Part shown: positions 1 to 64,000 of the stretch, in pieces
Layout: the number at the start of each line of letters is the position of its first letter
How positions within the stretch are numbered: position 1 is the first letter of the stretch
Position numbers and translations under genes: made by a program
Assembly: GCA_900088475.1 (NCBI GenBank)
Contig: FLMG01000727.1
Location: 1 to 64,000 of the forward strand
Source: Hyphochytrium catenoides
Lineage: Eukaryota > Protista > Hyphochytriomycota
Reading direction: 5' to 3'
DNA: 64,000 nucleotides
Notes under the pieces: generated by a model
The model's input: only the letters and a program-made list of their open reading frames with translations
Database searches by the model: none
Told to the model about the DNA's origin: nothing

Positions 1-77
1 TCTCTCTCTCTCTCTTCTCGCCGTCTCCCCTTCTCGCCGTCTCTCTCTCTCTTCTCGCCGTCTCTCGCTCACTCTCT
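1..77. repeat. CT-rich microsatellite/minisatellite (CTTCTCGCCGTCTC x3 within (CT)n)
   Basis: Directly visible; lies upstream of the mitochondrial carrier gene. Confidence 0.85.
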
Positions 78-409
78 AGCAGGACGACGTGCACATCTCT
101 TATCAGCTTACTCTTCTTCCACTTCCGTTTTGCCACTTTTCATTCTTTCTCCTCTGTCCCTTCCGCATCCTCACCCACCAACCTCTTCGTGCGTGTCAGT
201 CGGAACCCGTCCACTATGTAGAAGGCTACCCAAGGGCCGATGACGAGAGAGATTCAATTTTAGCAGGAGCCATTGTTGGGGAAGGGGACCAAGGTGAGCC
301 AGAGGTCACAGTCCCAGCGGTGATGAGCGCAGAGCTCTCCTTCCTACACTCCGACAACAGCGACTATAACTCCGTTGATCTTTAGAGCGACGACCTTCTC
401 AGAGGCAAC

Positions 410-1989
410 ATGACGGCGGCTCCGACGTCAGGGAGTGGCAGTAGCTTCCTCAGAACCGATAAAGAGGCGTGCTCTGCTTCGTTCGTACCTCTCATGCAGA
501 GCGAAGTGGCACAAAAGTATCTCTTTGGTGGGATGAGCTGTATGGCAGGCGCAGCTGTGACAAACCCCGTGGACGTGGCAAAGACAAGACTGCAAATACA
601 AGGAGAGCTGGGCGCCGTGGTCCAGCAGCATAGAGGAATGATGGCCACAATGCTTCATATAGCGCGACAGGAGGGCATGCTTGCGCTGTGGAAAGGTGCT
701 TCTGCATCTCTCCTACGGGAAGCAACGTACTCAACTATTCGAATGGGATCCTATGAACCGTTTAAGGAAGCCGTGGTTGCTCTTCGGCCGCATGCTCCTA
801 CAGTAAAGGGGGAAGAGGTTTTGACGTTGCAGGAGAAGATTCTCGCAGGCAGCTGCTCAGGAGCTGGTCAGTCTTATTCTGTCTGACTAGATAGCATTCC
901 TCCTCCAAGTTATCGCCCTACCGTTGGCGCATCCGCAGACTTGCTTCTTCTTCCTTACTTTTTGAGTTACGTCTCGCAAGCATTCTGCAAGCGACCCTGC
1001 GTCTCTTAATCCTGGCTGCTCCCTAATCAGTCTGTCAGGGAATGTTGTTTGCCAGTGCAGTCTGCTGTTCTAGGTTGTTGCTTTCCTCCATCTCATATCC
1101 TGTGTAACTCTACTTAGTTGGGGCTCTCCTCACTACTCCGACGGACCTGATCAAGGTGAGGATGCAAGCTTGCTCTGGTACGAATCATGCCACCAAGCGA
1201 TACAGAGGCATCTGGCATGCGGTAACGGAGATCGTAGAGAAAGAAGGAGTCAAACGCTTATACCGCGGGACACTGCCTAATGTTAAAAGAGCCATCCTGG
1301 TAACAGGCTCCCAGCTGCCCAGCTACGATCACTTCAAACACTGGGTTATCAAGCATCACTACTTGGAGGAAGGTAAGACAAATGCTATATCTCTAAGACA
1401 AGGCGTTTGAGGAAAGCAGCTCTTCAGGGTGTAGACGGAAGACTGGCAGAAGTGATGTAAGCGAAGGCTCAGAGAACAATAGATTTCAGGGTTAACGCAT
1501 GCTGAGTCTTCCAGAGCGATTGGTTAGAGAACCTTGGAGAAGGATGTCATTAGTGCATTGGGGTTGAAGAACCTGAGGAGTGCTAACAAGCAGTGTTCCT
1601 GGCAGGGGTGAAGCTGCACTTCCTTTCCAGCGTTGTGGCGGGGTTGGCCTGCGCCATTGTCACAGCGCCCATGGATAATGTTAAGACTCGGATAATGAAC
1701 CAGACTGTATGTGCACAGGGAATGGGGCTCCGCTATAGTGGGGTCTGGGACTGGTGAGTCCTTTATCAAAGCCCGCTTCCCGGAATTGGTGTTATTTGCT
1801 TCCATGCATACTCAGAAGAGGTCTGACTCTTATCATTCTCTTAGCTTAGTAAAGACGGTACGGTCAGAGGGCCCTCTTGGACTCTACAAAGGTTTCCTTC
1901 CCCAGTGGCTACGTATTGGGCCGCATACAATGGTATCTTTTCTGATGTTTGAGCAGCTTCGCAAGCTAGCAGGTATTCGCCCTGTCTAG
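410..1989 (+). CDS. Mitochondrial carrier family (SLC25) protein, UCP/BMCP1/oxoglutarate-carrier-like; 4 exons
   Basis: Exons 410-866, 1118-1372, 1606-1753 and 1845-1989 join in frame through GT-AG introns. Three carrier signatures are present: PVDVAKTRLQ, PTDLIKVRMQ and PMDNVKTRIM, plus EG..LWKG/LYRG/LYKG and WLRIGPHT. Confidence 0.93.
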
Positions 1990-2151
1990 GGTCGGCCCCG
2001 CAAACTGCATTCATGCCACCGCGGACTATAGAAAAATAAATATTATAATGAGTGGTCCTGGCAACTCAACGGTGACTGGCAGCTGAACACAAGGACCATT
2101 TAGGACGTTCGCCATTTGAGACGTTCGCTCCTCTTTCCTTTCGTGGTGTCA

Positions 2152-4129
2152 TCAGGACGTTATTGCAGCCAAAATGCGCGTCGTTGTCTGGCCTCCACTA
2201 TTCTGCAAAGCGGCGCGTGCTCCTTGGCATGCATCTGTACATGGCAAGATCTCATACACGACTTGAACTGGCCAGTGGGTACTAGGCGGGTAGTCCTCAT
2301 AGCGATACTTGACGACTGAAGCATATACCGGACGAACGCGATCATTTGAAAATACCCAGTCCCGGGTGCAAGGCGACTGTGCAGATGAGATGAGAAGAGT
2401 AAAGCATACCAGAAAAGGGTTAAAAGCAAACAACGGACAGCGCTGGGACTTCCTCCTTTGAATCTGTACCTGCACAACACCTTTCTCTGTCTTGGTCGCA
2501 GTATTGGGAAAGGTAACGTCCAATGGAAGATTCAGCACGGTGAAGGGATCCTTCAACCCGACACCTGCCCGGTCAAACACCTGATGGGCAGAGTATCCAT
2601 CGCCCATATCACCTAGCAAGAAAGTCAGCCTCACGTCACCGCCCTCTACCTGGAAAGACAGCACATATTACCTAAAAGAACTAGCGGTTCCGCGCGATCG
2701 GTGTGAACGTCCGACAAGATGCCCCAGATTTTGTCTGCCTCTGTCTTTCTGACGTTCCAGGTAGACTTGAGCTCCTCTACCAAGCACAAGATCGGAAGTC
2801 CAATTGAAGCAGATATGGGAAAGTGAGGTGATGATAAAACCAAAAAGTGCTCAGAAGAGGGAGACGCATCGCGAAGACGGACATCTTTGCCACAAAGGTA
2901 AGGATAATTAGACTCAATAGAAGGGAGAGGGAGAGAGAGGTACGTTTGGCGGAATTTAAGGGACTCAACGGCCTTACCGAAGGATCCTTCGGCAGTCAAC
3001 TTTGCTACTGCAACTAGCACTGTAACATTGCCCAACTCCGGGGCCGTAGATGTCATCCTTATTACCAAGCAGCAGCACAGCACCTATAAGTCAACTCGCC
3101 CCTGAAACTCCCATCTTGCCCAACTCTTACGCACGCGCCCTTATTCATCATTGCTACCTCTAATGTGGATCTTCTTCTTCTTACCTGCACCGCATCCATA
3201 GAACATGTGACGGCTTCGCCGAGGTTGGACGCTTCCCGAACTCTTTGGCTCCATGCTGTACGAGTGAATGGTTGTAGAGTGTGAGGCTGCGACTCCGATC
3301 TGCAAAAGTCTATCCTAACACTTACTGTCTCTACAGTCCAAACTGCTTTGTTATAATAAATAGTTCCCTCGGACTCCCATGCCTAAGGGCAAACAGTGAG
3401 AAAGGTCGGTTGAGAGGTCCTTCGAGGGGCCCACGCTGGACAAGGAAGAAGGGCATTACCTCCTCAGATGTCTCTTGAGGAGACCTTGGTGCCTTTCTAT
3501 AGCGCACTCGATCATGAGTCTTGCTGAGGACATCATCTAAACTCTCCAGAGTCTCCGACGTGAGCTACACCCGTCCGACTTAGTGGCTATCGTGAAAACG
3601 ACTTCTACTGATGAATGAAGTTACCGATTGCAAGCCAAAAAAGTCGGGGCTGAAGACCTTCGCAAACTGCGTGAGACTCTCCTACAAAACAAAGTCAAGG
3701 CACGGTCACACAAGTGATGTTCTTCGCGTTCTCTCCGCTTACCATGCGACGTGAAGATGCTTTAGCAGAGTCATCTAGAGAGAGCGTGACCGTAGAGATG
3801 TATAGAGGTGGATTCGACCTTGAAGATGTTAGTGGGATCTCAAGAGAAAGGCTCGATCGATGGGGCTCCAGAACCCCGGTTGCCACTAAGATAATGGCCG
3901 ATACAGAGAGCGCAAGAAAGAAGAGAATAAGAAAGCGGTGCTTGGGACTAATGCTCCTAGCGACGCGGATGAAAGGATGAAGGATGATAAGCTCGGTGTG
4001 AATCTTGACTTCCTCGTCTCCACTCTGTGTCGCGAGTTCTGCGGTCGGATAGTTGCTATTGCTCCTTTCCCTCCAAGAACAATCCATTGTCCCTGCACCA
4101 TCCCTATCGACAGCGAACTCTGTCATCAT
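2152..4129 (-). CDS. Membrane-anchored endonuclease/exonuclease/phosphatase (EEP, DNase I-like) family protein, probably catalytically degenerate; multi-exon
   Basis: Spliced reconstruction: N-terminal TM (FLILFFLALSVSAIILVATGVL), ...RRM|ESLTQFAKVFSPDFFGLQS|LTSETLES..., PLVLLG|DMG, TFP..., RDWVFSN, PSTHWPV. This is the EEP motif order PDxxxLQE / GDFN / IDYIF / SDHxPV. One internal junction near 2790-2940 is not resolved. Confidence 0.68.
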
Positions 4130-5937
4130 AGCTAGGAGAGGCCAGAATGACGTCCATCAATCGCAGTCAACGTCTTTCCACCTTATGCAGGCCATGAGGC
4201 AGCGGCAGATGGGGTTGTTTCTCCCGAAAATCTGCGTGACCCCTTCCGGCGTTCCCTCCTACTCCGAATTGATACTTCCACCCTATATGAGGGTATCCTC
4301 TGCGCCTCTGAAATGCGTATTAGTCGCCGAATCACTCGTCCTCGGTCTTCAATCTTCAATCTTCAGAAGCAGCAAGCTGCAAGGTGGTGTGGCTCCTGGA
4401 AGAACTCAAGTTCTTATGACCAAGTCGGACAAGCAACATCAAATGAGTTTCATTGTGCAAAAGTAGCCGCTAACCGACAGAGGCTTGACATAGCCGCTAA
4501 CGCATCCTGAGGTTGGAAGGTACTTGTACAGGTACTTCGTGCTTGTAGTAGAAGAAGATGATGATGATTTATTGGTCCCTAATGGTCAATCAAGCTGATG
4601 GTGGTAGCACTAGTAATAGAGCAGCGGCACCACCAATGATCACTACGCAGTCATACTAGTATTGCAGGGGCCACGAAGACGCGAGGATGTTGTTCGTGGT
4701 CTCATCAATCTCTCGGGACAAAGGAGTTGCTCCTCATCTTCGTTCGTGGCCTATTGGAGAAGCGCACGCGTAAAATACAAAGATTACGGTGTGCCAGTAT
4801 TGCTTACTGCTAGATCTGTCGCCACACAAGAGGCGAAGAAGCTGCTGGCCTTAGAAAGAGGTTCAGATAAATATTTCTTCTCCAATTCACATCGTTGCTC
4901 CAGAGATCTATCTGAACCGACATTTGATTGGTTCAGGCAATATCAAATCTTCATGAATCGCACTTGATTCTCATATTTCTTTATCATGATAGAACTAGTC
5001 TCTTCTGCAGACACGCGTGGATTGAAAGATTTAGAACTGCGAGGTGTTCCCAGACGACATTGCGAGCATGCGAAGTCGGTTGTTGTTGCCTGCAATGGGC
5101 CATGAGCTACGAGTGTGTTCTGCATACGGTTGCAAATCACTGCATAGATCTATCACCATGCACGCCGATAAAGGGAGCGAAGTCGTCATCAGGAAGAAGG
5201 TTTGTTTGTACTGTACAGGTGCTCTAGGAAGGAGGAGACGCCAGCAACAACACTGACTACACTTGCTTGTTAGCGCTGGGAGGTTTATGAGTACATTTCT
5301 TAGGTCTCCAGTGAGCATTCTAGGATGTCTGGATGTAGGACTTCATCAAAAGAGAACTCCTCGAGAACTCTTAGTTCTACTACTTGCAAGGCTGATGGTG
5401 AGGGAAGAAGAACCCATACAGAGCCACAGCTACCATCATCATCTTGGTCGTTCTTTCTCTTTCCTCTCAACAGTCAGGCAGAAATAACTCGAGAAAGGCG
5501 TTTTACCATTCTTAGGAATCGCCCAAGTCTTTGGAACATGATGACCCAGGTCCTTGGCTCACTTACCTGCGCACTGGCTCTCTTCCTGACCCCATCACCA
5601 AGCCGCACATTGACAATAGATTTGACCTCTGTCGCACATTATGTGGCCAGCAACTGTCAGAATTGACCATCAGAAAGTTAAGGTCTCTAGGGTTTTCCTT
5701 TGTAAAAAGACATTATTCCTCATTCTTAGCCAATTATTGTTCAGCTTGACATTAGCTCACAGTGAATAGTGGGTTGGTCCGACTCTCCTTGGTTGACAGG
5801 AATAGCGTGGCCTAGGATTGGCTGGTGCCTAAAGATAAACCGCCTTTGGCTCTCAACGGTGTCCCACCTTCCCCCACGACCCAGAGCGTGATGACACTTC
5901 TGATGGGCGTGATGGGCTGTTAGGGTGTGCGGAGGGT

Positions 5938-5940
<3 letters not shown>

Positions 5941-5993
<53 letters not shown>

Positions 5994-5999
5994 GAGAGA
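5941..5999. repeat. (GA)n microsatellite
   Basis: Perfect GA run directly visible. Confidence 0.95.
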
Positions 6000-6862
6000 A
6001 GGAACTGAAGGAACAGAGCGGAAGGGAGGGTTGGAGATGTAGAAGCATAAGTAGCGAGAAGGAGAGCGGGTGACTGAGAGACAGCTTCGTGTCGAGATGA
6101 CGACAGACAGAACCCACAGGGAGTGGCAGACAAGCCAAGTTCACTTGCCAGAGAATAAACAGGAGAAGTCAAAGTCAAGAGAGAGAGAACGAGAGAGAGA
6201 GAAAGAGAGATTGGAGTAAGAGACAAGCTGAGAAAGGAAGGGGATGGGATGGGATGGACGAGGAAGCACAGAGTGATTGATCGCTGAGAGGTAAGGGCAA
6301 CGGCCATACATACACCTTGGTAGTCTAGCCTTGCTAATCTTAGATAGACGCAGCGTCATGGTCGCATCAACTCTTGCCTACTCTGAAGCTTTCTCCCCAG
6401 TCTTTGTGGCTCTGTCACTCGCTTCGTCTCTCTCCCTTGTTCTCTCTGTACTTCTCGTGGTTACCATGCCCTCATCATACATAGCAAACGGGATCCTGCC
6501 CCTTGGCCCTGTCGCTTGCATGGCACATCACGTTGAATTGAGCTTGAGAGACATACACTTTCAAGAAAGAGTGCGTTCAGTGAAGAGCCTTGAGCTACTG
6601 ACGGGCACTTTGTCCAGGCTTGCCTCTTGTTAGACGTCTGCCTTGGCTGCAGCAGATTCACTAGAAGTTAAGCGCTGAAGACTTCACGTAGAAATGTTCA
6701 GTTAGCAAGAACGAGACTCCCTCTTCTAGGCCTCAGACCGACAGAGGCTAGGGAAAGAGAGATCGGCAGCAGATAGAAGCATCAGACTTTAGCACGTACT
6801 CCTTCCTCTTTCACTTCTTCTTCCTCAACCTCCAACGATACAGTGCCCTAGCGCAGAGCAAC

Positions 6863-8272
6863 ATGTTGCAATCAACTCTCTTCCCTTTCATTCTAGCTGG
6901 CGCTTCAGCTCTCCTGGCTCTACCCATCGCCGTCTCTGCAGGAGAGTTCAGTGGGGATGCCACAGTGTATGGACCGACCCTTAGAAGCGCAGGCGAGGCC
7001 TCCGGTTATAACTGCGGCTATTCCTATCTCGCACCCAGTGCAATGAGACTCTACACAGCTATGAACTTGCCCCAATATGCTGGCAGTGCTTCTTGCGGTC
7101 GGTGCGTTAAAGCTTCTTGCGTCAGCGGATGCGGGCCCAATGCTCGGCCAACCACGGTCATGGTGGTAGACAAATGCCCAGAATGCCAGCAGGGAGACTT
7201 AGACTTGTCAAGCGAGGCTTTTGCTGCTATTACTGGAGCAAATCCCGGACGAGTGAAGATCACCTGGGACTGGGCTCCTTGTGGCGATCTGGTGGACGAC
7301 AGCGGCATTAAGATTAAGACTAAAGATGGAGCTAATGAGTTCTGGCTGGCACTGCAGGTCAACAACGCTGCACAAGCCGTCAAGTCCATGACCGTGCAAG
7401 TTAAGGGTATCACCCGTGAGCTAAAGAGAGAGGAGTATAACTATTTCTCTGCTTCCTTCAACGACATCGGAGGCCTCGGCGGGACGAATATCAACGTTAA
7501 AGTGACCTCTACCAATAACGAGGAAGTCTCCGCTACGCTTTCTTCCGTAACTTCCGGCGCCATGACAGAGACACAGAAGCAGTTCTCAGGCGGAAGCGTA
7601 GTAGGTCCTTCCCCAACACCGGCTAGCTTCGTTAGCCCGTCCACTCCCAACAGCCCTCCTCCTGCACCTGCCAGCACCGATCCCCCGCCGTCTGCAAGCC
7701 CTGTACCGACGACTACGACGGCAGCTTCTCCATCAACTGCGCCATCGCCCACAACTGCACCCCCAACGGCGACACCTACCACTCAAGAGACAGGACAGGC
7801 AACAGAAGATCCGGCGATAACAGAGAACTCGGATAATCTGTTGCCGGACAAAGAGCAGGGGGAAGCAGAAGGCGGGCGCGTCAACGCTGGCCTTGAAGGA
7901 TCCATTATTGGTGAATCAGCACCGAGTGAGTCTCAAGGCGGAACAGATAACAAAGCTGGCTCACCAGAAAACCTCGATAGTGGCAGCGACAATGGAGGTA
8001 ACGGCGGTCGAATTGCCGTTGTTGCCGTCCTAATCGTTGGAGCGCTCCTGGTAGCGGTTGCTATGGCTTTCGTAATCTACAAGCAGCATAAGAAGCGGGA
8101 GCAACTGCTGTTTGACAGCTTTCGAAGCCCTTCTGAGGCACTCCCATCTACAAGTGAGAGCTACCTAGTCAATATGACCCCATCCCACGCGCCAGAAGAA
8201 GAATACGATAGGAAGCGGAATGTGGAGGTTGTGGAGGTAGACAACCAGCGGGTCACTATCGCTCAAGTGTGA
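6863..8272 (+). CDS. Expansin-like (EXLX-type DPBB + CBM63) type-I membrane protein; intronless, 469 aa
   Basis: Signal peptide, then FSGDATVYG...NCGY...CGRCVKASC...VVDKCPECQQGDLDLSSEAF (D1/DPBB). D2 reads KTKDGANEFWLALQVNN...KREEYNYF, resembling the Bacillus EXLX1 pattern KEGSSRWWAAIQVRN...YNHF. It is followed by a Pro/Ser/Thr stalk, a TM (IAVVAVLIVGALLVAVAMAFVIY), a KQHKKR stop-transfer and a cytosolic tail. Confidence 0.9.
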   Translation: MLQSTLFPFILAGASALLALPIAVSAGEFSGDATVYGPTLRSAGEASGYNCGYSYLAPSAMRLYTAMNLPQYAGSASCGRCVKASCVSGCGPNARPTTVMVVDKCPECQQGDLDLSSEAFAAITGANPGRVKITWDWAPCGDLVDDSGIKIKTKDGANEFWLALQVNNAAQAVKSMTVQVKGITRELKREEYNYFSASFNDIGGLGGTNINVKVTSTNNEEVSATLSSVTSGAMTETQKQFSGGSVVGPSPTPASFVSPSTPNSPPPAPASTDPPPSASPVPTTTTAASPSTAPSPTTAPPTATPTTQETGQATEDPAITENSDNLLPDKEQGEAEGGRVNAGLEGSIIGESAPSESQGGTDNKAGSPENLDSGSDNGGNGGRIAVVAVLIVGALLVAVAMAFVIYKQHKKREQLLFDSFRSPSEALPSTSESYLVNMTPSHAPEEEYDRKRNVEVVEVDNQRVTIAQV

Positions 8273-9227
8273 TCCATGCCAGCGGAAGTGCTCTACTGAC
8301 TGAGGAGGAGTTTTATATTTTTAGTTGTATGTGCCTGGTCCGTCTTTCGAGGAGGTAGTGTTAGCTTACCGCGTACAAGCAGCTCTTCTCTAGGTGTACC
8401 TGTCCCTGCGTTTATGTGCTATAGATATCTGTCCGTCTGATCAATGCTAACCAGCTGTACGGCTCGCGTTAATAGAGTATATAGTTCTACCCAGTCTTCT
8501 TCTTGATGCGTCTGCGGGATATATTTTCCATCATCCTCAAGAACGGCTATAAGTCGTGGAAGGAGAGAACCCTTCTACCAAGTGCATGGCTGAGCGGGTG
8601 GAAAGTTCGTCGTTCTCAGATCCTCATCATGAGACAAGGTGCGGGCGGCACTCAGCGCCCACATAATCCTAGGCGCCGGCTGCCGATGACATCGACAAGA
8701 GAACCAGGTATGGGAGTTAATAGTCTGAACGATGGCCGTAGACGATGAGACCAAGTGATGAGTGAAGAGACATGATCAAAGCTTCCGCTCAGGAGTGCCA
8801 TATAGGGTATCTAGGTTAGCCCTGAGTCGATTTATGGATACCTTGGTGGGCGCTGCAAGTGCAACTTCAGCTGCAACTTCCACAATGATGTCTGATGTCC
8901 TTTCATACGTGCTTCTTCTCTTGTCTCCTCTCAACACTGGCGGCGGCCTGCCCTAGAGCTAGAGCCTGCTGGTGGCTGGCGACGGCTGGAGATGAACTGA
9001 GAAAGCACAAAGAGCGCGTGAAGTGTAGCGATCAGGGATGATAAGGTCATCCTCTACTAGTAGATCTTTGAGAGGGTAAGCAGGACGGCAGCGCAGGTAG
9101 AGCTGGGTCTCATATATCCGCGGGATGGCACCGTCGATGGTAGTCAGGCAGACCTGCCGACGCTGACAAGATATTATAAACCTCGCTCGGACATTAGATT
9201 ACGCCTTAGGTATACTCCGCGGGCTGT

Positions 9228-10924
9228 ATGGGGCTTTGCACGTCCTCGAAGGAGGACTATCAGCTCCTCTCCCAGCGTGTACCGACGGGCCATCGTCGGC
9301 TCTTCGACTTTGGTGGCTCCTCACCTCAAGGTCGCCATGGCACGAACCTCGCCAACCAAGAGCCCATCCTTCGCCATTACACCATGGGAAAGAAAATTGG
9401 TAAGACATCGTACGCTCTTAGAAATTCTTCTCATATCGAAGAGGTTTCAATTCCAATCCTCTACGCCTAACTTTTGTCGCCGTGGCCGCAACTGATAAGG
9501 TGGTGGAAGCTTTGCGAAGGTCTTCGAGGCTGTGGAGGTAGTCTCTGGGCGGAAGGTTGCTGTTAAGTGCTTCCCACGACGGACGATGAGCGTGGAAGAT
9601 GACCAAAGAGTAGGGAGGGAGGTGGATGCCCTCGCTAGCCTCAGTCACCCCAACATCGTCAGGTTTGTGGCCTACTACATAGATAATACTCATCATTACA
9701 TAGGTGAGAATGGGGACGGGGGTAGATCATAACGAGGGGAATCTCTCTTCTCTTCTCTGGTACTCACCTAAGCTATCCTCAACTATCTAGCTATCCATCC
9801 GCCTCACTAGCTGCTCCTTTCTTACGCGACCTCTAGGTTTTCCCTTACATGATATGCTCCACTTGAGTCTTCCACATCAATGTGTGCCCTGGGTTTTCTC
9901 TCTGTCTTTCTCTCTTCTATATGGGCCTTGTCGCCTTATTTCTTTCGTGCATCCAAGTGAGCTCTGCTCCTTCAAACCCTCCACCCCACTGTTTGGGGTC
10001 TTCATGATGTTATTGCTATGCTCCTTACATCTTGTGTGAAGTGATGGAGCTCGTGACAGGAGGTGAGCTCTTTCACCGGCTTAGGGAAAAGGGCTTTCTC
10101 CCAGAAGAGGAGGCTAGAACCATCGTCCAGGAGCTTGTGGAGGCGATAGCTTATATTCACAGAGAAGGCTTCGTCCACCGAGACCTCAAGCCAGAGAATA
10201 TACTGCTGACCTCGAATCCTGAGCAAGAAGGAACTCTAATCAAGCTGACGGATTTCGGTTTCGCGGAGCGTCTGATGGAAAACGCTCTGACTTTGCCAGT
10301 TGGTTCTCCCCTGTACGCTGCGGTAGGTGTCTACTAGGCGGTTGGAGGATGAATGTAATGTAGTAGAAAGTCCTTACCAATGTCTCATTCTATCCTTTAG
10401 GTCTAGAGTTTGCTCCTTCGCTCTTCGCTTACATATTTGTCTCTCTCGTTGATGCTCCTTCGTGAAAGCTCGATCGAACGCCACTGCCGTTGCCCTTGTC
10501 TTACGCTTTCTGCTGTTCAGCCAGAGCTAGCTCAAGGGTCACCTTACGGAAAAGCGGTGGACATCTGGAGCCTAGGAATCATCACTTACACCATGCTAGC
10601 AGGTTATCCTCCTTTTTTGGAGGAGGGAGGTGTCGTAAGTGCTCTCGCTTTCTTAAAAAAAAGAAGGACGTTGTCTCATTGTTGAATCTGTTTTAAATTT
10701 CTTAGCTGGCTATCTGGCAAGGCAAAGAACACGACCTCAATTTCTCCCCTCTCCCGTTCTCGGAAGTTTGTTCTGATGCCAAAGACTTCATTCAAAGAAC
10801 ACTGATCGTCAACCCAAACGAGCGGGCAACAGCTGAGCAGCTACGGCATCACAACTGGGTTAGCTCAGAGTCAAGAGCAAGACAGGAGGACAATTCCTTA
10901 GAAGGTACACTGTCACAGCAGTAA
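9228..10924 (+). CDS. CAMK-group Ser/Thr protein kinase with N-terminal MGxC acylation motif; 5 exons
   Basis: Exons 9228-9399, 9500-9703, 10042-10322, 10521-10634 and 10706-10924. Motifs: [42 protein letters not shown]|PE, DIWSLG, GYPPF, AKDFI...R.TA.Q...H.W. Confidence 0.93.
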
Positions 10925-11039
10925 AAGTCTTCAAAGATGTTATATATTTAACGTTTGTCTTTAAACACCGCATAAATAATAAGTGTGAAACTGAAACGCA
11001 TCAACAGTGAACCCTTTCGCCCCCTACGCACACCAAAGG

Positions 11040-12793
11040 TCAAAGCTCCATAGAAGGCGCCCGGATTGACACAAGCTGCCCAGAGAGGTTGATATAAGAA
11101 GTATGCATTGTCGTCACATGGGCTCGAAGTTGGTCATAGCTCTTGAACTTCATCCGGCATGTTGGACAGGCAAAGTCTTCCTCGATGTCTCGGTCCTGTA
11201 GAAGATAATCACTGTCGACGCCTGCCGTATAGCGAGCCTCATCTATGTCAACATCTAAATCGCCAGGGCTGTCAACTTCCACTATGTCTAGCTCCTGACT
11301 GATTCCACGGCCGTTCTGTCCCAAAAGCTGTGAAAGAGGAGGTCGCAATTGAGTTGAACTCTGGTTCGCCTGTGCTCCAGCCCTAGAAGCCTCCTCCCTA
11401 CTGCCGATAGCAAAGAAGTCATTATTCACGCTTACATTGGGCATTGACATCCTCGAATATGGTTGGTTGTCTCTCTCTAACTTTGGAGGTGACATTCGCA
11501 CCGACCCGCGATAAGACGGCTGCCCTGCATCCTGGTGGCCATGTGCAGCATAGTCTTGGGCAGGGGTGAGATGATAGCCATTGCTTTGAGCCCCTCCGCT
11601 CTCTCCACCGGTAATGCTGCTCCTAGATACCTCCCCGTATGTGCCCATTGGCCGGGAATAGGGTGTACTTGTCATAAAATTTGGAGTTGTCTGTCCCAAG
11701 CTATCGGTGCGAGCCACAACTGGTGCGCCCAAGCCTCCAGTTGCCCCAGTATAGGCCATCGAGGACAGGACAGGGTTGTATAGTGAATCAGTGCCGGGAG
11801 CGTGAGCCAGACTGGCATACCGGGTGCTTGGCCGACCGTGAATCTCTGGGTAAGTCGTTTGCGCTGTTACGACAGAAGGTCTAAGTCCAGCACTGGGAGC
11901 AGCATTGGTTGACATGTAGCTGCCATAAGTCGAGCCCATCCGCACCGATTCTCTGGTGCTTTCCCGGCCCAGTATTACTGAGGAAGCTGTAGAGCTCCGG
12001 AAGTCTAAAGGTGATGTCGCTGAGGTTGCGCGTGACGTATCGCGACTGTCTGCTGGATTTACAAACCCGTCGCTCTTCCCGCTCAGTCTCCCACCGCTTG
12101 CGACGGATGACGACGCGCTAGAACCTGAAGACAAAGTGATAGGCACGGCATGAAAAGGAATGATGGTAAACCAGGGCTTGCTGTTGTTTCCTAGAGCAAA
12201 GACTTTGACGTTCCCACTGCCTTCATCCGAAGACGCGACGCCAATGAGGAGATCAGGCCATTGGAACGAGATTAGTGTGAAAGGGGTTTGAGGCGTCAAG
12301 AAGCCAGATTCACTGGTGAATTTGATGAGAAAGACGCCTTTGTTGCTCGTCTTCTGATTATGGCCCCAAGTGCAATACCTAGCCGGAAGCCCAAATGCGA
12401 TAGAGGGAAGCAAAGATTGGGGGCGAACAAATGTGAGGGATCTNNNNNNNNNNNNNNNNNNNNNNNNNNNNNNNNNNNNNNNNNNNNNNNNNNNNNNNNN
12501 NNNNNTCCCTTCAAATAGCGGTCAACATTGAGTGGCATCTGCCGATGTCTAAGGTACACTTTGTCGTTTGGACGGATGCGGTGGTCTCCTGAAAGCGGAT
12601 AGGCTGGCTCTAAGAAGATGACTTGATGTCCATCAATCCCGCCGCCCTCCGGATGTCGAATGAGAATTGGAGGTCCTTCTATCTGTCTGGCACTCAGGAC
12701 CATTGTCCGGTCACAGCTCATCAACCTAATTGGCGCGCCGTACCGGACAAACTCTGAGACAGATGCCATGTGGGGCTGATTGATCTCGGCCAT
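11040..12793 (-). CDS. Hypothetical protein with C-terminal C2H2 zinc finger, long Ser/Gly-rich disordered region and N-terminal beta-rich domain
   Basis: The 457-aa ORF ends in FACPTCRMKFKSYDQLRAHVTTMH. An upstream ORF (MAEINQPH...VRYGAPIRL...DKVYLRH) is separated from it by an N gap. The 5' end and the join across the gap are uncertain. Confidence 0.65.
12444..12505. other. Assembly gap (N run); others at 17679-17692, 31329-31330 and 45082-45201
   Basis: Runs of n in the sequence. Confidence 1.
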
Positions 12794-13224
12794 AAGGGCC
12801 AACTGAGATGGATTTCCTCCCGTTGGCCGCAAGAGCAAGGGTTGGTCGAGAAGATTATGTTCTGCAATGAAGTCAAGGTGATGACCTTTCTCCAGATGGG
12901 CACGAACAAAGGTAGAAGATAAACTTGAGGAGCTTCAACGCAAGACTGTATCAGCCGGAGCCGACACTCTCAAGAGCGCCCCGGTTACCTGCTAGCTAAA
13001 AAAAGCCAGGAAAGTACTGATCCTGTGACAGTCTTCCGTGGTCTTATGGCGCACTCCGCTCATCGGTCGTTACTGTGGATGAGCAGATGGCAAGTCTGTA
13101 CCACCGCTGATGCTCTATAAATGAGAACAGGGAATGTCTGCACCCCTGCGCTGCGGGTCTCTCGTCCTACTCTTCCCAACCCTAAGGCTCGCCTACAAGA
13201 CAGACTCGCTTCTACTTTCCCAGT

Positions 13225-13405
13225 CTCTCTCCTCTCTCTCTCTATTTCCCTCTCTCTCTCTCTCTCTCTATTTCCCTCTCTCTCTCTCTCGCTCTCTCTC
13301 TCGCTCGCTCGCTCTCGCTCTCTCTCTCTCTCTCTGTGGGCTCTCTCTCTCTCTGTGGGCTCTCTCTCTCCTTGCTCCTTTCTCTTTCTCTCTCTCTTCT
13401 TCCTC

Positions 13406-13449
<44 letters not shown>

Positions 13450-13475
13450 TCCTCTCACTCTCTCTCTCTCTCTGT
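13225..13475. repeat. Long imperfect (CT)n microsatellite
   Basis: Directly visible; the source of the spurious Ser-Leu and Glu-Arg ORFs. Confidence 0.95.
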
Positions 13476-14185
13476 AATCACAGTCGGTGTTTCTGGGTTT
13501 GGTCTCTTTCCTGTTGCTGCGCAATCCAAAGAATGGTGTCCACGAGCCGGATCCCGAGTGCTTGACTCGGGACTACTCATACATATCTAAGCACCTATTA
13601 CCCGAGTTATTTGAACAACCCGGGCCTTTTGGTTGACGCTCGTTTGAGGGTCCACAATGGGGATGCCAAGCGCTCATCAGCTCATCAGCAGCGCTGGTAT
13701 CTTCATCGTCTATCAGGAGGACATCAGCCTTCATTCAAGGGACCTGGGAGTAAGTAGGAAGGTGCGCCATAGCTCCATAGCGCTGCGGTAGGGTGCCTCA
13801 AGCTATCCATCTGTCTATCTAGGTCTAGCGGTCAAGCAGTAGTTCCGTTCCTCTGGCAGAAATGCACATGATATTTTTGAGTATCACTAGTTACCTTGGC
13901 CATCATATCATGAGGCTTTTGGTGTCCGGGTGAAGCTCGCTTCTAAAGAGATGGTGCAATCAGGATTATACATTTACAGCGATCTAGTGCACACTGCCAC
14001 GGTTATTTGACAGTACTTGACGCGCGACCAGAGTCTGTGCGATACCGGATGGAGAGAAGTGATTATGTCTCCTCTGTCTTATCAACACTGCTTTTTAGCT
14101 GGCCCGAAGATTGCGAAGTGGGTCTGTAAAAAGCTAGTCACAACGAACTGCCCTAGTGGTTGCGGCAACCGGGTTCAAACCGCTT

Positions 14186-17100
14186 CTATTCTGTCTTCTC
14201 AATGTCGTGGATAATAATAACTTCTTGTGAGGGCTCTCCCTCTTCTGCTGACTCCTTCTCTCCCTGCGCCGAAGTAGCTTCCTGCGCTTCACCCTCTGGA
14301 CGTACGTTTTGACTGGCCTGATCTACCCTTTCCGCTGTGGCCCCGGAGGCACTACCAGCACTCGGTCTCTTTACGAGCTTGAGTTTGCCTTTTGCTATTT
14401 TCCCACGTCCAAGCTTTTCTGGCCACTTTGCGTTGCAATATCTTTCCGCGGCCTCGAACAGGGCCTTTTCCGCTTCTTTAATAAGTGTGAGTGTTAACCC
14501 CTAGTATGCCATGAGATGACGTGTGGACTACGTACCGTGATGGCTTTGGTCTATTTCCGTCGACTTGTGGGGAAGGATTAGCAGCATGTCATCACGGTTG
14601 GCGCTGACATACTCCTGGTAGACTCTTCGAAGTACTGCGGCCGCTCGTTGACCGAACCTTAAGTCAGACAAGCGTGCCATTCTCTCGGAACAATCTAGAT
14701 ATAGCTCGTAGGTGATTTCAAGAAGCTTGATCAAGCCTTGAGAGGCCTGCGGGGCGTAAGGATAACCTTAGCAAAATCCGCTTCGATTATCTGTAGCCTG
14801 TTGCCCTCACCTCTTCTTCAGAGAATCCAAGCCGCTGCAGCTTAGCCTGCCAGTCTCCTCCCATTCTTCCGTCTTCTAGCATCTCTTCAAGAATCTTTAG
14901 ACGAGAATTCAGGGCAGTAGAGGTCATGGTTCGGACTACGGGATACTCTTGGTCTCTCAGCGCCGCGATCCAACTGAAGATTGTTAAGCACCGCTCATAG
15001 TTAGCGGTCTCAACTAGGAGGGACATGTAATAGACCAAGTATTTGTCTCGGAGACGGTCATACTTCCGCCGCCTCTGGTCAAGAGCTTCCATGGCCGAAG
15101 TTGTGCTATCCTGGATCCAGATACCTACAATCTACAGGCCAGGGCTGTTGAGAGTGCCCCGAGAGCACGAAAGGGAGTGTGCAATACCTGAGGTCTCCTC
15201 TTATCTAGGAGTGGCAGCATAACTCGTAGAGCCTCCTCTGCGCCGTTGATGGCTTTCTTCTCCTCCTCACTGTTGCTCTCCATAAGCCCACCAATGTTCT
15301 GTGCGTACGAATAGTGTTGAACCGCCCGAGCTAAGCAGTATCGCGCCCGGTGATAGTACTGATCCAGATCAAGGATATACTTCATGGCATCCATGCAGTT
15401 GAATAGGAGATCAGAGACTTCTGCCCAGCTGCCAGGAAGGTGGGGCAGTTCCGATTCTGTGGGAGTAATCTTCACAATATCGCTGTCTTCAGCTGAGAGG
15501 TGGAAAGAGACAAAATAGAGTTGAGAGGAGCAAAATAGAGGCAAGTTAGTGACGCAGCTTACGAAATAGTACAACTAGCCTGTCTCGCTGTCTTTCAAAG
15601 ACCTGGGATCTCAAAGCGATGCAGACGGGCAAGATCGAGAGCTTCATTGTCGATCATTCCGGTCTGGATGATCCGAAACAGGCACTTCATTCTATAGGAG
15701 TGAAGGCGGTAAATTGGGTGCATCGAATGTATTGCCTCGGATTGAGCAATGGCCAACCCCTGGGCATAATGGTCAAGAACTATGGACGGCGAGGAGGAGA
15801 GCTTCTCGTGAGCCTACGGGCAATAGGAGGTTAGATCCTTGCCTACAGGGCTGTGACTAGCAGGGAGAAGCTACTTTACCTTCCCTGCCAGAAGGTGCAT
15901 GGCCCAAGTTCTGGAGTCAAACTTATGGTCGGTAGCAACAGCTTTTCTTGCCAAATCTTCAACCTGTCAACGCTAGGGATTAGCAAATGGACCCACGAAT
16001 TGAAGATAGACATGATTGACCTCATGTGATATGCCCGAACTTCACCTCTATCGGCTTAGAGCATTAGGACGTTATGAGTCCAGTACCGACATTGTCTCTT
16101 TACTTCCCTTTGTGCCCCTTAAAGTCTCCATAAAGTCACATTCTTTAAACTTACTCTGTGGCAAAGGGCTAGCACTTCGCGTGATTCACGGTCCTCAGAA
16201 TTCTGGACTTGGTTGTAAAGGATGACAGCCTCCTCCTCTAGAGCATTAATGTACTCCAGCATGGTCATCTTGTAGGCTTTTATGGAGACAGTCGCAGATT
16301 GCTCAGAGGGGTGGCGTGTGCGTGCGTGGAAAAATGGGTTATAACAACGAAAAAGACCAGTCGACAATAAGGACACATGCAGCAAGGGGAGGAGCACGGA
16401 CAACGGTTCAGCTACGAGTACAGAGAGTATAATACCAGGATCAGCGCTATGCAGCGTTCTCAGTTTTCTCTCACTGAGGTCAGCGACCACTTTGTAGCTC
16501 CTCACGGCTGCATCACGATATGCCATGATATAGAGGGTTCCTCGCTTAACCTCATCTTTCACATTCAGTTCAATTCCTTCCCCTGAATGCTGGCCAATGC
16601 CTGGCTCTCCTGCATTTTCTCTTTCGTCATTATGCAGGAAGAAGAGGCCTCGTCGTGCTAACCCATTTAGTAAGAGATCTTCTCCAGCTTCCACGGGTTT
16701 GAGTGGACTGTCAAAACGAAGAGTTTGATAGAGAGAAACAGGTCAATTGAGTAGTCCAAGGACATCGCGCAGCTCAGTTTCCTTTTAAAGTAAGGTCTCT
16801 TCATACCTTGGGAACGTGTCTAGGAGAAAATTAAGAAGATTTCTGAAGCAGATGCCTAGATTTGACCATGACTCCAAGCGGAGAGGGTTGAAGGTTAAGT
16901 CTTTGACATACAAGTCAATGATGGCGTGATATTCCTTTTCATAAATCTAAACGACCACCATGCTGAGTCAGTAGCAGGACACAGAAACATGTACCTCCAG
17001 CAAGCTCTTACCAAGTTCGAATTGCCATCCCCTGAGTCCTGCTTGACCTTATTCGGCACTTTAAGCTTAGGTGCCGGGATCGCGTTCGCATAAAGAAAGT

Positions 17101-20100
17101 AAAGAGCCCCATGGACGGTCCGCCTTTGATCATGTTCGTCTGTCTCCATAGGTTCCTCTGCTTGCGCGAGGTTATGCCAGCGGCATGGGTCTAGGCTGCC
17201 AGGTCCAACCGGCTGGTCGAGAAATTTGAGAGCAAGGTCCCGGTGCCGTCCAAAGACAGGAGTCGCCGCCATAGCTCCATACACAAGTTCGAGCAGTGCC
17301 CTCACCTAGAGAAGGATTCAATTAGGTTAGAGTAGACGAAGGCAATCATGAAGGAACTGGACATGCATCCTAGAGTAGTAACTGGTTAAGTATGTCACCT
17401 TTGCCCGATTGAGTCCTTGCTGAGTACTAAGGTATGGGAGAGCGAATAGGAAGAGGTCGCTCGCCTCCTCCTTAGTGAGCCCATGCAGAGGTTCCGTCTT
17501 ATGGTCCGCAGGAGGCAGCGCTGACGTAACTTCGACGTGGTAAGAGCAATAGTAGCACTGTGCCAATTGCTCATTTTTCTGCTCCTGTCGAAGAACTTCT
17601 CCTTCGATCTCATCCGCGCGGACATTAGGTTGCTTTAACTGAGGAAGCAACACGCTGAGAAGGGTGAGTCCTGGCGCCNNNNNNNNNNNNNNTTTTCATG
17701 CAAGAGTGATACTTGCCCCCGATATGGTCGTGCAGGAGCTTCAGCGTCTGAAGTGTCTTATCCATGCCAAGATCTAAGTAAGAAAGGATTACCCCGAGTA
17801 GGATAGCACTCGGAAGTCTGATGCTCTGCGTGGATGCCAAATCTGTAGAGTCTGCTGCTTTGATAAAGCCTATCAGCTTGCCTACCAAGGAGGAGCGCTC
17901 TCCTTCCTGAAGCATTGGTATTTGATTCCCATTAGCCCTTGCGCGGCTCTGCTGTAGAAGTAAGGCCAGGTGCTTCGTTGCAGAAGTCAGAATTGGCATC
18001 CGCTGTGGCTGCGAATTCAATGCAACCACCTTCACAGGGAAGCAGAGGATTGTTCTCAAGAGATACTGATGCGCTTCACTCTTAAGTCTCAAGAGTAAGA
18101 GCAAACGCAGAACGTTACAGTAGCACTCATTGTGCCCCAGAACTGTAGCAATATAGCCACAGCGCCATAAAAGACTTCTCATGCGGCCACTTAGTAGGAG
18201 AGACGATAACTCCTTGACTTGACTCCGGTCGACAGTCAAGACCTTGGCAACAAAGCCCAAGATGTGCGAGAGTATAGCGGCTAGAGTTCCTGCTTGTCGG
18301 TACGAAGGGGGTAACTTCCTGAGTTGTTTAGAAAAGTAATCCTTCTTTTTTGCCAGGGCTTTGGATTTAGAGCCAATCTTTCCGCTAGCAGCCTCCCATT
18401 CTTCTTGGCATTCTCGCTAAAGAGAGAGTTACCCAAAGTGTTAGACGTCCATGACTGACGAATGTGTGAGCCGACTGGCCTGCAAACCTCAATAACTTCC
18501 TTTTCTGGCTCACTAGGATTTGACGAGGTCACTGAATCCTCAGCCCAATATTGATCATCGAACAGTTCGCGGATGATGTACGCTTCGGGTCTGCGTACAG
18601 TCACTTAGCTCTGCCTGCGACCCTATCACATGAGAAGCTTACCTGTCAATGTCGATGGCCGTGATTTCAAGCACATCGCAGAGAAACGATACTCCTGAGA
18701 CAGCTTCCGCGGCACGATAGAAGCAGTCGATAATGATATCTACAACGCTTCTCTGCTCTCCGCCTCCGGTATCCTGCCAAGCACCAAAACAAAGGTTTAG
18801 ACTAAACCTTCGGAGAATGAGATGTCAACCCTCATAAACCTTCATTGCCTTTCACTGGATCCATATCCTACTGGATAAATCGGGCCTTCCGCCCCTCCCC
18901 TACCTTCAATTTCGAGACTATCGCTTCCAGCACGTCTCGATAAAGAGTCAATCGGTTCGTTGAGGACAAAGTTTTCTTGATCTCACTCAGGATATCCTGA
19001 GCAACCTGCTTGGAGCTACTGTCATCACTTACAGTCTCCTTGCCTTCCAAGAGTCTATATTTTTCTCGGATCTTTTTGATCGAGAATGAGCGCAAAAGTT
19101 CGCTTATTTTGCTCTCGATCGTTGCAGGATGAATGACCGTGTCCTTGCTGCAGTTAGGAAGCCTAAGAGACATACTATCTACGTCATGAGATTCGCCAAT
19201 TGGTCTCTGTTGTTGTTCCTCATCCCCATTCATGCTGAGAACACGACAAGAGGATTTAGCAGCATCGCTACTGCTCTGCCCAACCTCACAAAGCTTTCCT
19301 TTACCGCTCTCTTTACAAGGGCTGATTGTCCTCGATGTTCGCTGGCAAGCCAAGAGTTTTGTTAGCTCGTCCTGGCATAGGCGTAGTGACTCCTCAGAAG
19401 AGGAGATCTCACGCAAGAGGATCTCCATGCGTGCTCGCAACCACCAGTAACGAACAATCAAAGGTGCATCAGTATCTGAACCTAGGTTGCCGCGGCTTAT
19501 TGCTCCGAGGAAACCTTGGAGGCCCGTGTCACAACGAGCAAGGGCACGCTGGTCCCAGGCGTTGGACTCATAGAGGTCAAAAGATAACTCCGCAATCATA
19601 AGCCAGACTTCTGGTTCCAGTGGCGTATCCAATCCTCGGCAGTCAAAGAGTTTCGAGATTATGATTGGTGAATCATCCGACAACTTCAGGCGTGTTATAA
19701 TGCGGGCGGTCCAAGCTAAGTACCTGGCTATCCAGGCCTGTGAGAGGGAACTGTTTCAGCAAGCCCAAATGCAAATTTGGGCCCATGACGTCCAATGTTC
19801 ACTTACTTTGAGTGAATAACCTTCCGTCTTGACAAACTTTAACGAAAGATTCTTCTCCTCTTTATAGTCTCTTCGGAAGAGAGACGGTTCTTTTGGGGCA
19901 ACGTTCTGCATGTTAGGAATGTGCTCAAATTGGGTGACATCCACCTCGTCCATTAGAGGCTGCCAGTCAAAATCTTCGCCAAACCTCTCATCAACCTGAA
20001 TGCCATCTAAGAGTGCGAACTGCAACTGATATCTAATGTCAGTTTCCTTTTTCAGTGCCAACTGGGCCTCATGATCAGCTTTCAGCTTCTCTTGCATTCT

Positions 20101-21591
20101 TCTTGAAACGCGCCTCTGATCTGTGGGTACAGTGGACTTTTGACTCCTTGTGGAACTTGAGGGCGTAGGCATCCGCGGTCGATTCACCTTCGGGGCGCTC
20201 TTTGGCTCCGAATCTTTTGTCCGCACACTATCTTCCTCTTCAAATTTCCTTCTGGGAGACTCTTTACCATGCTCTGTCTCTTTTATAGAGGCATCCTCCT
20301 TTTCTTCCTCCACATCATCGGTTGCGAGAGGAACTTCTAACATCCGTAGCAACACCTCGTTTTCTGGTGACTGGCTGGCGTGCTCAAGTAGGACGGAGCC
20401 AATAGCATCCCACGTAGGCTGCGGAATAAGTAGTACGCTCCCGGTTCCCTGTGACGCGGTTGGAGATACGGTGGCCTCATCTTTTGACCTATATGCTCCC
20501 CGGTTAATTTGCATTCTGTGGTACGCTAATATGACACAGCCAGACCTGTGAAGTATGGGCGTTGATCTTCCTGATAGACGGCACCTCTTCTCGGACTGGT
20601 CCAAAAGCTTGTCTAGATCTCTGGGGCGCTTTCCTCCATTATAAAAGCTTCCCAGGTATTGCGCAACCCTTCTCCAGGCCTTCCAGTCCTAGCACCATTA
20701 CTCTATCAGAGGCCGTAATAGTCATATCTACGGAGGCTCAACAGAAGTCCCGATCCCGTTACCTTGAGTTTTAGCAGCACATCACACAGTTTTGAAAGTG
20801 ACGGTTTATGATTGGGCACCAAAGATATCGCTTGCTCGAGGGCATAGCGGCAGAGAGAGTATCTGCAGACATGAAGGATTACTGCTCCTTTCTGATGCCG
20901 GCGGTACTAGTCACCTCTCAGCATCCATACCTCCTTTCTACCTCAGCGGCCTTGGCGAAATCGTACCACATCGTCACATCAGTGTCGTCAATCTCAGACG
21001 CTTGTAAATAGTGATGGAGAGCTTCCCCTGTAAGCCCTAATGAGACCTCTGCAGCAGCCAAATGCCGCAAACAGAGATAAACAAGGCGGCTTTCCAAAGA
21101 TAGATTCTGGGAGCCAGGAGCGGGTCGGTCAGAGGGAGTACGCTGTACCATCTTCGCTCATCTCGGTCAAAAATCTAAGGGCTTACCTGGTGAATCCGAT
21201 CAACCTTTGTTATGGCTCCTTCGATCACTTCCTTATAAAGCCTGCAGGCCTCTTGAAGCTAGGAAGGAATGTTTAGGCCAATAATTCTAAGAGATGTCTT
21301 CCAATGACTGAATGTACCTGCGTTCTGTCTCCAGAGTTATGTAGCTTTATAGCCTGCTGGTAGATATTGGCCCTCGCCGCTTCCTAGGCATAATTTTGAG
21401 AACGAAGTCTTCCACAGGTCCTGTACATAGTCTAACCTTGGCTTCTTGCGTGATAATGTTCGCCGAGGGTGGCACTTCTTCCTGGTCCACGGCATCAGTA
21501 ACCGCGGTCCAGTCACCCTAGAAAGAACGACATCATGAGTTCGAGGTCATCCCCATCGTAAGCACATTGATTCCCACGTATATCCAACCAT
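14186..21591 (-). CDS. CABIN1: Calcineurin-binding protein CABIN1 / HIR3 (HIRA histone chaperone complex TPR subunit); many exons
   Basis: The spliced N-terminus reads M|GDWTAVTD...TQEAK|EAARANIYQQAIKLH...LVYLCLRHLAAAEV...ALHHYLQASEIDDTDVTMWYDFAKAA...CRYALEQAISLVPNHKPSLSKLCDVLL, which matches the CABIN1 TPR pattern. Also present: VRYWWLRAR, QLAQCYYCSY, and C-terminal DQYYHRARYCLARA and IWIQ... typical of HIR3/CABIN1. Internal exon boundaries are approximate. Confidence 0.85.
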
Positions 21592-21810
21592 CTTTCAGAT
21601 CAAGAGTCCTTTGGCTTTCGCTGTCTTTTTGGCGCAGTGGTGTTCCTCTGCATCACCGTCCGCCGTCTCTTTTTGGCAGCCTCCAGAGCACCTAGAGATA
21701 GAATCACATTTTCTTCGTACTGCCGTGCATGCACCAATGACGGTGTTATAACTTGAGATCAGCTTCTATGTCGCCGACGTAATATAGCTTCAGGCGCCGC
21801 CTGCAACAGG

Positions 21811-21873
21811 AGCAGCAGCACGCAGCAGCAGCAGCACGAGCAGCAGCAGCGCGAGCAGCAGCAGCACCACCAC
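21811..21873. repeat. Interrupted (CAG)n repeat with ~15-bp superstructure
   Basis: GCAGCAGCA(C/G)GA-type units visible about 220 bp upstream of the CABIN1 start. Confidence 0.85.
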
Positions 21874-23207
21874 GATAGTAGAACTTTCTAGCCGATGTCA
21901 GAACTCTTTTTACCCTTCAGAACTAGGAAGTACTTGGGCTCTTCAAGTGAGAATCGTTGGCGTTAGCGGACTCTGACAGGTCTCAGGTCTCAAGAGCTTG
22001 TTTGCTGAGTGTCATCTGCGTTTGCTAGCATGTGAGACTGGGCCATCACAAGCGGCGGAAGATTCCCTTTTCAAGAGCTCTCTACTTGTACCCTTCCTTG
22101 GTGAAGCCTTGAGGCAACCCTAGGTTCTACGTCGCGGCTACACTTTTTTACCAGGTGGTTGTCTGCCTAACAGAGCCGCTGCCAGCGGAAGCGTGAGGGT
22201 TCGTCGTGAGTCCGCCGACGCCCCAACGTAGGATCGCCGATACTCCCTATCATTCAGCTCCAGGTGCAACTATATATTCTTGCGGAATGCAGCCTCAGCA
22301 GCATTCCCCTCTCTCCCCAACTCCACCTATCACACGCCCACCTGGCACCGTGATCATAGACTTTACTACTTGTTGATAACACTCGACGATGGTAGTTAAG
22401 GTTTACCTGACAACAACCGCAATCTTGCAAGGACCACGCTCATCCCACCAAGAGGGCGGTGATGACCAGCGACCCACAATGAGTCCACGCAACAAGTCTC
22501 CTACCACTACTGATCGGGATGGTAAGGAAGAAGCACTTTGGCACAACCCTTGAGAAAATCTTTCAGATATAGGCTCTTCTTGAGGTTGTCAAAGGGCGTG
22601 GCGATGTCTCAGGGCTTCTGCACATGGCGGATTTATACGAATCGTTGTTTCATTCTCTGGTTGAACACGTACCCTTCTTGTCCTTTGACCAGACGCTTTT
22701 GCTACTCCGCCCGGCTTGTGAGCTTATGAGCTTCCTGAATGCTTTCAAAGCAACCTCCAAGCCCTGAGAAGGGCTGGCTGGGATAGTGCGACAGCTCTGT
22801 TTTTGAGGAAGATGCATTTAGAGTCGAATGAGAACAAGTGCCAGCAGCAAGGGTGAAAAGGGTGACGCAGTTTGGATAGATGGTTAAGATCTATGAAGGG
22901 TGTACGCACTAACCTCAACCTGTAGACGAGTAAGCCAACTCAAAATTAGTGTTGATGCTCTTTGCTGTTACAATGGACTTATGTTACTATCTTTACGAAG
23001 CTTGATCTGCAAAGCGAATAAGCTTGGCATCTCATGCGACATAGGGCAAGATGAGTCTACATTATTGAGCATCCTTTCTATTATCTTCAATGAGCAGCCT
23101 GAGCTGCTAACTACCGGCGCCAGCTGCCAGCACGAGGACAGCAGTCACATGATTCTTCCGAGCGTAGAGTAGATCTTCGGAGTCCCGGACGGCACAGAAA
23201 TCGGATC

Positions 23208-26200
23208 CTATGAGGTACAAGCCCCTTTGCAGTCAAGATTCGACAAAGCGGTCTTTGTGATGCAGTCCACATGTCGTCGAAGCTCAACCTCATCTGGCGA
23301 ATCCCAAAAGCATCCGCGAGGGCCACAACGGCATGTCCCGCCGTACTCCTCAGGCAAAGCATCCGCGTCGATGTGCTGCAGAAGGACCTCCTTGATCTCT
23401 TTTCCCTTCAAGACAAAGGTCTGCCGACCAGTTCAAAAGAAGATGAGAGTCAGCTCCACTTTACTTGCGCAAGACAATAAGTCCTTTAAAGCTTGTACCT
23501 TATCCCGAGTCTTCTGGGAGACCATTGGTGCGCATAACTTCCAGATTATATTGAACCAGCTTGGAGGATTGACGATGAAGATCTAGGCAGCACAAGTCGG
23601 GTTAGATCACAGGGTCAGCGCAGCCATTGTACCCCTAATCGTACCTTTGCACCCCTTTCAGGGTAATTATCGCCGACCAATTGGCCTGCTTTTTTCATGA
23701 AGTTTAGGACCTCGCCCGCTAGGTCGCCCATACTGACTCCATCTATGTCAAGAATTCTTGAGTAGCAACCATGAGGTAAGGGCCGTGGGTCAATCTTTTG
23801 GATCTGGTACTCCATTAGGAAAACGGTGTGATAAAGAATTGCTTCCTCGCTTATGCCCTGGTCCGTAAGAACCTACGAAAAAGACCAATGAGGACGATAA
23901 ATACCAAGGAACCATAGAGAAGCTCACGTCGAGACATTAAGAAGCTTGACTTTGGGCCCAGTCAATAGCAAGATTGCATAGGTAACATAGGAGTCTAGTG
24001 ACCCACCTTAAGAAACTCCCTCATAGTTCCGGACTTATCAATGACCAAGTAGTTCCCATTCTTGTCTCTCTTGTGCACAGCATGGGGCCAGGCCTCCTTG
24101 ATCTACAAAGTAAGAGAAGGCAAAGGGAGGGGTCTGTGGACGGCAGGCGGGGTTTGAATCTGGCGGACGGACGTACCGCATAAAAGTGTGGTTGTGGCAT
24201 CTGTAAGACGTTGTCTATATTCCTGGCTTTCCTCCAGGCTAGAGTCTTCTGGTACCTTCTCTTTGCCTCTCTGATGCCTCCCTGATCACGGGTACCTTCA
24301 ATGAACCTGTGGATAGAGCTTCTCAGCTACCTGACAGGTCTTTAAAGAGGACAAAGTAGTATCTTACCTCTCGTCTACATCCTCGTCCCTCATTTCATCG
24401 CCATCAGCAGCTTCAACCACCCTCACTTTGACCAATTCAAGCTGCCAGTCTCTTTTCTTTCGCGGAGAGCGATATGAGTGGATGGCCATCACCAACTCTA
24501 GCAAGCACAGCGTCGGTATTAGCCGGATCAGAAGCAAGACCGAACAAAATCTAGTGAAGGATCGCTCACCCCGAATACTTCTAGACAAGTAGACCAGACC
24601 CGAGATCCATAGCACTATGAGCACAAAGAACTGCATGCCCGAGATAGAGAAGTAAAATGTAGATAATAGTAAAAGGAGAAATCCAGTGCTAAGCTCGGTC
24701 TTGAAATTTGACATTGAGGGCACGCCAGTGCTGACAAGCCTGCCGGCTAAAGCGTTGACGGTAATGACTAGCTTCAGCCCAGTGTACTCGCGCTACAAAG
24801 CAGGAGGTATAAGCGGGGGCGATCCCGACACGGACTTGACCAATGAAAAGGCCATGATAACATAGTAAGAGATAAGCAAGTCTACAGAGGAGACCTCAGA
24901 GGGTGAGCTTGGGGCTCATAAGGAAGAGGGTGGTAGGAGAGTAGGTGGTTGGAAGTCAGAATTGCTCGAAGAGACATTAGATGGGCGGTACGCTACCTTA
25001 TTCGCATAAACCCCGGCCTCCACAGCAAAGTCTTTGCCGTTCCGGTTCTCATCCAGAAGGTCATACTCTATTCGAGCTACCGCTGTCCCTCTAAAACTGG
25101 CGAGATATATACGAATTTCTGACGACCCTTCGAGCAGCTGGACGTGAAACTTCTCTCCTATAAACTCATGCAAGGAGGAAGCTACCACTCGCTCTAAAGG
25201 AGGATCCAGGGAGATATCTACTTCAGAGAGTGCCACCAGGGAGATGTCCTGATCCGTAGGACCCCAGATCAATTGGTTCATTGCAGCAATGTATTTGCTC
25301 CTTGTCTCCATTATTCGATCGAATAATTCGACAGCATCTTCCGCCGTAGGAGCCCGCAGCCGGTTCACCCTATCATGAATCGATGCATATGAATACCATC
25401 AATACCACCAAGAGATACAATGAAGCAGTGATCAAAGCGATTCGACCGAATAATAAGAGATTGCACAGCCTAACGGCATAGTCCGATAGACAAAATAAAC
25501 GGGGAGGAGATAGCTGACCTGCCGTCAAAACGAAATATGGTGATAACCCTTGGGAACTCCTTGTCTATCTCCACCTCCACCATGTCCATGAGGTTGAGAA
25601 TGAACTTATTCTCGCCCAGCTCAGACTTGGCGGATGGTTTGAAGAGGAAGAGATCCATATGTGTGAGGAAATAAACACGGTCTTTCCATAAAGCTACGTG
25701 AGGCAGCATCGTTAGAACGGGCTTAGAGAACTGTCATGGACTGAGTCTTCGGGGTGATATCTGCGACTCCTTTTGCATACACCTACAGCTAACAACTAGG
25801 AGACATTTCTGTCCTCACCCCTTTCATCTGGCATCCCTACTCTCTCTCAGTACAATGTCTATCTCTGGGGATTGTCCCACTACGACGCTATTACCTGTGT
25901 TCGCGTTCAGTGTGTGTGAGACCAAAGCTCTATTTGCGAGACCAAAAGTCCCAATATGAACAACAGAATCCGCAATCGTAGCCTGCCACTCGATCGAGCC
26001 TGTCGCAATGACGCCCTTCAGCGCTGTTGATTCTTCGCCAAGCTGGTGATGGTTCAATGGCTAGACGGAAGATAAGGTAGCGTTATGATCCTCTCATTAT
26101 AAAGAATCCACGCAAGTCTCACCGGCGACGTTGTCAAAAGAGACTTGACACAACTGTCACAAACGCGAACCTCAGTCTTGAAACCAAATTTCCTAATCGT

Positions 26201-26790
26201 CGAGAGCACTGTTGGCCTCTCAAGCAGCAATCCGGAGAGGAGCTTTGGCGATAAAGAAAGGTACTTACGGTAACATAATAAAGTTTGAGCCGTGTGATAG
26301 GCATATGGATGCTCCACAGTTGCGACAATGATGCTAGGAAAAGAGAAGTGAAAGCTCAGCGCCTCGGAGACCTGATAAAGCAATGGAGAAAAGCAAAATG
26401 AGTGGGACCTACACGAAGCCATAGCCTCTGAAGATGTGTGTTGCAGATTTTGCAGTAGTCACTATCGGACATTGGGGGCGGCTTCAAGAACTTTCCACTT
26501 GAAGGCCCAAGTGGTCCAGAGTTTTGAGGCGGTTCTGATTCACGGTCTGATTCACGCTCCGAGCTGCTGTCCTTTAGACGCTTCAGGTTCCGAAAGAAGC
26601 CGCGCATCTCTTCTTGTAAGTTGGGTGCCTCCATGAATCTCTTGGCCTTCTCGAAGCGTGTCTCGGAAAGGCGTGATGAATCCGAAGACCGTCGGCTCGT
26701 CGATCTTCTGAAAAGCGAGACACCCAGGCTGTGGCTTTGCCCTGAGGCCGGCATCCCGTCCAGGGCAGCTGCTGGTGCTTCTGCGGCCAT
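23208..26790 (-). CDS. FYVE + PH-like + transmembrane + CRAL-TRIO (Sec14) lipid-transfer protein; multi-exon
   Basis: FYVE: DYCKIC...R|HHCRNCGASICLSH...VRVCDSC. PH-like: WKDRVYFLTHMDLFLFK...LNLMDMVEV...RLRAPTAEDAVELFDRI. Hydrophobic segment: GFLLLLLSTFYFSISGMQFFVLIVLWISGLVYL. CRAL-TRIO: RRYQKTLAWRK..., HKRDKNG, ILDIDGVSM, NYPERGAK|IFIVNPPSWFNIIWKLCAPMVSQKTRDK, IDADALPEEYGGTCRC. Confidence 0.82.
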
Positions 26791-27796
26791 AGTCTTGGCG
26801 ACAAAAGTGTGGGTCACAGAAGAACCTTCAGCAGCTACAACGGCAATCTATGCTCTGACATGCGGGTGCGTTCTCCTTATTCTGCGCCTGATGAAGCTCT
26901 CTGCTCTCACCGGCAAGCAATCAACGCTCGGCTGACCAAGGGTCGCAGAAGTTATAAGTCTCCTTATAGAGATTCTTACGTGCACGATACAGTCACGGAT
27001 CACTGTGCCGCTGGCTGATAAGAAAGACAGTCTTCCACTTTACTCTCCACGCCGAACTCGTGACTCCCAACCCCCGCACGCTTCCCCCAAAAAGAACACG
27101 GTAACAGAGCAATAGCAAGACCCGAGAATAGTACCTAACTACTTATTTAGCACTTTCGGGAGAGGTAATACGTAGATTGGGGCAAAAGAAGCAGACAGGA
27201 GGAGCCTCCCTAAAACAAAGCACCGTTATCTTAGAGTTTTGCATGCAGCTGATTCCATATTTTCGTCTGTGTAGCTTAGCCTAGAGTAACCCTCCAGAAG
27301 TGGTGTGGCAGCTGAGCGGGCTGTGTTGAGTGATGTGAAAGGATTTGATGGATGATAAGAAAGGCTGCGGATGGCAGATGGCGCTTGGAAGCACAAGCCT
27401 CGAGAAGAAGAGGGCAAGCTTCTCACTCACTTAAGCCAGCTACGAGCCCAGCATGCGGAGAGAGGGATGGCAGAGGCTGTTCAGCTGTGAACTGTAGGTG
27501 ACAGGAAAGCCCCAGACCTCGTCCTGTGGGCATATAATAGTTCTTGCTGGGTCTTTAGGACATAACATCAAGAACCTGTCTCCCTTGCTGGACTGGAAAG
27601 CTCGCCACAGCCAGCGTCTGCGTGTCTAAGCTTCGCATGGCTAGTCTATAGCTTTCAGGCTATCCCTTCAGGCATTTCGTCTTCTGAGTTGAATCCTCAC
27701 CCCGACAAGGGCTTGCTACTGTGCATCACCCGAAGTGCACCCCTGAACCCTGCCCAAGTGCGCAAGAATCTGACGTCTTCTGTCCAAGAGGAGGAG

Positions 27797-30700
27797 ATGG
27801 CGCTTCCACCCTCACTTGATGTTGGAGTCTATAACCGTATAGTTGCTGCGGTCGAGGTGATGCAGTCCCCGCTAACTCTAGAAAATGAACGACGGGCAGC
27901 ATACGAGGTATATTACTCTAGTGCGAGTTCTTTTGCGGCAGAACCAGCTAAAGACCTCCCTACCCACAACAGGAATTTGAAGCGTTTAAGCGACGAGGCG
28001 ACAGCGCTCAGTACGCGCTCTGGATCTTGACGTCAGCAGGTTCTATATGGCACTATTGTGATTGTTGTTGACTGCACTCTGACTTCGTTCCGTTGCTGGG
28101 GAGTAGACAAACGTGATGCCATCCGCCACTTTGCCCTCCTGGTGTTAGAGGAGCAGCTTAATCAGCGTTGGCGGAACTCCTCTCAGGAACAACACACCTC
28201 CATGCGCCTACAGCTGTTGGAGCTATTCTCCCAAAGCAGCAAGCCTATGCTGGAGGAGAAGCAGTTTATCAAAGAGAAGCTGGTAAAGCTCATTAGTAAT
28301 GTAGCTGAAAGAGAATATCCACAGCACTGGCCTAGCTTTTTTCAAGACATGGGCCGCATATGGACGATGGGAGATACGCAGGCAGAGCTCGTGACTATGG
28401 TACTAAGAAAGTCCTAGTTACCCCCCTCAGTGCTTATTGCTTTTCCATCTCACTGCATGTTTGCTTTTGTCTAAGACGACTTTATTAACTCTAGCTAACT
28501 TTGGGTCTTAGGTTTTTCGGGACATCGCCCAAGACTGTATGTGCAACGAGTTTGCCGCAAATCTGCCGGCTGACCGTCGAAAGGATATTCTGAATGTAGG
28601 GTAGCGTCTGATGGTGCCACTTTGTTCTCCATGACTGACAAACTTCTTGCTCACATTGCACTTCGTTCATTCTTTCCGGTGGTGCTTATGAAGCGGGTTC
28701 TTGACTCTCAGACATCACCATCTAACTGCTCTTGGTCAATAACGTTAATCACATCCAGCTCAACTTCGTGTTTTCCCTCTCACTCTTGCGCAGGCGATGA
28801 ATACGTTTCTCCCGGAATTTCTACCAGGAGTGTATTCCTATTTGCAGTCCCAACACCAGATGTATACCTCAGTCCTCCACTCACCGACTCAGCGCAGCCG
28901 AGATGACTTTCAGAAAAGGTAAACGTGAACTTGGTCTCTCCTCATTCGGGTTCTGGCCGAGAGTGTCTGACACTCCCCCTATAGGTTGCTGTTGATCCGC
29001 GCGATTCTAAGAATGATAGCTGAGTTTGCTGAGTGGGCACCAATAAACCTTCTGTGCGGGTCGGAGATAAACTTTGTGAGGCTCTTCACTATTTTTCTTC
29101 CCGATCCGCATCTTCGTATGGGTAAGACGGACCCTACAGCCACTCCTTCTGCTTCTCTCTTGTTTATTCAGATTCGTGTCTTCCACCTTTCTCTTCACTA
29201 TGATCAAGACCTACTTTTTGTCCTCCTCCTCTGATCGATGCAATATGAGTGTATCCTTTCCTTTCTTTTGCTTCACTAAGACAGTCATGTACTCTTCAGA
29301 GGCTTGTGACTGTCTGCAACGAGTAGCTTCTCGCAGACTAAACACTCTAGACCATCATCCGGTGATTCAAGAGGCCATCCACTCTTTGCTTGTGGTTGCA
29401 CAGAAGGTTCCCCTGGAAGGCTATGAAGATCCAGAGACGCTAACTTTCCACCACAAATATTGTGAGATGTTAGCGCAATGGGGAGAGAAGCATCTAAGTC
29501 AACTTCGCTGCACATCCTCGTCTTCTAACTCTCGAGACGCCGAGTTAGTGTCTAGTTATCTTTCTCTGATGTGTCTCATTCTTCTCCATCCTAGCAGCAG
29601 AGTAGCTGACAGCCAGCTTTCTTTCTGGGCTTCAATCTCTAAAAATGAGGAGCTCTCTTCCTCTTCGGCTCTTGCTCCAATGGTCCCTATTGTGATGTCA
29701 AGGTTGTATGACAAACTGGCCAAGGTCAGGCTGGAAGAAGACTCGCCCTCATCTCTATGTGCTGCGGAAGAGTTCGATGATGTTTACGAGTATCAACAAT
29801 TTTTTGGAACGTTCAAGAGCCGCACAGGGCAGACGTTGAGAGTAATGTGCGCTAAGTGGCCAGTCATCGGCCTTGACCTGGCCCTCTACAAGCTTAAGGA
29901 GGTAATAGCTTCGCATCTGGAGCCTAAGGACGAAGTGACAGCCGAGGGCATAGCTACTCAGGGCTCCAAGGCCGTCCTCGCTCAAGATGCCCTCGCTTAT
30001 TACCTAGATAATCTCCTCCCAGCTGTGCTTGAGGGCAAGCTGGTGAAAGAAAATACCAATTCGTACAGTGCTATCCGGCAAAAGGTCGAGGAGCTTACGA
30101 CTGCCCTACTTGGCGTCAATATCGGTGATCCGGTCCTTCTTCAGCGCTACGTGCAAGCTTTGGCGTCCTTGGTGAAGTTCTACGAGCTAGAACCACGGTA
30201 CCTCACTCCTGCCTTCGAGAGGATCTTCCTATGTGTCTCTTTCGTCCATTCCGCAGATAGGCCGCAGGAAGAGAAAATCCATCAGGAGACGATTAGTTTG
30301 CGTCGGCGGGCTGCCGCCACTCTGGTGCGGTTGAGCAAGGCTGCACCCCAGCTTATGCTTCACTGTGTGCCAGATGTTGGAAATCGCATTCTGTCCCTCA
30401 TCCAGGACGGCGATAGAGTGAAACTTGCGGAAAATGAGAGAGTGACACTTTTGGAGATGCTTGTCGTTATTAGCAACTCATTCCCGCAGCAGGAACAGCA
30501 AGTTGCCTTTCTTGATGACATACTCAGGGACACCATTCAAGAATGGGCTGGAGAGAGCATGAGACAAAACGTCGCAGACCCACAACGCCTTGTCGCAGCT
30601 CTTGGCAATTTTCGGTTTTCTACTCTGGCGGTTGAGCCCTTAGAGTTTCGAGGCGGTGCCTTGTTAAGTCGGGTGCATCATATTGGGAGACGAGTGCAGC

Positions 30701-32887
30701 CTTCCGCACATACCGCTCATCACATCTTCAGACGGTAAGCTATTATGCTCAAAGCAGGCTAGGCCAGAAAAGCACCAGCCCGCTGGGTAGCGGCATAATA
30801 GCCAAGAAAAAGTAGGCAGGATGAGTGATGGTTGGATAAATGAGTGGTGACATGGAGAGAAGGAGTAGCAGGTACAAAGGATGATGCTTAGTAAACAAGA
30901 GTCGTGACGGTTTTATGATGAACAGTTGTGAGTGGCTCTGTTGTCTAATCTCTCCCCCTTCAGCTATTGGCCAACCATCTTGCCGAACGCACTATTGCTA
31001 ATCGGCACTCTTCACCAGCTCTGGAAACCAGATATCCGGCCCTCCCTCTTAGCCCTTGAAAGCGCACGGTGGTTGATGTTCCTGTCAGACGATGAGTTGG
31101 CTCCTCTGCTGGAAGGCAGAGAGCAGATCCAGTTGCCTGCAGAGGGGAAGGATCAACGGATTGGATGTGCACGCTGGATGAAGACGTTCAGACTTACTTG
31201 CTACGAAACTCTGGCGCTCGCAGGTAGAGCTCGTTTCGTATAAGCTTTGCTTGTCTTTCAATCGATATGACCATACGAAGGTTGCATAGCGAATGAACCT
31301 ACACGTTATCATCTGTTCGTGGCTTTTCNNCTTTTCATGGAACATCGCCATTTCAAGCAGTTCGTCCACTTTCTGGTGCGCCCGCTTACCTACAACTGCC
31401 CGGATGAGCATCGCATGGCTGTGCTTAAGCCCTTGTTGACTGTTACCTTTAGTCACGCTGCATTAAGACTTGAGTCAGTCTGGTGCGCAAAGATGGTATG
31501 ACACCGCTATCTATTACTTCTGCCTCCCCCTTAATGGCGCTTGACAATCTAGATGCCTTCTGACCTGCACGGAGATTGAGTTCGTTGTCATGTGCCTTTT
31601 ATCTCTCAGAATCCCTCTTGTTTGCAACTATAAGTTACACTCTCTCTGTCGATGCAGCCTGGCGCTGTGATCACTGACGAAAGGCGGGCGGAGCAGCTGC
31701 ATTGGCAATCCATTATCCCCGGCTTAGACCCTGCTCTGGGTGAGGTGGTCCAAGAGGGGATTGTGAGAGATCTTTCCCGGATCATCATGGACTTTCTTCA
31801 CAGCATTCTCGCATTTTTCGTCCCAGAGGGAGACGACAAGGCCGAAACCTCATCGAAGAATTTTCTTCATCTGGAAGCTGTCCGTCACTTCGTTTTGTTT
31901 TCCCAGGAGGAGCTGTCTGGATCCCTCATGATGTTGCTTCTTACCTCATTACGTATTCCAGACACCTACTGCTGTCGTAAGGCGGTTTCAATATGTTCGG
32001 CAATTCTTAGTACTCTTTCCAGCTCTGGGCCTTCGACTCCTCAGTCCAGCAATGTTGGGTTGGGCCAAATTTCATCTTCGCCAGAAGCAGGGAAGCAGAC
32101 GGTAGGGATAGAATGGCTGACGAAGTACCAGTTGGTCTTCGCCCGGGATGTTCTAAGCACCGCGGTGCGACTCTTGCTGGCAGGTGAGGCATAGAGAGTG
32201 AGTCAAGCTTCTTAAGAGTGGAGGTGTGGTTCATTCTATCGAATGGAAAGCTAACTGTCGCTCTTTCCTTACCCTCTTCCAATATGTTCTTGTGTCTTCC
32301 TCTATGTACCTCTCTTTCCTAAGGTTCTTTGGCACACTATCTTTCCTATTCTCTTAATGGCTGCTACTACTTCTGTTCTTCCTAACAATGACTATGACGA
32401 CCCTAATGACGCAGACGACCTTCCTCATGTCGAGGACTCAAGCTTACAATGGCAGATTGTCACTCTAGTGAAGTCCATCTACTGCCGTTTCAGTCTGGGT
32501 CTGCTGGAAGAAAAAGAGAAAAAAGATGTCAACTCCTCCACACCCAGTTCCCTTCCGCTGAAAAAGGAAGTGGACCCTAGTCGCATCCTATTCCTCTCTC
32601 TGCCTGGAGTGACCGAGGAGGTTTTAGACAAACTGGATAGGCAGCTAAAGGAAGAACATACAGAAAGGGCCCGAAGACTGCTTGTCAAAGATTTTCTTCA
32701 AGATGCCGCAAGTAGGCTTAGGCAAGAGGAGAAGGCGGGAGGTGAGTCCATTTTGAAGAAGAAGAGCTACAAGGTGGACAGCCTTCCACCTTACCTTCGC
32801 TCGAAGAAGGGAACACCTCCATCATCGTCTTCTATATGGCAAGCAGGAGACGTATCCGTAGGGTCCCTCTTTGACACTGCCCACTAG
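27797..32887 (+). CDS. XPO5: Exportin-5 (HASTY/Msn5 family); multi-exon
   Basis: RIVAAVEVMQSP...ERRAAYE|EFEAFK, IRHFALLVLEEQLNQRW, EKQFIKEKLVKLISNVAEREYPQHWP, RRKDILN, EEFDDVYEYQQFF, LRRRAAATLVRLSK, ERVTLLEMLVVISN, MEHRHFKQFVH. These are importin-beta N, Xpo1 and exportin-5 family features. Confidence 0.88.
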
Positions 32888-33275
32888 ATCTCCACCCTAG
32901 CCCCCCCTAGGCCTTCTCTCCTTTCTACTTCTGTTGCTGTCTGTCGGCTTTGGCCCTCTCTATCTCCTTCCAGTCCGCAAGCTGGTCCTTCTAGGCTGCA
33001 CCTTTCTGTCACGATCCATCAACTGAATCTCTAGCTTTGAATACTTTATTTATATAGAGCAGTAATCAATCCTCCACGTTCCCTTCATGACACTTTTTCC
33101 CTTCAAGGATTCTTCTAGACTATCTTTGACTTTAGCCTCGAGTGAAAGGACATCGATCATGTCTCCAGTCCCTGAGCTCTTTCCTGAGATCCTGGAGTTG
33201 TACACCTATCTCCGTTTAGGGTATCGGTACATCGATAGGCCTAAGGGCTCATTGGGTTTTTAGCCCTTTTGCATC

Positions 33276-36200
33276 TCAGGCTACAGGCCTACTGACAAGA
33301 CCTCCACTATAGACAGATATACACCTTGTTCCAGGAAGGTTCTACTCCTGGCGGTCGGGGTTTTGTTCAACCATCTTCTGGGCGCTCTGGTGCAATGCTC
33401 AGACTGAGTAACACGAGCGCAGAGACTCAGATTAGTCGGAAGTCCGTGAGAAGATAAAGAGCGGCGATTGGAAGGACATGGATCTTTCGGCATCTTCTTA
33501 CCTTCTAATGTTCTCGCCTGTTGCGAAGTTCATCTTTTGGGTGTGGACCACCTTTATGCTCATGAGGATTCTCTCCTCCTCTTCCTCGCTTTCTCTCTCT
33601 CCACACATCTCCTCCTCAAGGGAATAAAGCCTAAAATGACTTGGAATTGACACAACCGCAGAGCCAGATGAAGACAGTGAAATTTCTATAGGAACATGGC
33701 GGTTGGCTGCTATAATCCGGACACTAGGGTTCTGGTGAGCTGTGAACACATAGTCCATTTGGAATGATGTGAGCATCAGTGAGGTTCCGCCAGCAGGAAT
33801 GGACTAAAGTAAAAGAAAAATGTCTTAACGAGGACTAACTTATCAGACCTGCTGCTCCCACAAAGGTAATAGTCAGTGACGAAAGAGTAATAAAGGTAAT
33901 AGCCAGTGACGAAAGAGAAAGAGTTAGAGATTGAGTGAACCTACCCAGCAGCGTATGCACCACATCATAAGAGTCTCCTCCACCTGTGGTTCTCGCCGCT
34001 GCTTGTAGAACTGAGCGAACAATGTTCATTTGCTCCTCCCGTTCTGTCGTCACTTCCGCTGCAATCTTTTCTACCGCGTCGAACAATGCCTAGTAAAAGT
34101 CAAGAATAGAAAGAAATCAGCTACGAAGGTGCTCGCAGCATTCCTTTGACGTTGCTGTCTTCTTCTGGGTCCTTTGCCTCCACTCTCTCCTCGTTTCCAC
34201 TTAAACGTCCACAGCGTTATGGTCATTAAAGCAGAGAGGCATGTACGGCCTACCTCTGTCTCTACGTCTCCGCCCTCATAAGGTACGGCGTTGAAAATTA
34301 TTCGCTCTCGAGATAGATCTTTCCTTGTCTGATCCATGCCAGCAAAGACAGCCCTGCGCACGGGAGAGAAAGCGGCTAGATGTGAGGGCAAAGATAGCTG
34401 ATAAATGGGATATAAGAGAATAACAAGATAGGCAATGTCGAGTTCGATGAGCAGGGTGCCGAGACCCAAGAGTAGCCAAGTGGGAAGACCTGCCTAGAAG
34501 GGGAATCCATGATAAGTCAGCAAACATTTTGGTCGGCAGAACGATACCTGGGCAGGACGATTCTATCCAATAGCTTCTGGTGCTTCTCCATGAGAAGCTG
34601 GTACTCTCTTCTCGATGTTGCTGTCATTGCCTGCGGTGGAACAGGATGGGACGGAGAAGGACGAGGAGGCAAAGCCGAACGATAAGAAAAGGCCGAACCA
34701 CGAAAAAGTGACATCATTCAGAGAGACACAGGCCAAAGAAAGGGATTACAATAAGAGCGAAGGTAGGGCAGAACCTTCTTTTGCAACACAGCGAGCTCCT
34801 CTGGGTCCGTGTACCATAGCAGCGGGTGTGTGCCCCGTAAGTAGCCCACGGACCCAATTCTGTCAAGAAGATCTGACGTATCATCGGCTTCTGATGTTTG
34901 ATCTGGCGACGCGAAACAAGAACAGACAGAGGATTAAGATGTACAGAAGCTTGGAAGAAGAGAACGAAAGGAGGAGGTCAGATAGAGTAGACGAGAAACG
35001 ATAGAACTTTGGAATGGTTGTCACTGCCAAAGTTTATGAAATAGAGAGATGCGGTCGTAAAGGAATACTGACTCTGGCCGGATGAGGACGGAAAGGAGAA
35101 GAACTGATGGACCGAGGCACGGCTCAAGCAATCCACCCAGGCAGCCGCCTCCCTCGCGCTGTCTGCGCGCAACACATACGACCTACGACTGCGTAAATGC
35201 GATAAGAAGTTGAGTTGGTTAAACGAGATAGGCTGGCACAGATGTAGGAAAGATAGCGATAAGAGCCCACACAAGTTACGTGGCATGAAGTCTAACACCC
35301 TTTGGATCGGCTCTGTATGCCCTTCGCCTTCATTCTTAAGGAGTAGGACTCCGCTTCTTACCTGTTTGAGTGCACGAGCGCCTTGTTTTTGAACTTGACC
35401 AAGTGAATGGAATGCCGTGCAGTAGGTGTAAGAGAGAAGTCCGACGGAGAAGAGCCAAGACCGAGTCCGGAAGACGAGGAGACTACGATATTGTCCAATA
35501 TAATAGCACCCCTAGGCACACCGTCCTTTCACGGCAGCCAGAGCGTGTCAGATACTCGGTCATCTCAGAATTTCGTTTTGCTACCTTCCCTCTATTCCTG
35601 AGCCATCCTCGTGTAGCCTTCTGATCTTTCCTTGTTTGGCAATGTACAACTATCTTCTCAACATCACCTGTTACCCGGTGGCTGTCTCTGACTGCTCTGT
35701 TAACCTGTGCTGTCTCTTTTTCAGGCAGCTGAATCTTTTCATTCTACTTCGCTCAAACCCTTGTGCAGCTAGTCTCCCAAACTTACCCTCTCTGTCTTAT
35801 AATAGTACAGGCGATGTCCCTTCAACTCAAACCATCGCGGTTGCCACGATGATAGCCCACTTCTTTTTCTTAGCCAGCCTGTCATCGTAGGAGACTAGAG
35901 ATATGATACATAGTGCAAGCCACGAAGAAGTATAGGCGCAAACCAGAAGAAGACGGGTTAGAAGACTGGAAAAGTCATTAACATCTTTGACAAACGAGGA
36001 ACGCAGCGAGTAACAGTCCAACAGCATCAAAGGGAGGACGCATTTCTTCAGCCCGGAAAAGATTGAAGACTGGGACGAAAGATGCTGAGGATAACCGTTC
36101 GAATTGAACGAGTGGAAGACATAGAAGGCGATATATCGACGTTACAAGACATAAACGACGAGCACAGACTCACCCGAACCTCCCCCACATGTGGCACTCC

Positions 36201-37201
36201 GTTGGCTTCTGACTGCATCTCCGCCCAGTGTGTGGAGCTAATGGAAGGACCAGACTTTTGAGAGTCCGCGGACCCTGAAGAGTGAAGCTATCAGCGTCTA
36301 TTGCCTTCATCTAACTTATCTTTTCCTGCTCGGCCAGTGCCAAGCCCACCGGGCCGGATCACCTCTAAGGATTCGAAGCTCAAGACCCTCAGGAGACAGC
36401 TCTGGTCGTTCTCTCTTTCTCTCCTCCCCTATACGGATTTCCCGCTGCTGTTGATCTTACCAGGGGTGTCAGAAGAAGGAGATGCCGGGGCCGGAGTCTC
36501 CACATTAAGACCCTCGTCTACTTCGTACATAGAAGCTCGTTCTCGGAGTCTGGCATGAGAGCCTTTAGTGTTGTCTCGCTCTTTGACTCTCCTTATTGAC
36601 GCAGAGCCGGAATTTTTCCTGGCTGATGCTCTGCCTTCTTCTTCTACTTCTGCGAGATCTCTCTCCTCTGATTCTGGACAGAGACTATCTAGGTCGTCAT
36701 CACTGCCAAGTAAACGATTAGAACTCACTAGCTGTATCGCAGGTAGGGAGACGACCACGACTATTGATTATCGGCTTCCTCTTTGTCATCCTTCCAACTG
36801 CGAGGTCCGACACCTCTCTTCTCCTGCCTCTGCGGGAAGACTCCTTCTCCCTGTTACCCTGTGTCTCAATCCAGCTGTTCACACTGTCTGCCTGTGTCTC
36901 TTCAGCTTCTCTTTTCAACCATCGCTTCTACTTATTTCACTATGGTCTTACCTTGAATCCAGGCTGGGAGCATTGATGCCAAGCTGCGAAGCCAATCCTT
37001 TGTCCAAATCATGGGCAAACTTGAGCTAGACGAGTGAATTATGTAAACAATAAGGCTTGACCGCAGATACACTTGTGACACTGCCCTCCATGCCCCCACT
37101 TTTGACTCCTCTATCCTCTGGCTTGCTCATCCCCATCCGCTTTTTTATTTGCCTCTTATCTCGGGCGCGGTACTCACATGTTCATGCGTCAACTCTCCCA
37201 T
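33276..37201 (-). CDS. PH-domain-containing protein with uncharacterised C-terminal domain; multi-exon
   Basis: The exon near 35790-35895 reads SPTMTGWLRKRSGLSSWQPRWFELKGHRLYYYKTER, and a later exon reads RRSYVLRADSAREAAAWVDCLSRA (PH domain). C-terminal exons give DQTRKDLSRERIIFN and AAARTTGGGDSYDVV. Both ends are approximate. Confidence 0.72.
33862..33917. repeat. 30-bp-period tandem duplication (intronic)
   Basis: AAAGGTAATAG(T/C)CAGTGACGAAAGAG at 33862 and 33892. Confidence 0.9.
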
Positions 37202-37669
37202 TCGAGTCAGTGGAATCTGAATCGTGAGGCCCCACATCTCCCTTCCGATCCATTGCAGGGAGATATCGGGGTGCAAGGTAGTCCCTGTGCTACATAGTGC
37301 AGATAGAGGAGAGTGATAACGCAATGCGGCGGAGACAGTACGTTAGTTGTCCAAAGAGTAAGAAATCGTGCTGGAAAGCGGGTCAAGGTGCTATCATTAA
37401 GAGAAGTAGGAGCCGAAGTACTAATCAAGGGCCCTAGAAAGTGTAAGGATACACGCAAAGGGCAGACATGAGGATAGAGGACACTAAAGACCTGAGGGAC
37501 TTCAGCAAGAGGCATAATATATATATGTAATTTGCAAGAACGATTGTACTGTCTTTGGCGGCATCCAGCCAAGGAAAGGAGGAGGCAGTGGGCCGAGGAC
37601 AAGACTTCCAAAAGTTCCCACCATAGAATGCTCAGGGCGGGTAAGAGGAGATCAAAAGATACTCTTTGT

Positions 37670-39786
37670 TCACCTCTTTGCGACTTGAGCTACTACTGAT
37701 ATCATGGCGGCACCAGCTTCCAGTGTCCCGCATGCAATAGAGCCTCTGAGAGAGTTAGAATCCAAGCCCCAACGGTGGTCTGCAAAAGGGTCATCGGGAA
37801 AGAGGCGCTGCAAGGAAGAAGTGAGGAGATCGGAGGACGCGACTGCATTGGGGAGTATCCCACTGGAGGAGGGGGTACGGCGATACAAAGTAACCAGTGA
37901 AGAACCATTAAGAGAACCTAATAATTGCAAAGACCACATGCCAGATATCACGTAAAAGTCCTAGGATAGGACACTTCCGGGCATTGGTAGGTAGATCTTA
38001 CCTGCGCTTCCCTATTGATCTTATTGAGTCCTGCCTTTAGCTTTTTATGAGGGAGATGGTCAAGATTGGAGGACGAGAGCTTGTTGCTCTTTGTTGGGCT
38101 TCCACTGGGTTTCCCTATGGTCATTTTGGCACGAGTCAGTCAGCATACCCTCGTACCGCTGGGATCGTATGAATACTTCTTCCGACCGCTTTCCTCTATT
38201 GCCGTTCCTCGTGTGGCTTCCTTTCGCCTCCTCGTCTACTCCTTTGTACGTGAAGGGATCGCTAGATGCCAGATACTTTTGCCTCTGAACTTTCCACCTA
38301 CCCGGGGTCTGTGGAGTGCCAGATCCAGCCTTCACCAGCTCTTCTCCTCGCTTTTCTTCTGTCTTGAGGGGCCCTTTAAGGTCTTGTTTGGAGTCCTTAC
38401 GTCCGCTATCCGTGGGTCGGCCGGAGGATTGAGCCTTGACTCTAGCCTGAGAAGACTTACTCTTTTTTAATGAGGAGATCGGAGAAGAAGTGAGAAGGCT
38501 GGATAGATTCGCAAAGTAGCAACGGGTACACAGAAACCATCAAGCGCTGATTTGGCACAATAAAGATAGATAATATCCAGGACCCTGCATCCTGAGCCAG
38601 TTATGCCGAGTTGTTGAGAACGCTCGAAGAAGCCAGGGTAACTCACCTTTCCGGCGACCAGCTTTTGTCCCGGCTTCAATGGTTTGCCATTGCTGGTCTT
38701 ACTGCCAGTGCGTGTTGGAGCAGCCCTGCGCTCTGTAGTCTGGGACCCGACCTTGGCGACGGTCTTCAATTTGGCTGCATGCTTCTGTGGCAACGTAAGT
38801 ATCAAGTTCTGGGTGTGAACGAAGTGGAAGCTATTACTTTGGTGATCGGCTACACAAAACTGGATATTCGCTCGAGTCTAAGGCGTCTAGTCTCTCTCTA
38901 TCTAAAGTCTCATTCCTTTTCTGATTCTCGTTCCTCAAACTCTCGTTCGGTGTAACATTTCTCTCGCTCCCTTGAGCGTCCTAACTCTCCGGCGCATCGT
39001 CTTCGGTTCCTATATCGGCTCCATCCTTTGGGCCGTAACGACATAAATCCGGTGACACTTTCTCTGTTGCCCAGGCCATCCACTTACATGGCTAGCTCCT
39101 ATCCTAATCGTTGCAGGCCGCTTTGTGGGAGCAGTATGTGCACGAGACCCCTTCGTTGTAGTCGGCTTGAGCTCAAGCTTACCGTCACCGTTGCCCTTGT
39201 TAGACTTGAGCACTCCAGTCTCTGTTCTCTGATTCTTAACCATAGAAGTGTCCTTCTTCGCGCCAGTCTCCATATCTGGTGACAGTTCATTTGCTCTCTT
39301 GCTCTCGCTGGGCACACCCTCCTTGCTTTTGCAATCATTGGCCTCTTCCTCCTTGCTTTTGCAATCCTTGTTCTTTTCGCTGGCTTTTGCCTCTTCCAGA
39401 AGCCGAACTCCTTCCCGCTTGGGAGAGCTCTGCATGCTACCTGGACCACTAGGCATTCCTTTCGCACTTGGCATGGCGTCCTTCACTCCCTTCTTCAAAG
39501 CTGCTTTGGGGGCATGGTTGGCAGTGTTTGCTTTAGTTGAGGCCTGATTCTTGGGAATGTTTACTCTAGCTGTAGGCTTTGCCTTTGCCTTGACTGGCCT
39601 GGGGGTTGAAACTTTCGGCATGTTGCTAGTGCTTGCTGGAACATTGACGGTAGTTTGACTAGAGGTACTAGTAAAAGGGGAGCCACTGGTAGAGAGAATA
39701 GGGGATTGGGAGGTAGTAGGTGGACCTGTCAGAGGTCTCACTGTTGGATCAAGGGAAGTGTTTGTGGCCCCTGGACCCTCCGCCAT
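37670..39786 (-). CDS. Hypothetical Lys/Thr/Pro/Ser-rich low-complexity protein; multi-exon
   Basis: Same-strand ORFs 39010-39795, 38467-38805, 38060-38335 and 37670-37951 have compatible composition and splice donors (e.g. CAT|GTAAGT, AAG|GTGAGT). No recognisable domain; the 3' end is uncertain. Confidence 0.5.
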
Positions 39787-40841
39787 AATGGACAACAGAT
39801 AGTCAGTATGGCCCTGTGCTAAGTTGCACTCAGCTTCGGCACTTACTGAACCGGATACTAAGCATAGAAAATTATCGTTTATACTTCAACAATGACTAGC
39901 ATAGGGTCTAGTACATGATGTTAGGGGAAATACCAGACATTATTGGAGTGAGCCTCATGGTAGAAGCTGCCAACGACGCTGTCGAGGGAATGAAGCGGTC
40001 TCTGGACTTCACCACTCGTCCCCTTTCAACTGCACTCATCATCTACTTCATCCCTTTCGCTCTTCCCCTCTTCCACTGCCCTAAGCGATGTTTGTCCTAG
40101 AAAAGACTCAGATACACTTCCAACAATATGGAGCTGGATAGTGTATAAAAGAGAAAAGGAACGATAAGACTAGTAGGTATCTGTGATCATGAAGTACGAC
40201 AAAGAAAGGCTTCTTTCAGCAAGCAAGAGAGAAGGAAGGAAAGAGTAAAACCGAGTAGTAGCGAGACACGAAGGCACAGAGATAGAGAGGCGAAGGGCGA
40301 GGACGAGGAAGGCGTCAGGAGCCAAGCCATAAAGAGGTCGTCGTAGGCTGGCAGCGAGGGCAGGCCGCTGGGCCATCAAGCGGTGTAGGATCCCTAAGAG
40401 CCTTCGCCTTTGTAGAACCAGACCAACCAAACACCAGAATGTAACGGATTCCTGGGTGACGGCGTTAAGAATTATGTACCGGAATTTACTTTCTATACCG
40501 GAGGGAGCTCTTCTGATCACGAATACTCCCAACGTCCTCCACCCACCGATGAAGATCCTAACTGTCATAGTTCCAAACCGATAAGCCTTAAACTACCTAC
40601 CCATCCACTATTACTCCAGGGGGAGGCCTCAAAGAGAAATCATTCGCATCCCAATTCTGAAGATTTGAGGTCTCCGTCGCACGCCTCCCGTCGAAGAAAT
40701 GTTTACTCTCCTCCATCTGGCCTTCCTAGTTCTCTGGAGCTAGTGGTCAGCAGGGACTCAGTCAGTCTCATACATCAGAGTCTCTCTCAAACTTGACTCT
40801 CCAAGGATCGCGGCTAGTGGTGTTTTGATAATACTCTAATA

Positions 40842-43800
40842 ATGGCTAAGGGGAAGATTGCGAAGGCTGGAAGGCGTCGGGAGGCTAGTGCTATACCGGC
40901 CCCTGGAGCGTTAGGTACCACCGTCGAATTTCTGACGTTGGATGCCATTCATGAGAAGCTGCGTCATCTGCTTCCCTCGGGTGAATTTGTTCCCGACAGT
41001 ACCCATATTGAGTGGATGTTGGGTAACAACATCCTTTTCGCAAGAAAACGATACAATGACCCTCACTGGCTGGTCGTTTCTCCAATGAGGAGATGACTGC
41101 TAAGCTCTTAGCCAGCATTATTCCCAAAGAGTCACTGCGCGAGCTTCATTATAGGGCTGACGTCCTTGAAGATCCGGCTGCGATGCTTGCTCTGGGTGAC
41201 TGCTACTACATGAAGCTAAAATGGCTTCCAGACAGGGATATCGTCCGCGGCAATACTTATACCCATCAGGCTGCGATGCTTGGCAACCCTGAGGCAATGA
41301 CACACGTGGCCTTTCTGACACATATCGCAATTAACACAATGCTTCAGCCGGTAAAGTACATGGCACTAACGTAGGGGTACTGTTATTCCTGGACTCTTCT
41401 ACTCTCCTCAACCCGCTCAGCCAACCGTCAAATCGTATGTCTCGTCTTCCTATAGCCCGGTGTTGCCTCTATCGTAATGAGACGCTTATTGTTATGAAAT
41501 CGTCTTCCTCACCCACTCTGCGTTTCTTCTTTACATCTTTGACGTGTGACATGGAGCTTCCTGCTGTTTTTGACTTCGATCGTGGTCTTCGCGTTCTCAC
41601 GGGCCTCGTTATGCCTTTCTCGTGATATAGGGCCTTCTTCCCCACTCAAACGAAGCTCTTGATCCAATACCACCTGCTTGGCGATTGCACCCGGAAGTCC
41701 GCAGGCATATGGAAGATATGTGGGGGTATTTGGAACACGCTGCGGCAGCTAACTGGATCTCTCCATTCCTGCTAAGAGAAACCCAGCAGGCCATCAGGAT
41801 GGGCTCTTGGACCCCGAGCCCTAAAATCATGCAGATAATGGCGCAACGCCAGCGAGAGGTGGAGGAGGAGAAGGAAGTGGCACAGCGAAAACACATTCAT
41901 CGCTGTTCGAACACGGGTTGTACCTTAAGGGCTGACAACACCGCGAACATGAAGACCTGCTCTAGGTGTCGCAATGCAAAGTATTGTTCAAAAGCATGTC
42001 AGCTAGCCCATTGGAGGGCCGGACATAAACGAGAGTGCAAACCGGCCTTGACAAACAGTGAAGAGAGGCACGTCAATACTTCCATAAGCAGCTCAAGAGG
42101 TTCTGAAGAAGAGAATAGCGAAATGAAAGCAGAACATAGCGATGACGAAGATGACATTCTCCTCTCAAAGCCTGGCTCAAGTATGATGTCAATAAACCTG
42201 GCGAACGGCCAGAAAATGGATCTTCGATCTACCACCATGGACTTAGGAGCTCTGCGGAACGCGCTAAAGAGAGAAGATACAGAAGCTCATCGTCGGCGCA
42301 TAGAGTCGAGGACGCGACTCCAACAAAGCGGGGCGTTGAATGTGTCCGTCCAGGATCTTCAGGATCATGCGGAACTGGAGATAGAAAGAGCGCATTACTC
42401 TCGAGCAGCTCGCTCGCTGACGTTCGCCATAGATAAGCTTCATGTGGACAATCCCGTGTACGGAGTGAATAGTGATGAGCGTAAGCAATACGCGAAGTTG
42501 CTCCTTCGGCGGGCTTGGTGCAACCTGAAGGCTGCCGAGGCGTGTCGATCAATTCCCCTAGTTGATGTAGTGATAGAGGATTGCATCTTCGTCCTCCACA
42601 CTGGGACGTTTGAAGCGAAGGATCTCTCAGAGAAAGCGTTGGCTGAGTTCCGAAGTATTGAAGAGGAAGGTGAAAAGTTGCTGAAGACCCTACAGAGAGA
42701 GGAGAGTGAAATGTTAACGGACAGTCCAAAGGAGGCACCGGAAGAATGCTTGGAAACGAAGACTGAAGAGACTAGTCGGTTGAATGGTGAACAATATCAC
42801 GAAGTAGTAGTCGAGGAATCCTCCTTGGACTCTTCCTACAATGATGGTCAGGCCCAAAGCGCGGCTTTGGCTGTACGACGTGTAGGACGGCGTGGTGACA
42901 GATTGCAGAGGGAGAGAGAGAGGAGACGAAGGCGGCAACAAGAGGAACGAAGACTGCAGCGTCGTAACGCCAGTAGTAGTCCTGGCGGAATGGCGAGACA
43001 AGAGAGACTTAAAGCGGTGTTCCCAGCTGAAGAGGAAGAAGATTTGAAGGACTTGGACATGATAAGCTGCCTGGACATTGCGGCTGCAGGTTGTGCCATC
43101 AATGCCTCAAGCAATGAGGAGTGCTGTCCCATCTGCCAGACAGAATGGGGCCAGTTTATAGAGCCTTCCCTAGCAGTCGTCCTTCCGTGTGGCCATGCAC
43201 TCTGTGCGTCTTGCCTTTCGCGCTTCTACGCTGAGTGTCAAAAGCCATTGGATAGTGATTATGCCGGAGATGATGCCTACACGTTCTTTTCCTGCACCAT
43301 TTGTCGAAGACGCCTACCTCGTCGCCTGCTGGAAGAAATGGCTGCCATTGTAGTAGAGCAGCAGCTGGTAAACTCCTTCTCCTTACTCTCAAACCATCTA
43401 CCGGTCAGCGTGATAGAAAGAGAGCGGTTGCTCCAACACTTGTTGGTGCAGCACTCCTTCGATGTGGTCAAGGTGGAGGATGTGCTATTTAATATGCTTG
43501 GGCTGCTTACCGACCCGAATACTAGCTCCGAGCTGACCACTGAGGATAAGCAGGAATTCTATCAGATCGCCCGCGCACCTGTGCAGAAGCTTCAGGATGA
43601 GTATGTGCAGCTTCGCCAGAAGCTATCTAGTGTCCTGGACACAAGCACCAGAAGCTGGAAGCTCAAGTATAAGAAGCTTACGAACCTTCGTCATCGGCTG
43701 GCTGAAGCGCGTCTGAATGCCGCTAAGGATATCTTTGAGCGGATGAACAATGCAGGAGGTGAGGGAATGGGCAGGCTGGAAGAGGATAGAGAAACGGGTT

Positions 43801-44108
43801 GTGTGAAAGGAGTGCGAGACATCCACGTCGACCTTCATGGGCTGCATGTAAGGGAGGCTAAGGAGATACTACTGGAGTTTGTCCTCCCAATTCTCCCTGT
43901 GGTCCGGAAGGTCGTTCTTATCACCGGCAGAGGTGCTCACAGTGAGGCAGGCGTAGGTGTGCTGAAGCCGGCCTTAAAAGAATTTGTGAGAAACTTTGAG
44001 GCCGAGTGCAACAGTGACGAGCTGCACAAGCTCCTGGGACAGCGGCTTGTCTGTGAGGATGTCATGCGGAATGATGGACTTTTAAAAGTTCGACTGGCCG
44101 AGTGCTGA
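40842..44108 (+). CDS. Sel1-like repeat / MYND finger / TPR / RING finger / CUE-like / DUF1771-like / Smr multidomain protein (~965 aa, 3 exons)
   Basis: Exons 40842-41022, 41112-41350 and 41631-44108 join in frame. Sel1: DPAAMLALGDCYY...QAAMLGNPEAM. MYND: CSNTGC...CSRCRNAKYCSKACQLAHWRAGHKREC. TPR-like: YSRAARSLTFAI...LLLRRAWCNLK. RING: CPIC...LPCGHALCASC...CTICR. Smr: VDLHGLHVREA...LITGRGAHS...LKPALKEF...NDGLLKVRL. Confidence 0.9.
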
Positions 44109-44243
44109 CCCTCGTGGTAGATGTGGAACGCTGCGTGTCTATTAGAGCATAAAGCCCCTCAAGATTATGGCAAGGACTGTCAATTGATAAATAGAACTCT
44201 TCGTCATATCACAGCGAACTGGCAGTCTGGCTGTCCCGTTTGT

Positions 44244-44300
44244 TTCATTGACTTAGGAACATGCTTCATTGACTTGAAAAAGATGCTTCATTGACTTAGA
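44244..44300. repeat. Short tandem repeat, 3 copies of TTCATTGACTT at 21-22 bp spacing
   Basis: Copies at 44244, 44265 and 44287, downstream of the RING-Smr gene. Confidence 0.85.
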
Positions 44301-45838
44301 AAGACAGAAAAAGAAAAGAAGGGCTGAGTCCTTTCTTAGATAAAGCAGGGTCAAAATGAAGACAGTTGAGACCAGAAAGGAGAGGCATTTTAGTCTCTCG
44401 TGGCCAGTGGAGCCCACCCCGTTTGTCCCTTTTCCTATTGTCAGAGTAGTAAGTTGGCTCCTAATCTCTCCTCCATCTCAACCCCGAGTACCGCTGTTGC
44501 CATCAAGGAAGGTAAGGGGTTCTGTCAAACCCAACTTCCCCGCTGCTCTGAGGAAAAGAGTGACCTCTATTACCACTGCTTAACTGGCAGCCGCAAAGGG
44601 CATGTGTCACTCCTACTTCCGCATCGAGTAAGAGAGATACGTATATGGTGAGATGGCTTTCAGTCTTGAAGTGCGAAGCTGTTGGGCTTGTGGCCCTTGT
44701 GTTCCCTGCTATAAGGACCATAAAAGCCGCAAGCGACATTGATTCGGGCACGGGGATCAAAGAATTTGAAGAACCAAACAGGACGAAGCACTTGGAACCT
44801 GTGAGAGCGCGATAGGCTTTGCCGAGCGGTAGCCTATCCGTACGAAGCTGAGTGCTCAACAAACTTTATAATAAGAACTCTGGCCGACCTCTCCAAGAAG
44901 CTCAGCAGAATCCGCCAGACCTTGACTGTCATAAGGGGAGGAGGCGTCTGAGCTCGGAGCTCAGAGCTCGGAGATGGAAGATTGGCAAGTGGCTAAGAAA
45001 GAGCTCACAGATGGTCTCTGAGTACTGGGGTAGGTCTGAAGTGAGGCACGTTCTTGAAAAGGAGAAGGGGTAAAACGCACTNNNNNNNNNNNNNNNNNNN
45101 NNNNNNNNNNNNNNNNNNNNNNNNNNNNNNNNNNNNNNNNNNNNNNNNNNNNNNNNNNNNNNNNNNNNNNNNNNNNNNNNNNNNNNNNNNNNNNNNNNNN
45201 NCACACTCTCTCTCTCTTCTGCCTCTTTCTTTCTGGTCTCTCTCACCTCTCACCTCGCTCTAGACTCGAGGAACTATTCTGCGGCGTTACCCATCGGACC
45301 TCACTCCTCTCTTTCTTCTCCTCATCGGCATCGACGGGGTAGGAACTAGTACATCTCTCTTGCAGACCAGCTTGCAAGCAACAGCTTCTTTCTCCTTCGT
45401 CCGTCTTATGTTCCCATCGTTCTCAATCTCTCTATAAACTCATCTCGGTCCTTGGCTGGGCTGGAGTAAAAAACCGGGCCCCGGGACAGCGACCGCTACG
45501 CATCTGCTCACCCGCTTGCGCCTCAAACCTCTCTATTCTTAACTTCTTCTAGCTTCTATCGCTTGTTATCGTGACTCCTCTGCTGTCCTGACCCTCCATG
45601 TAAAGCTCCCTTCACATATATCGAGTCAGAGCGAAGAAGAACTTTGGCCACAGCTCTATACAAACGACAAGCTCTTCTTCATCACCTCGCCACCGATTCA
45701 TTTCTTCTTCAGAGTCTTCCGGTACTCAGTGATCTCTTCCTTGTAATCTCTCTCTCTCTCTCTCCTCTCTTTTTTTCTTTCTCTAGCTATCTATCTCCGG
45801 CGCCATCTGTCCACTGGCTGTTCCCCGTTTCGAGAAGG

Positions 45839-47600
45839 ATGAGCTTTAGCGACTTTCATGGCACTACATCGAGTTCCCAAGGCTACCGAGGTACCTTGGA
45901 CAACAGATCCATTGCCTCCACGGTTGTACCACCCATCACAAATGCTGGTATAGTCCTTCATCGTGCCTCTCTCTCCAACAGCGTTGCCTTCCTTTTCAAC
46001 AGCCGCAGAGAGTTCCTAGCGCCCTTGCGTCGCTCCGCATCTCGCCTTCTTCCGTCACTCTGTGCAATCTTTTCTTCCTCTGCTCTATTCTCCATCTTCC
46101 TGTCCGCTCCTTCTCGCTTTTTCTTCTCCCTACATCTCCTTATCCAAACCTTTATCTGTCGGTTTCTTTCGTCTGTGAGGGGTTTGTCCCAATGTCAAAC
46201 TTAGTTCGCTGTGTGATCCAGGGAGACGGACGTCCACAACCGGAGAGTATGAGGAGCTGATGCGGGAGATCGGTCGGAAGATGCAGCAGTATCAGCAGCA
46301 GATGATGGCAGTAGAGAGGCTGGGAGCCAACACTAGAGCACCTACCGGTATGGGAGACACTAACATCTACCCTTCTGTCTCGTTGCTACCCTTCTTTCCG
46401 CCACCACTCTATCGACAGACGTTCTCAGCAAACCGTCAGTTTGTTTACTCAGCCTGCGGCTGTCCAGACATCGTGTTGCCTCTTCGCCAACTTTTCTAGC
46501 TCAATCCGTCCTCTGACACCCAAGCTTTCACTTGTCACAGCTAGTTCGGAATCAGAACTCCAGGCAAAAGTCGATGCCACACTTCGGCTGCAAGGTGAGA
46601 TCGCAGCGCAACTGTCAACCCCGCCACCAGAGAAATACCGGACTCAACACAAGAAGGTAAGACGAACAGAGGAGGAGGGCCTCTTGGTAGTGGGCAAGAT
46701 GTGCGATAGAGAAGGTCGAGACACAGGGAGGACAGAGGGAGAAGACCACCACACGTAAGAGTAAGGTGCGAAAGATGGCGTCCAGTTCCAGGCAAGGCTA
46801 GGACAGCCAATATGAGGGGATACTCGAGGAACAAGACTGGAAGCGGTCAATGATGCATCGAGCTAACGCAAAGAATTACTCTTAGCTTTCGCGCGATTTC
46901 GAACAAATCGTTTTGATGTTTCAGAAGATGTGGCTCTCCATAGAGCGAATGAGAAGCTCAAACTACCAGGATCTCGACACTACGAGCGACCAAGGTTTGC
47001 ATATCCCTCTGGCCCTTGATTGTTTCGCGACCTAGTCCATCTTCCCTTGTGATTGCTAGCTGCTCTAAATACATTGGCAAAAGTCTTTGCTTCGCTATCT
47101 ATGTGGACCGGCTCCTCCTGGAGATCGGGCTCTTGGAGGATCCCTCACGTCCCTTGCGTCTCTTAATCTTTACCAGATGTGATAAGCGCTGAGGAGATTC
47201 AGTTCCGAAAGCTTGACAACGACATCTCACATCACGAGGCACTGATCAGAGAGAGAAACCAAGAGCTAACTGAGATTCATAAGTCAATTGTAGAGGTAGA
47301 TTATCCCTAATGTTTCTCTTCCTTTGTCTCTTCTGGTGATGGGCCAATGATGGGCCACTTCTGTGTCGACATCCGTGTCACTAAAGCTCTCTTTGACTGA
47401 CCGGTCTTTGACACCCTTCATTTAATCTCTCACTAAAGGTGAACGGCCTTTTCAAGGACGTCGCTCACCTGGTCCAGAGTCAGGAAGAGCAAATAGATAC
47501 GATAGAAAACTATGTCGCGGACGCCCGGGACCGAACGGCACAGGGTCTACAGCACGTGCGAGAAGCAGCAGAGAACCAAAGGACATGCGTCATACAATAA
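45839..47600 (+). CDS. Qa-SNARE syntaxin (syntaxin-7/12/Pep12-like) lacking a TM and ending in CaaX (CVIQ); 6 exons, 227 aa
   Basis: Exons 45839-45890, 46222-46347, 46541-46656, 46886-46994, 47177-47295 and 47439-47600 join in frame. Hc helix: QHKK|LSRDFEQI. SNARE motif: ALIRERNQELTEIHKSIVE|VNGLFKDVAHLVQSQEEQIDTIENYV...QGLQHVREAAENQRTCVIQ*. Confidence 0.88.
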
Positions 47601-47687
47601 AGGATCTGCCCTTGACTACCCTAGGCCTCCCAATCAAGATTTGATGATGCTTCACTTGGGTTCTGGGTGACGTTGAGAACCAACGCT

Positions 47688-50600
47688 TCAACTCAACTTG
47701 AGCACTTCCGCAATTCCTATCTTTTCATGGTCGTCTTCTTCACTTTCTCCATCCTCCACTTCGTCCTCATTGCCACTTTCGCCTGAAAACCTGATATTTG
47801 GGTGCATTGAAGAGCCTCTGCTTTGGAGAATGCTTCTGGCCGCATCCAGCACCTTCATGTCCTCCTTGGCTTTCTCCAGGGCGGCCTTCGCTTCCTCTAT
47901 GTCTTGTTTTGTCCTTATGGGCTTGCCAATAAGATTTTTCGACGCAGAGAGTGCGGCCCCTTCCTGTTTTTCTAGGATTGGAGGCCCAGGGAGATGCGGC
48001 TGGACGACGTGGCAAACGAAGGCATCGCAGAAAACGAGTCAGATAATTGTAGAAATTAAGCGTCGCTGTCGACTATTTGTAGAAATTAAGCGTCGCTGTC
48101 GACTACCTGACGTCTCTTCTGGCTGTGGACACCGCTCACCCTCTTCGTGGGCACCTTGTCTTCATCGGTGTCATCCTCATCAGTCGAGAATAGATCCTGT
48201 AAGGATGATGATGATACAAAAAGCATGAGCCTGGAAGACAGGGAGGATATACCTTCACCAGAAGGCCCGTACCTTCTTCATGGCTTCGAGGGATCTCTCA
48301 TTGGCGCGAATGAGCTGAACAATCTCCTCGTCGAACTCCTCGCATTCGTCCAAAATCTACCGAAAATGCAAAACATAGGTCAGGATCCTATTGAAGCTGA
48401 CACTTGCGACAGAGGAAAGGATGTCCCCCAGGTATACACGCCCACAGTTAGGCTTGAAGATCTTGCTCGGAGAACAGTTGACAGAAAAGGGGAAAGTTCG
48501 CAATATTGCCCTACCTCTTTAGCGGTTTTGGGCCTAACAAGGACCTCATCCTTATACTTAAGAGTCTGCACCTCAGCCTGTGGAGTCACGTAGCGAGTTC
48601 AAGAGCGAAAGCTATGAGGACCTAGTAAAGCAGATGGGAAGGAACGACACAGCCCTCTTCATCACCTTCATCTGGTCTCTTTCGGCCTCAAGGCTTGAAA
48701 TCTTCGCTAGCAATGTTTTCCTTTCCTGGGGTCAGTGGAGCTCGTCAGAAGTCAGAAACAGAAGAAAGAATGAGAGCTGTAAGAGCGAAAAAGAAAGGAA
48801 AGAAATAACATATAAACAGATGCAGGCAGCAGAAGTGAGCCTTCGCCAGCGAAGAAGAGGTGATGGCGGGAGCATACTGGGAGAAAAACCGTGGCAGTAG
48901 AAGCAGTCATAATCATATTGACCTCAGAAATGGCATAGAGGTTGGCATTCTCTGTCTTCAAGCGGCGATTCTCTTCCAAAAGTTCTTCTATGTATTTCTC
49001 TCTCTGGGAGCCGTCGGTCGTCTGTGCATCTTCACGCTCTTCGCTTTGTCGCCCCAAGGCCGAGAGCTGCGTGCTTCTAAGCACTTCCTTCTCCATCTGT
49101 AAAGTCTCTACTACTTTCAAAAGCTTGCGAATGGTTGCATGTGGATCAGAAGGGTCCACCATCTGTAACGAGGAAGGGACAGGGTGAGCTATGTCCTCCC
49201 GTGCTCTTATAAGTGGTCTTCTCCTGTTTGGGCGCTTCCGTTCCTCTCCTTGTGAAAATAGTGAGAATAACGACACTCCACGCTTACCTGGAGAGTTACG
49301 GAAGTGGGGATCTCATCGTTCAGTTCTTCCCTGGCTTCCTAAGGGACGCGGGTTAGCTTTGTCCTGGCTAAGAACTGACTAAGAAAGGAGGAAACGTTCT
49401 TTGGAGGAGGTATAGCATGAGGGAAATAGGTTAGGGAGCCGGAGAGCAAGTCAAGGGGCAATAGCGGCTAGGTTGACCAGAGTTCTTCGGTCCATTATAT
49501 TCCTTCCTCATTACCCTTGCAGTCTGTCTTGCAGATAGGTTCTCTTGAAGAGTGCTGTCGCTGCTGCCCGTTCCGGGTCTTGAAGGGTTGTTCTCTTCCC
49601 CTTCGCGAGGAGACGAGCGGTAAGCTGATCCTCTGAGTCTTTCCACAAATGACACTGACTTCTGTGACCTATATGCCATGCTATGTAAGTTTTCTTTTAT
49701 GACAGGCAAATATAGCTTGACTGCTACAAAAGATCAACATTACAGCTCCTACTTACCTCGGGGTAGGCGCAGAACCATCACTGCTGGCACTAAAGCGAGA
49801 GCGACAGGTCTCCATGACCTGTCGGGGAGTGGCCTCTGGCTCTCTAAGAACGGACTGAAGGCAAGAAGAATGTAAAGGTCAGAGACAGAGCGTAAAGTGC
49901 CAGGGAAGGCCACAAGCAACAGCGTAGTCAACAGCTTGACGAGCAGAAAATGTGTACGAAACAGCTACGTGGGATAACGGGAGATGCACACAGAATAAAA
50001 GAATCAGGGAAGCCCAACGTATAACAAGTCCATGTAAAGGCACGGGTCTCTACCTCTGCCAAATAGGATGTAAGAAGGGCGTTGCTATTGAGTGACTCCG
50101 TTGAAAAGAGCCTAGCACTGCCGCGGGGGAGAGCTGGAACAAGCGTCGCAGAGGAGGAGACGGTATATCAGCTTTTCATGGCGTAATGATGATCCTCGAA
50201 GTCAAAGAACACAAAGGAGGACTAGTGAGAGGAGAAACGGAAGTGGAAAAGTTCTATGTTAAGGGATTGGCTGGGTAGGGAAGCCGAACTGTTAAGGGCA
50301 TGGCAAGGTAATGAAGCCCGACGGTGAGCACAAAGAAGGACCCAATGTCTTCACACCTGCTTGTGACTCTGTACCGGGAGTGCTGGTGACTGCCCTCGCT
50401 ATGGCCGTGCCAGGCCTACCGGGCTCTGAAAGAGTATTTGTCAGCTAGAGTGCATTGTTCTATACGATTAGGGGGAGAGGTGCTAAATCATTTCTGTCTC
50501 TTGTCTCGTGTACGGGTGACCCCTTGCTTCCCAAGAGCAGGACTTACCATTCTGTCTTTCAATTAAACCCTGGAAGTACTCGTCTGCAAGCTCTTTGTCC

Positions 50601-52258
50601 AGAGAGGAAACGACCTCTCCGTCAAGCTCTCCTAGCCGAGGCAGCGCTCTTAGGGTGCGATGCCGATACCCGGGGCTGGAGAAGGCACATGGATTGCCAT
50701 CAAGATCCAAAGATCTTAACTGTGGAGATATCCGATTAGAAAGACGTGGTCAGACAGAAAGAGCCCTGAAATGACAGCGAGAAAGAGCTGAACGAAGCCA
50801 TGACAGGGACAAAGAGGTTGGACCATTGAACAAAGGTCTAGAAGGCTAAGACATCACATCTACCTTCCTGGAAAGCACCTACCTTGGAAAGCCCTCGAAG
50901 CACGGCCAAGGCTGTCTCAAGCGCCGGAATGCAGTTTCCATACAGGGAGAGCGTTTGGAGTTGAGGAAGACCCGCCAAGCAGTCCAAAGAACGGATCTAT
51001 GAGCTATGCTTTAGATAACGATATATCTTCTATATCATAGAGTGAAAGAGGCTGCCACTGAAGAAAAGGAAGAGAGGACACAGTAGAAGCGAGTAGAAAA
51101 GGCTCAGAAAGCGAGAGAATGCGTGCTCCAGCGACACACCAACTTAGTAGCTAGCTCACGAGCCACGTCACACGTCAGAAATAGTTATGGAGAAGAGCAG
51201 CTCTCTGAGGAGAAGGTGGACAGTGATTGGATGTAAGAAGATAGCTAAGCAGGTGCTAGAAGTCAGATAAGAAATGATATGAGAGACATTTGCACCAAAG
51301 GCCATCGCTGACTCACCTTGTTATTTGCAGCGTAGAGCCGCTTTAGGTTCTTGCAGCGGAGGTTCGTTAGGGACTCCAGTTGGTTAAAGTTCAGGTTGAG
51401 CTGCCAGAAGACACTTCACTTAGAATCTTATACTAATAGAGAAGAATAGAGGAAGAAAACACGCCGGAAGAGATAACAAGGCAGAGAGGAGTCAGAGCGG
51501 GAGAAACAGAGACTTAGGGGCAGCACATGAGGATGCGAAAGATAAGGGCAGTCAATCTGTAAGTGTAAGGGATGCTAGAGGAAGGCAGACACCTAGCCTA
51601 GCAGGCAGCAAGGATACGCCCATGCTTCTTCACTCACCTCCTCTAGCGCGACGAGGTGCTCAAAATTTGCAAGTGAGGTAAAACAATTGTGTGAGAGGGA
51701 GAGAATCCGCAGGCCTGAGAGCGTGACCGCGCAATCATCAGCCAGCGAAGAGAGGTTCAGCTTGCGTAGGATGACCTGCAAGGACAGAGGTGAGCAAATA
51801 CTTCCACAGAATTTCTCCCCTTACCCTGTTCCCTTCAGACCGCTCTCACACTCTGCTATCCTCCCTCCTCTTTCTACCCTTCTTATCTCAGTTCACTAGA
51901 GGTCATCAGGGCTTCCTCTCACTCTCTTTTGTTAGTCGCTCATCTCTATATCTCTCCAACCTGGGACACCCACCTCTTGAAGGCTATTCAGATCTCTGGC
52001 GCCTGTATACTCCTTAACCAGTGACAGGGAGAGGAGGCCATCTCCGTTTGTCTCGCTCCGCCCGTCTTCGATATGGTCTGAAGGGCTCCATGGATCTTCG
52101 GGGCTCACTTTGGCTTGAACTCCGAATCTCCTGGAGCTCTCTATCGCGCTGAGAATCTCCGTCTCAAGGGCGTCTGACGGCTCTTCCTCTACGCCCTTGC
52201 TATAAAGAGACAGCGCATCCACGTCGGAGCGATGACCAGTCGCACCTTCTCTGGTCAT
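47688..52258 (-). CDS. SDS22-type leucine-rich repeat protein with LRRcap and C-terminal coiled coil (possibly centriolar/ciliary); multi-exon
   Basis: LRILSLSHNCFTSL, LEE|LNLNFNQLESL, LKRLYAANNK|IRSL, LQTLSLYGNCI, LRSLDLDGNP...YRHRTLRALPRLGELDG. Coiled coil: IEELLEENRRLKTENANLYAISE. Acidic C-terminus. Confidence 0.82.
48047..48105. repeat. Perfect 29-bp direct repeat, 30-bp period (intronic)
   Basis: TTGTAGAAATTAAGCGTCGCTGTCGACTA at 48047 and 48077. Confidence 0.95.
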
Positions 52259-52594
52259 GGTGTGCCTCCAAGCGCTGTACACTCGCAGTACTGCGAGCTA
52301 GCGGTTTGATGGAGAGGATCTTAGGGAGAATGTGGGCGACTTAGGACTGAACGATCATCTTCTCATCAGGCTTTCGAACCACCGAGAGTGAATGTAAACT
52401 AAACTCTGCAGCCTTCGTTCTGGTCACGACCTCTGCAGGCTTCTGGCCTTGTCCTGTCGCTGTTCTCACCCTATACCCGTCTCCTTAGCTTCTCTTCCTC
52501 AAGCCATCAGTCCACTACTCCTATTCTTCTCTTCACTTCCCCTCTCCCATGTTGATTGCTAGTCCACTTTTCTTTCTATTCCCTCTCGTGTGTC

Positions 52595-52598
52595 TCTC

Positions 52599-52649
<51 letters not shown>

Positions 52650-52700
52650 TTCTCTCCGTCGCTCTCTGTCGCTCTCTGTCTCTCTCTTCCTCTTGATCTC
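52595..52700. repeat. (CT)n microsatellite between divergent genes
   Basis: Directly visible. Confidence 0.95.
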
Positions 52701-53103
52701 TCTTCTTCATCCAATAGCTTTTCGGGATGGGCGTTACATTGGTAAACCTACGATTTGGTCAGCAATACACTTTCAGTATCAGGTTCAAAACAAAGGGTCG
52801 ATCGCCGAAATCGTAATGTTACATTCCCCTCAAGTAGCTTTCTACCATCTCAAAAGAACAACAAGTTTCTCTCTCTCTCTCTTCTCCTTCCTCACTTCTC
52901 TCAGGAGTCGCAAGGTCTGGTGGCTCGTACAAGCAAGTCAGAGGCTCTGAGCCAGCAGCCTTGACGAAGAGACATAAGGTTGCCGCTTCATATCCATCAT
53001 TGCTAGCTCCACAGTGGCCCACGGAAGTCTTCACTTACCCATCAAGCGGCTAATCTGACAGGAAGCCTGGCTGCCCACGCCGTCAGACCAGTACCTTGCC
53101 AAA

Positions 53104-53474
53104 ATGCCAGAATCCACGATCACAATGGCCGGCGATAGCGCACAGGTGATGGAAGGAATGGTGGACTATGCCCAGAGACATCAAATCAACAAAGGTGAGG
53201 CGTCAGTGCCTTGGTTTGGTTCTTCAACAGTTTTTGTTCTGTTTGCATTGACAGGCAAACTTGTCCCTTCTCCCTGCTTTCGATTGCCTCTTCTATTATG
53301 AAAAGTCGCTTGTTCCTGGTCAGATACTAACTATGTAGTTGGTTCTAATCACTTGACATCTTCTCTTGCTTTATAGGCATGAAAGCTCTTTTGGAGAAGC
53401 TGTTGCAAGAGAAACCTCAGGACCCAATTGACTATATGATTGGGCTCCTTCAAGCGGAAAAAGTATTCACATAG
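53104..53474 (+). CDS. Stand-alone RIIa/Dpy-30-type dimerisation-docking microprotein (62 aa, 2 exons)
   Basis: Exons 53104-53194 and 53377-53474 give ...VDYAQRHQINK|GMKALLEKLLQEKPQDPIDYMIGLLQAEKVFT*. This fits the Y..H.I...L..LL.EKP.DP..Y pattern of D/D domains. The branch site CTAAT and acceptor TTATAG are present. Confidence 0.75.
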
Positions 53475-53793
53475 AAAAGAGAACGAAGTGGAGTCTTGGC
53501 AAGGATGCTCAGAACTCTAGTGGTACGGTGCAACCAGCTGATGACCAGCAGGAGAATTGATCACATGAACAAAGGCGAGGTTGCAGACTCCCCTAAACAG
53601 CCCTTGAAGGAATGGATGAGATAGGAGAAGAGGGTAGGGATCCAGAGATGCTATGTCTTGTCCATCATAGAGGTGCAATCAGCGCTTCATGGAAAGAAGG
53701 AAGACATCTCTATTATCGAGGTCCGTAGTCACTAAGGATGTGTCCCTACAGCCTCAAAATAAATACATCTTGAGACTGACATCGCAGCAAACT

Positions 53794-56399
53794 CTAGATT
53801 TCGTCATCCAAGTCAATCTCGTTGGGGTCATCGGCTGCTTGTACTTGTGAAGCAGTCGGCGCCGAATCTGGAGGAAATATACTTAGAAGTGAAGAAGTGA
53901 ACGGGTTTAAGGAAATGGGCCAAGGTGAGTTTCAGGAGAGCTCGGAATATGCCTATTAACAAAGGAGAGGCAGGCAAAAGAAAGAAAAAGAGGAGAACTA
54001 TATAAAAGAGAGAACAAGATGAAGTAGCGTTTACCAATCAGTCAGGAAGAGGTCGTGGGAGAGCATGTTACCTTCCTCCAGATCGTCCAGATCTATCTCG
54101 CAGGGGTCACTAAAAGCTTGGGTGGGAAGGGTGAGACCTCCAACTTCAAATAGCTGGGGAACCAAGCCCCCTGTACCTCCACTTCCTCCTTTTGCTAAAG
54201 TCTTCCCGTACGGAATAGTTATCAGATGTGGTTCTTGGAGACGCTTTAAGAGCTCGTCCGTCTGAGGATTACCCTGCCGATCTGGTTGTCGCCGTGGGTG
54301 AAAGACGTCCCTAGGTTTCCCACACGTTTTTGTGAGGCAAGGTCCAGGTCCAACGAGTAAGTGAAGAGCTCGACCACAGTGAAAAAGGAAGACAAGGAAA
54401 ATCATGGAAATTTTGCCACGACCGACGGAAAGTGAGATTCAGATAAAAGTGAGGACAAAGTACCGAAAGGACAGTACGACGTAAAATTTCTAAAACGGAA
54501 CCCATACCCAGCAACGTAATGCTGGACCGTCCTTCCAAAGGGGGGTGGCGACAATAACCCTTCTTCGCTGCTTGATCTCTCTTTCATTCGCCGGACATGG
54601 ATCTCTACATCTGGGACTGTCTTGGGAGGTCTGGTTGAGTAGAACGAATAGGTTCCCTTGACAATTCCAAGCCACTCGGGATCTAATGAGATCTTGTCCT
54701 CTCGAAGTTCGTGACTGTGTGTCTCCCCACGAACTGGAATCTGCACAACTTGGAGGAAGTCCCTACCCGGCAGACACTTATCCAGACTGAGGAATTTCGT
54801 CGTCTATGAACAGGAGAATGGCCGACGGTCAAGCGATTGAAGAGAATAATTGACATATGGAGGATAATATTGGCAACAACGGTCACAGATGAAAGAGAGC
54901 GGTGAGCTGGCGCTTGATATAGGGCAAACCTTCGCATCTCCTTTGCCTTCATGTGGCACGACGGCCACAAACTTGCAATGCATATGAGCGGCAAACCAAT
55001 AGCTGGGCTGGGATAAAGGACATGAGTGAATATTGCACCAGAGATCAGTCAAAGTATTGCAATCACTTAATCCAACTGCGCCATCTCAAGAACACATAGG
55101 TGGGAAGCAAGTAGGATGTAGAATATACAAGAGCAGTATGGGAACTCGATATCGAACTTAGGAGGTCCGTCATCGGGAGGCAGAGCGAGATGCATATTGA
55201 TATCGGGTCAGAGCCTTTGAAGCTCGAGGGCCGAACTTTGACTTTGCTTACTTGCAGCTTCGCCAGCAGCGCATCAGTATGTGGGTTGCCCAATGCATCC
55301 CTCTCTATGTCACTCCTAAATAAGGGAAAAGAAGCGACAACGAGAGAGCGGTGCGGGGACGGGGCAGGTAGAGCCTCGAATTACAAGCTGAAGCAGTAGG
55401 AGAGCACTTCCGGTAAGGGACACCTGAAAAACGGCTTGCGCCGGAGAAGACCTTTTACGTCTCCGTACTTGGTAATCCCAGCTGGCCAATCATGCGAGAG
55501 GAAGACGTCCAATGGCTCCTTAAACTGTGGGACGCATTGAGTTATGAGGAGAACCAAGGTGACCGAATGAACCAAAGGGACATACAATAGCAGCGCACTA
55601 GGTTAGGTGGTAAGACCATGATGCTGAACGTCAAAGAGATCTCCAGGAGAAGTTGTTCCAAGGAAGAACATGGTGACAGTCTGAGGACTCCTTAATCTAG
55701 TCCCGTCACTGCTAATAGGCTAAGGGAAGTTAAAAGACCTCTCTGTAGTACCTGCATGAGTCTCATCATATCCTGCTCACGGACGTGATATACGCTTCTC
55801 ATGGACGATTCAGTGTATGGCGGTCGCTCATAATGCCCGATATGGTAATGCGCGCTCTTGTATATGCCTAGAGGGCAGTGGATTGTCGAGCCTCTCAGAC
55901 AAGAAGCTCTTCTGACAAGAAAGCCTGTCGTACCAGATAGGCCACCAATGCGAATGCCTCCAAAGTTCACGATGCCTGCATAGCCCAAGAAATAAATGTT
56001 GGGCGCTACCCAGCCACCAAGCGGCAGTTCCTATCAATAACAGTTGGTAAGAATGTCGCGCTTGTCCTGAAGTGTTATGTGGGTTACCTGAAGGTAGTTT
56101 GAAGCCTCATGATTGCCCCCTATAAAGATAGTAGGAATAGGTGCCGTCTTCTCGCCTGAATAGTACTTATAGAAGGTGCCTATCTTTTTATACTTAACGG
56201 GACAAGCCATACAAGCTAGATCTTCATAGTTTCGTACAGCTTGAAAGTCTCCACAAATAAGGAGAAGATCCACCTTCACCCCTTTCACTTGCTGGATGTG
56301 CAAGATGGTATCATAGATCTCATCCAGCTGGCCATGACAACAACCTTCTACCGCCACATTCAGAACCTTTGGCGGCGGTGTATCCGTAACTGCCGCCAT
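53794..56399 (-). CDS. DBR1: RNA lariat debranching enzyme; multi-exon
   Basis: [35 protein letters not shown]|[25 protein letters not shown]|[55 protein letters not shown], and an acidic tail DPNEIDLDD. Confidence 0.96.
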
Positions 56400-57533
56400 T
56401 CTCAGAGACCTCCGTCTGCTTTCACTCTCGTATCTTCACCCTACCCTACTTGTATCTTCAACTCTATCCGCGGCTACTTTTCGAGATCCTCCCTCAAGGC
56501 GCACAGGTTAGGGACGAGTGCAATAGCCCGTCTTCTCGTGTCTCTACCGCCTCGCTTCGTGCTCCGCTTCAGCTCTCTCGTCCTTCAGAAAGTCGAAGGA
56601 ACTCCGCTAACGCTGCTTCAGAGCTGCTGTTGTCTTCTCTAGTAGCACTTGTTGGGCCGTTGTTGAGATTCAACGACCGTGAAATAGCCTAATGGCAGCG
56701 TTAGTCGAGCAAGCACGTAGCCATGGCGTCAACAGGTTCTATGAACATGAAAGGATGATCGAGTCGATCCGATGATGGGGACAAACATTTTTGCTTTCTC
56801 ATTCTTCATCGTCAATTAGCCGATCCAGAATAGAGATGGGTAATAGATTCCTTATCCCAGACATATGATATTTGTATCGATAATACTACACTTGTGTTAT
56901 CATAACAGCCACAAGAATCTTTATTGTCTCTGTCTCTTTCTGATAAAGAGTCATGCTGCGGTAAGAACCATCACTCAGGCAGTCTTCAGAGAACAGCTCA
57001 GGGCTGTCAGCTCTCGCTTCAGCACTTATTAGGTTGTTCGGACCAGTATCACAGCCAACGCACCATACCGATGTTCCCCATTGCCTTCACTGCAACTTGT
57101 CTATCTCTGGCTTAAGGTTTTTGTGAGGAAAGTTCGCGCTGGACTCCAGATGTGGTGCAGGACTTGCTGCTATGAGTGGTTGTCAGTCAGGAGCTTGGTT
57201 GGTTGAAGACATGAGGTCATTAGATGCAGTAAAGATGCGGACTGTTGAGCAATAAGAACCCATGGCTGGGCAAATGCTACGGCCTTGAAGAACATTTGAG
57301 GAATGGTAGATATGCAAGAAAGGTCTGACATCCCTCCCCCGGATGAAATACGTCGTCCTGGTTTGAAATTGATGTTAGCGTAGCGAAGCTCTCATACGGT
57401 GCTACTCTGCAGCACTGGTTACAAGCGGAGACTAAAGCTTTCAATGAGGATTGAGGTCCCAATTAATCAACTGAAAGAATGGATGTTACCTCTGTACACA
57501 GCTAATAAGTGATATTATCGTTATAAAAAAGTG

Positions 57534-58176
57534 CTATTGTCGAGACCATTGCCTATTGCTAACTCTAAGAGCTTGAGACCTATCGATGAATACCTCTGGG
57601 GGAGTATTGTCGTTGATGGCGAAGAAGAGGCTGGACTTCTTTGAGGTGAGAGTGGCACGCAGTAGATCCAGCAGATGAACCCATGTCATCTTCTTTTTCG
57701 ATGTATTCTCCTCAAACCAAAGAGAGCAGTTTAGCCCCCATGCATGGAACTCGAAGGCAAGGCTTGAGGGTATAGAAGAGAATTCAGTGCTTTGGACCCA
57801 CAAGATGGCCTCATCGGTTGACCGATGTAGGAAGGATGATAGATAGTGAGTCATACCTAGCGTTTTAGCTAACATGATAGAGTATATATAATGCTGTGAG
57901 TACGTGGTGTCGGCAACAAGGGGAAAGGGTAATGAACTCTAACTTTCCTATCATCTTGGATGAGAATCAGCGATGCCTCAATGTCTGCTTGTCCTACTTG
58001 CGATACGAGTTTTGGCTAACAAAGTGAGTGTCTTCAATTCTACTCTCCTCTACTACGGATCCCCTCAACTCGTTGATGGCTCGAGCGGTAGAGACTGAAG
58101 AAGACTTTGACACGGACGAGCCTTCTTTCCGCATTTTGCCAGTCGCAACGCTCTCATCCGTTTGGCCTGGCTCCAT
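57534..58176 (-). CDS. Possible hypothetical gene fragment(s)
   Basis: Two same-strand ORFs (57994-58176 with ATG, and 57534-57875) with protein-like composition. No recognisable domain and no confirmed splice join. Confidence 0.25.
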
Positions 58177-58189
58177 GTACAGTTGAAGG

Positions 58190-58275
58190 AGAAAGCAGGA
58201 AGAAGAAGCAGGAGGAAGAAGAAGGAAGAAGAAGGAGAAGGAGGGGGAGAAGAAGAAGAAGAAAATGAAGAGAGA
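58190..58275. repeat. Purine-rich (GAA/GGA) low-complexity tract
   Basis: Directly visible. Confidence 0.8.
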
Positions 58276-58436
58276 CGAGAGCTACATACAGAATCGTGGA
58301 CTCTGCATTATTATTACGTTCTCCTCCCCACCATCAGTAGGAAAAGGAAGACGAACCAAATTTCAACTCTTCGGCAATAACGATAGGAGACGGAAGAGGA
58401 GACGAGGAAGAGGGCGTGGCGCCGAGACGATTACTA

Positions 58437-60771
58437 TCATCGCGCTCTATCATCATGCAAGCTAGAGCGTGGTCCAACTGCTGAACACGAATACGCTTCA
58501 AGGTCGTCTGTAGTGCCCTCTCTTAGTGATTGAATTGCCATCATAGCTAAGGCTGTAATCTTCTCCTTGAGGAGTAAGACCGAGAAACTCTTCCATACAT
58601 CTGAGTATGATGACTGTTCAAAGTGATAGAAAGAAATGTATATTGAGTTTCTTAAATAGCTATCAGCCTGTGTGTTGAGGGGTTTGAAGACGTTGTTTGC
58701 TTATCCAAAAGTCCTTTCCTAGTAGACGTCACTGTGTGGTACATGTGGAAGCTTTGAACTCTCGGTCAATGGCGATGATGATATTACCATCATGTCGTCA
58801 CGCAGACCCCTACCAGGCTCACCATCATTTCGAGCATAGGGCACAGTTTCCCACACTGGTTTATCCCCCTTTCTCAAAGTAAGGTGAACATTATTATAGG
58901 TAGCAGTTAGTCCGTTGAAGGGCGATGGACTAATGCAAACCGCGGCGACGGACTGTGACCGAACCACTGGGAACTCAGTTGTGGTCCTATTTTGATACAT
59001 TGTGGCGCCCGAGACCTCAACAAGAACTCTTGCCGTATGGATTGGATCGAGTAACAGCCAATGGCGAAGCCAGTACCTCGCTTTTCCTAATTTCCAATTA
59101 CGAGGCAGGCATCCCAGTAGCATGAGAATGAGCCGCGGAAGGACTACGGCCCCAAACAACCCGATGAGACACCACATCGTGATCCAAACCCGAATGGAGA
59201 TACCTCCAGCTCAGATGTAATCATCAATACCACCACTGGCAGGAACTACTTGTAGATCTGGAAAGCTAAAATTTCTATCTTCAAAGTACGATCCGTCAAT
59301 GACGGCAAGCACCCTGGCTTCACCGACCCGTCTTTCAATGCTGAACTGATGCCTGAAATGGCTCTCCATAGTCAGTTGACGGTCCGGTAGGAATTCCACA
59401 CCGCCTCGTAGAATAAAGGCATTTCCCCAGACAAGCTGCTGTGTGAACAACTCTTCACCGTCGGCGAATGAAGCTAATCCCATAACGGCCGTAAGAAGTA
59501 ACAAGTGGGAATCAGGTTGTATTTGGCCTTTGTCATCCAGGAGATAAGTTCGATTGATGAAGTCTACAATTGAGTCGTCATCGTTGGCTGCCATACTCAA
59601 GATCGTTCCGTTCGGTAGCTTGGAATGGACAGTATCCCATCCCAAGCAGTATGAAATGCGGATTGAACTTTTCGCGCCAGGTTGATACCTGACACCTTCG
59701 GGACCACTGAATTCAGCTGCTGTGACACTATAGTTATACATCGGATCATGAAGCGGCAAGGCAGAAAGAGGATTCATAAGAATCATTTGAATTCGGCGAG
59801 TGTCACTCCGCTGAGAACCGTCGGTTACGTTATCTTTCCAATAAGCATCAATTGGCCGTCCCTGGTTGCCACCTGTCATTCTAGAGTGCGGGAAGTATTT
59901 ATTCCCAAAGCTGTGTCTATATAAAAAGGTCGTGAATGGCGTAAATGGCTCATAGGATGATGTGAAGAGCTCGCCCGCCCAGAGAATTCCCATCTCGGTG
60001 GTCTCATTCGTCAGGGGATTAGAATACTTCCCGTAACGAAAGTGATAAAGAGGATCCATGAACGTGCATTCGCGGCGATGCTCAATCCAGACAGGAGATA
60101 TATTTCGAAGGACTCAAATGACCTTGAAAGCTGCTGTTAAACGTAGCTGAGATTGTAACGTTAAGGATGGGGTGGCAGTGCTTCACGTACGGTGGACATC
60201 CTGACTTCGTTTCGACAGCTATATCGTCATCCAGGGCCCACATCGGGTCTTCCGACTTGGCAATCTTCTGTTGAACCTTTCGGAGCCTCCGATTTGATTC
60301 GTACACCTCCAAAATCTTTGATAGCGCGCCGGTGCGGTTTTCGTTGTAGGCGATACCCTCTTGGAGTAGTAAACTCAGTGAAGTAGGGTTGGCAGGAATA
60401 TATGAATTGGGCAGGAGCATCAGATTTGTGAACTGAGGACCTCCCAGCAAATTTCCTGTCAGCACCATAATTGCACTCATAATTACTGAGGACCACATGA
60501 AGTAGTTTCCTCCAGAGCAAATGTTGACAAAACCTAGGACAATCTTCCTAGTGTTCTGCATCTCTGAAGTGAGACATACTTCGGCAGGATAGTCGTGGTA
60601 GACTCCGGGACCACTTCTCAAGAAGAGGTAGACCGAGTAAGCAGCTGATATGACTGTCGACAGAAGCTGCAAGGTTAGTGCCACCGCCAAGAGCGATATG
60701 AGGGTAGTAGAGTACGCTATCCATGTCGAATCAGTGATGACAATCGTCCAGGTTTCTTGATACCACTCCAT
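58437..60771 (-). pseudogene. Disrupted multi-pass membrane glycoprotein gene of unknown family
   Basis: ORFs 60082-60771, 59211-60059 and 58719-59177 are colinear. There is a 1-nt frame offset near 60082 and an in-frame TGA at 59211-59213 (YI*AGGISIRVWITMW). The same frame continues past 58719 through TAG and TAA for about 85 more codons. Confidence 0.55.
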
Positions 60772-63700
60772 GGTAATGGTTAGTGGTGGCTTCTTTACCT
60801 AGAGATCAACTGGTGGGTAATTGACAGCAAAAAATAAAGGACCCACTGAAATATCTGGAACAATAATAACCAGGATGAATGCCGACCCCAGTAACAGCTT
60901 CAATGTCCAGGCTGAAGATTCATCTGCCTCAAAGAGGGAGAGAAGCTATTTACCGTGTGCGCATAGCGAAGAAGATCCAGAAATGAGTTGAGCGCTAACA
61001 GTATTGCTTTTCATAGAAGAAAAATAGATGAAAGTGAGTAGTGACTCTTTCAAGGCATAGAACTGAACGAGCTCGTTATGGTCACGCTAGCTGCATGGAT
61101 CTCAATGCTGGAGATTGCCGGACAAAGCAAAGTAGCCAGCATGCATTCCAAAAGCAGGCATCCTAGATCCCGTCGACTATCCTCTGTCATTCTTCCTCTC
61201 GCTCATCGTCCCTTGTATGTCTTCTTCTCTTTGAAACGATGAAGTTTTTGCTTGTGGAATGTGGATCCAAGTCCTACAACAGTACTCGTACAATAGTAAT
61301 AGGAGTTCACTACAACTGCATCCAACATTCGCGGCAGGCACAAGACTTTATCAGTCAAGCAAGCCCTGTAACTCTCCTGCTCAACGTGGACTGTGCCTCG
61401 TTTCTTACCTCCCTCTAGAGAATATACTCAGGTCGAAGTAGTAGCTCTATGCCATGAATTCTGGGTGTGATGACTGCCAAGACAGCTTTTACTTTTTGTT
61501 GGTTTATGAGGACTCATGAAGGCGCCGGGATTAAAACCACTATCCACTGGAGTTCGTTTGCCACAGTTTGTCGACGTTATTTAACCCTCTCGTCTAATGT
61601 CTATAATAAGGCCTTAGATAATAATAAGTCCCATTATTAGGCAGTAATGAGTAGAGTTCTATAGTGTACAAGGCTAGTTCTAACCCTAAATAATCATAAA
61701 AAGTGGAAGGGTAGAGAAAGGGTGTCATTGAGGTAAAGAACTGCTGTCTCGTAGGACTCTATTTTCTGGTTGCGAGTGAGGTGTGCAAGACCGTGCAAGA
61801 CAGGGGATGGTACTTTTGATGAAGGCTAATGGCATACCATTATTACTACTGTAGTATCTGAGCAAGGCGTAAAGATGAGGTACACTGGGAGCTGCACTAG
61901 GAGGTCATGTCTCCGTGAGCGCAGTCGAGTGATAAGCAAGCACAAAGTGCATGTGCTGTTGCCCCTTTACTGGTGTTGCAAGAAGAGCGACCGAGAGTGT
62001 TATCAAAAGCAGCAGTCAGATCCAACCAACATTGTTGGTTCTTGTACAATAGGGTTGCATGACTGGCTGGCTGGACTGCGAAGGATCTGGAAGACAGAAC
62101 GCAATCAGCAGAAGAATGACCAACTCCAAGTAATAAGAGGGTGATAATTCTTTCTACCACCTTATACAAGCTTCAAGACTCAAGCTAAGTAGTAGTTTCC
62201 TACTTGTAGCAAACCTAACCAGCTTTTGCCCCGTCGTCTGATCAAGGAGGGAGGTGACCGTAGAACAAGTCTAGAACTCTAGGAACAACAACGTTTGTCA
62301 TCGGAGATTTGTTCGAGGATCCCCGTCTTTTTCTTATTTACTAGTACCACACACCCTTGGATGTGTCCATCACAGACGACTCTGCAGCGATCCTGAATTC
62401 TTCCTTAGGCGGGAGACCGCGCTGGTTGTTCATGTGAGGAAATGAACAATGAGACCAACAACTAGTAGAAAGCACCACGCGGTCGCCTATAGGGCTGGAG
62501 TTTGTCCTACCTACTCTATCCACCTGGGTTCTTTTGGGGTGCTATGCCATGAAGTCTTGATTGTGTTTTCGAACGGCTTGTAAAGCTTCAACATCCTGGT
62601 CGCTCTTCACTTGAAGCTTCTCAACATGGGCCTTGAACTCGACTAGTTACTATATTTATATTAGGCCGCCACCGCAGCCTTTTAAGAGGCGAGTGCGCTT
62701 TCGGCAAACGTGTTCTTCCTCAGCACATGAATCCTTCCCTCCTTCTTCTTGTTTTGAAAGAGACTGATAAGCGTCTTGTTGATATATCTCGTCCTCCTCT
62801 TCGCGTTACCCCCACCATTATTACATCTTAGAAAAAATCAACTATGAGAAGAGCCCAAGAATTGGTAGCTCTTTTCTCCTCATCTATCTTCTCTTCGTCT
62901 CTATCGTCCTTCTCTCTCCCTTTACTTCCTTGCTTCCCTCTTATATGATGATACCAATTATAAAGCAGTAGTCCATGATTCGCATCTCTCACTGTTTACA
63001 TAATAACTGAAGTGCTTATCATGCCCCATTATCATGCGCAAATGAGGAACAGCCAGCAAAGCTACATCATGAAAGCGGCGGGGTTGCTGACAGTAGTGTC
63101 ATAACAACCGGGTGGCTTCTATACGTTGCGTTTCTGATGAGCAGAATTTTCATCACCTTTAGGAGATAGAAGCTTGATGACTCATGAACAATGAAGAACA
63201 ATTGGTGAGTTTGAAAGCTGACTATGGCAGGTGAACCACGGGCTGATCGAAAGGTCAACAACTACTTATAAATAAGTCTATGTCTGATTGAGTATATGTT
63301 ATACAGATGCATACAATTGCCGTCCGACTTTCACCTTGAAGTTGTGACCCACCGTCTTCCCATCATGAATAGATGAGCTCTTCGCGAGCTCTGACATAGA
63401 ACCTCCAAGGATGTGACTGCATCGCCACTACGATAAGGTAATTCAGAGCTTTTCGATTCCAGCCTGCACTATTCGTGGCGAAGTTCTGAAGGTTCTGCTC
63501 GCGGACCGGTTCTACCCCTTTTACCTGCTATTCTAAAACTGTCAAGAGGATGAATGATGTTGTCATGGAGTGGGCAAAAGACAGCCCAGGATGGTAAGCT
63601 CCTCTCGTCACCTCTTCCCCCTTGGTCCTAAACTATCGAACACGGCCAACAAGCCACTCACAACCAATGGTACCCACTGTCACAAACTGAGAGGTCCAAA

Positions 63701-64000
63701 TTGCATGGGGATCTGTGAGGAACTTGTTAGTGTTCGGCTCTAGGGCAGCATAATAAGGGAGAAAGTGATACGAGAGGATTGTCAGTTTGACAAGGCAAGA
63801 TTGACTAATGCTGCCGGTGTACGGTTGTTGTCAGTCAAAGACGCTTTTGAAGCCTTAGAACCTGCTGTAACCTAACTGGGCGTGTATTTAGCAAGTATGA
63901 CGGTGGCCGGACTGTTATCAACAGCTGGTGAATAGCGTTGAGCCATGGTAGGCTAAGGAAGAAATATCGGAATGATCCGTGATAAATAATCTGCCAATTC

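What the first reader, a model, noticed from the sequence alone, without database searches (positions are those of the whole stretch)
23208..26790. FYVE-PH-TM-Sec14 fusion: candidate single-chain lipid-transfer tether for membrane contact sites
Seen: one colinear spliced gene carries a FYVE finger (RHHCRNCG, RVC), a PH-like domain, a ~33-residue hydrophobic hairpin-like segment and a full C-terminal CRAL-TRIO domain. The FYVE lacks the WxxD Trp (PPMSDSD) and has His at one Zn-ligand position (CLSH). Known: FYVE binds endosomal PI3P, Sec14 domains exchange PI/PC or other lipids, and ER-anchored tethers such as protrudin and MOSPD2 use similar parts in other combinations. Inference: an ER-anchored protein that grips endosomes through FYVE/PH and shuttles lipid through Sec14. 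I do not know this architecture from model organisms.
Basis: partly seen in the sequence, partly recalled or inferred. Interest (0 to 1): 0.7.

Follow-up and report, generated by a model that had tools for sequence, protein, structure and literature searches.

The report
Membrane-anchored FYVE-PH-C2-like-Sec14 protein gene
This stramenopile gene does encode one protein joining three membrane-lipid-reading modules, a short membrane hairpin and a Sec14 lipid-carrying domain; the layout is conserved across oomycetes, including Phytophthora, and I found no study of it.

Summary
A 12-exon minus-strand gene (26790..23208, 808 codons, all introns GT..AG) encodes, in order:
- a variant FYVE finger
- a PH domain
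- a 38-residue hydrophobic hairpin, plus one extra hydrophobic helix
- an acidic linker
- a complete Sec14/CRAL-TRIO domain

Ten of the 12 exons match, in order, a profile of about 60 full-length relatives from the sampled oomycete lineages.

The single-chain doubt is settled by relatives. A metagenomic member is one intronless 900-codon ORF. In Phytophthora infestans one 765-codon exon runs from the FYVE core to the stop. Three window introns sit at exactly the positions of oomycete introns, and a fourth lies within one nucleotide.

The FYVE oddities are family traits: His as sixth zinc ligand and no Trp of WxxD. The Sec14 domain is nearest yeast Sec14p. It has lost all five PtdCho-barcode residues and keeps half of the PtdIns barcode.

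The tether and lipid-shuttle function is plausible but untested. A same-membrane (cis) role and an odd-pass topology in this copy remain open.

The family carries only automatic database names. I found no paper on it. No RNA run was listed. The joined protein was never assembled.

The parts
23208..26790 (-). Whole coding region: 12 exons, 808 codons, ATG at 26790, TAG at 23210-23208
   Evidence: frames, GT..AG introns. (colinear match to the oomycete family).
26413..26790 (-). Exon 1. Ser/Arg-rich N-terminal region without a hydrophobic stretch or Pfam match, presumed disordered. It ends with the first zinc pair CKIC and a hydrophobic LWL loop before the basic motif.
   Evidence: No hydrophobic stretch. 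Aligns to family profile positions 8-98, ending at the CxxC. The E1/E2 intron lies at the same position and phase as the single P. infestans intron.
26139..26475 (-). Variant FYVE finger spanning the end of E1, E2 and E3: CKIC .. RHHCRNCG .. CLSH .. RVCDSC. Seven Cys plus one His. No Trp of WxxD.
   Evidence: Pfam FYVE on E2 (20.0 bits) and E3 (15.7 bits). Homologues score 36-51 bits. CxxH is 90% or more conserved in 27 relatives.
25273..26024 (-). PH domain (E4, E5 and the first ~32 residues of E6, which form the C-terminal helix)
   Evidence: Pfam PH on E5, E=0.05. PH hit in 9 of 27 relatives, best 4.4e-5. AF2 model of P0016: seven strands plus a long helix, 165-295.
24754..25272 (-). C2-like beta-sandwich. 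It covers the rest of E6 and the first ~13 residues of E7, so it spans intron 6.
   Evidence: Alignment A3. AF2 of the P0016 domain, pLDDT 86. Structure hits are almost all C2 domains, best Z 6.7. Atlas PI3K_C2 TM 0.60.
24793..24996 (-).
   Evidence: The splice joins ..AVEAGVYANK to REYTGLKLVITVN. By my own residue-by-residue reading, this lines up without indels with the family consensus VVEAEPLxxxPxDxxxLxV. E7 itself was not in that alignment, and no tool aligned this stretch significantly. Read through unspliced, the frame stops at 24916.
24583..24696 (-). Hydrophobic hairpin, E7 residues 33-70: two uncharged helices of ~15-18 residues around the turn SISG
   Evidence: Relatives have two 15-21-residue helices joined by a 1-9-residue turn, 37-47 residues in all. 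AF2 places helices at 408-424 and 430-448 in P0016.
24475..24558 (-). Extra hydrophobic helix, E7 residues 79-106, with Arg90, Pro93 and Glu99 in its core. It has no such hydrophobic counterpart in the 27 aligned relatives.
   Evidence: mean hydropathy 1.7-2.2, low hydrophobic moment.
24370..24423 (-). Acidic linker before the Sec14 domain
   Evidence: Relatives have an equivalent acidic stretch that is disordered in AF2.
24177..24306 (-). Exon 8: N-terminal helical part of the Sec14 fold (CRAL_TRIO_N region)
   Evidence: Family profile positions 560-599, E=3e-12. The equivalent P0016 stretch aligns to yeast Sec14p from residue 56.
23337..24102 (-). CRAL-TRIO lipid-binding domain (E9-E12)
   Evidence: Pfam CRAL_TRIO on E10, E11 and E12. 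Relatives score 1e-27 to 1e-31. The P0016 model matches yeast Sec14p 1aua at E=3e-14.
23310..23342 (-). Conserved C-terminal motif GGTCRCGPRGC (family consensus YGGxCxCEGGC)
   Evidence: Invariant G, G, C, C, G, C columns in 27 relatives.

Best explanation
This is an intact single gene for a membrane-anchored Sec14-type lipid-exchange protein. It belongs to a family shared with oomycetes.

Shown here:
- The order of parts is FYVE, PH, C2-like sandwich, hairpin of two short hydrophobic helices, acidic linker, Sec14 domain, all in one chain.
- The layout is conserved.

Inferred:
- The hairpin inserts into one membrane, most likely the ER, with both flanks in the cytosol.
- The N-terminal reader arm (FYVE with an intact RHHCR/RVC pocket and a hydrophobic LWL loop, then PH, then C2-like) binds anionic or 3-phosphoinositide-rich membrane. 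That could be an apposed organelle such as an endosome or vacuole.
- The Sec14 domain, on a short acidic leash, extracts and exchanges a lipid at that site. Phosphatidylinositol or a derivative is the likeliest cargo, because T236, K239 and E207 equivalents are kept. The second ligand is not phosphatidylcholine, because all five PtdCho-barcode positions are replaced.

In short, it would be a Sec14-based counterpart of anchored contact-site lipid-transfer proteins.
For: One gene:
- Colinear exon-by-exon match to the family.
- The C2-like domain spans intron 6, so splitting the gene there would cut a domain in half.
- A. stellatus has one ORF holding the PH helix, C2-like domain, hairpin and CRAL_TRIO_N.
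- P. infestans exon 2 is 765 codons, from HRCRNCG to the stop.
- The metagenomic member P0014 is one 900-codon ORF.
- Intron positions are shared with oomycetes.

Family: about 60 full-length members. FYVE is found in 25 of 27 and CRAL_TRIO in 27 of 27.

Hairpin:
- Two 15-21-residue helices are joined by a 1-9-residue turn.
- Summed over the relatives, both flanks carry more basic residues than the turn: K+R 43 (N flank) and 37 (C flank) against 16.
- Only the C flank is clearly net positive. Acidic residues number 36, 12 and 11 for N flank, C flank and turn.
- AF2 places helices at 408-424 and 430-448.

Sec14:
- Nearest solved relatives are yeast Sec14p, Sfh1 and Sfh5.
- The barcode residue list comes from PMC4945147.
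- I mapped the barcode through the alignment printed.

The C2-like fold is supported. Anchored proteins with peripheral lipid readers are an established class that includes protrudin and MOSPD2 (PMC9692390).
Against: - No RNA evidence: none was listed for this stretch.
- No experiment exists on any family member.
- The FYVE lacks the WxxD Trp, and only one of the two leading basic residues is kept, so PI3P specificity is not assured.
- R65 of the PtdIns barcode is not kept.
- The C2-like match is modest (Z below 8).
- The linkers are short, and the C2-like domain abuts the anchor. In P0016 the last strand ends 6 residues before the first hairpin helix.
- This copy has a third hydrophobic helix (E7 79-106). 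If it spans the bilayer, the Sec14 domain would lie on the opposite face.
- The anchoring membrane is unknown.
Confidence: 0.45

Rival explanations
1. Cis-acting device. The protein lives in one membrane, for example an endosomal or vacuolar one. FYVE, PH and C2-like all read that same membrane. The anchored Sec14 domain does not shuttle lipid between organelles. Instead it lifts phosphatidylinositol out of the bilayer and presents it to a lipid kinase, boosting local phosphoinositide synthesis, as proposed for yeast Sec14p and the plant Sec14-nodulins.
For: - The Sec14 domain is closest to yeast Sec14p/Sfh1, whose accepted role is stimulating PtdIns kinases through an exchange cycle (PMC10543664; PMC4945147).
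- The C2-like domain lies within a few residues of the hairpin, and PH follows directly through one long helix.
- The window's FYVE-PH linker is only about 16 residues.
Against: The two-ligand priming model needs a second ligand, and here the PtdCho barcode is fully replaced. R65 of the PtdIns barcode is lost. Most anchored lipid-transfer proteins described so far work at contacts (PMC9692390).
Confidence: 0.3
2. In this particular copy the third hydrophobic helix (E7 79-106) is a true transmembrane pass. The reader arm and the Sec14 domain would then face opposite sides of the membrane, and the protein would work differently from its oomycete relatives.
For: E7 79-106 is as hydrophobic as the hairpin helices (mean 1.7-2.2), is not amphipathic (low moment) and is long enough to span a bilayer.
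Against: - It carries Arg90, Pro93 and Glu99 in its core.
- None of the 27 aligned relatives has a comparably long hydrophobic third helix at that place. Only P0193 shows an 11-residue third segment there.
- Sec14 domains and FYVE fingers are cytosolic modules (established knowledge).
- The segment between hairpin and helix is strongly basic, like the cytosolic C flank of relatives.
Confidence: 0.2
3. Two neighbouring genes (FYVE-PH and TM-Sec14) wrongly merged, or a pseudogene.
For: No transcript data were available. Read unspliced, the E6 frame ends at a stop at 24916, and an ATG lies in E7.
Against: - The conserved beta-sandwich needs residues from both E6 and E7.
- The junction is inside a single ORF in three relatives.
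- Every exon is open, has canonical splice sites, and gives in-register joins to the family profile.
Confidence: 0.03
4. The FYVE-like finger is a structural or protein-binding zinc module rather than a phosphoinositide reader. Targeting would then rest on PH, C2-like or partner proteins.
For: No Trp of WxxD in the window, in any of the six sequences shown, or in the 27-member consensus. His replaces one Cys ligand. Aphanomyces euteiches members have KYVCK in place of RHHCR.
Against: RHHCR, RVC and a hydrophobic loop before the basic motif are kept in the window and most relatives. Pfam FYVE scores of relatives are well above threshold.
Confidence: 0.25

Closest known systems
Oomycete FYVE/CRAL-TRIO proteins known only from automatic annotation. 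Examples: Globisporangium ultimum UniRef100_K3WIM6 and Aphanomyces stellatus UniRef100_A0A485LRE0, plus unnumbered entries from Plasmopara ('putative FYVE zinc finger, CRAL-TRIO lipid binding domain') and Phytophthora infestans ('CRAL/TRIO domain').
   Same: - Same order of all parts.
- Same FYVE peculiarities (CxxH, no WxxD Trp).
- Same C2-like domain, hairpin of the same total length, acidic linker, Sec14 domain and C-terminal GGxCxC..GC motif.
- Shared intron positions.
   Different: - Only about 40% identical in the Sec14 core.
- The window gene has 11 introns against 1-4.
- It has a shorter FYVE-PH linker.
- It has an extra hydrophobic helix after the hairpin.
Protrudin (ZFYVE27)
   Same: A membrane-inserted ER protein with hydrophobic hairpin-type segments. 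Its FYVE finger binds several phosphoinositides rather than PI3P alone. It makes ER-late endosome contacts (PMC9692390).
   Different: Protrudin has no lipid-transfer domain of its own, no PH and no C2-like domain. Its FYVE is C-terminal to the membrane segments. No sequence relationship was found outside the FYVE.
MOSPD2
   Same: A CRAL-TRIO domain on a membrane-anchored ER protein that acts at contacts (PMC9692390).
   Different: MOSPD2 has a single C-terminal anchor and an MSP domain and lacks FYVE, PH and C2. The window protein's beta-sandwich matched C2 domains, and MSP domains were absent from the top 50. I did not align it to an MSP structure.
Extended synaptotagmins / tricalbins
   Same: The same logic: a hairpin anchor, one lipid-transfer domain and C2-type membrane readers (PMC9692390; the ER hairpin is from my own knowledge).
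   Different: The transfer domain is SMP, not Sec14. The order is reversed (anchor first). The C2 domains are canonical and calcium-regulated.
Yeast Sec14p/Sfh1 and plant Sec14-nodulin proteins (AtSfh1)
   Same: The nearest solved relatives of the lipid-binding domain. Plant members also fuse the Sec14 domain to a membrane-targeting module (PMC4945147).
   Different: Those proteins are soluble or peripheral and keep both lipid barcodes. Here the PtdCho barcode is fully replaced and the PtdIns barcode is half kept.
Multidomain Sec14-like proteins of Toxoplasma gondii
   Same: Sec14 domains combined with PH and transmembrane segments in a protist (figure legend quoted in PMC10543664).
   Different: No FYVE is listed there. 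At least three of them are about 2,000 residues long, and all are uncharacterised. No relationship beyond the Sec14 domain was tested.

Membership tests
FYVE zinc finger (PF01363) | Four pairs of zinc ligands | tested here: met
   The pairs are CKIC, CRNC, CLSH and CDSC. The sixth ligand is His rather than Cys. Cys and His at these positions are 90% or more conserved in 27 relatives.
FYVE zinc finger (PF01363) | Basic R(R/K)HHCR motif | tested here: inconclusive
   The window has LRHHCR, so the RHHCR core is kept and the first basic residue is Leu. Relatives read RxRHxCR. A. euteiches has KYVCK.
FYVE zinc finger (PF01363) | WxxD motif before the first Cys | tested here: not met
   The window has PPMSDSDYC with no Trp. 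No Trp in the six sequences or in the 27-member consensus.
FYVE zinc finger (PF01363) | RVC motif and a Pfam score above threshold | tested here: met
   VRVCDSC is present. The exon pieces score 20.0 and 15.7 bits separately against a threshold of 27.8. The whole finger could not be scored because the exons were not joined. Relatives score 36-51 bits.
PH domain (PF00169) | Seven-strand sandwich capped by a C-terminal helix, with a Pfam match | tested here: met
   E5 E=0.05. 9 of 27 relatives match, best 4.4e-5. AF2 of P0016 gives strands at 165-265 and a helix at 269-295. The window exons align to this region at 3e-9 and 3e-12.
PH domain (PF00169) | Basic phosphoinositide-binding motif in the beta1-beta2 loop | tested here: inconclusive
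   The one loop Arg invariant in 27 relatives (R195 of P0016) is His in the window (SHT against family SRN). The window keeps only the Arg of GRS (NRA), which is 90% or more conserved. The loop is long and poorly modelled.
C2 domain | Eight-strand beta-sandwich of C2 topology | tested here: inconclusive
   The domain model has pLDDT 86. Most of the 50 best solved matches are C2 domains, but the best Z is only 6.7. Foldseek gave nothing at E<=0.001. Atlas PI3K_C2 TM 0.60. No Pfam C2 hit in 27 relatives.
C2 domain | Loop aspartates that bind calcium | not tested
   The only invariant acidic residues are one Asp and one Glu near the first two strands. No structure-based mapping was done.
Sec14 / CRAL-TRIO (PF00650) | CRAL-TRIO lipid-binding fold with the N-terminal helical part | tested here: met
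   Pfam on E10, E11 and E12. E8 and E9 align to the family's N-terminal part. P0016 aligns to Sec14p residues 56-271 and matches its structure at E=3e-14.
Sec14p-type PtdIns/PtdCho exchange proteins | PtdIns barcode R65, K66, T236, K239 | tested here: inconclusive
   The list comes from PMC4945147. I mapped it by hand through. T236 and K239 are kept (window KTRDK), and so is E207. R65 is Thr in the window and Ala or Cys in relatives. K66 may be Arg, after a 2-residue insertion.
Sec14p-type PtdIns/PtdCho exchange proteins | PtdCho barcode Y111, Y122, Y151, S173, T175 | tested here: not met
   The window equivalents are V, V, T, Y, R. P0016 has I, L, T, M, R (hand mapping through).
Anchored contact-site lipid-transfer proteins (E-Syt, ORP5/8, MOSPD2 type) | A membrane anchor with both flanks cytosolic | tested here: inconclusive
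   The hairpin length and the flank and turn charges of relatives fit, with a clearly basic C flank and a roughly neutral N flank. The window's extra hydrophobic helix leaves an odd-pass topology possible.
Anchored contact-site lipid-transfer proteins (E-Syt, ORP5/8, MOSPD2 type) | Localisation at an organelle contact and lipid transfer between membranes | not testable with these tools
   This needs microscopy and in vitro transfer assays.

The most novel reading that the evidence does not exclude
Oomycetes and their stramenopile relatives possess a so-far undescribed class of contact-site machine. It would be a hairpin-anchored Sec14 domain steered by a FYVE-PH-C2-like reader arm, moving or presenting phosphatidylinositol between the ER and PI3P-bearing organelles. 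It would be the first Sec14-based anchored tether with its own phosphoinositide readers. Because it is conserved in the sampled oomycetes and not seen in the plant or animal lineages I sampled, it would be a lineage-specific handle on membrane traffic in Phytophthora and Saprolegnia.
Probability: 0.35. Interest if true: 0.7.

Novelty: new variant of a known kind. Interest (0 to 1): 0.5.

Why it matters
Anchored lipid-transfer proteins at organelle contacts are a central topic in cell biology. The known ones use SMP, ORD, StART or VASt domains. The one known anchored CRAL-TRIO protein, MOSPD2, has no phosphoinositide readers of its own.

A conserved chain that combines FYVE, PH, a C2-like domain, a hairpin and a Sec14p-type domain would add a new design. 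It would also give a direct test of whether Sec14 domains act as carriers or as lipid presenters when they cannot leave the membrane.

The family occurs in the sampled oomycete lineages, which include major crop and fish pathogens. I did not find the full layout outside stramenopile-like sequences in the searches run. Oomycetes also have an unusually expanded FYVE repertoire whose roles are mostly unknown (for the expansion; for the count of 272 in P. sojae).

For this window the result is more modest. It adds an intron-rich, deep-branching member that shows the architecture predates the oomycete radiation.

Tried and rejected
- RNA evidence: the look-up of sequencing runs listed no run for 23100-26900.
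- Word search with exon 6 alone: nothing found. The length window of that tool excludes full-length kin, so this blank means little.
- phmmer of exon 10 against the PDB: no hit at 0.01. The longer P0016 Sec14 part did hit Sec14p.
- ESM Atlas by features with P0014: no usable hit.
- Foldseek of the mid-domain against the PDB: nothing at E<=0.001. VIA-align and the Atlas shape search gave the C2 lead.
- Alignment A4 (P0014 plus the 12 exon peptides): MAFFT misplaced the fragments, so I did not use it for a search. The third word search was left unspent.
- An MSP (VAP-like) domain was considered for the beta-sandwich. I dropped it because the structural neighbours are C2 domains.
- Literature: no paper in the held library combines FYVE with Sec14/CRAL-TRIO in oomycetes. 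Two surveys of oomycete FYVE proteins do not name this combination in their text, and no supplement was held.
- The two-gene reading was rejected (see rivals).
I do not rely on it.
- The joined 808-residue protein was never assembled, searched or folded. All work on the window was done exon by exon, by reference.
Full report
**1. What is in the sequence**

Reading the minus strand of 23100-26900, I built a 12-exon model and checked it by script. The exons are E1 26790-26413, E2 26333-26269, E3 26216-26123, E4 26060-25895, E5 25693-25519, E6 25369-24997, E7 24792-24368, E8 24306-24177, E9 24102-24007, E10 23872-23645, E11 23582-23499 and E12 23420-23208. This gives 2427 nt, or 808 codons plus TAG. 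All eleven introns begin GT and end AG, and they are 52-204 nt long.

Every search on the window used single exons by reference.

Pfam results by exon:
- FYVE on E2 (profile positions 25-43) and E3 (45-65).
- A weak PH hit on E5.
- CRAL_TRIO on E10 (32-95), E11 (99-126) and E12 (129-153).
- Nothing on E1, E6 or E7.

The zinc pairs are CKIC, CRNC, CLSH and CDSC. The basic motif reads LRHHCR, RVC is present, and PPMSDSDYC stands where WxxD would be.

Only E7 is hydrophobic. It has a 38-residue stretch at residues 33-70 and a second stretch at residues 79-106.

**2. Relatives**

No sequencing run was listed for the stretch, so the test had to be comparative.

The word search cannot see full-length kin of an exon-sized query, and it was blank for E6. 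The claim turns on whether this architecture exists elsewhere, so I spent the exhaustive search on the CRAL-TRIO core exon E10. It returned 139 representatives. Many are 690-960 residues long with the match near the C-terminus.

Four representatives carry the whole layout:
- P0006, Globisporangium splendens. Its cluster also holds G. ultimum K3WIM6.
- P0016, Aphanomyces stellatus.
- P0020, A. euteiches.
- P0014, from a metagenome.

Each has FYVE near the N-terminus, hydrophobic segments 100-200 residues before the CRAL_TRIO domain, and CRAL_TRIO at the end.

A word search with their alignment found about 60 full-length members. The genera are Phytophthora, Peronospora, Hyaloperonospora, Plasmopara, Peronosclerospora, Pythium, Globisporangium, Lagenidium, Albugo, Saprolegnia, Achlya, Thraustotheca and Aphanomyces. 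All carry automatic names only.

Scanning 27 members individually gave CRAL_TRIO in 27, FYVE in 25 and PH in 9.

**3. The window gene is a colinear member**

BLASTP of each exon peptide against six members, and hmmsearch with a 27-member profile, place the exons in strict order with abutting coordinates:

| Exon | Profile positions | E-value |
|---|---|---|
| E2 | 102-120 | 9e-6 |
| E3 | 124-142 | 1e-4 |
| E4 | 208-253 | 3e-9 |
| E5 | 256-319 | 3e-12 |
| E6 | 322-430 | 5e-10 |
| E8 | 560-599 | 3e-12 |
| E9 | 601-630 | 3e-7 |
| E10 | 634-705 | 5e-25 |
| E11 | 709-736 | 1e-15 |
| E12 | 739-794 | 2e-17 |

E1 aligns to positions 8-98 and ends at the first CxxC. E7 has no significant sequence match. 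It does fill the gap of 129 profile positions with 141 residues, and it carries the same succession of features as the relatives.

**4. One chain, not two genes**

Four observations settle it.

- The conserved domain between PH and the hairpin needs residues from both E6 and E7. By my own residue-by-residue reading, the splice yields ..AVEAGVYANK/REYTGLKLVITVN, which lines up without indels with the family consensus VVEAEPLxxxPxDxxxLxV. E7 was not in that alignment, and hmmsearch did not align its N-terminus significantly.
- In A. stellatus DNA, a single uninterrupted ORF (L001 3780-4784) holds the PH C-terminal helix, that domain, the hydrophobic region, the acidic linker and the start of the Sec14 domain.
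- In P. infestans, the second exon is 765 codons long and runs from HRCRNCG of the FYVE finger to the stop.
- The metagenomic member P0014 is one intronless ORF of 900 codons that translates exactly to the full protein.

Intron positions also tie the window gene to these relatives:
- The E1/E2 intron (..LR|HHCRNCG) is at the same place and phase as the only P. infestans intron.
- The E11/E12 intron (KTRDK|T) is at the same place and phase as an A. stellatus intron.
- The E8/E9 intron matches another A. stellatus intron.
- The E5/E6 intron lies at the same residue as a third A. stellatus intron, one nucleotide off.

The gene is flanked upstream by a divergent exportin-5 gene about 900 bp away. 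A 200-bp gap between two co-oriented genes would therefore be out of character for this locus.

**5. Anatomy of the family**

An AlphaFold2 model of P0016 built on 27 sequences has mean pLDDT 67, with the domains higher. It shows:
- FYVE at 80-141.
- A PH fold at 165-295, with a long beta1-beta2 insertion and a 27-residue C-terminal helix.
- A beta domain at 303-401.
- Helices at 408-424 and 430-448, and a shorter helix at 451-462.
- A strand at 472-483.
- A disordered acidic linker.
- The Sec14 fold at 505-754.

Foldseek of this model puts yeast Sec14p first (1aua, E=3e-14, TM 0.62 by target).

I then folded the beta domain alone, from an alignment that included the window's E6 part (pLDDT 86, pTM 0.78). 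Foldseek found nothing significant. The exhaustive structural aligner returned a list made up almost wholly of C2 domains: PKC-delta Z 6.7, copine BON1 6.6, Itch, intersectin-2, NEDD4, PI3K, PLC-beta and E-Syt2. The Atlas shape search put PI3K_C2 first at TM 0.60, then a C2-bearing PS decarboxylase cluster, with B9-C2 fourth.

Z values below 8 are common background for that tool. I therefore call the domain C2-like, not C2. No member has a Pfam C2 hit.

**6. The FYVE finger**

In the 27-member alignment, the Cys of CxxC, CRNC and RVCDxC are conserved at 90% or more or are invariant. So are the Cys and His of VCxxH(S).

No Trp precedes the first Cys in the window, in the six sequences shown, or in the 27-member consensus. 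The RHHCR core, RVC and a hydrophobic loop (LWL in the window, LGLL or LRLL in relatives) are kept.

Established knowledge holds that WxxD, R(R/K)HHCR and RVC together form the PI3P pocket. Two of the three are present here. Phosphoinositide binding is likely, but PI3P specificity is not assured. Protrudin's FYVE, listed as binding PIP2 and PIP3 in PMC9692390, is a precedent for relaxed specificity.

**7. The Sec14 domain**

P0016 residues 495-745 hit yeast Sec14p (8e-17), Sfh1, and a chain labelled SFH5 (7y10) that the fold search titles Arabidopsis AtSFH5.

The barcode residues come from PMC4945147. The PtdIns barcode is R65, K66, T236 and K239. The PtdCho barcode is Y111, Y122, Y151, S173 and T175. 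I mapped them by hand through the alignment printed and the exon correspondences.

| Barcode | Position | Window | P0016 or family |
|---|---|---|---|
| PtdIns | T236 | kept (KTRDK) | kept |
| PtdIns | K239 | kept | kept |
| (also) | E207 | kept | kept |
| PtdIns | R65 | Thr | Ala or Cys |
| PtdIns | K66 | possibly Arg, after a 2-residue insertion | Ser |
| PtdCho | Y111 | V | I |
| PtdCho | Y122 | V | L |
| PtdCho | Y151 | T | T |
| PtdCho | S173 | Y | M |
| PtdCho | T175 | R | R |

Sec14p-style PtdCho binding is therefore excluded. PtdIns binding is possible but not assured. The C-terminal YGGxCxC..GGC motif is invariant.

**8. The anchor and topology**

Across relatives, the hydrophobic region is two helices of 15-21 residues joined by a turn of 1-9 residues, 37-47 residues in all. 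Summed over the relatives, K+R counts are 43 (N flank), 16 (turn) and 37 (C flank). Acidic counts are 36, 11 and 12. Only the C flank is clearly net positive. The N flank and the turn are near neutral. This fits a hairpin with both ends in the cytosol, though the charge argument rests mainly on the C flank.

The window's E7 residues 33-70 are 38 residues long, with the uncharged turn SISG, followed by RSIRGERSFTR. This fits the family pattern well.

The window also has a further hydrophobic helix at E7 79-106. It has Arg90, Pro93 and Glu99 in its core and no amphipathic character. None of the 27 relatives has a comparably long one. I rate that at about one in five. Sequence alone cannot decide it.

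**9. How it most likely works**

Shown: one chain with three peripheral lipid-reader folds, a hairpin anchor and a Sec14p-type domain, conserved across oomycetes and in this stramenopile.

Inferred: the anchor sits in the ER or another membrane with everything else cytosolic. The Sec14 domain, on a short acidic leash, exchanges a PtdIns-like lipid there.

Two versions remain open:
- **Trans (contact-site tether), about 0.45.** Anchored lipid-transfer proteins generally work this way.
- **Cis (local lipid presenter), about 0.3.** Three points favour it. The C2-like domain abuts the hairpin (6 residues in P0016). PH follows rigidly through one helix. The window's FYVE-PH linker is only about 16 residues.

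**10. Comparison and novelty**

In people, CRAL-TRIO and FYVE each occur in just one anchored protein, MOSPD2 and protrudin respectively, and never together (PMC9692390).

Two surveys of oomycete FYVE proteins report a large expansion with many lineage-specific partner domains. They do not name this combination in their text. Searches combining FYVE with Sec14/CRAL and oomycete terms found nothing relevant.

The architecture is therefore catalogued by automatic annotation but, as far as I could find, undescribed and untested. The window adds an intron-rich member at about 40% identity. Earlier notes of this scan describe the genome as an oomycete-like stramenopile, which agrees with the best hits here.

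Beyond the full architecture, a hairpin-plus-Sec14 core with other or no N-terminal domains occurs in the green alga Micractinium, in Aphanomyces paralogues and in the rhizarian Guttulinopsis. A diatom (Proboscia) protein instead carries two Sec14 domains and one hydrophobic segment, with no hairpin before them.

**11. Limits**

- There is no transcript evidence for this organism.
- The joined protein was not scored or folded.
- Barcode mapping was done by hand.
- The C2 assignment rests on modest structural scores.
- All functional statements are inference.

Noticed in passing
P0043 (Phytophthora nicotianae KUF99207.1, 698 aa): One gene model combines a PI3Ka accessory domain, a PI3/PI4-kinase catalytic domain, a hydrophobic stretch (386-440) and a CRAL_TRIO domain. 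It is either a real kinase-Sec14 fusion, which would fit the lipid-presentation idea, or two merged neighbours.
   Followed up: no
P0067, P0076, P0082 (about 1000-1130 aa): These representatives have many hydrophobic segments on both sides of a central Sec14 domain. They resemble the MFS-Sec14 layout that an earlier finding (s1-338236) reported elsewhere in this genome.
   Followed up: partly
L001:6147-7419 and proteins P0160, P0184, P0196: In Saprolegniales the FYVE-Sec14 gene lies directly upstream of CNOT11. Several deposited gene models merge the two (Pfam CNOT11 + FYVE + CRAL_TRIO in one product).
   Followed up: no
L003:2-2437: The metagenomic intronless member P0014 has a divergently oriented glycerol-3-phosphate acyltransferase (Acyltransferase + GPAT_C) as its immediate neighbour.
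   Followed up: no
window 27689-32900 (+): The upstream divergent neighbour is a multi-exon exportin-5 gene, with IBN_N, Xpo1 and Exportin-5 hits on successive ORFs.
   Followed up: partly
window about 17625-18260 and 31085-31456: ORF translations contain runs of X, meaning unresolved bases (assembly gaps) in the window.
   Followed up: no
P0002 / P0213 (Proboscia alata transcriptome, 1270-1288 aa): A diatom protein carries two Sec14 domains in tandem, matched at 589-842 and 1032-1284.
   Followed up: no
L001:4248-4289: The deposited A. stellatus model removes a 42-nt in-frame 'intron' inside an otherwise continuous ORF, just before the hairpin. It may be an annotation artefact.
   Followed up: no

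Follow-up and report, generated by a model that had tools for sequence, protein, structure and literature searches.

An intact RING-Smr gene of Hyphochytrium catenoides predicted to encode a multidomain enzyme of a widespread unnamed eukaryotic family

In the no-go decay of yeast, worms, and humans, one protein attaches the ubiquitin mark and another cuts the mRNA, and the recruitment of the nuclease is still debated. The Smr domains of MutS2 and N4BP2/B3bp also nick DNA in vitro. In Cue2, residues D348, H350, and R402 are required for cleavage on collided ribosomes (PMC6598757). The DxH motif of NONU-1 is needed for nonstop and no-go decay, and N4BP2 is treated as the human homologue of NONU-1 (10.1101/674358). 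The Smr domains of SmrB and MutS2 are reportedly recruited to ribosome collisions. A single sentence in section 11 of Glover et al. 2019 (bioRxiv 10.1101/674358) mentions NONU-1 homologues fused to "UIM, UBL, and RING".

In this study, a gene in the window, which is the whole analyzed stretch of 64,000 nt from contig FLMG01000727.1 of Hyphochytrium catenoides, was compared with these systems. A RING finger and an Smr domain were found in one ORF with zinc ligands and catalytic motifs intact, as the preliminary description had claimed for a single chain. The gene was shown, at the level of sequence, to be intact and selectively maintained, with a predicted product of about 911 aa that belongs to a widespread unnamed family of eukaryotic multidomain enzymes. 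The features of the locus are listed in Table 1.

Table 1. Positions of the features of the RING-Smr gene in the window (ORF aa, residues of the 807-aa ORF).
Feature	Position (nt)	Strand	Evidence or remark
Upstream ORF	40842..41096	+	Earlier start call; coding status uncertain
Sel1-like exon; ATG 41093 is the best-supported start	41093..41350	+	Pfam, BLASTP
Predicted intron, GT..AG, 280 nt, phase 0	41351..41630	+	Sequence reading
Main exon, unbroken, starting ahead of the MYND finger and running to the stop	41631..44108	+	ORF list, translation
MYND zinc finger, ORF aa 74-118	41904..42038	+	Pfam PF01753
Divergent TPR, Hsp70/Hsp90-binding class, ORF aa ~225-315	42357..42629	+	BLASTP, profiles
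Arg-rich basic patch between TPR and RING, ORF aa ~397-428	42873..42968	+	8 K/R in a 12-aa window
C3HC4 RING, module C12-C71 plus Arg72; ORF aa 481-540 are nt 43125-43304	43125..43307	+	Pfam
Family-specific four-helix domain, formerly "CUE-like" segment	43314..43508	+	AlphaFold2
Helical hairpin with KQxIYxxARxPV motif, ending in the ARLNAAxDIFxxxN helix before Smr	43533..43754	+	Structure model
Smr domain, ORF aa 715 onward	43818..44105	+	Pfam PF01713
DxH, ORF D716 and H718	43830-43838	+	Motif in Smr
TGRG, ORF aa 747-750	43923-43934	+	Motif in Smr

The single ORF at 41685-44108 (+) comprised 807 aa, and its reading frame was open from 41577. All domains from MYND to Smr lay within this ORF, consistent with the single exon described before. 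The frame ran on from the Sel1 exon across 41351-41630 into the main exon, and the protein sequence flanking this predicted intron was colinear with that of a chytrid relative (P0001). The best-supported product would start at ATG 41093 and have about 911 aa, with the intron predicted. A start at 40842 and a length of about 965 aa had been proposed, and these were not retained. The frame of the 40842 ORF differed from that of the Sel1 exon, no hand-checked GT/AG pair joined the two in frame, and the ORF had no homology to the N-termini of RING-Smr family members. One allelic contig of low depth (run X3) carried an additional T after 41062 that would place the 40842 ORF in frame with 41093 onward. 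The allelic variants in the RING-to-Smr module were 8 synonymous and 2 conservative changes. The neighboring genes, encoding exportin-5 and a SUZ12-like Zn domain, were ordinary and uninformative.

The Smr domain matched PF01713 with 28.4-30 bits (cut-off 25.7), and the two signature motifs noted earlier, DLHG and ITGRGAHS, were both present. The DLH and TGRG residues corresponded to those mutated in Cue2. By profile search of the PDB, the closest solved relative was the Smr domain of N4BP2 (1.8e-9). Foldseek matched the fold to 2vkc, 2d9i, and 3fau with a probability of 1.0, a TM by target of 0.58-0.75, and E values of 5e-3 to 0.2, using a model built from 4 sequences only with pLDDT around 80 in this region. 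E. coli YdaL was only a weak fold match. The domain was detected at E up to 0.01 in 78 of 81 relatives. D247, H249, and G279 (module numbering) were invariant in all 81, G281 was kept in 80, and H283 in 76; position 280 was R or K in 61. The invariance of D247 and H249 and the general retention of R/K280 and H283 argue that catalysis, and not only binding, is under selection. These matches supported an N4BP2/Cue2-type Smr domain, nearest to N4BP2, with its predicted catalytic motifs intact.

The RING finger, which had been placed at ~43122-43310, scored above the Pfam cut-offs for zf-RING_UBOX (26.4-27.9 bits vs 25.2) and zf-C3HC4 (22.2 vs 21). All its zinc ligands were intact, with the arrangement C12-x2-C15-x17-C33-x-H35-x2-C38-x2-C41-x26-C68-x2-C71. 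This spacing fits the RING pattern C-x2-C-x(9-39)-C-x(1-3)-H-x(2-3)-C-x2-C-x(4-48)-C-x2-C. The eight ligand positions were kept in 80-81 of 81 relatives, and the RING profile matched the RNF4 RING at E 1e-7. Ile14, which by RNF4 and BIRC7 we take to be the hydrophobic E2-contact residue, was I, V, or L in 59/81; Arg72 after the last Cys, whose role we assume from the same two proteins, was R in 69/81. These features are consistent with E2 activation. UBZ_FAAP20 matches in 7/81 modules were rejected as echoes of the last CxxC, with no extra Cys/His motif found outside the RING. Like Hel2 and ZNF598, the window protein has a C3HC4 RING and, through the fused Smr domain, is presumed to be linked with translation quality control. 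It differs from them in that its RING lies inside the chain with Smr after it, and no C2H2 match was obtained with Pfam at E up to 1. Membership in the Hel2/ZNF598 family was rejected on the missing C2H2 array and the otherwise unrelated architecture; the protein would be at most a functional analogue.

The segment after the RING had been described as a CUE/UBA-like ubiquitin reader, to be confirmed with AlphaFold. The AlphaFold2 model from 78 sequences showed a confident four-helix fold (pLDDT 90.9), with L103, L117, L118, F123, V128, L132, and M135 conserved, and the fold bore no significant likeness to CUE or UBA. No CUE or UBA match was found by Pfam at E up to 10 in 78 post-RING linkers of the family. 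The PDB profile search with the domain returned nothing relevant. Fold searches with Foldseek (PDB, Swiss-Prot, and AFDB clusters), VIA-align, and an atlas shape search gave nothing significant. The CUE label was rejected because Pfam, profile, and fold searches all gave no significant match. The fold matches that recurred were weak (E > 3, Z <= 4.8) and fell on HBS1_N and on the UBA-like domains of UBXN7, PUX5, ETEA, EDD, and NBR1, so that "UBA-like" is only a weak lead for this domain. The four-helix domain is most likely a conserved interaction surface, for which ubiquitin is one candidate ligand.

The next segment was modeled as a hairpin of two long helices, with the ARLNAAxDIFxxxN helix packed ahead of the Smr domain. 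K153, Y157, A160, R161, P163, A210, and N219 were conserved in it. A DUF1771-like helix had been read here, and DUF1771 (PF08590) gave no Pfam match in 10 hairpin segments at E up to 10. The last helix aligned with the N-terminal extension of the N4BP2 Smr domain (PDB 2vkc), and no other part of the hairpin did.

The TPR-like helices of the preliminary description proved to be a divergent TPR. The window TPR matched that of relative P0002 by BLASTP (E 7e-4). The family TPR profile matched SPAG1 (2.9e-14), CHIP (1.4e-6), and PP5 (1e-5), as well as Hop, TOM70, and SGT. By these profile matches, the TPR before the RING is assigned to the Hsp70/Hsp90-binding class of SPAG1, CHIP, Hop, and PP5, an identity that is new here and was missed in the earlier reading. 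The profile of the window's own TPR subfamily reached this class marginally, by a PP5 match of 9.5e-4. The carboxylate-clamp positions were taken to be GN in helix 1 and NRA in TPR2. Other subfamilies kept GN and SNRAxC at these positions; the window sequence had AH and RRAWC. Chaperone binding is doubtful for the window copy, because its TPR lacks the clamp asparagines. The class of the TPR points to a possible CHIP-like logic, either instead of the ribosomal one or on top of it. As in CHIP/STUB1, a TPR of the same class precedes the E3 domain and is surrounded by charged or helical regions. CHIP/STUB1 consists of a TPR, a helical hairpin, and a U-box E3 domain without a nuclease, whereas the window protein has a RING in place of the U-box, its hairpin after the E3 domain, no clamp asparagines, and an Smr domain.

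Family members differed in what they carried at the N-terminus; in the window copy, this was a Sel1-like repeat followed by a MYND finger. The reported Sel1-like repeat was weak by Pfam (PF08238, E 0.051, 14.6 bits vs a cut-off of 30.7). By BLASTP (E 2e-10), the exon was homologous to the N-terminus of P0001, a chytrid RING-Smr protein with Sel1 in that region, where the homologous segment reached 30.4 bits for Sel1 with Pfam. The MYND finger was found where it had been placed, with its Cys/His ligands present and a PF01753 match of 36 to 38 bits (E 7.4e-9; cut-off 22.7). A MYND finger occurred in 15 of 62 family N-termini. The Arg/Glu-rich charged stretch was likewise present. At least 7 K/R per 12 aa, at most 80 aa upstream of the RING, were found in 31/68 family members vs 0/68 for the control segment. 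Nuclear proteins, too, often carry MYND fingers and basic patches.

A word-index protein search with the whole ORF found no relatives, and the same search with aa 470-807 only found three. The exhaustive search by profile yielded 1173 representative proteins with E up to 1e-3, and 124 with E up to 1e-30; when the best 150 were re-scanned locally, 80 covered the profile from RING to Smr. Searches of a language-model atlas returned generic MYND and RING clusters only, with scores of at most 0.81 and 0.69. At least 80 protein clusters contained the RING-to-Smr module; they are annotated in chytrids, in stramenopiles (chrysophytes and xanthophytes), and in a haptophyte, an ichthyosporean, and a rotifer. 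Lineages of three eukaryotic supergroups have the core in common. Some genomes had several paralogues, for example three for Tribonema and two apiece for Chromosphaera and Brachionus. One chytrid gene (L001, 6001-7683) with Sel1, RING, and Smr had the exact length of 560 codons plus a stop. At the sequence level, the conserved core of the family was shown to comprise, in order, the chaperone-class TPR, the basic patch, the C3HC4 RING, the four-helix domain, the hairpin, and Smr. The comparisons supported conservation of the fusion across distant eukaryotes, with its residues under purifying selection. In the tree of 81 modules, the window sequence grouped with chytrid, Synura, and rotifer sequences, with weak support (SH-aLRT 82). 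There was no resolved sister, and therefore no claim is made on gene transfer.

All named members were annotated as "hypothetical", and two relatives were called "DNA-nicking Smr family endonuclease" by JGI. In searches of the literature on RING + Smr, MYND + Smr, DUF1771 + RING, and TPR + RING + Smr, no functional study of the family was found. The system had been called potentially undescribed. This held for its function, full architecture, and distribution in the literature found; it did not hold for the RING fusion, which Glover et al. 2019 had listed. The RING-Smr family is very probably among the fusions of that work (section 11, Figure S3C; 10.1101/674358). The preprint mentions the RING fusion in one sentence, without full architecture, distribution, or function.

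Compared with Cue2, NONU-1, and N4BP2, the window protein shares an Smr domain at its C-terminus that includes DxH and TG(R/K)G, the preceding N4BP2-like helix, and the position of Smr at the end of a multidomain protein tied to the ubiquitin system. It differs in having no detectable CUE or UBA and in adding the RING, the chaperone-class TPR, the MYND finger, the four-helix domain, and the hairpin. The P-loop kinase domain of N4BP2 and NONU-1 had no Pfam match in it. With SmrB and MutS2, it shares the domain that reportedly recognizes collided ribosomes there. These two are bacterial and have no ubiquitin machinery, and the window Smr is nearer to N4BP2 by sequence.

By analogy with these nucleases, the RING-Smr protein may act on stalled or collided ribosomes and couple ubiquitination with mRNA cutting, a reading to which we give slightly less than an even chance. 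We infer a plausible role in rescuing stalled ribosomes and in no-go decay. The Smr domain would dock on the stalled or collided ribosome and cut the mRNA, as in Cue2, NONU-1, and SmrB. The RING would ubiquitinate a target within reach, such as a 40S protein, the nascent chain, or the enzyme itself. Since both are in one chain, it is proposed that marking is coupled to cutting, with no need for recruitment as a step of its own. The TPR and MYND would select a substrate or partner; in the clamp-intact relatives, the TPR partner may be the tail of Hsp70/Hsp90. A bolder form of this reading is unlikely: a self-contained co-translational triage enzyme that replaces the Hel2-to-Cue2 relay, as an ancient pathway lost in the usual model organisms. 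Such an enzyme would sense failing translation by Smr docking, the chaperone-type TPR, or both; its own RING would then ubiquitinate the ribosome or nascent chain, and Smr would cut the mRNA.

The coupling of marking and cutting was weighed against other readings. The Smr domain might recognize collisions with the RING as effector, as a functional analogue of Hel2/ZNF598, and cleavage would then be secondary or absent. B. subtilis MutS2 sets a precedent, binding to collisions through its SMR and KOW domains without mRNA cleavage (PMC10897456). The RING was also conserved as strongly as Smr. The retention of D247 and H249 in 81/81, with R/K280 and H283 largely kept, speaks against this reading, and it is considered improbable. 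A nuclear nicking endonuclease with a RING ligase, acting in DNA repair, recombination, or chromatin and targeted by the MYND finger and basic patch, would agree with the DNA nicking of MutS2 and N4BP2 Smr domains in vitro, the JGI name of two relatives, and the NLS-like character of the patch in 31/68 members. However, the in vivo roles of Cue2 (PMC6598757) and NONU-1 (10.1101/674358) are ribosomal, those of SmrB and MutS2 are reportedly ribosomal as well, and the closest solved relative, N4BP2, is the human NONU-1 homologue per 10.1101/674358. No DNA-binding domain was detected by Pfam, and a DNA-directed role appears about as improbable as the collision-sensing reading.

A smaller chance is given to chaperone-coupled triage, in which the TPR would sit on Hsp70/Hsp90, the RING would ubiquitinate the client, and Smr would destroy the client's mRNA or act on another RNA, independently of collisions. 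The family TPR profile matches and the clamp positions kept by many relatives speak for it, and the order of TPR, charged or helical region, and RING echoes CHIP; the loss of the clamp asparagines in the window subfamily and its marginal match to the class do not agree with it. Slighter still is the chance of a conflict effector. Glover et al. 2019, section 11 (10.1101/674358), the several paralogues in some genomes, and the variable N-terminal domains would suit that role, but the core evolves slowly across three eukaryotic supergroups, paralogues are few, no signal peptide was noted, and no mobile or viral element was linked to the gene in the 64,000-nt window. The last reading, a gene-model artefact or decaying pseudogene, draws on the frame break that separates the Sel1 exon from the 40842 ORF and was largely refuted. 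All conserved domains lay in one 2.4-kb ORF, the polymorphism was skewed to synonymous changes, and the fusion, already held earlier to be no artefact, recurred in many genomes, including the chytrid L001 gene with its exact codon length.

The practical value of the family is modest for now. Named members were seen in chytrids, several algal groups, an ichthyosporean, and, by annotation, a rotifer; none was seen among the usual model organisms, a possible reason why the family is unstudied. A RING hard-wired to the same type of nuclease that elsewhere acts in a separate protein would be a natural experiment in a conserved family. It raises the questions of which target an Smr-tethered RING has and whether the cut depends on ubiquitin. 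The chaperone class of the TPR is a hint that surveillance of folding and mRNA decay are linked.

Three domains of the long open reading frame (ORF) of the RING-Smr gene exceeded the curated Pfam cut-offs: a MYND finger, a RING, and an Smr domain. All three matched within one 807-aa ORF, and their placement in a single uninterrupted exon by the preliminary description was confirmed, as were its coordinates for them. The features of the gene are listed in the table.

Features of the RING-Smr gene and its predicted product on contig FLMG01000727.1
Feature	Position	Strand	Remarks
Sel1-like upstream ORF	41093–41374	+	weak Pfam Sel1 match, E 0.051
Predicted intron, 280 nt	GT at 41351, AG at 41629–41630	+	codon 41348–41350 joined in phase to 41631
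Long ORF, 807 aa	41685–44108	+	frame open from 41577
MYND finger	ORF aa 79–118; first Cys aa 74, nt 41904	+	Pfam E 7e-9
RING	ORF aa 481–540	+	zf-RING_UBOX, 26.4–27.9 bits vs cut-off 25.2
Smr domain	ORF aa 715 onward	+	28.4–30 bits vs cut-off 25.7

An alignment at E 2e-10 links the Sel1-like exon to the N-terminal, Sel1-bearing part of a chytrid RING-Smr protein. Since that protein continues into the same RING-Smr module, the alignment indicated that the exon is part of the RING-Smr gene. A gene start at 40842, as previously modelled, was not retained: the ORF there is in a different frame from the Sel1-like exon, the candidate GT/AG pairs inspected by hand contained no frame-joining intron, and comparison with the N-termini of the family gave no similarity. 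An extra T after 41062 was present in one low-depth allelic contig of X3, a DNA run from the same sample as run X1. It falls in the 34-nt span (41060–41093) where a +1 insertion would fuse the frame of the 40842 ORF with the Sel1-like exon. At this site, the contigs of X1 and of X2, another run of the same organism, matched the window sequence. Possible explanations for the extra T are heterozygosity for a frameshift in exon 1 and a sequencing or assembly error in either version. Because of the frame mismatch, the dissimilar N-terminus, and the T insertion, the first 70–80 residues of the earlier model are uncertain, and the supported product starts with the ATG at 41093 and is ~911 aa long. 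Unknown bases at about 44990–45200 (X in the translated ORFs 44929–45246 and 44961–45206) mark an assembly gap ~0.9 kb past the end of the gene. Two neighbouring loci, an exportin-5 family exon (29176–30738, +, Pfam E 6e-44) and an ORF that encodes a SUZ12-like zinc domain (11040–12413, −, E 3e-5), are ordinary for a eukaryote and show no apparent connection to the RING-Smr gene.

A word-index protein search with aa 470–807 found three relatives sharing the RING-to-Smr order. One, from the chytrid Borealophlyctis nickersoniae, was 43% identical across 98% of the query; the other two came from environmental or run assemblies. A profile search with these four sequences, including the window's, covered 1.84 billion representative proteins and gave 1173 matches at E ≤1e-3, of which 124 had E ≤1e-30. 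When the best 150 were re-scanned locally, 80 covered the profile from RING to Smr. The RING-Smr fusion is real and conserved. Members were found in chytrids (Borealophlyctis, Phlyctochytrium, two species of Geranomyces, Chytridium lagenaria, Rhizophlyctis, Nowakowskiella, and Globomyces), stramenopiles (Synura, Tribonema with three paralogues, and an ochromonad), the haptophyte Haptolina, the ichthyosporean Chromosphaera (two copies), and the rotifer Brachionus (two copies, per annotation). All named members were annotated as "hypothetical", "RING-type domain-containing" or "Smr domain-containing". The called gene at a chytrid locus (L001, 6001–7683) was 1683 nt, exactly 560 codons plus stop, and its product carries Sel1, RING, and Smr. 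The representative proteins P0112, P0121, P0124, P0133, P0134, P0137, P0139, and P0150 matched only the hairpin-plus-Smr half, from about profile position 142, and Pfam gave no RING and no other domain in them; they represent fragments of family members or else a sister form lacking the RING.

Conservation was counted in an 81-sequence alignment of the RING-to-Smr module. Of the eight zinc ligands of the RING, six were kept in 81/81 and two in 80/81. The best PDB match of the RING in a profile search was RNF4 (E 1e-7). Active RINGs such as RNF4 have a hydrophobic residue between the first Cys pair and an Arg after the last Cys; the former (I/V/L) was present in 59/81 and the latter, directly after the last Cys, in 69/81. 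In the Smr domain, DxH (both Asp and His) and the leading Gly of TGxG were kept in 81/81, the second Gly in 80/81, and the next His in 76/81; the Arg position of TGRG was R or K in 61/81. The conserved Smr positions are those whose mutation disables Cue2 (D348, H350, and R402; PMC6598757) and NONU-1 (DxH; 10.1101/674358). The gene is under purifying selection: 13 of the 23 listed allelic differences in the main exon between the window and DNA runs from this organism were synonymous, and those listed in the RING-to-Smr module were 8 synonymous versus 2 conservative. Over the 3.8 kb of 40600–44400, dozens of sites (40 listed and 13 more) distinguished these runs from the window, and the X3 contig had 8 differences in 360 nt (41040–41399), which points to two haplotypes or strains that are fairly divergent.

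An initial structure model based on 4 sequences was only of medium quality (pLDDT 68). It placed four short helices, followed by two long ones, between RING and Smr; its only significant-looking fold matches were the N4BP2 Smr and assorted RINGs. Modelled alone with 78 sequences, the post-RING linker formed a compact four-helix domain (pLDDT 90.9), whose hydrophobic core is conserved in the family. This segment had been described as CUE/UBA-like. The modelled fold was confident, yet no significant match, CUE/UBA or other, was obtained: Pfam CUE/UBA matched none of 78 family linkers, a PDB profile search returned nothing relevant, Foldseek against all libraries gave E ≥0.2 with TM >0.6 only to family members themselves, and VIA-align gave Z ≤4.8, where, according to the tool note, values below about 13 carry little weight for helical bundles. 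The ubiquitin "reader" of the proposed writer-reader-nuclease scheme thus lost its support. The weak fold matches were recurrently UBA-like: UBXN7, PUX5, PUX16, the ETEA UBA-like domain, the EDD UBA bound to ubiquitin, the NBR1 UBA, and HBS1 N-terminal domains. Since UBA-like domains recurred among weak matches only, the UBA-like character of the four-helix domain is a lead rather than a result. Pfam UBZ_FAAP20, a ubiquitin-binding zinc finger, matched 7/81 modules (best E 1.2e-6). In the matching modules, no additional Cys/His motif was found outside the RING, so these matches are probably echoes of its last CxxC and the helix after it.

The two long helices contain the family-specific motif KQxIYxxARxPV. 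A DUF1771-like helix had been proposed here; Pfam DUF1771 was not recognised in the hairpin of any of 10 members, while the last helix before Smr (ARLNAAxDIFxxxN) aligned with the helical N-extension of N4BP2 structure 2vkc. The helix-plus-Smr profile matched 2vkc at E 1.8e-9, and N4BP2 is the nearest relative of the window's Smr, with cleavage residues kept. The Smr, preceded by a helix that aligns with the N-extension, is common to the RING-Smr protein and the Cue2/NONU-1/N4BP2 group; the CUE/UBA and kinase domains of that group were not detected in it. It is probably a divergent relative rather than a typical member. Membership in Hel2/ZNF598 was excluded because the protein lacks their C2H2 array.

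Built from 60 members, a profile covering the 170 residues that precede the module matched SPAG1 (2.9e-14) and CHIP (1.4e-6), as well as Hop, PP5, TOM70, SGT, CNS1, RPAP3, and FKBP8. The TPR-like helices seen earlier upstream of the RING are real TPR and, judging from these matches, belong to the Hsp70/Hsp90-tail-binding class, which the preliminary description had missed. The profile of the window's MYND-bearing subfamily alone matched PP5 at 9.5e-4 and the same TPR set at marginal E-values. The GN and SNRAxC positions are kept in many relatives; the window and its subfamily have AH and RRAWC in their place, so chaperone-tail binding by the window's own TPR is doubtful. A strongly basic patch lies between TPR and RING in 31/68 members, versus 0/68 in a control segment. 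The N-terminal add-ons are variable: MYND in 15/62 members, Sel1 in 4/62, and ankyrin, KIX, ARM or RB_B in single members each. This leaves, as the conserved core and in this order, TPR, basic patch, RING, four-helix domain, hairpin, and Smr. The lineages of the named members (chytrids, chrysophytes, xanthophyte, haptophyte, and rotifer) mostly have flagellated or ciliated stages. SPAG1, the best TPR match, and RPAP3, also matched, are dynein-arm or R2TP assembly co-chaperones, and MYND fingers are present in other ciliary assembly factors. A link of the family to cilia is possible, as is sampling bias.

The anatomy of the protein and the conservation of its catalytic residues were observed; from these we infer function. 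Cue2 (PMC6598757) and NONU-1 (10.1101/674358) work in no-go and nonstop decay, and SmrB and MutS2 are reported to be recruited to collided ribosomes. Together with an N4BP2-like Smr that keeps its cleavage residues, these roles make mRNA cleavage coupled to RING ubiquitination the most likely function. The Smr domain would cut mRNA at stalled or collided ribosomes, and the RING in the same chain would ubiquitinate a nearby target. This reading is tentative, and we place it a little short of an even chance.

There are four other readings, each less likely. An E3 brought to collisions by its Smr, with cleavage not essential, would fit the conserved RING and has to accommodate the invariant DxH. 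A DNA-directed nickase-ligase would employ both activities; the ribosomal roles of Cue2 and NONU-1 speak against it. A CHIP-like chaperone-coupled triage factor would suit the TPR class of the family; the altered TPR positions of the window and its subfamily speak against it. The fourth is an anti-viral effector.

The protein had been proposed as a possible undescribed ribosome-rescue or antiviral RNase system. Glover et al. 2019 (10.1101/674358) state that NONU-1 homologues are fused to "UIM, UBL, and RING" domains, so the idea of a RING fused to an N4BP2/NONU-1-type Smr is not new; the literature search found no paper on the RING-Smr family, its TPR, its distribution, or experiments on it. 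Runs X4–X7 (two soil metagenomes, a rhizosphere metagenome, and one unlabelled) contained 5–11% of the sampled 31-mers of 42300–44100, and one contig of the unlabelled run X4 was identical to the window over 43524–43744. Samples of this kind may contain the organism or a near relative.
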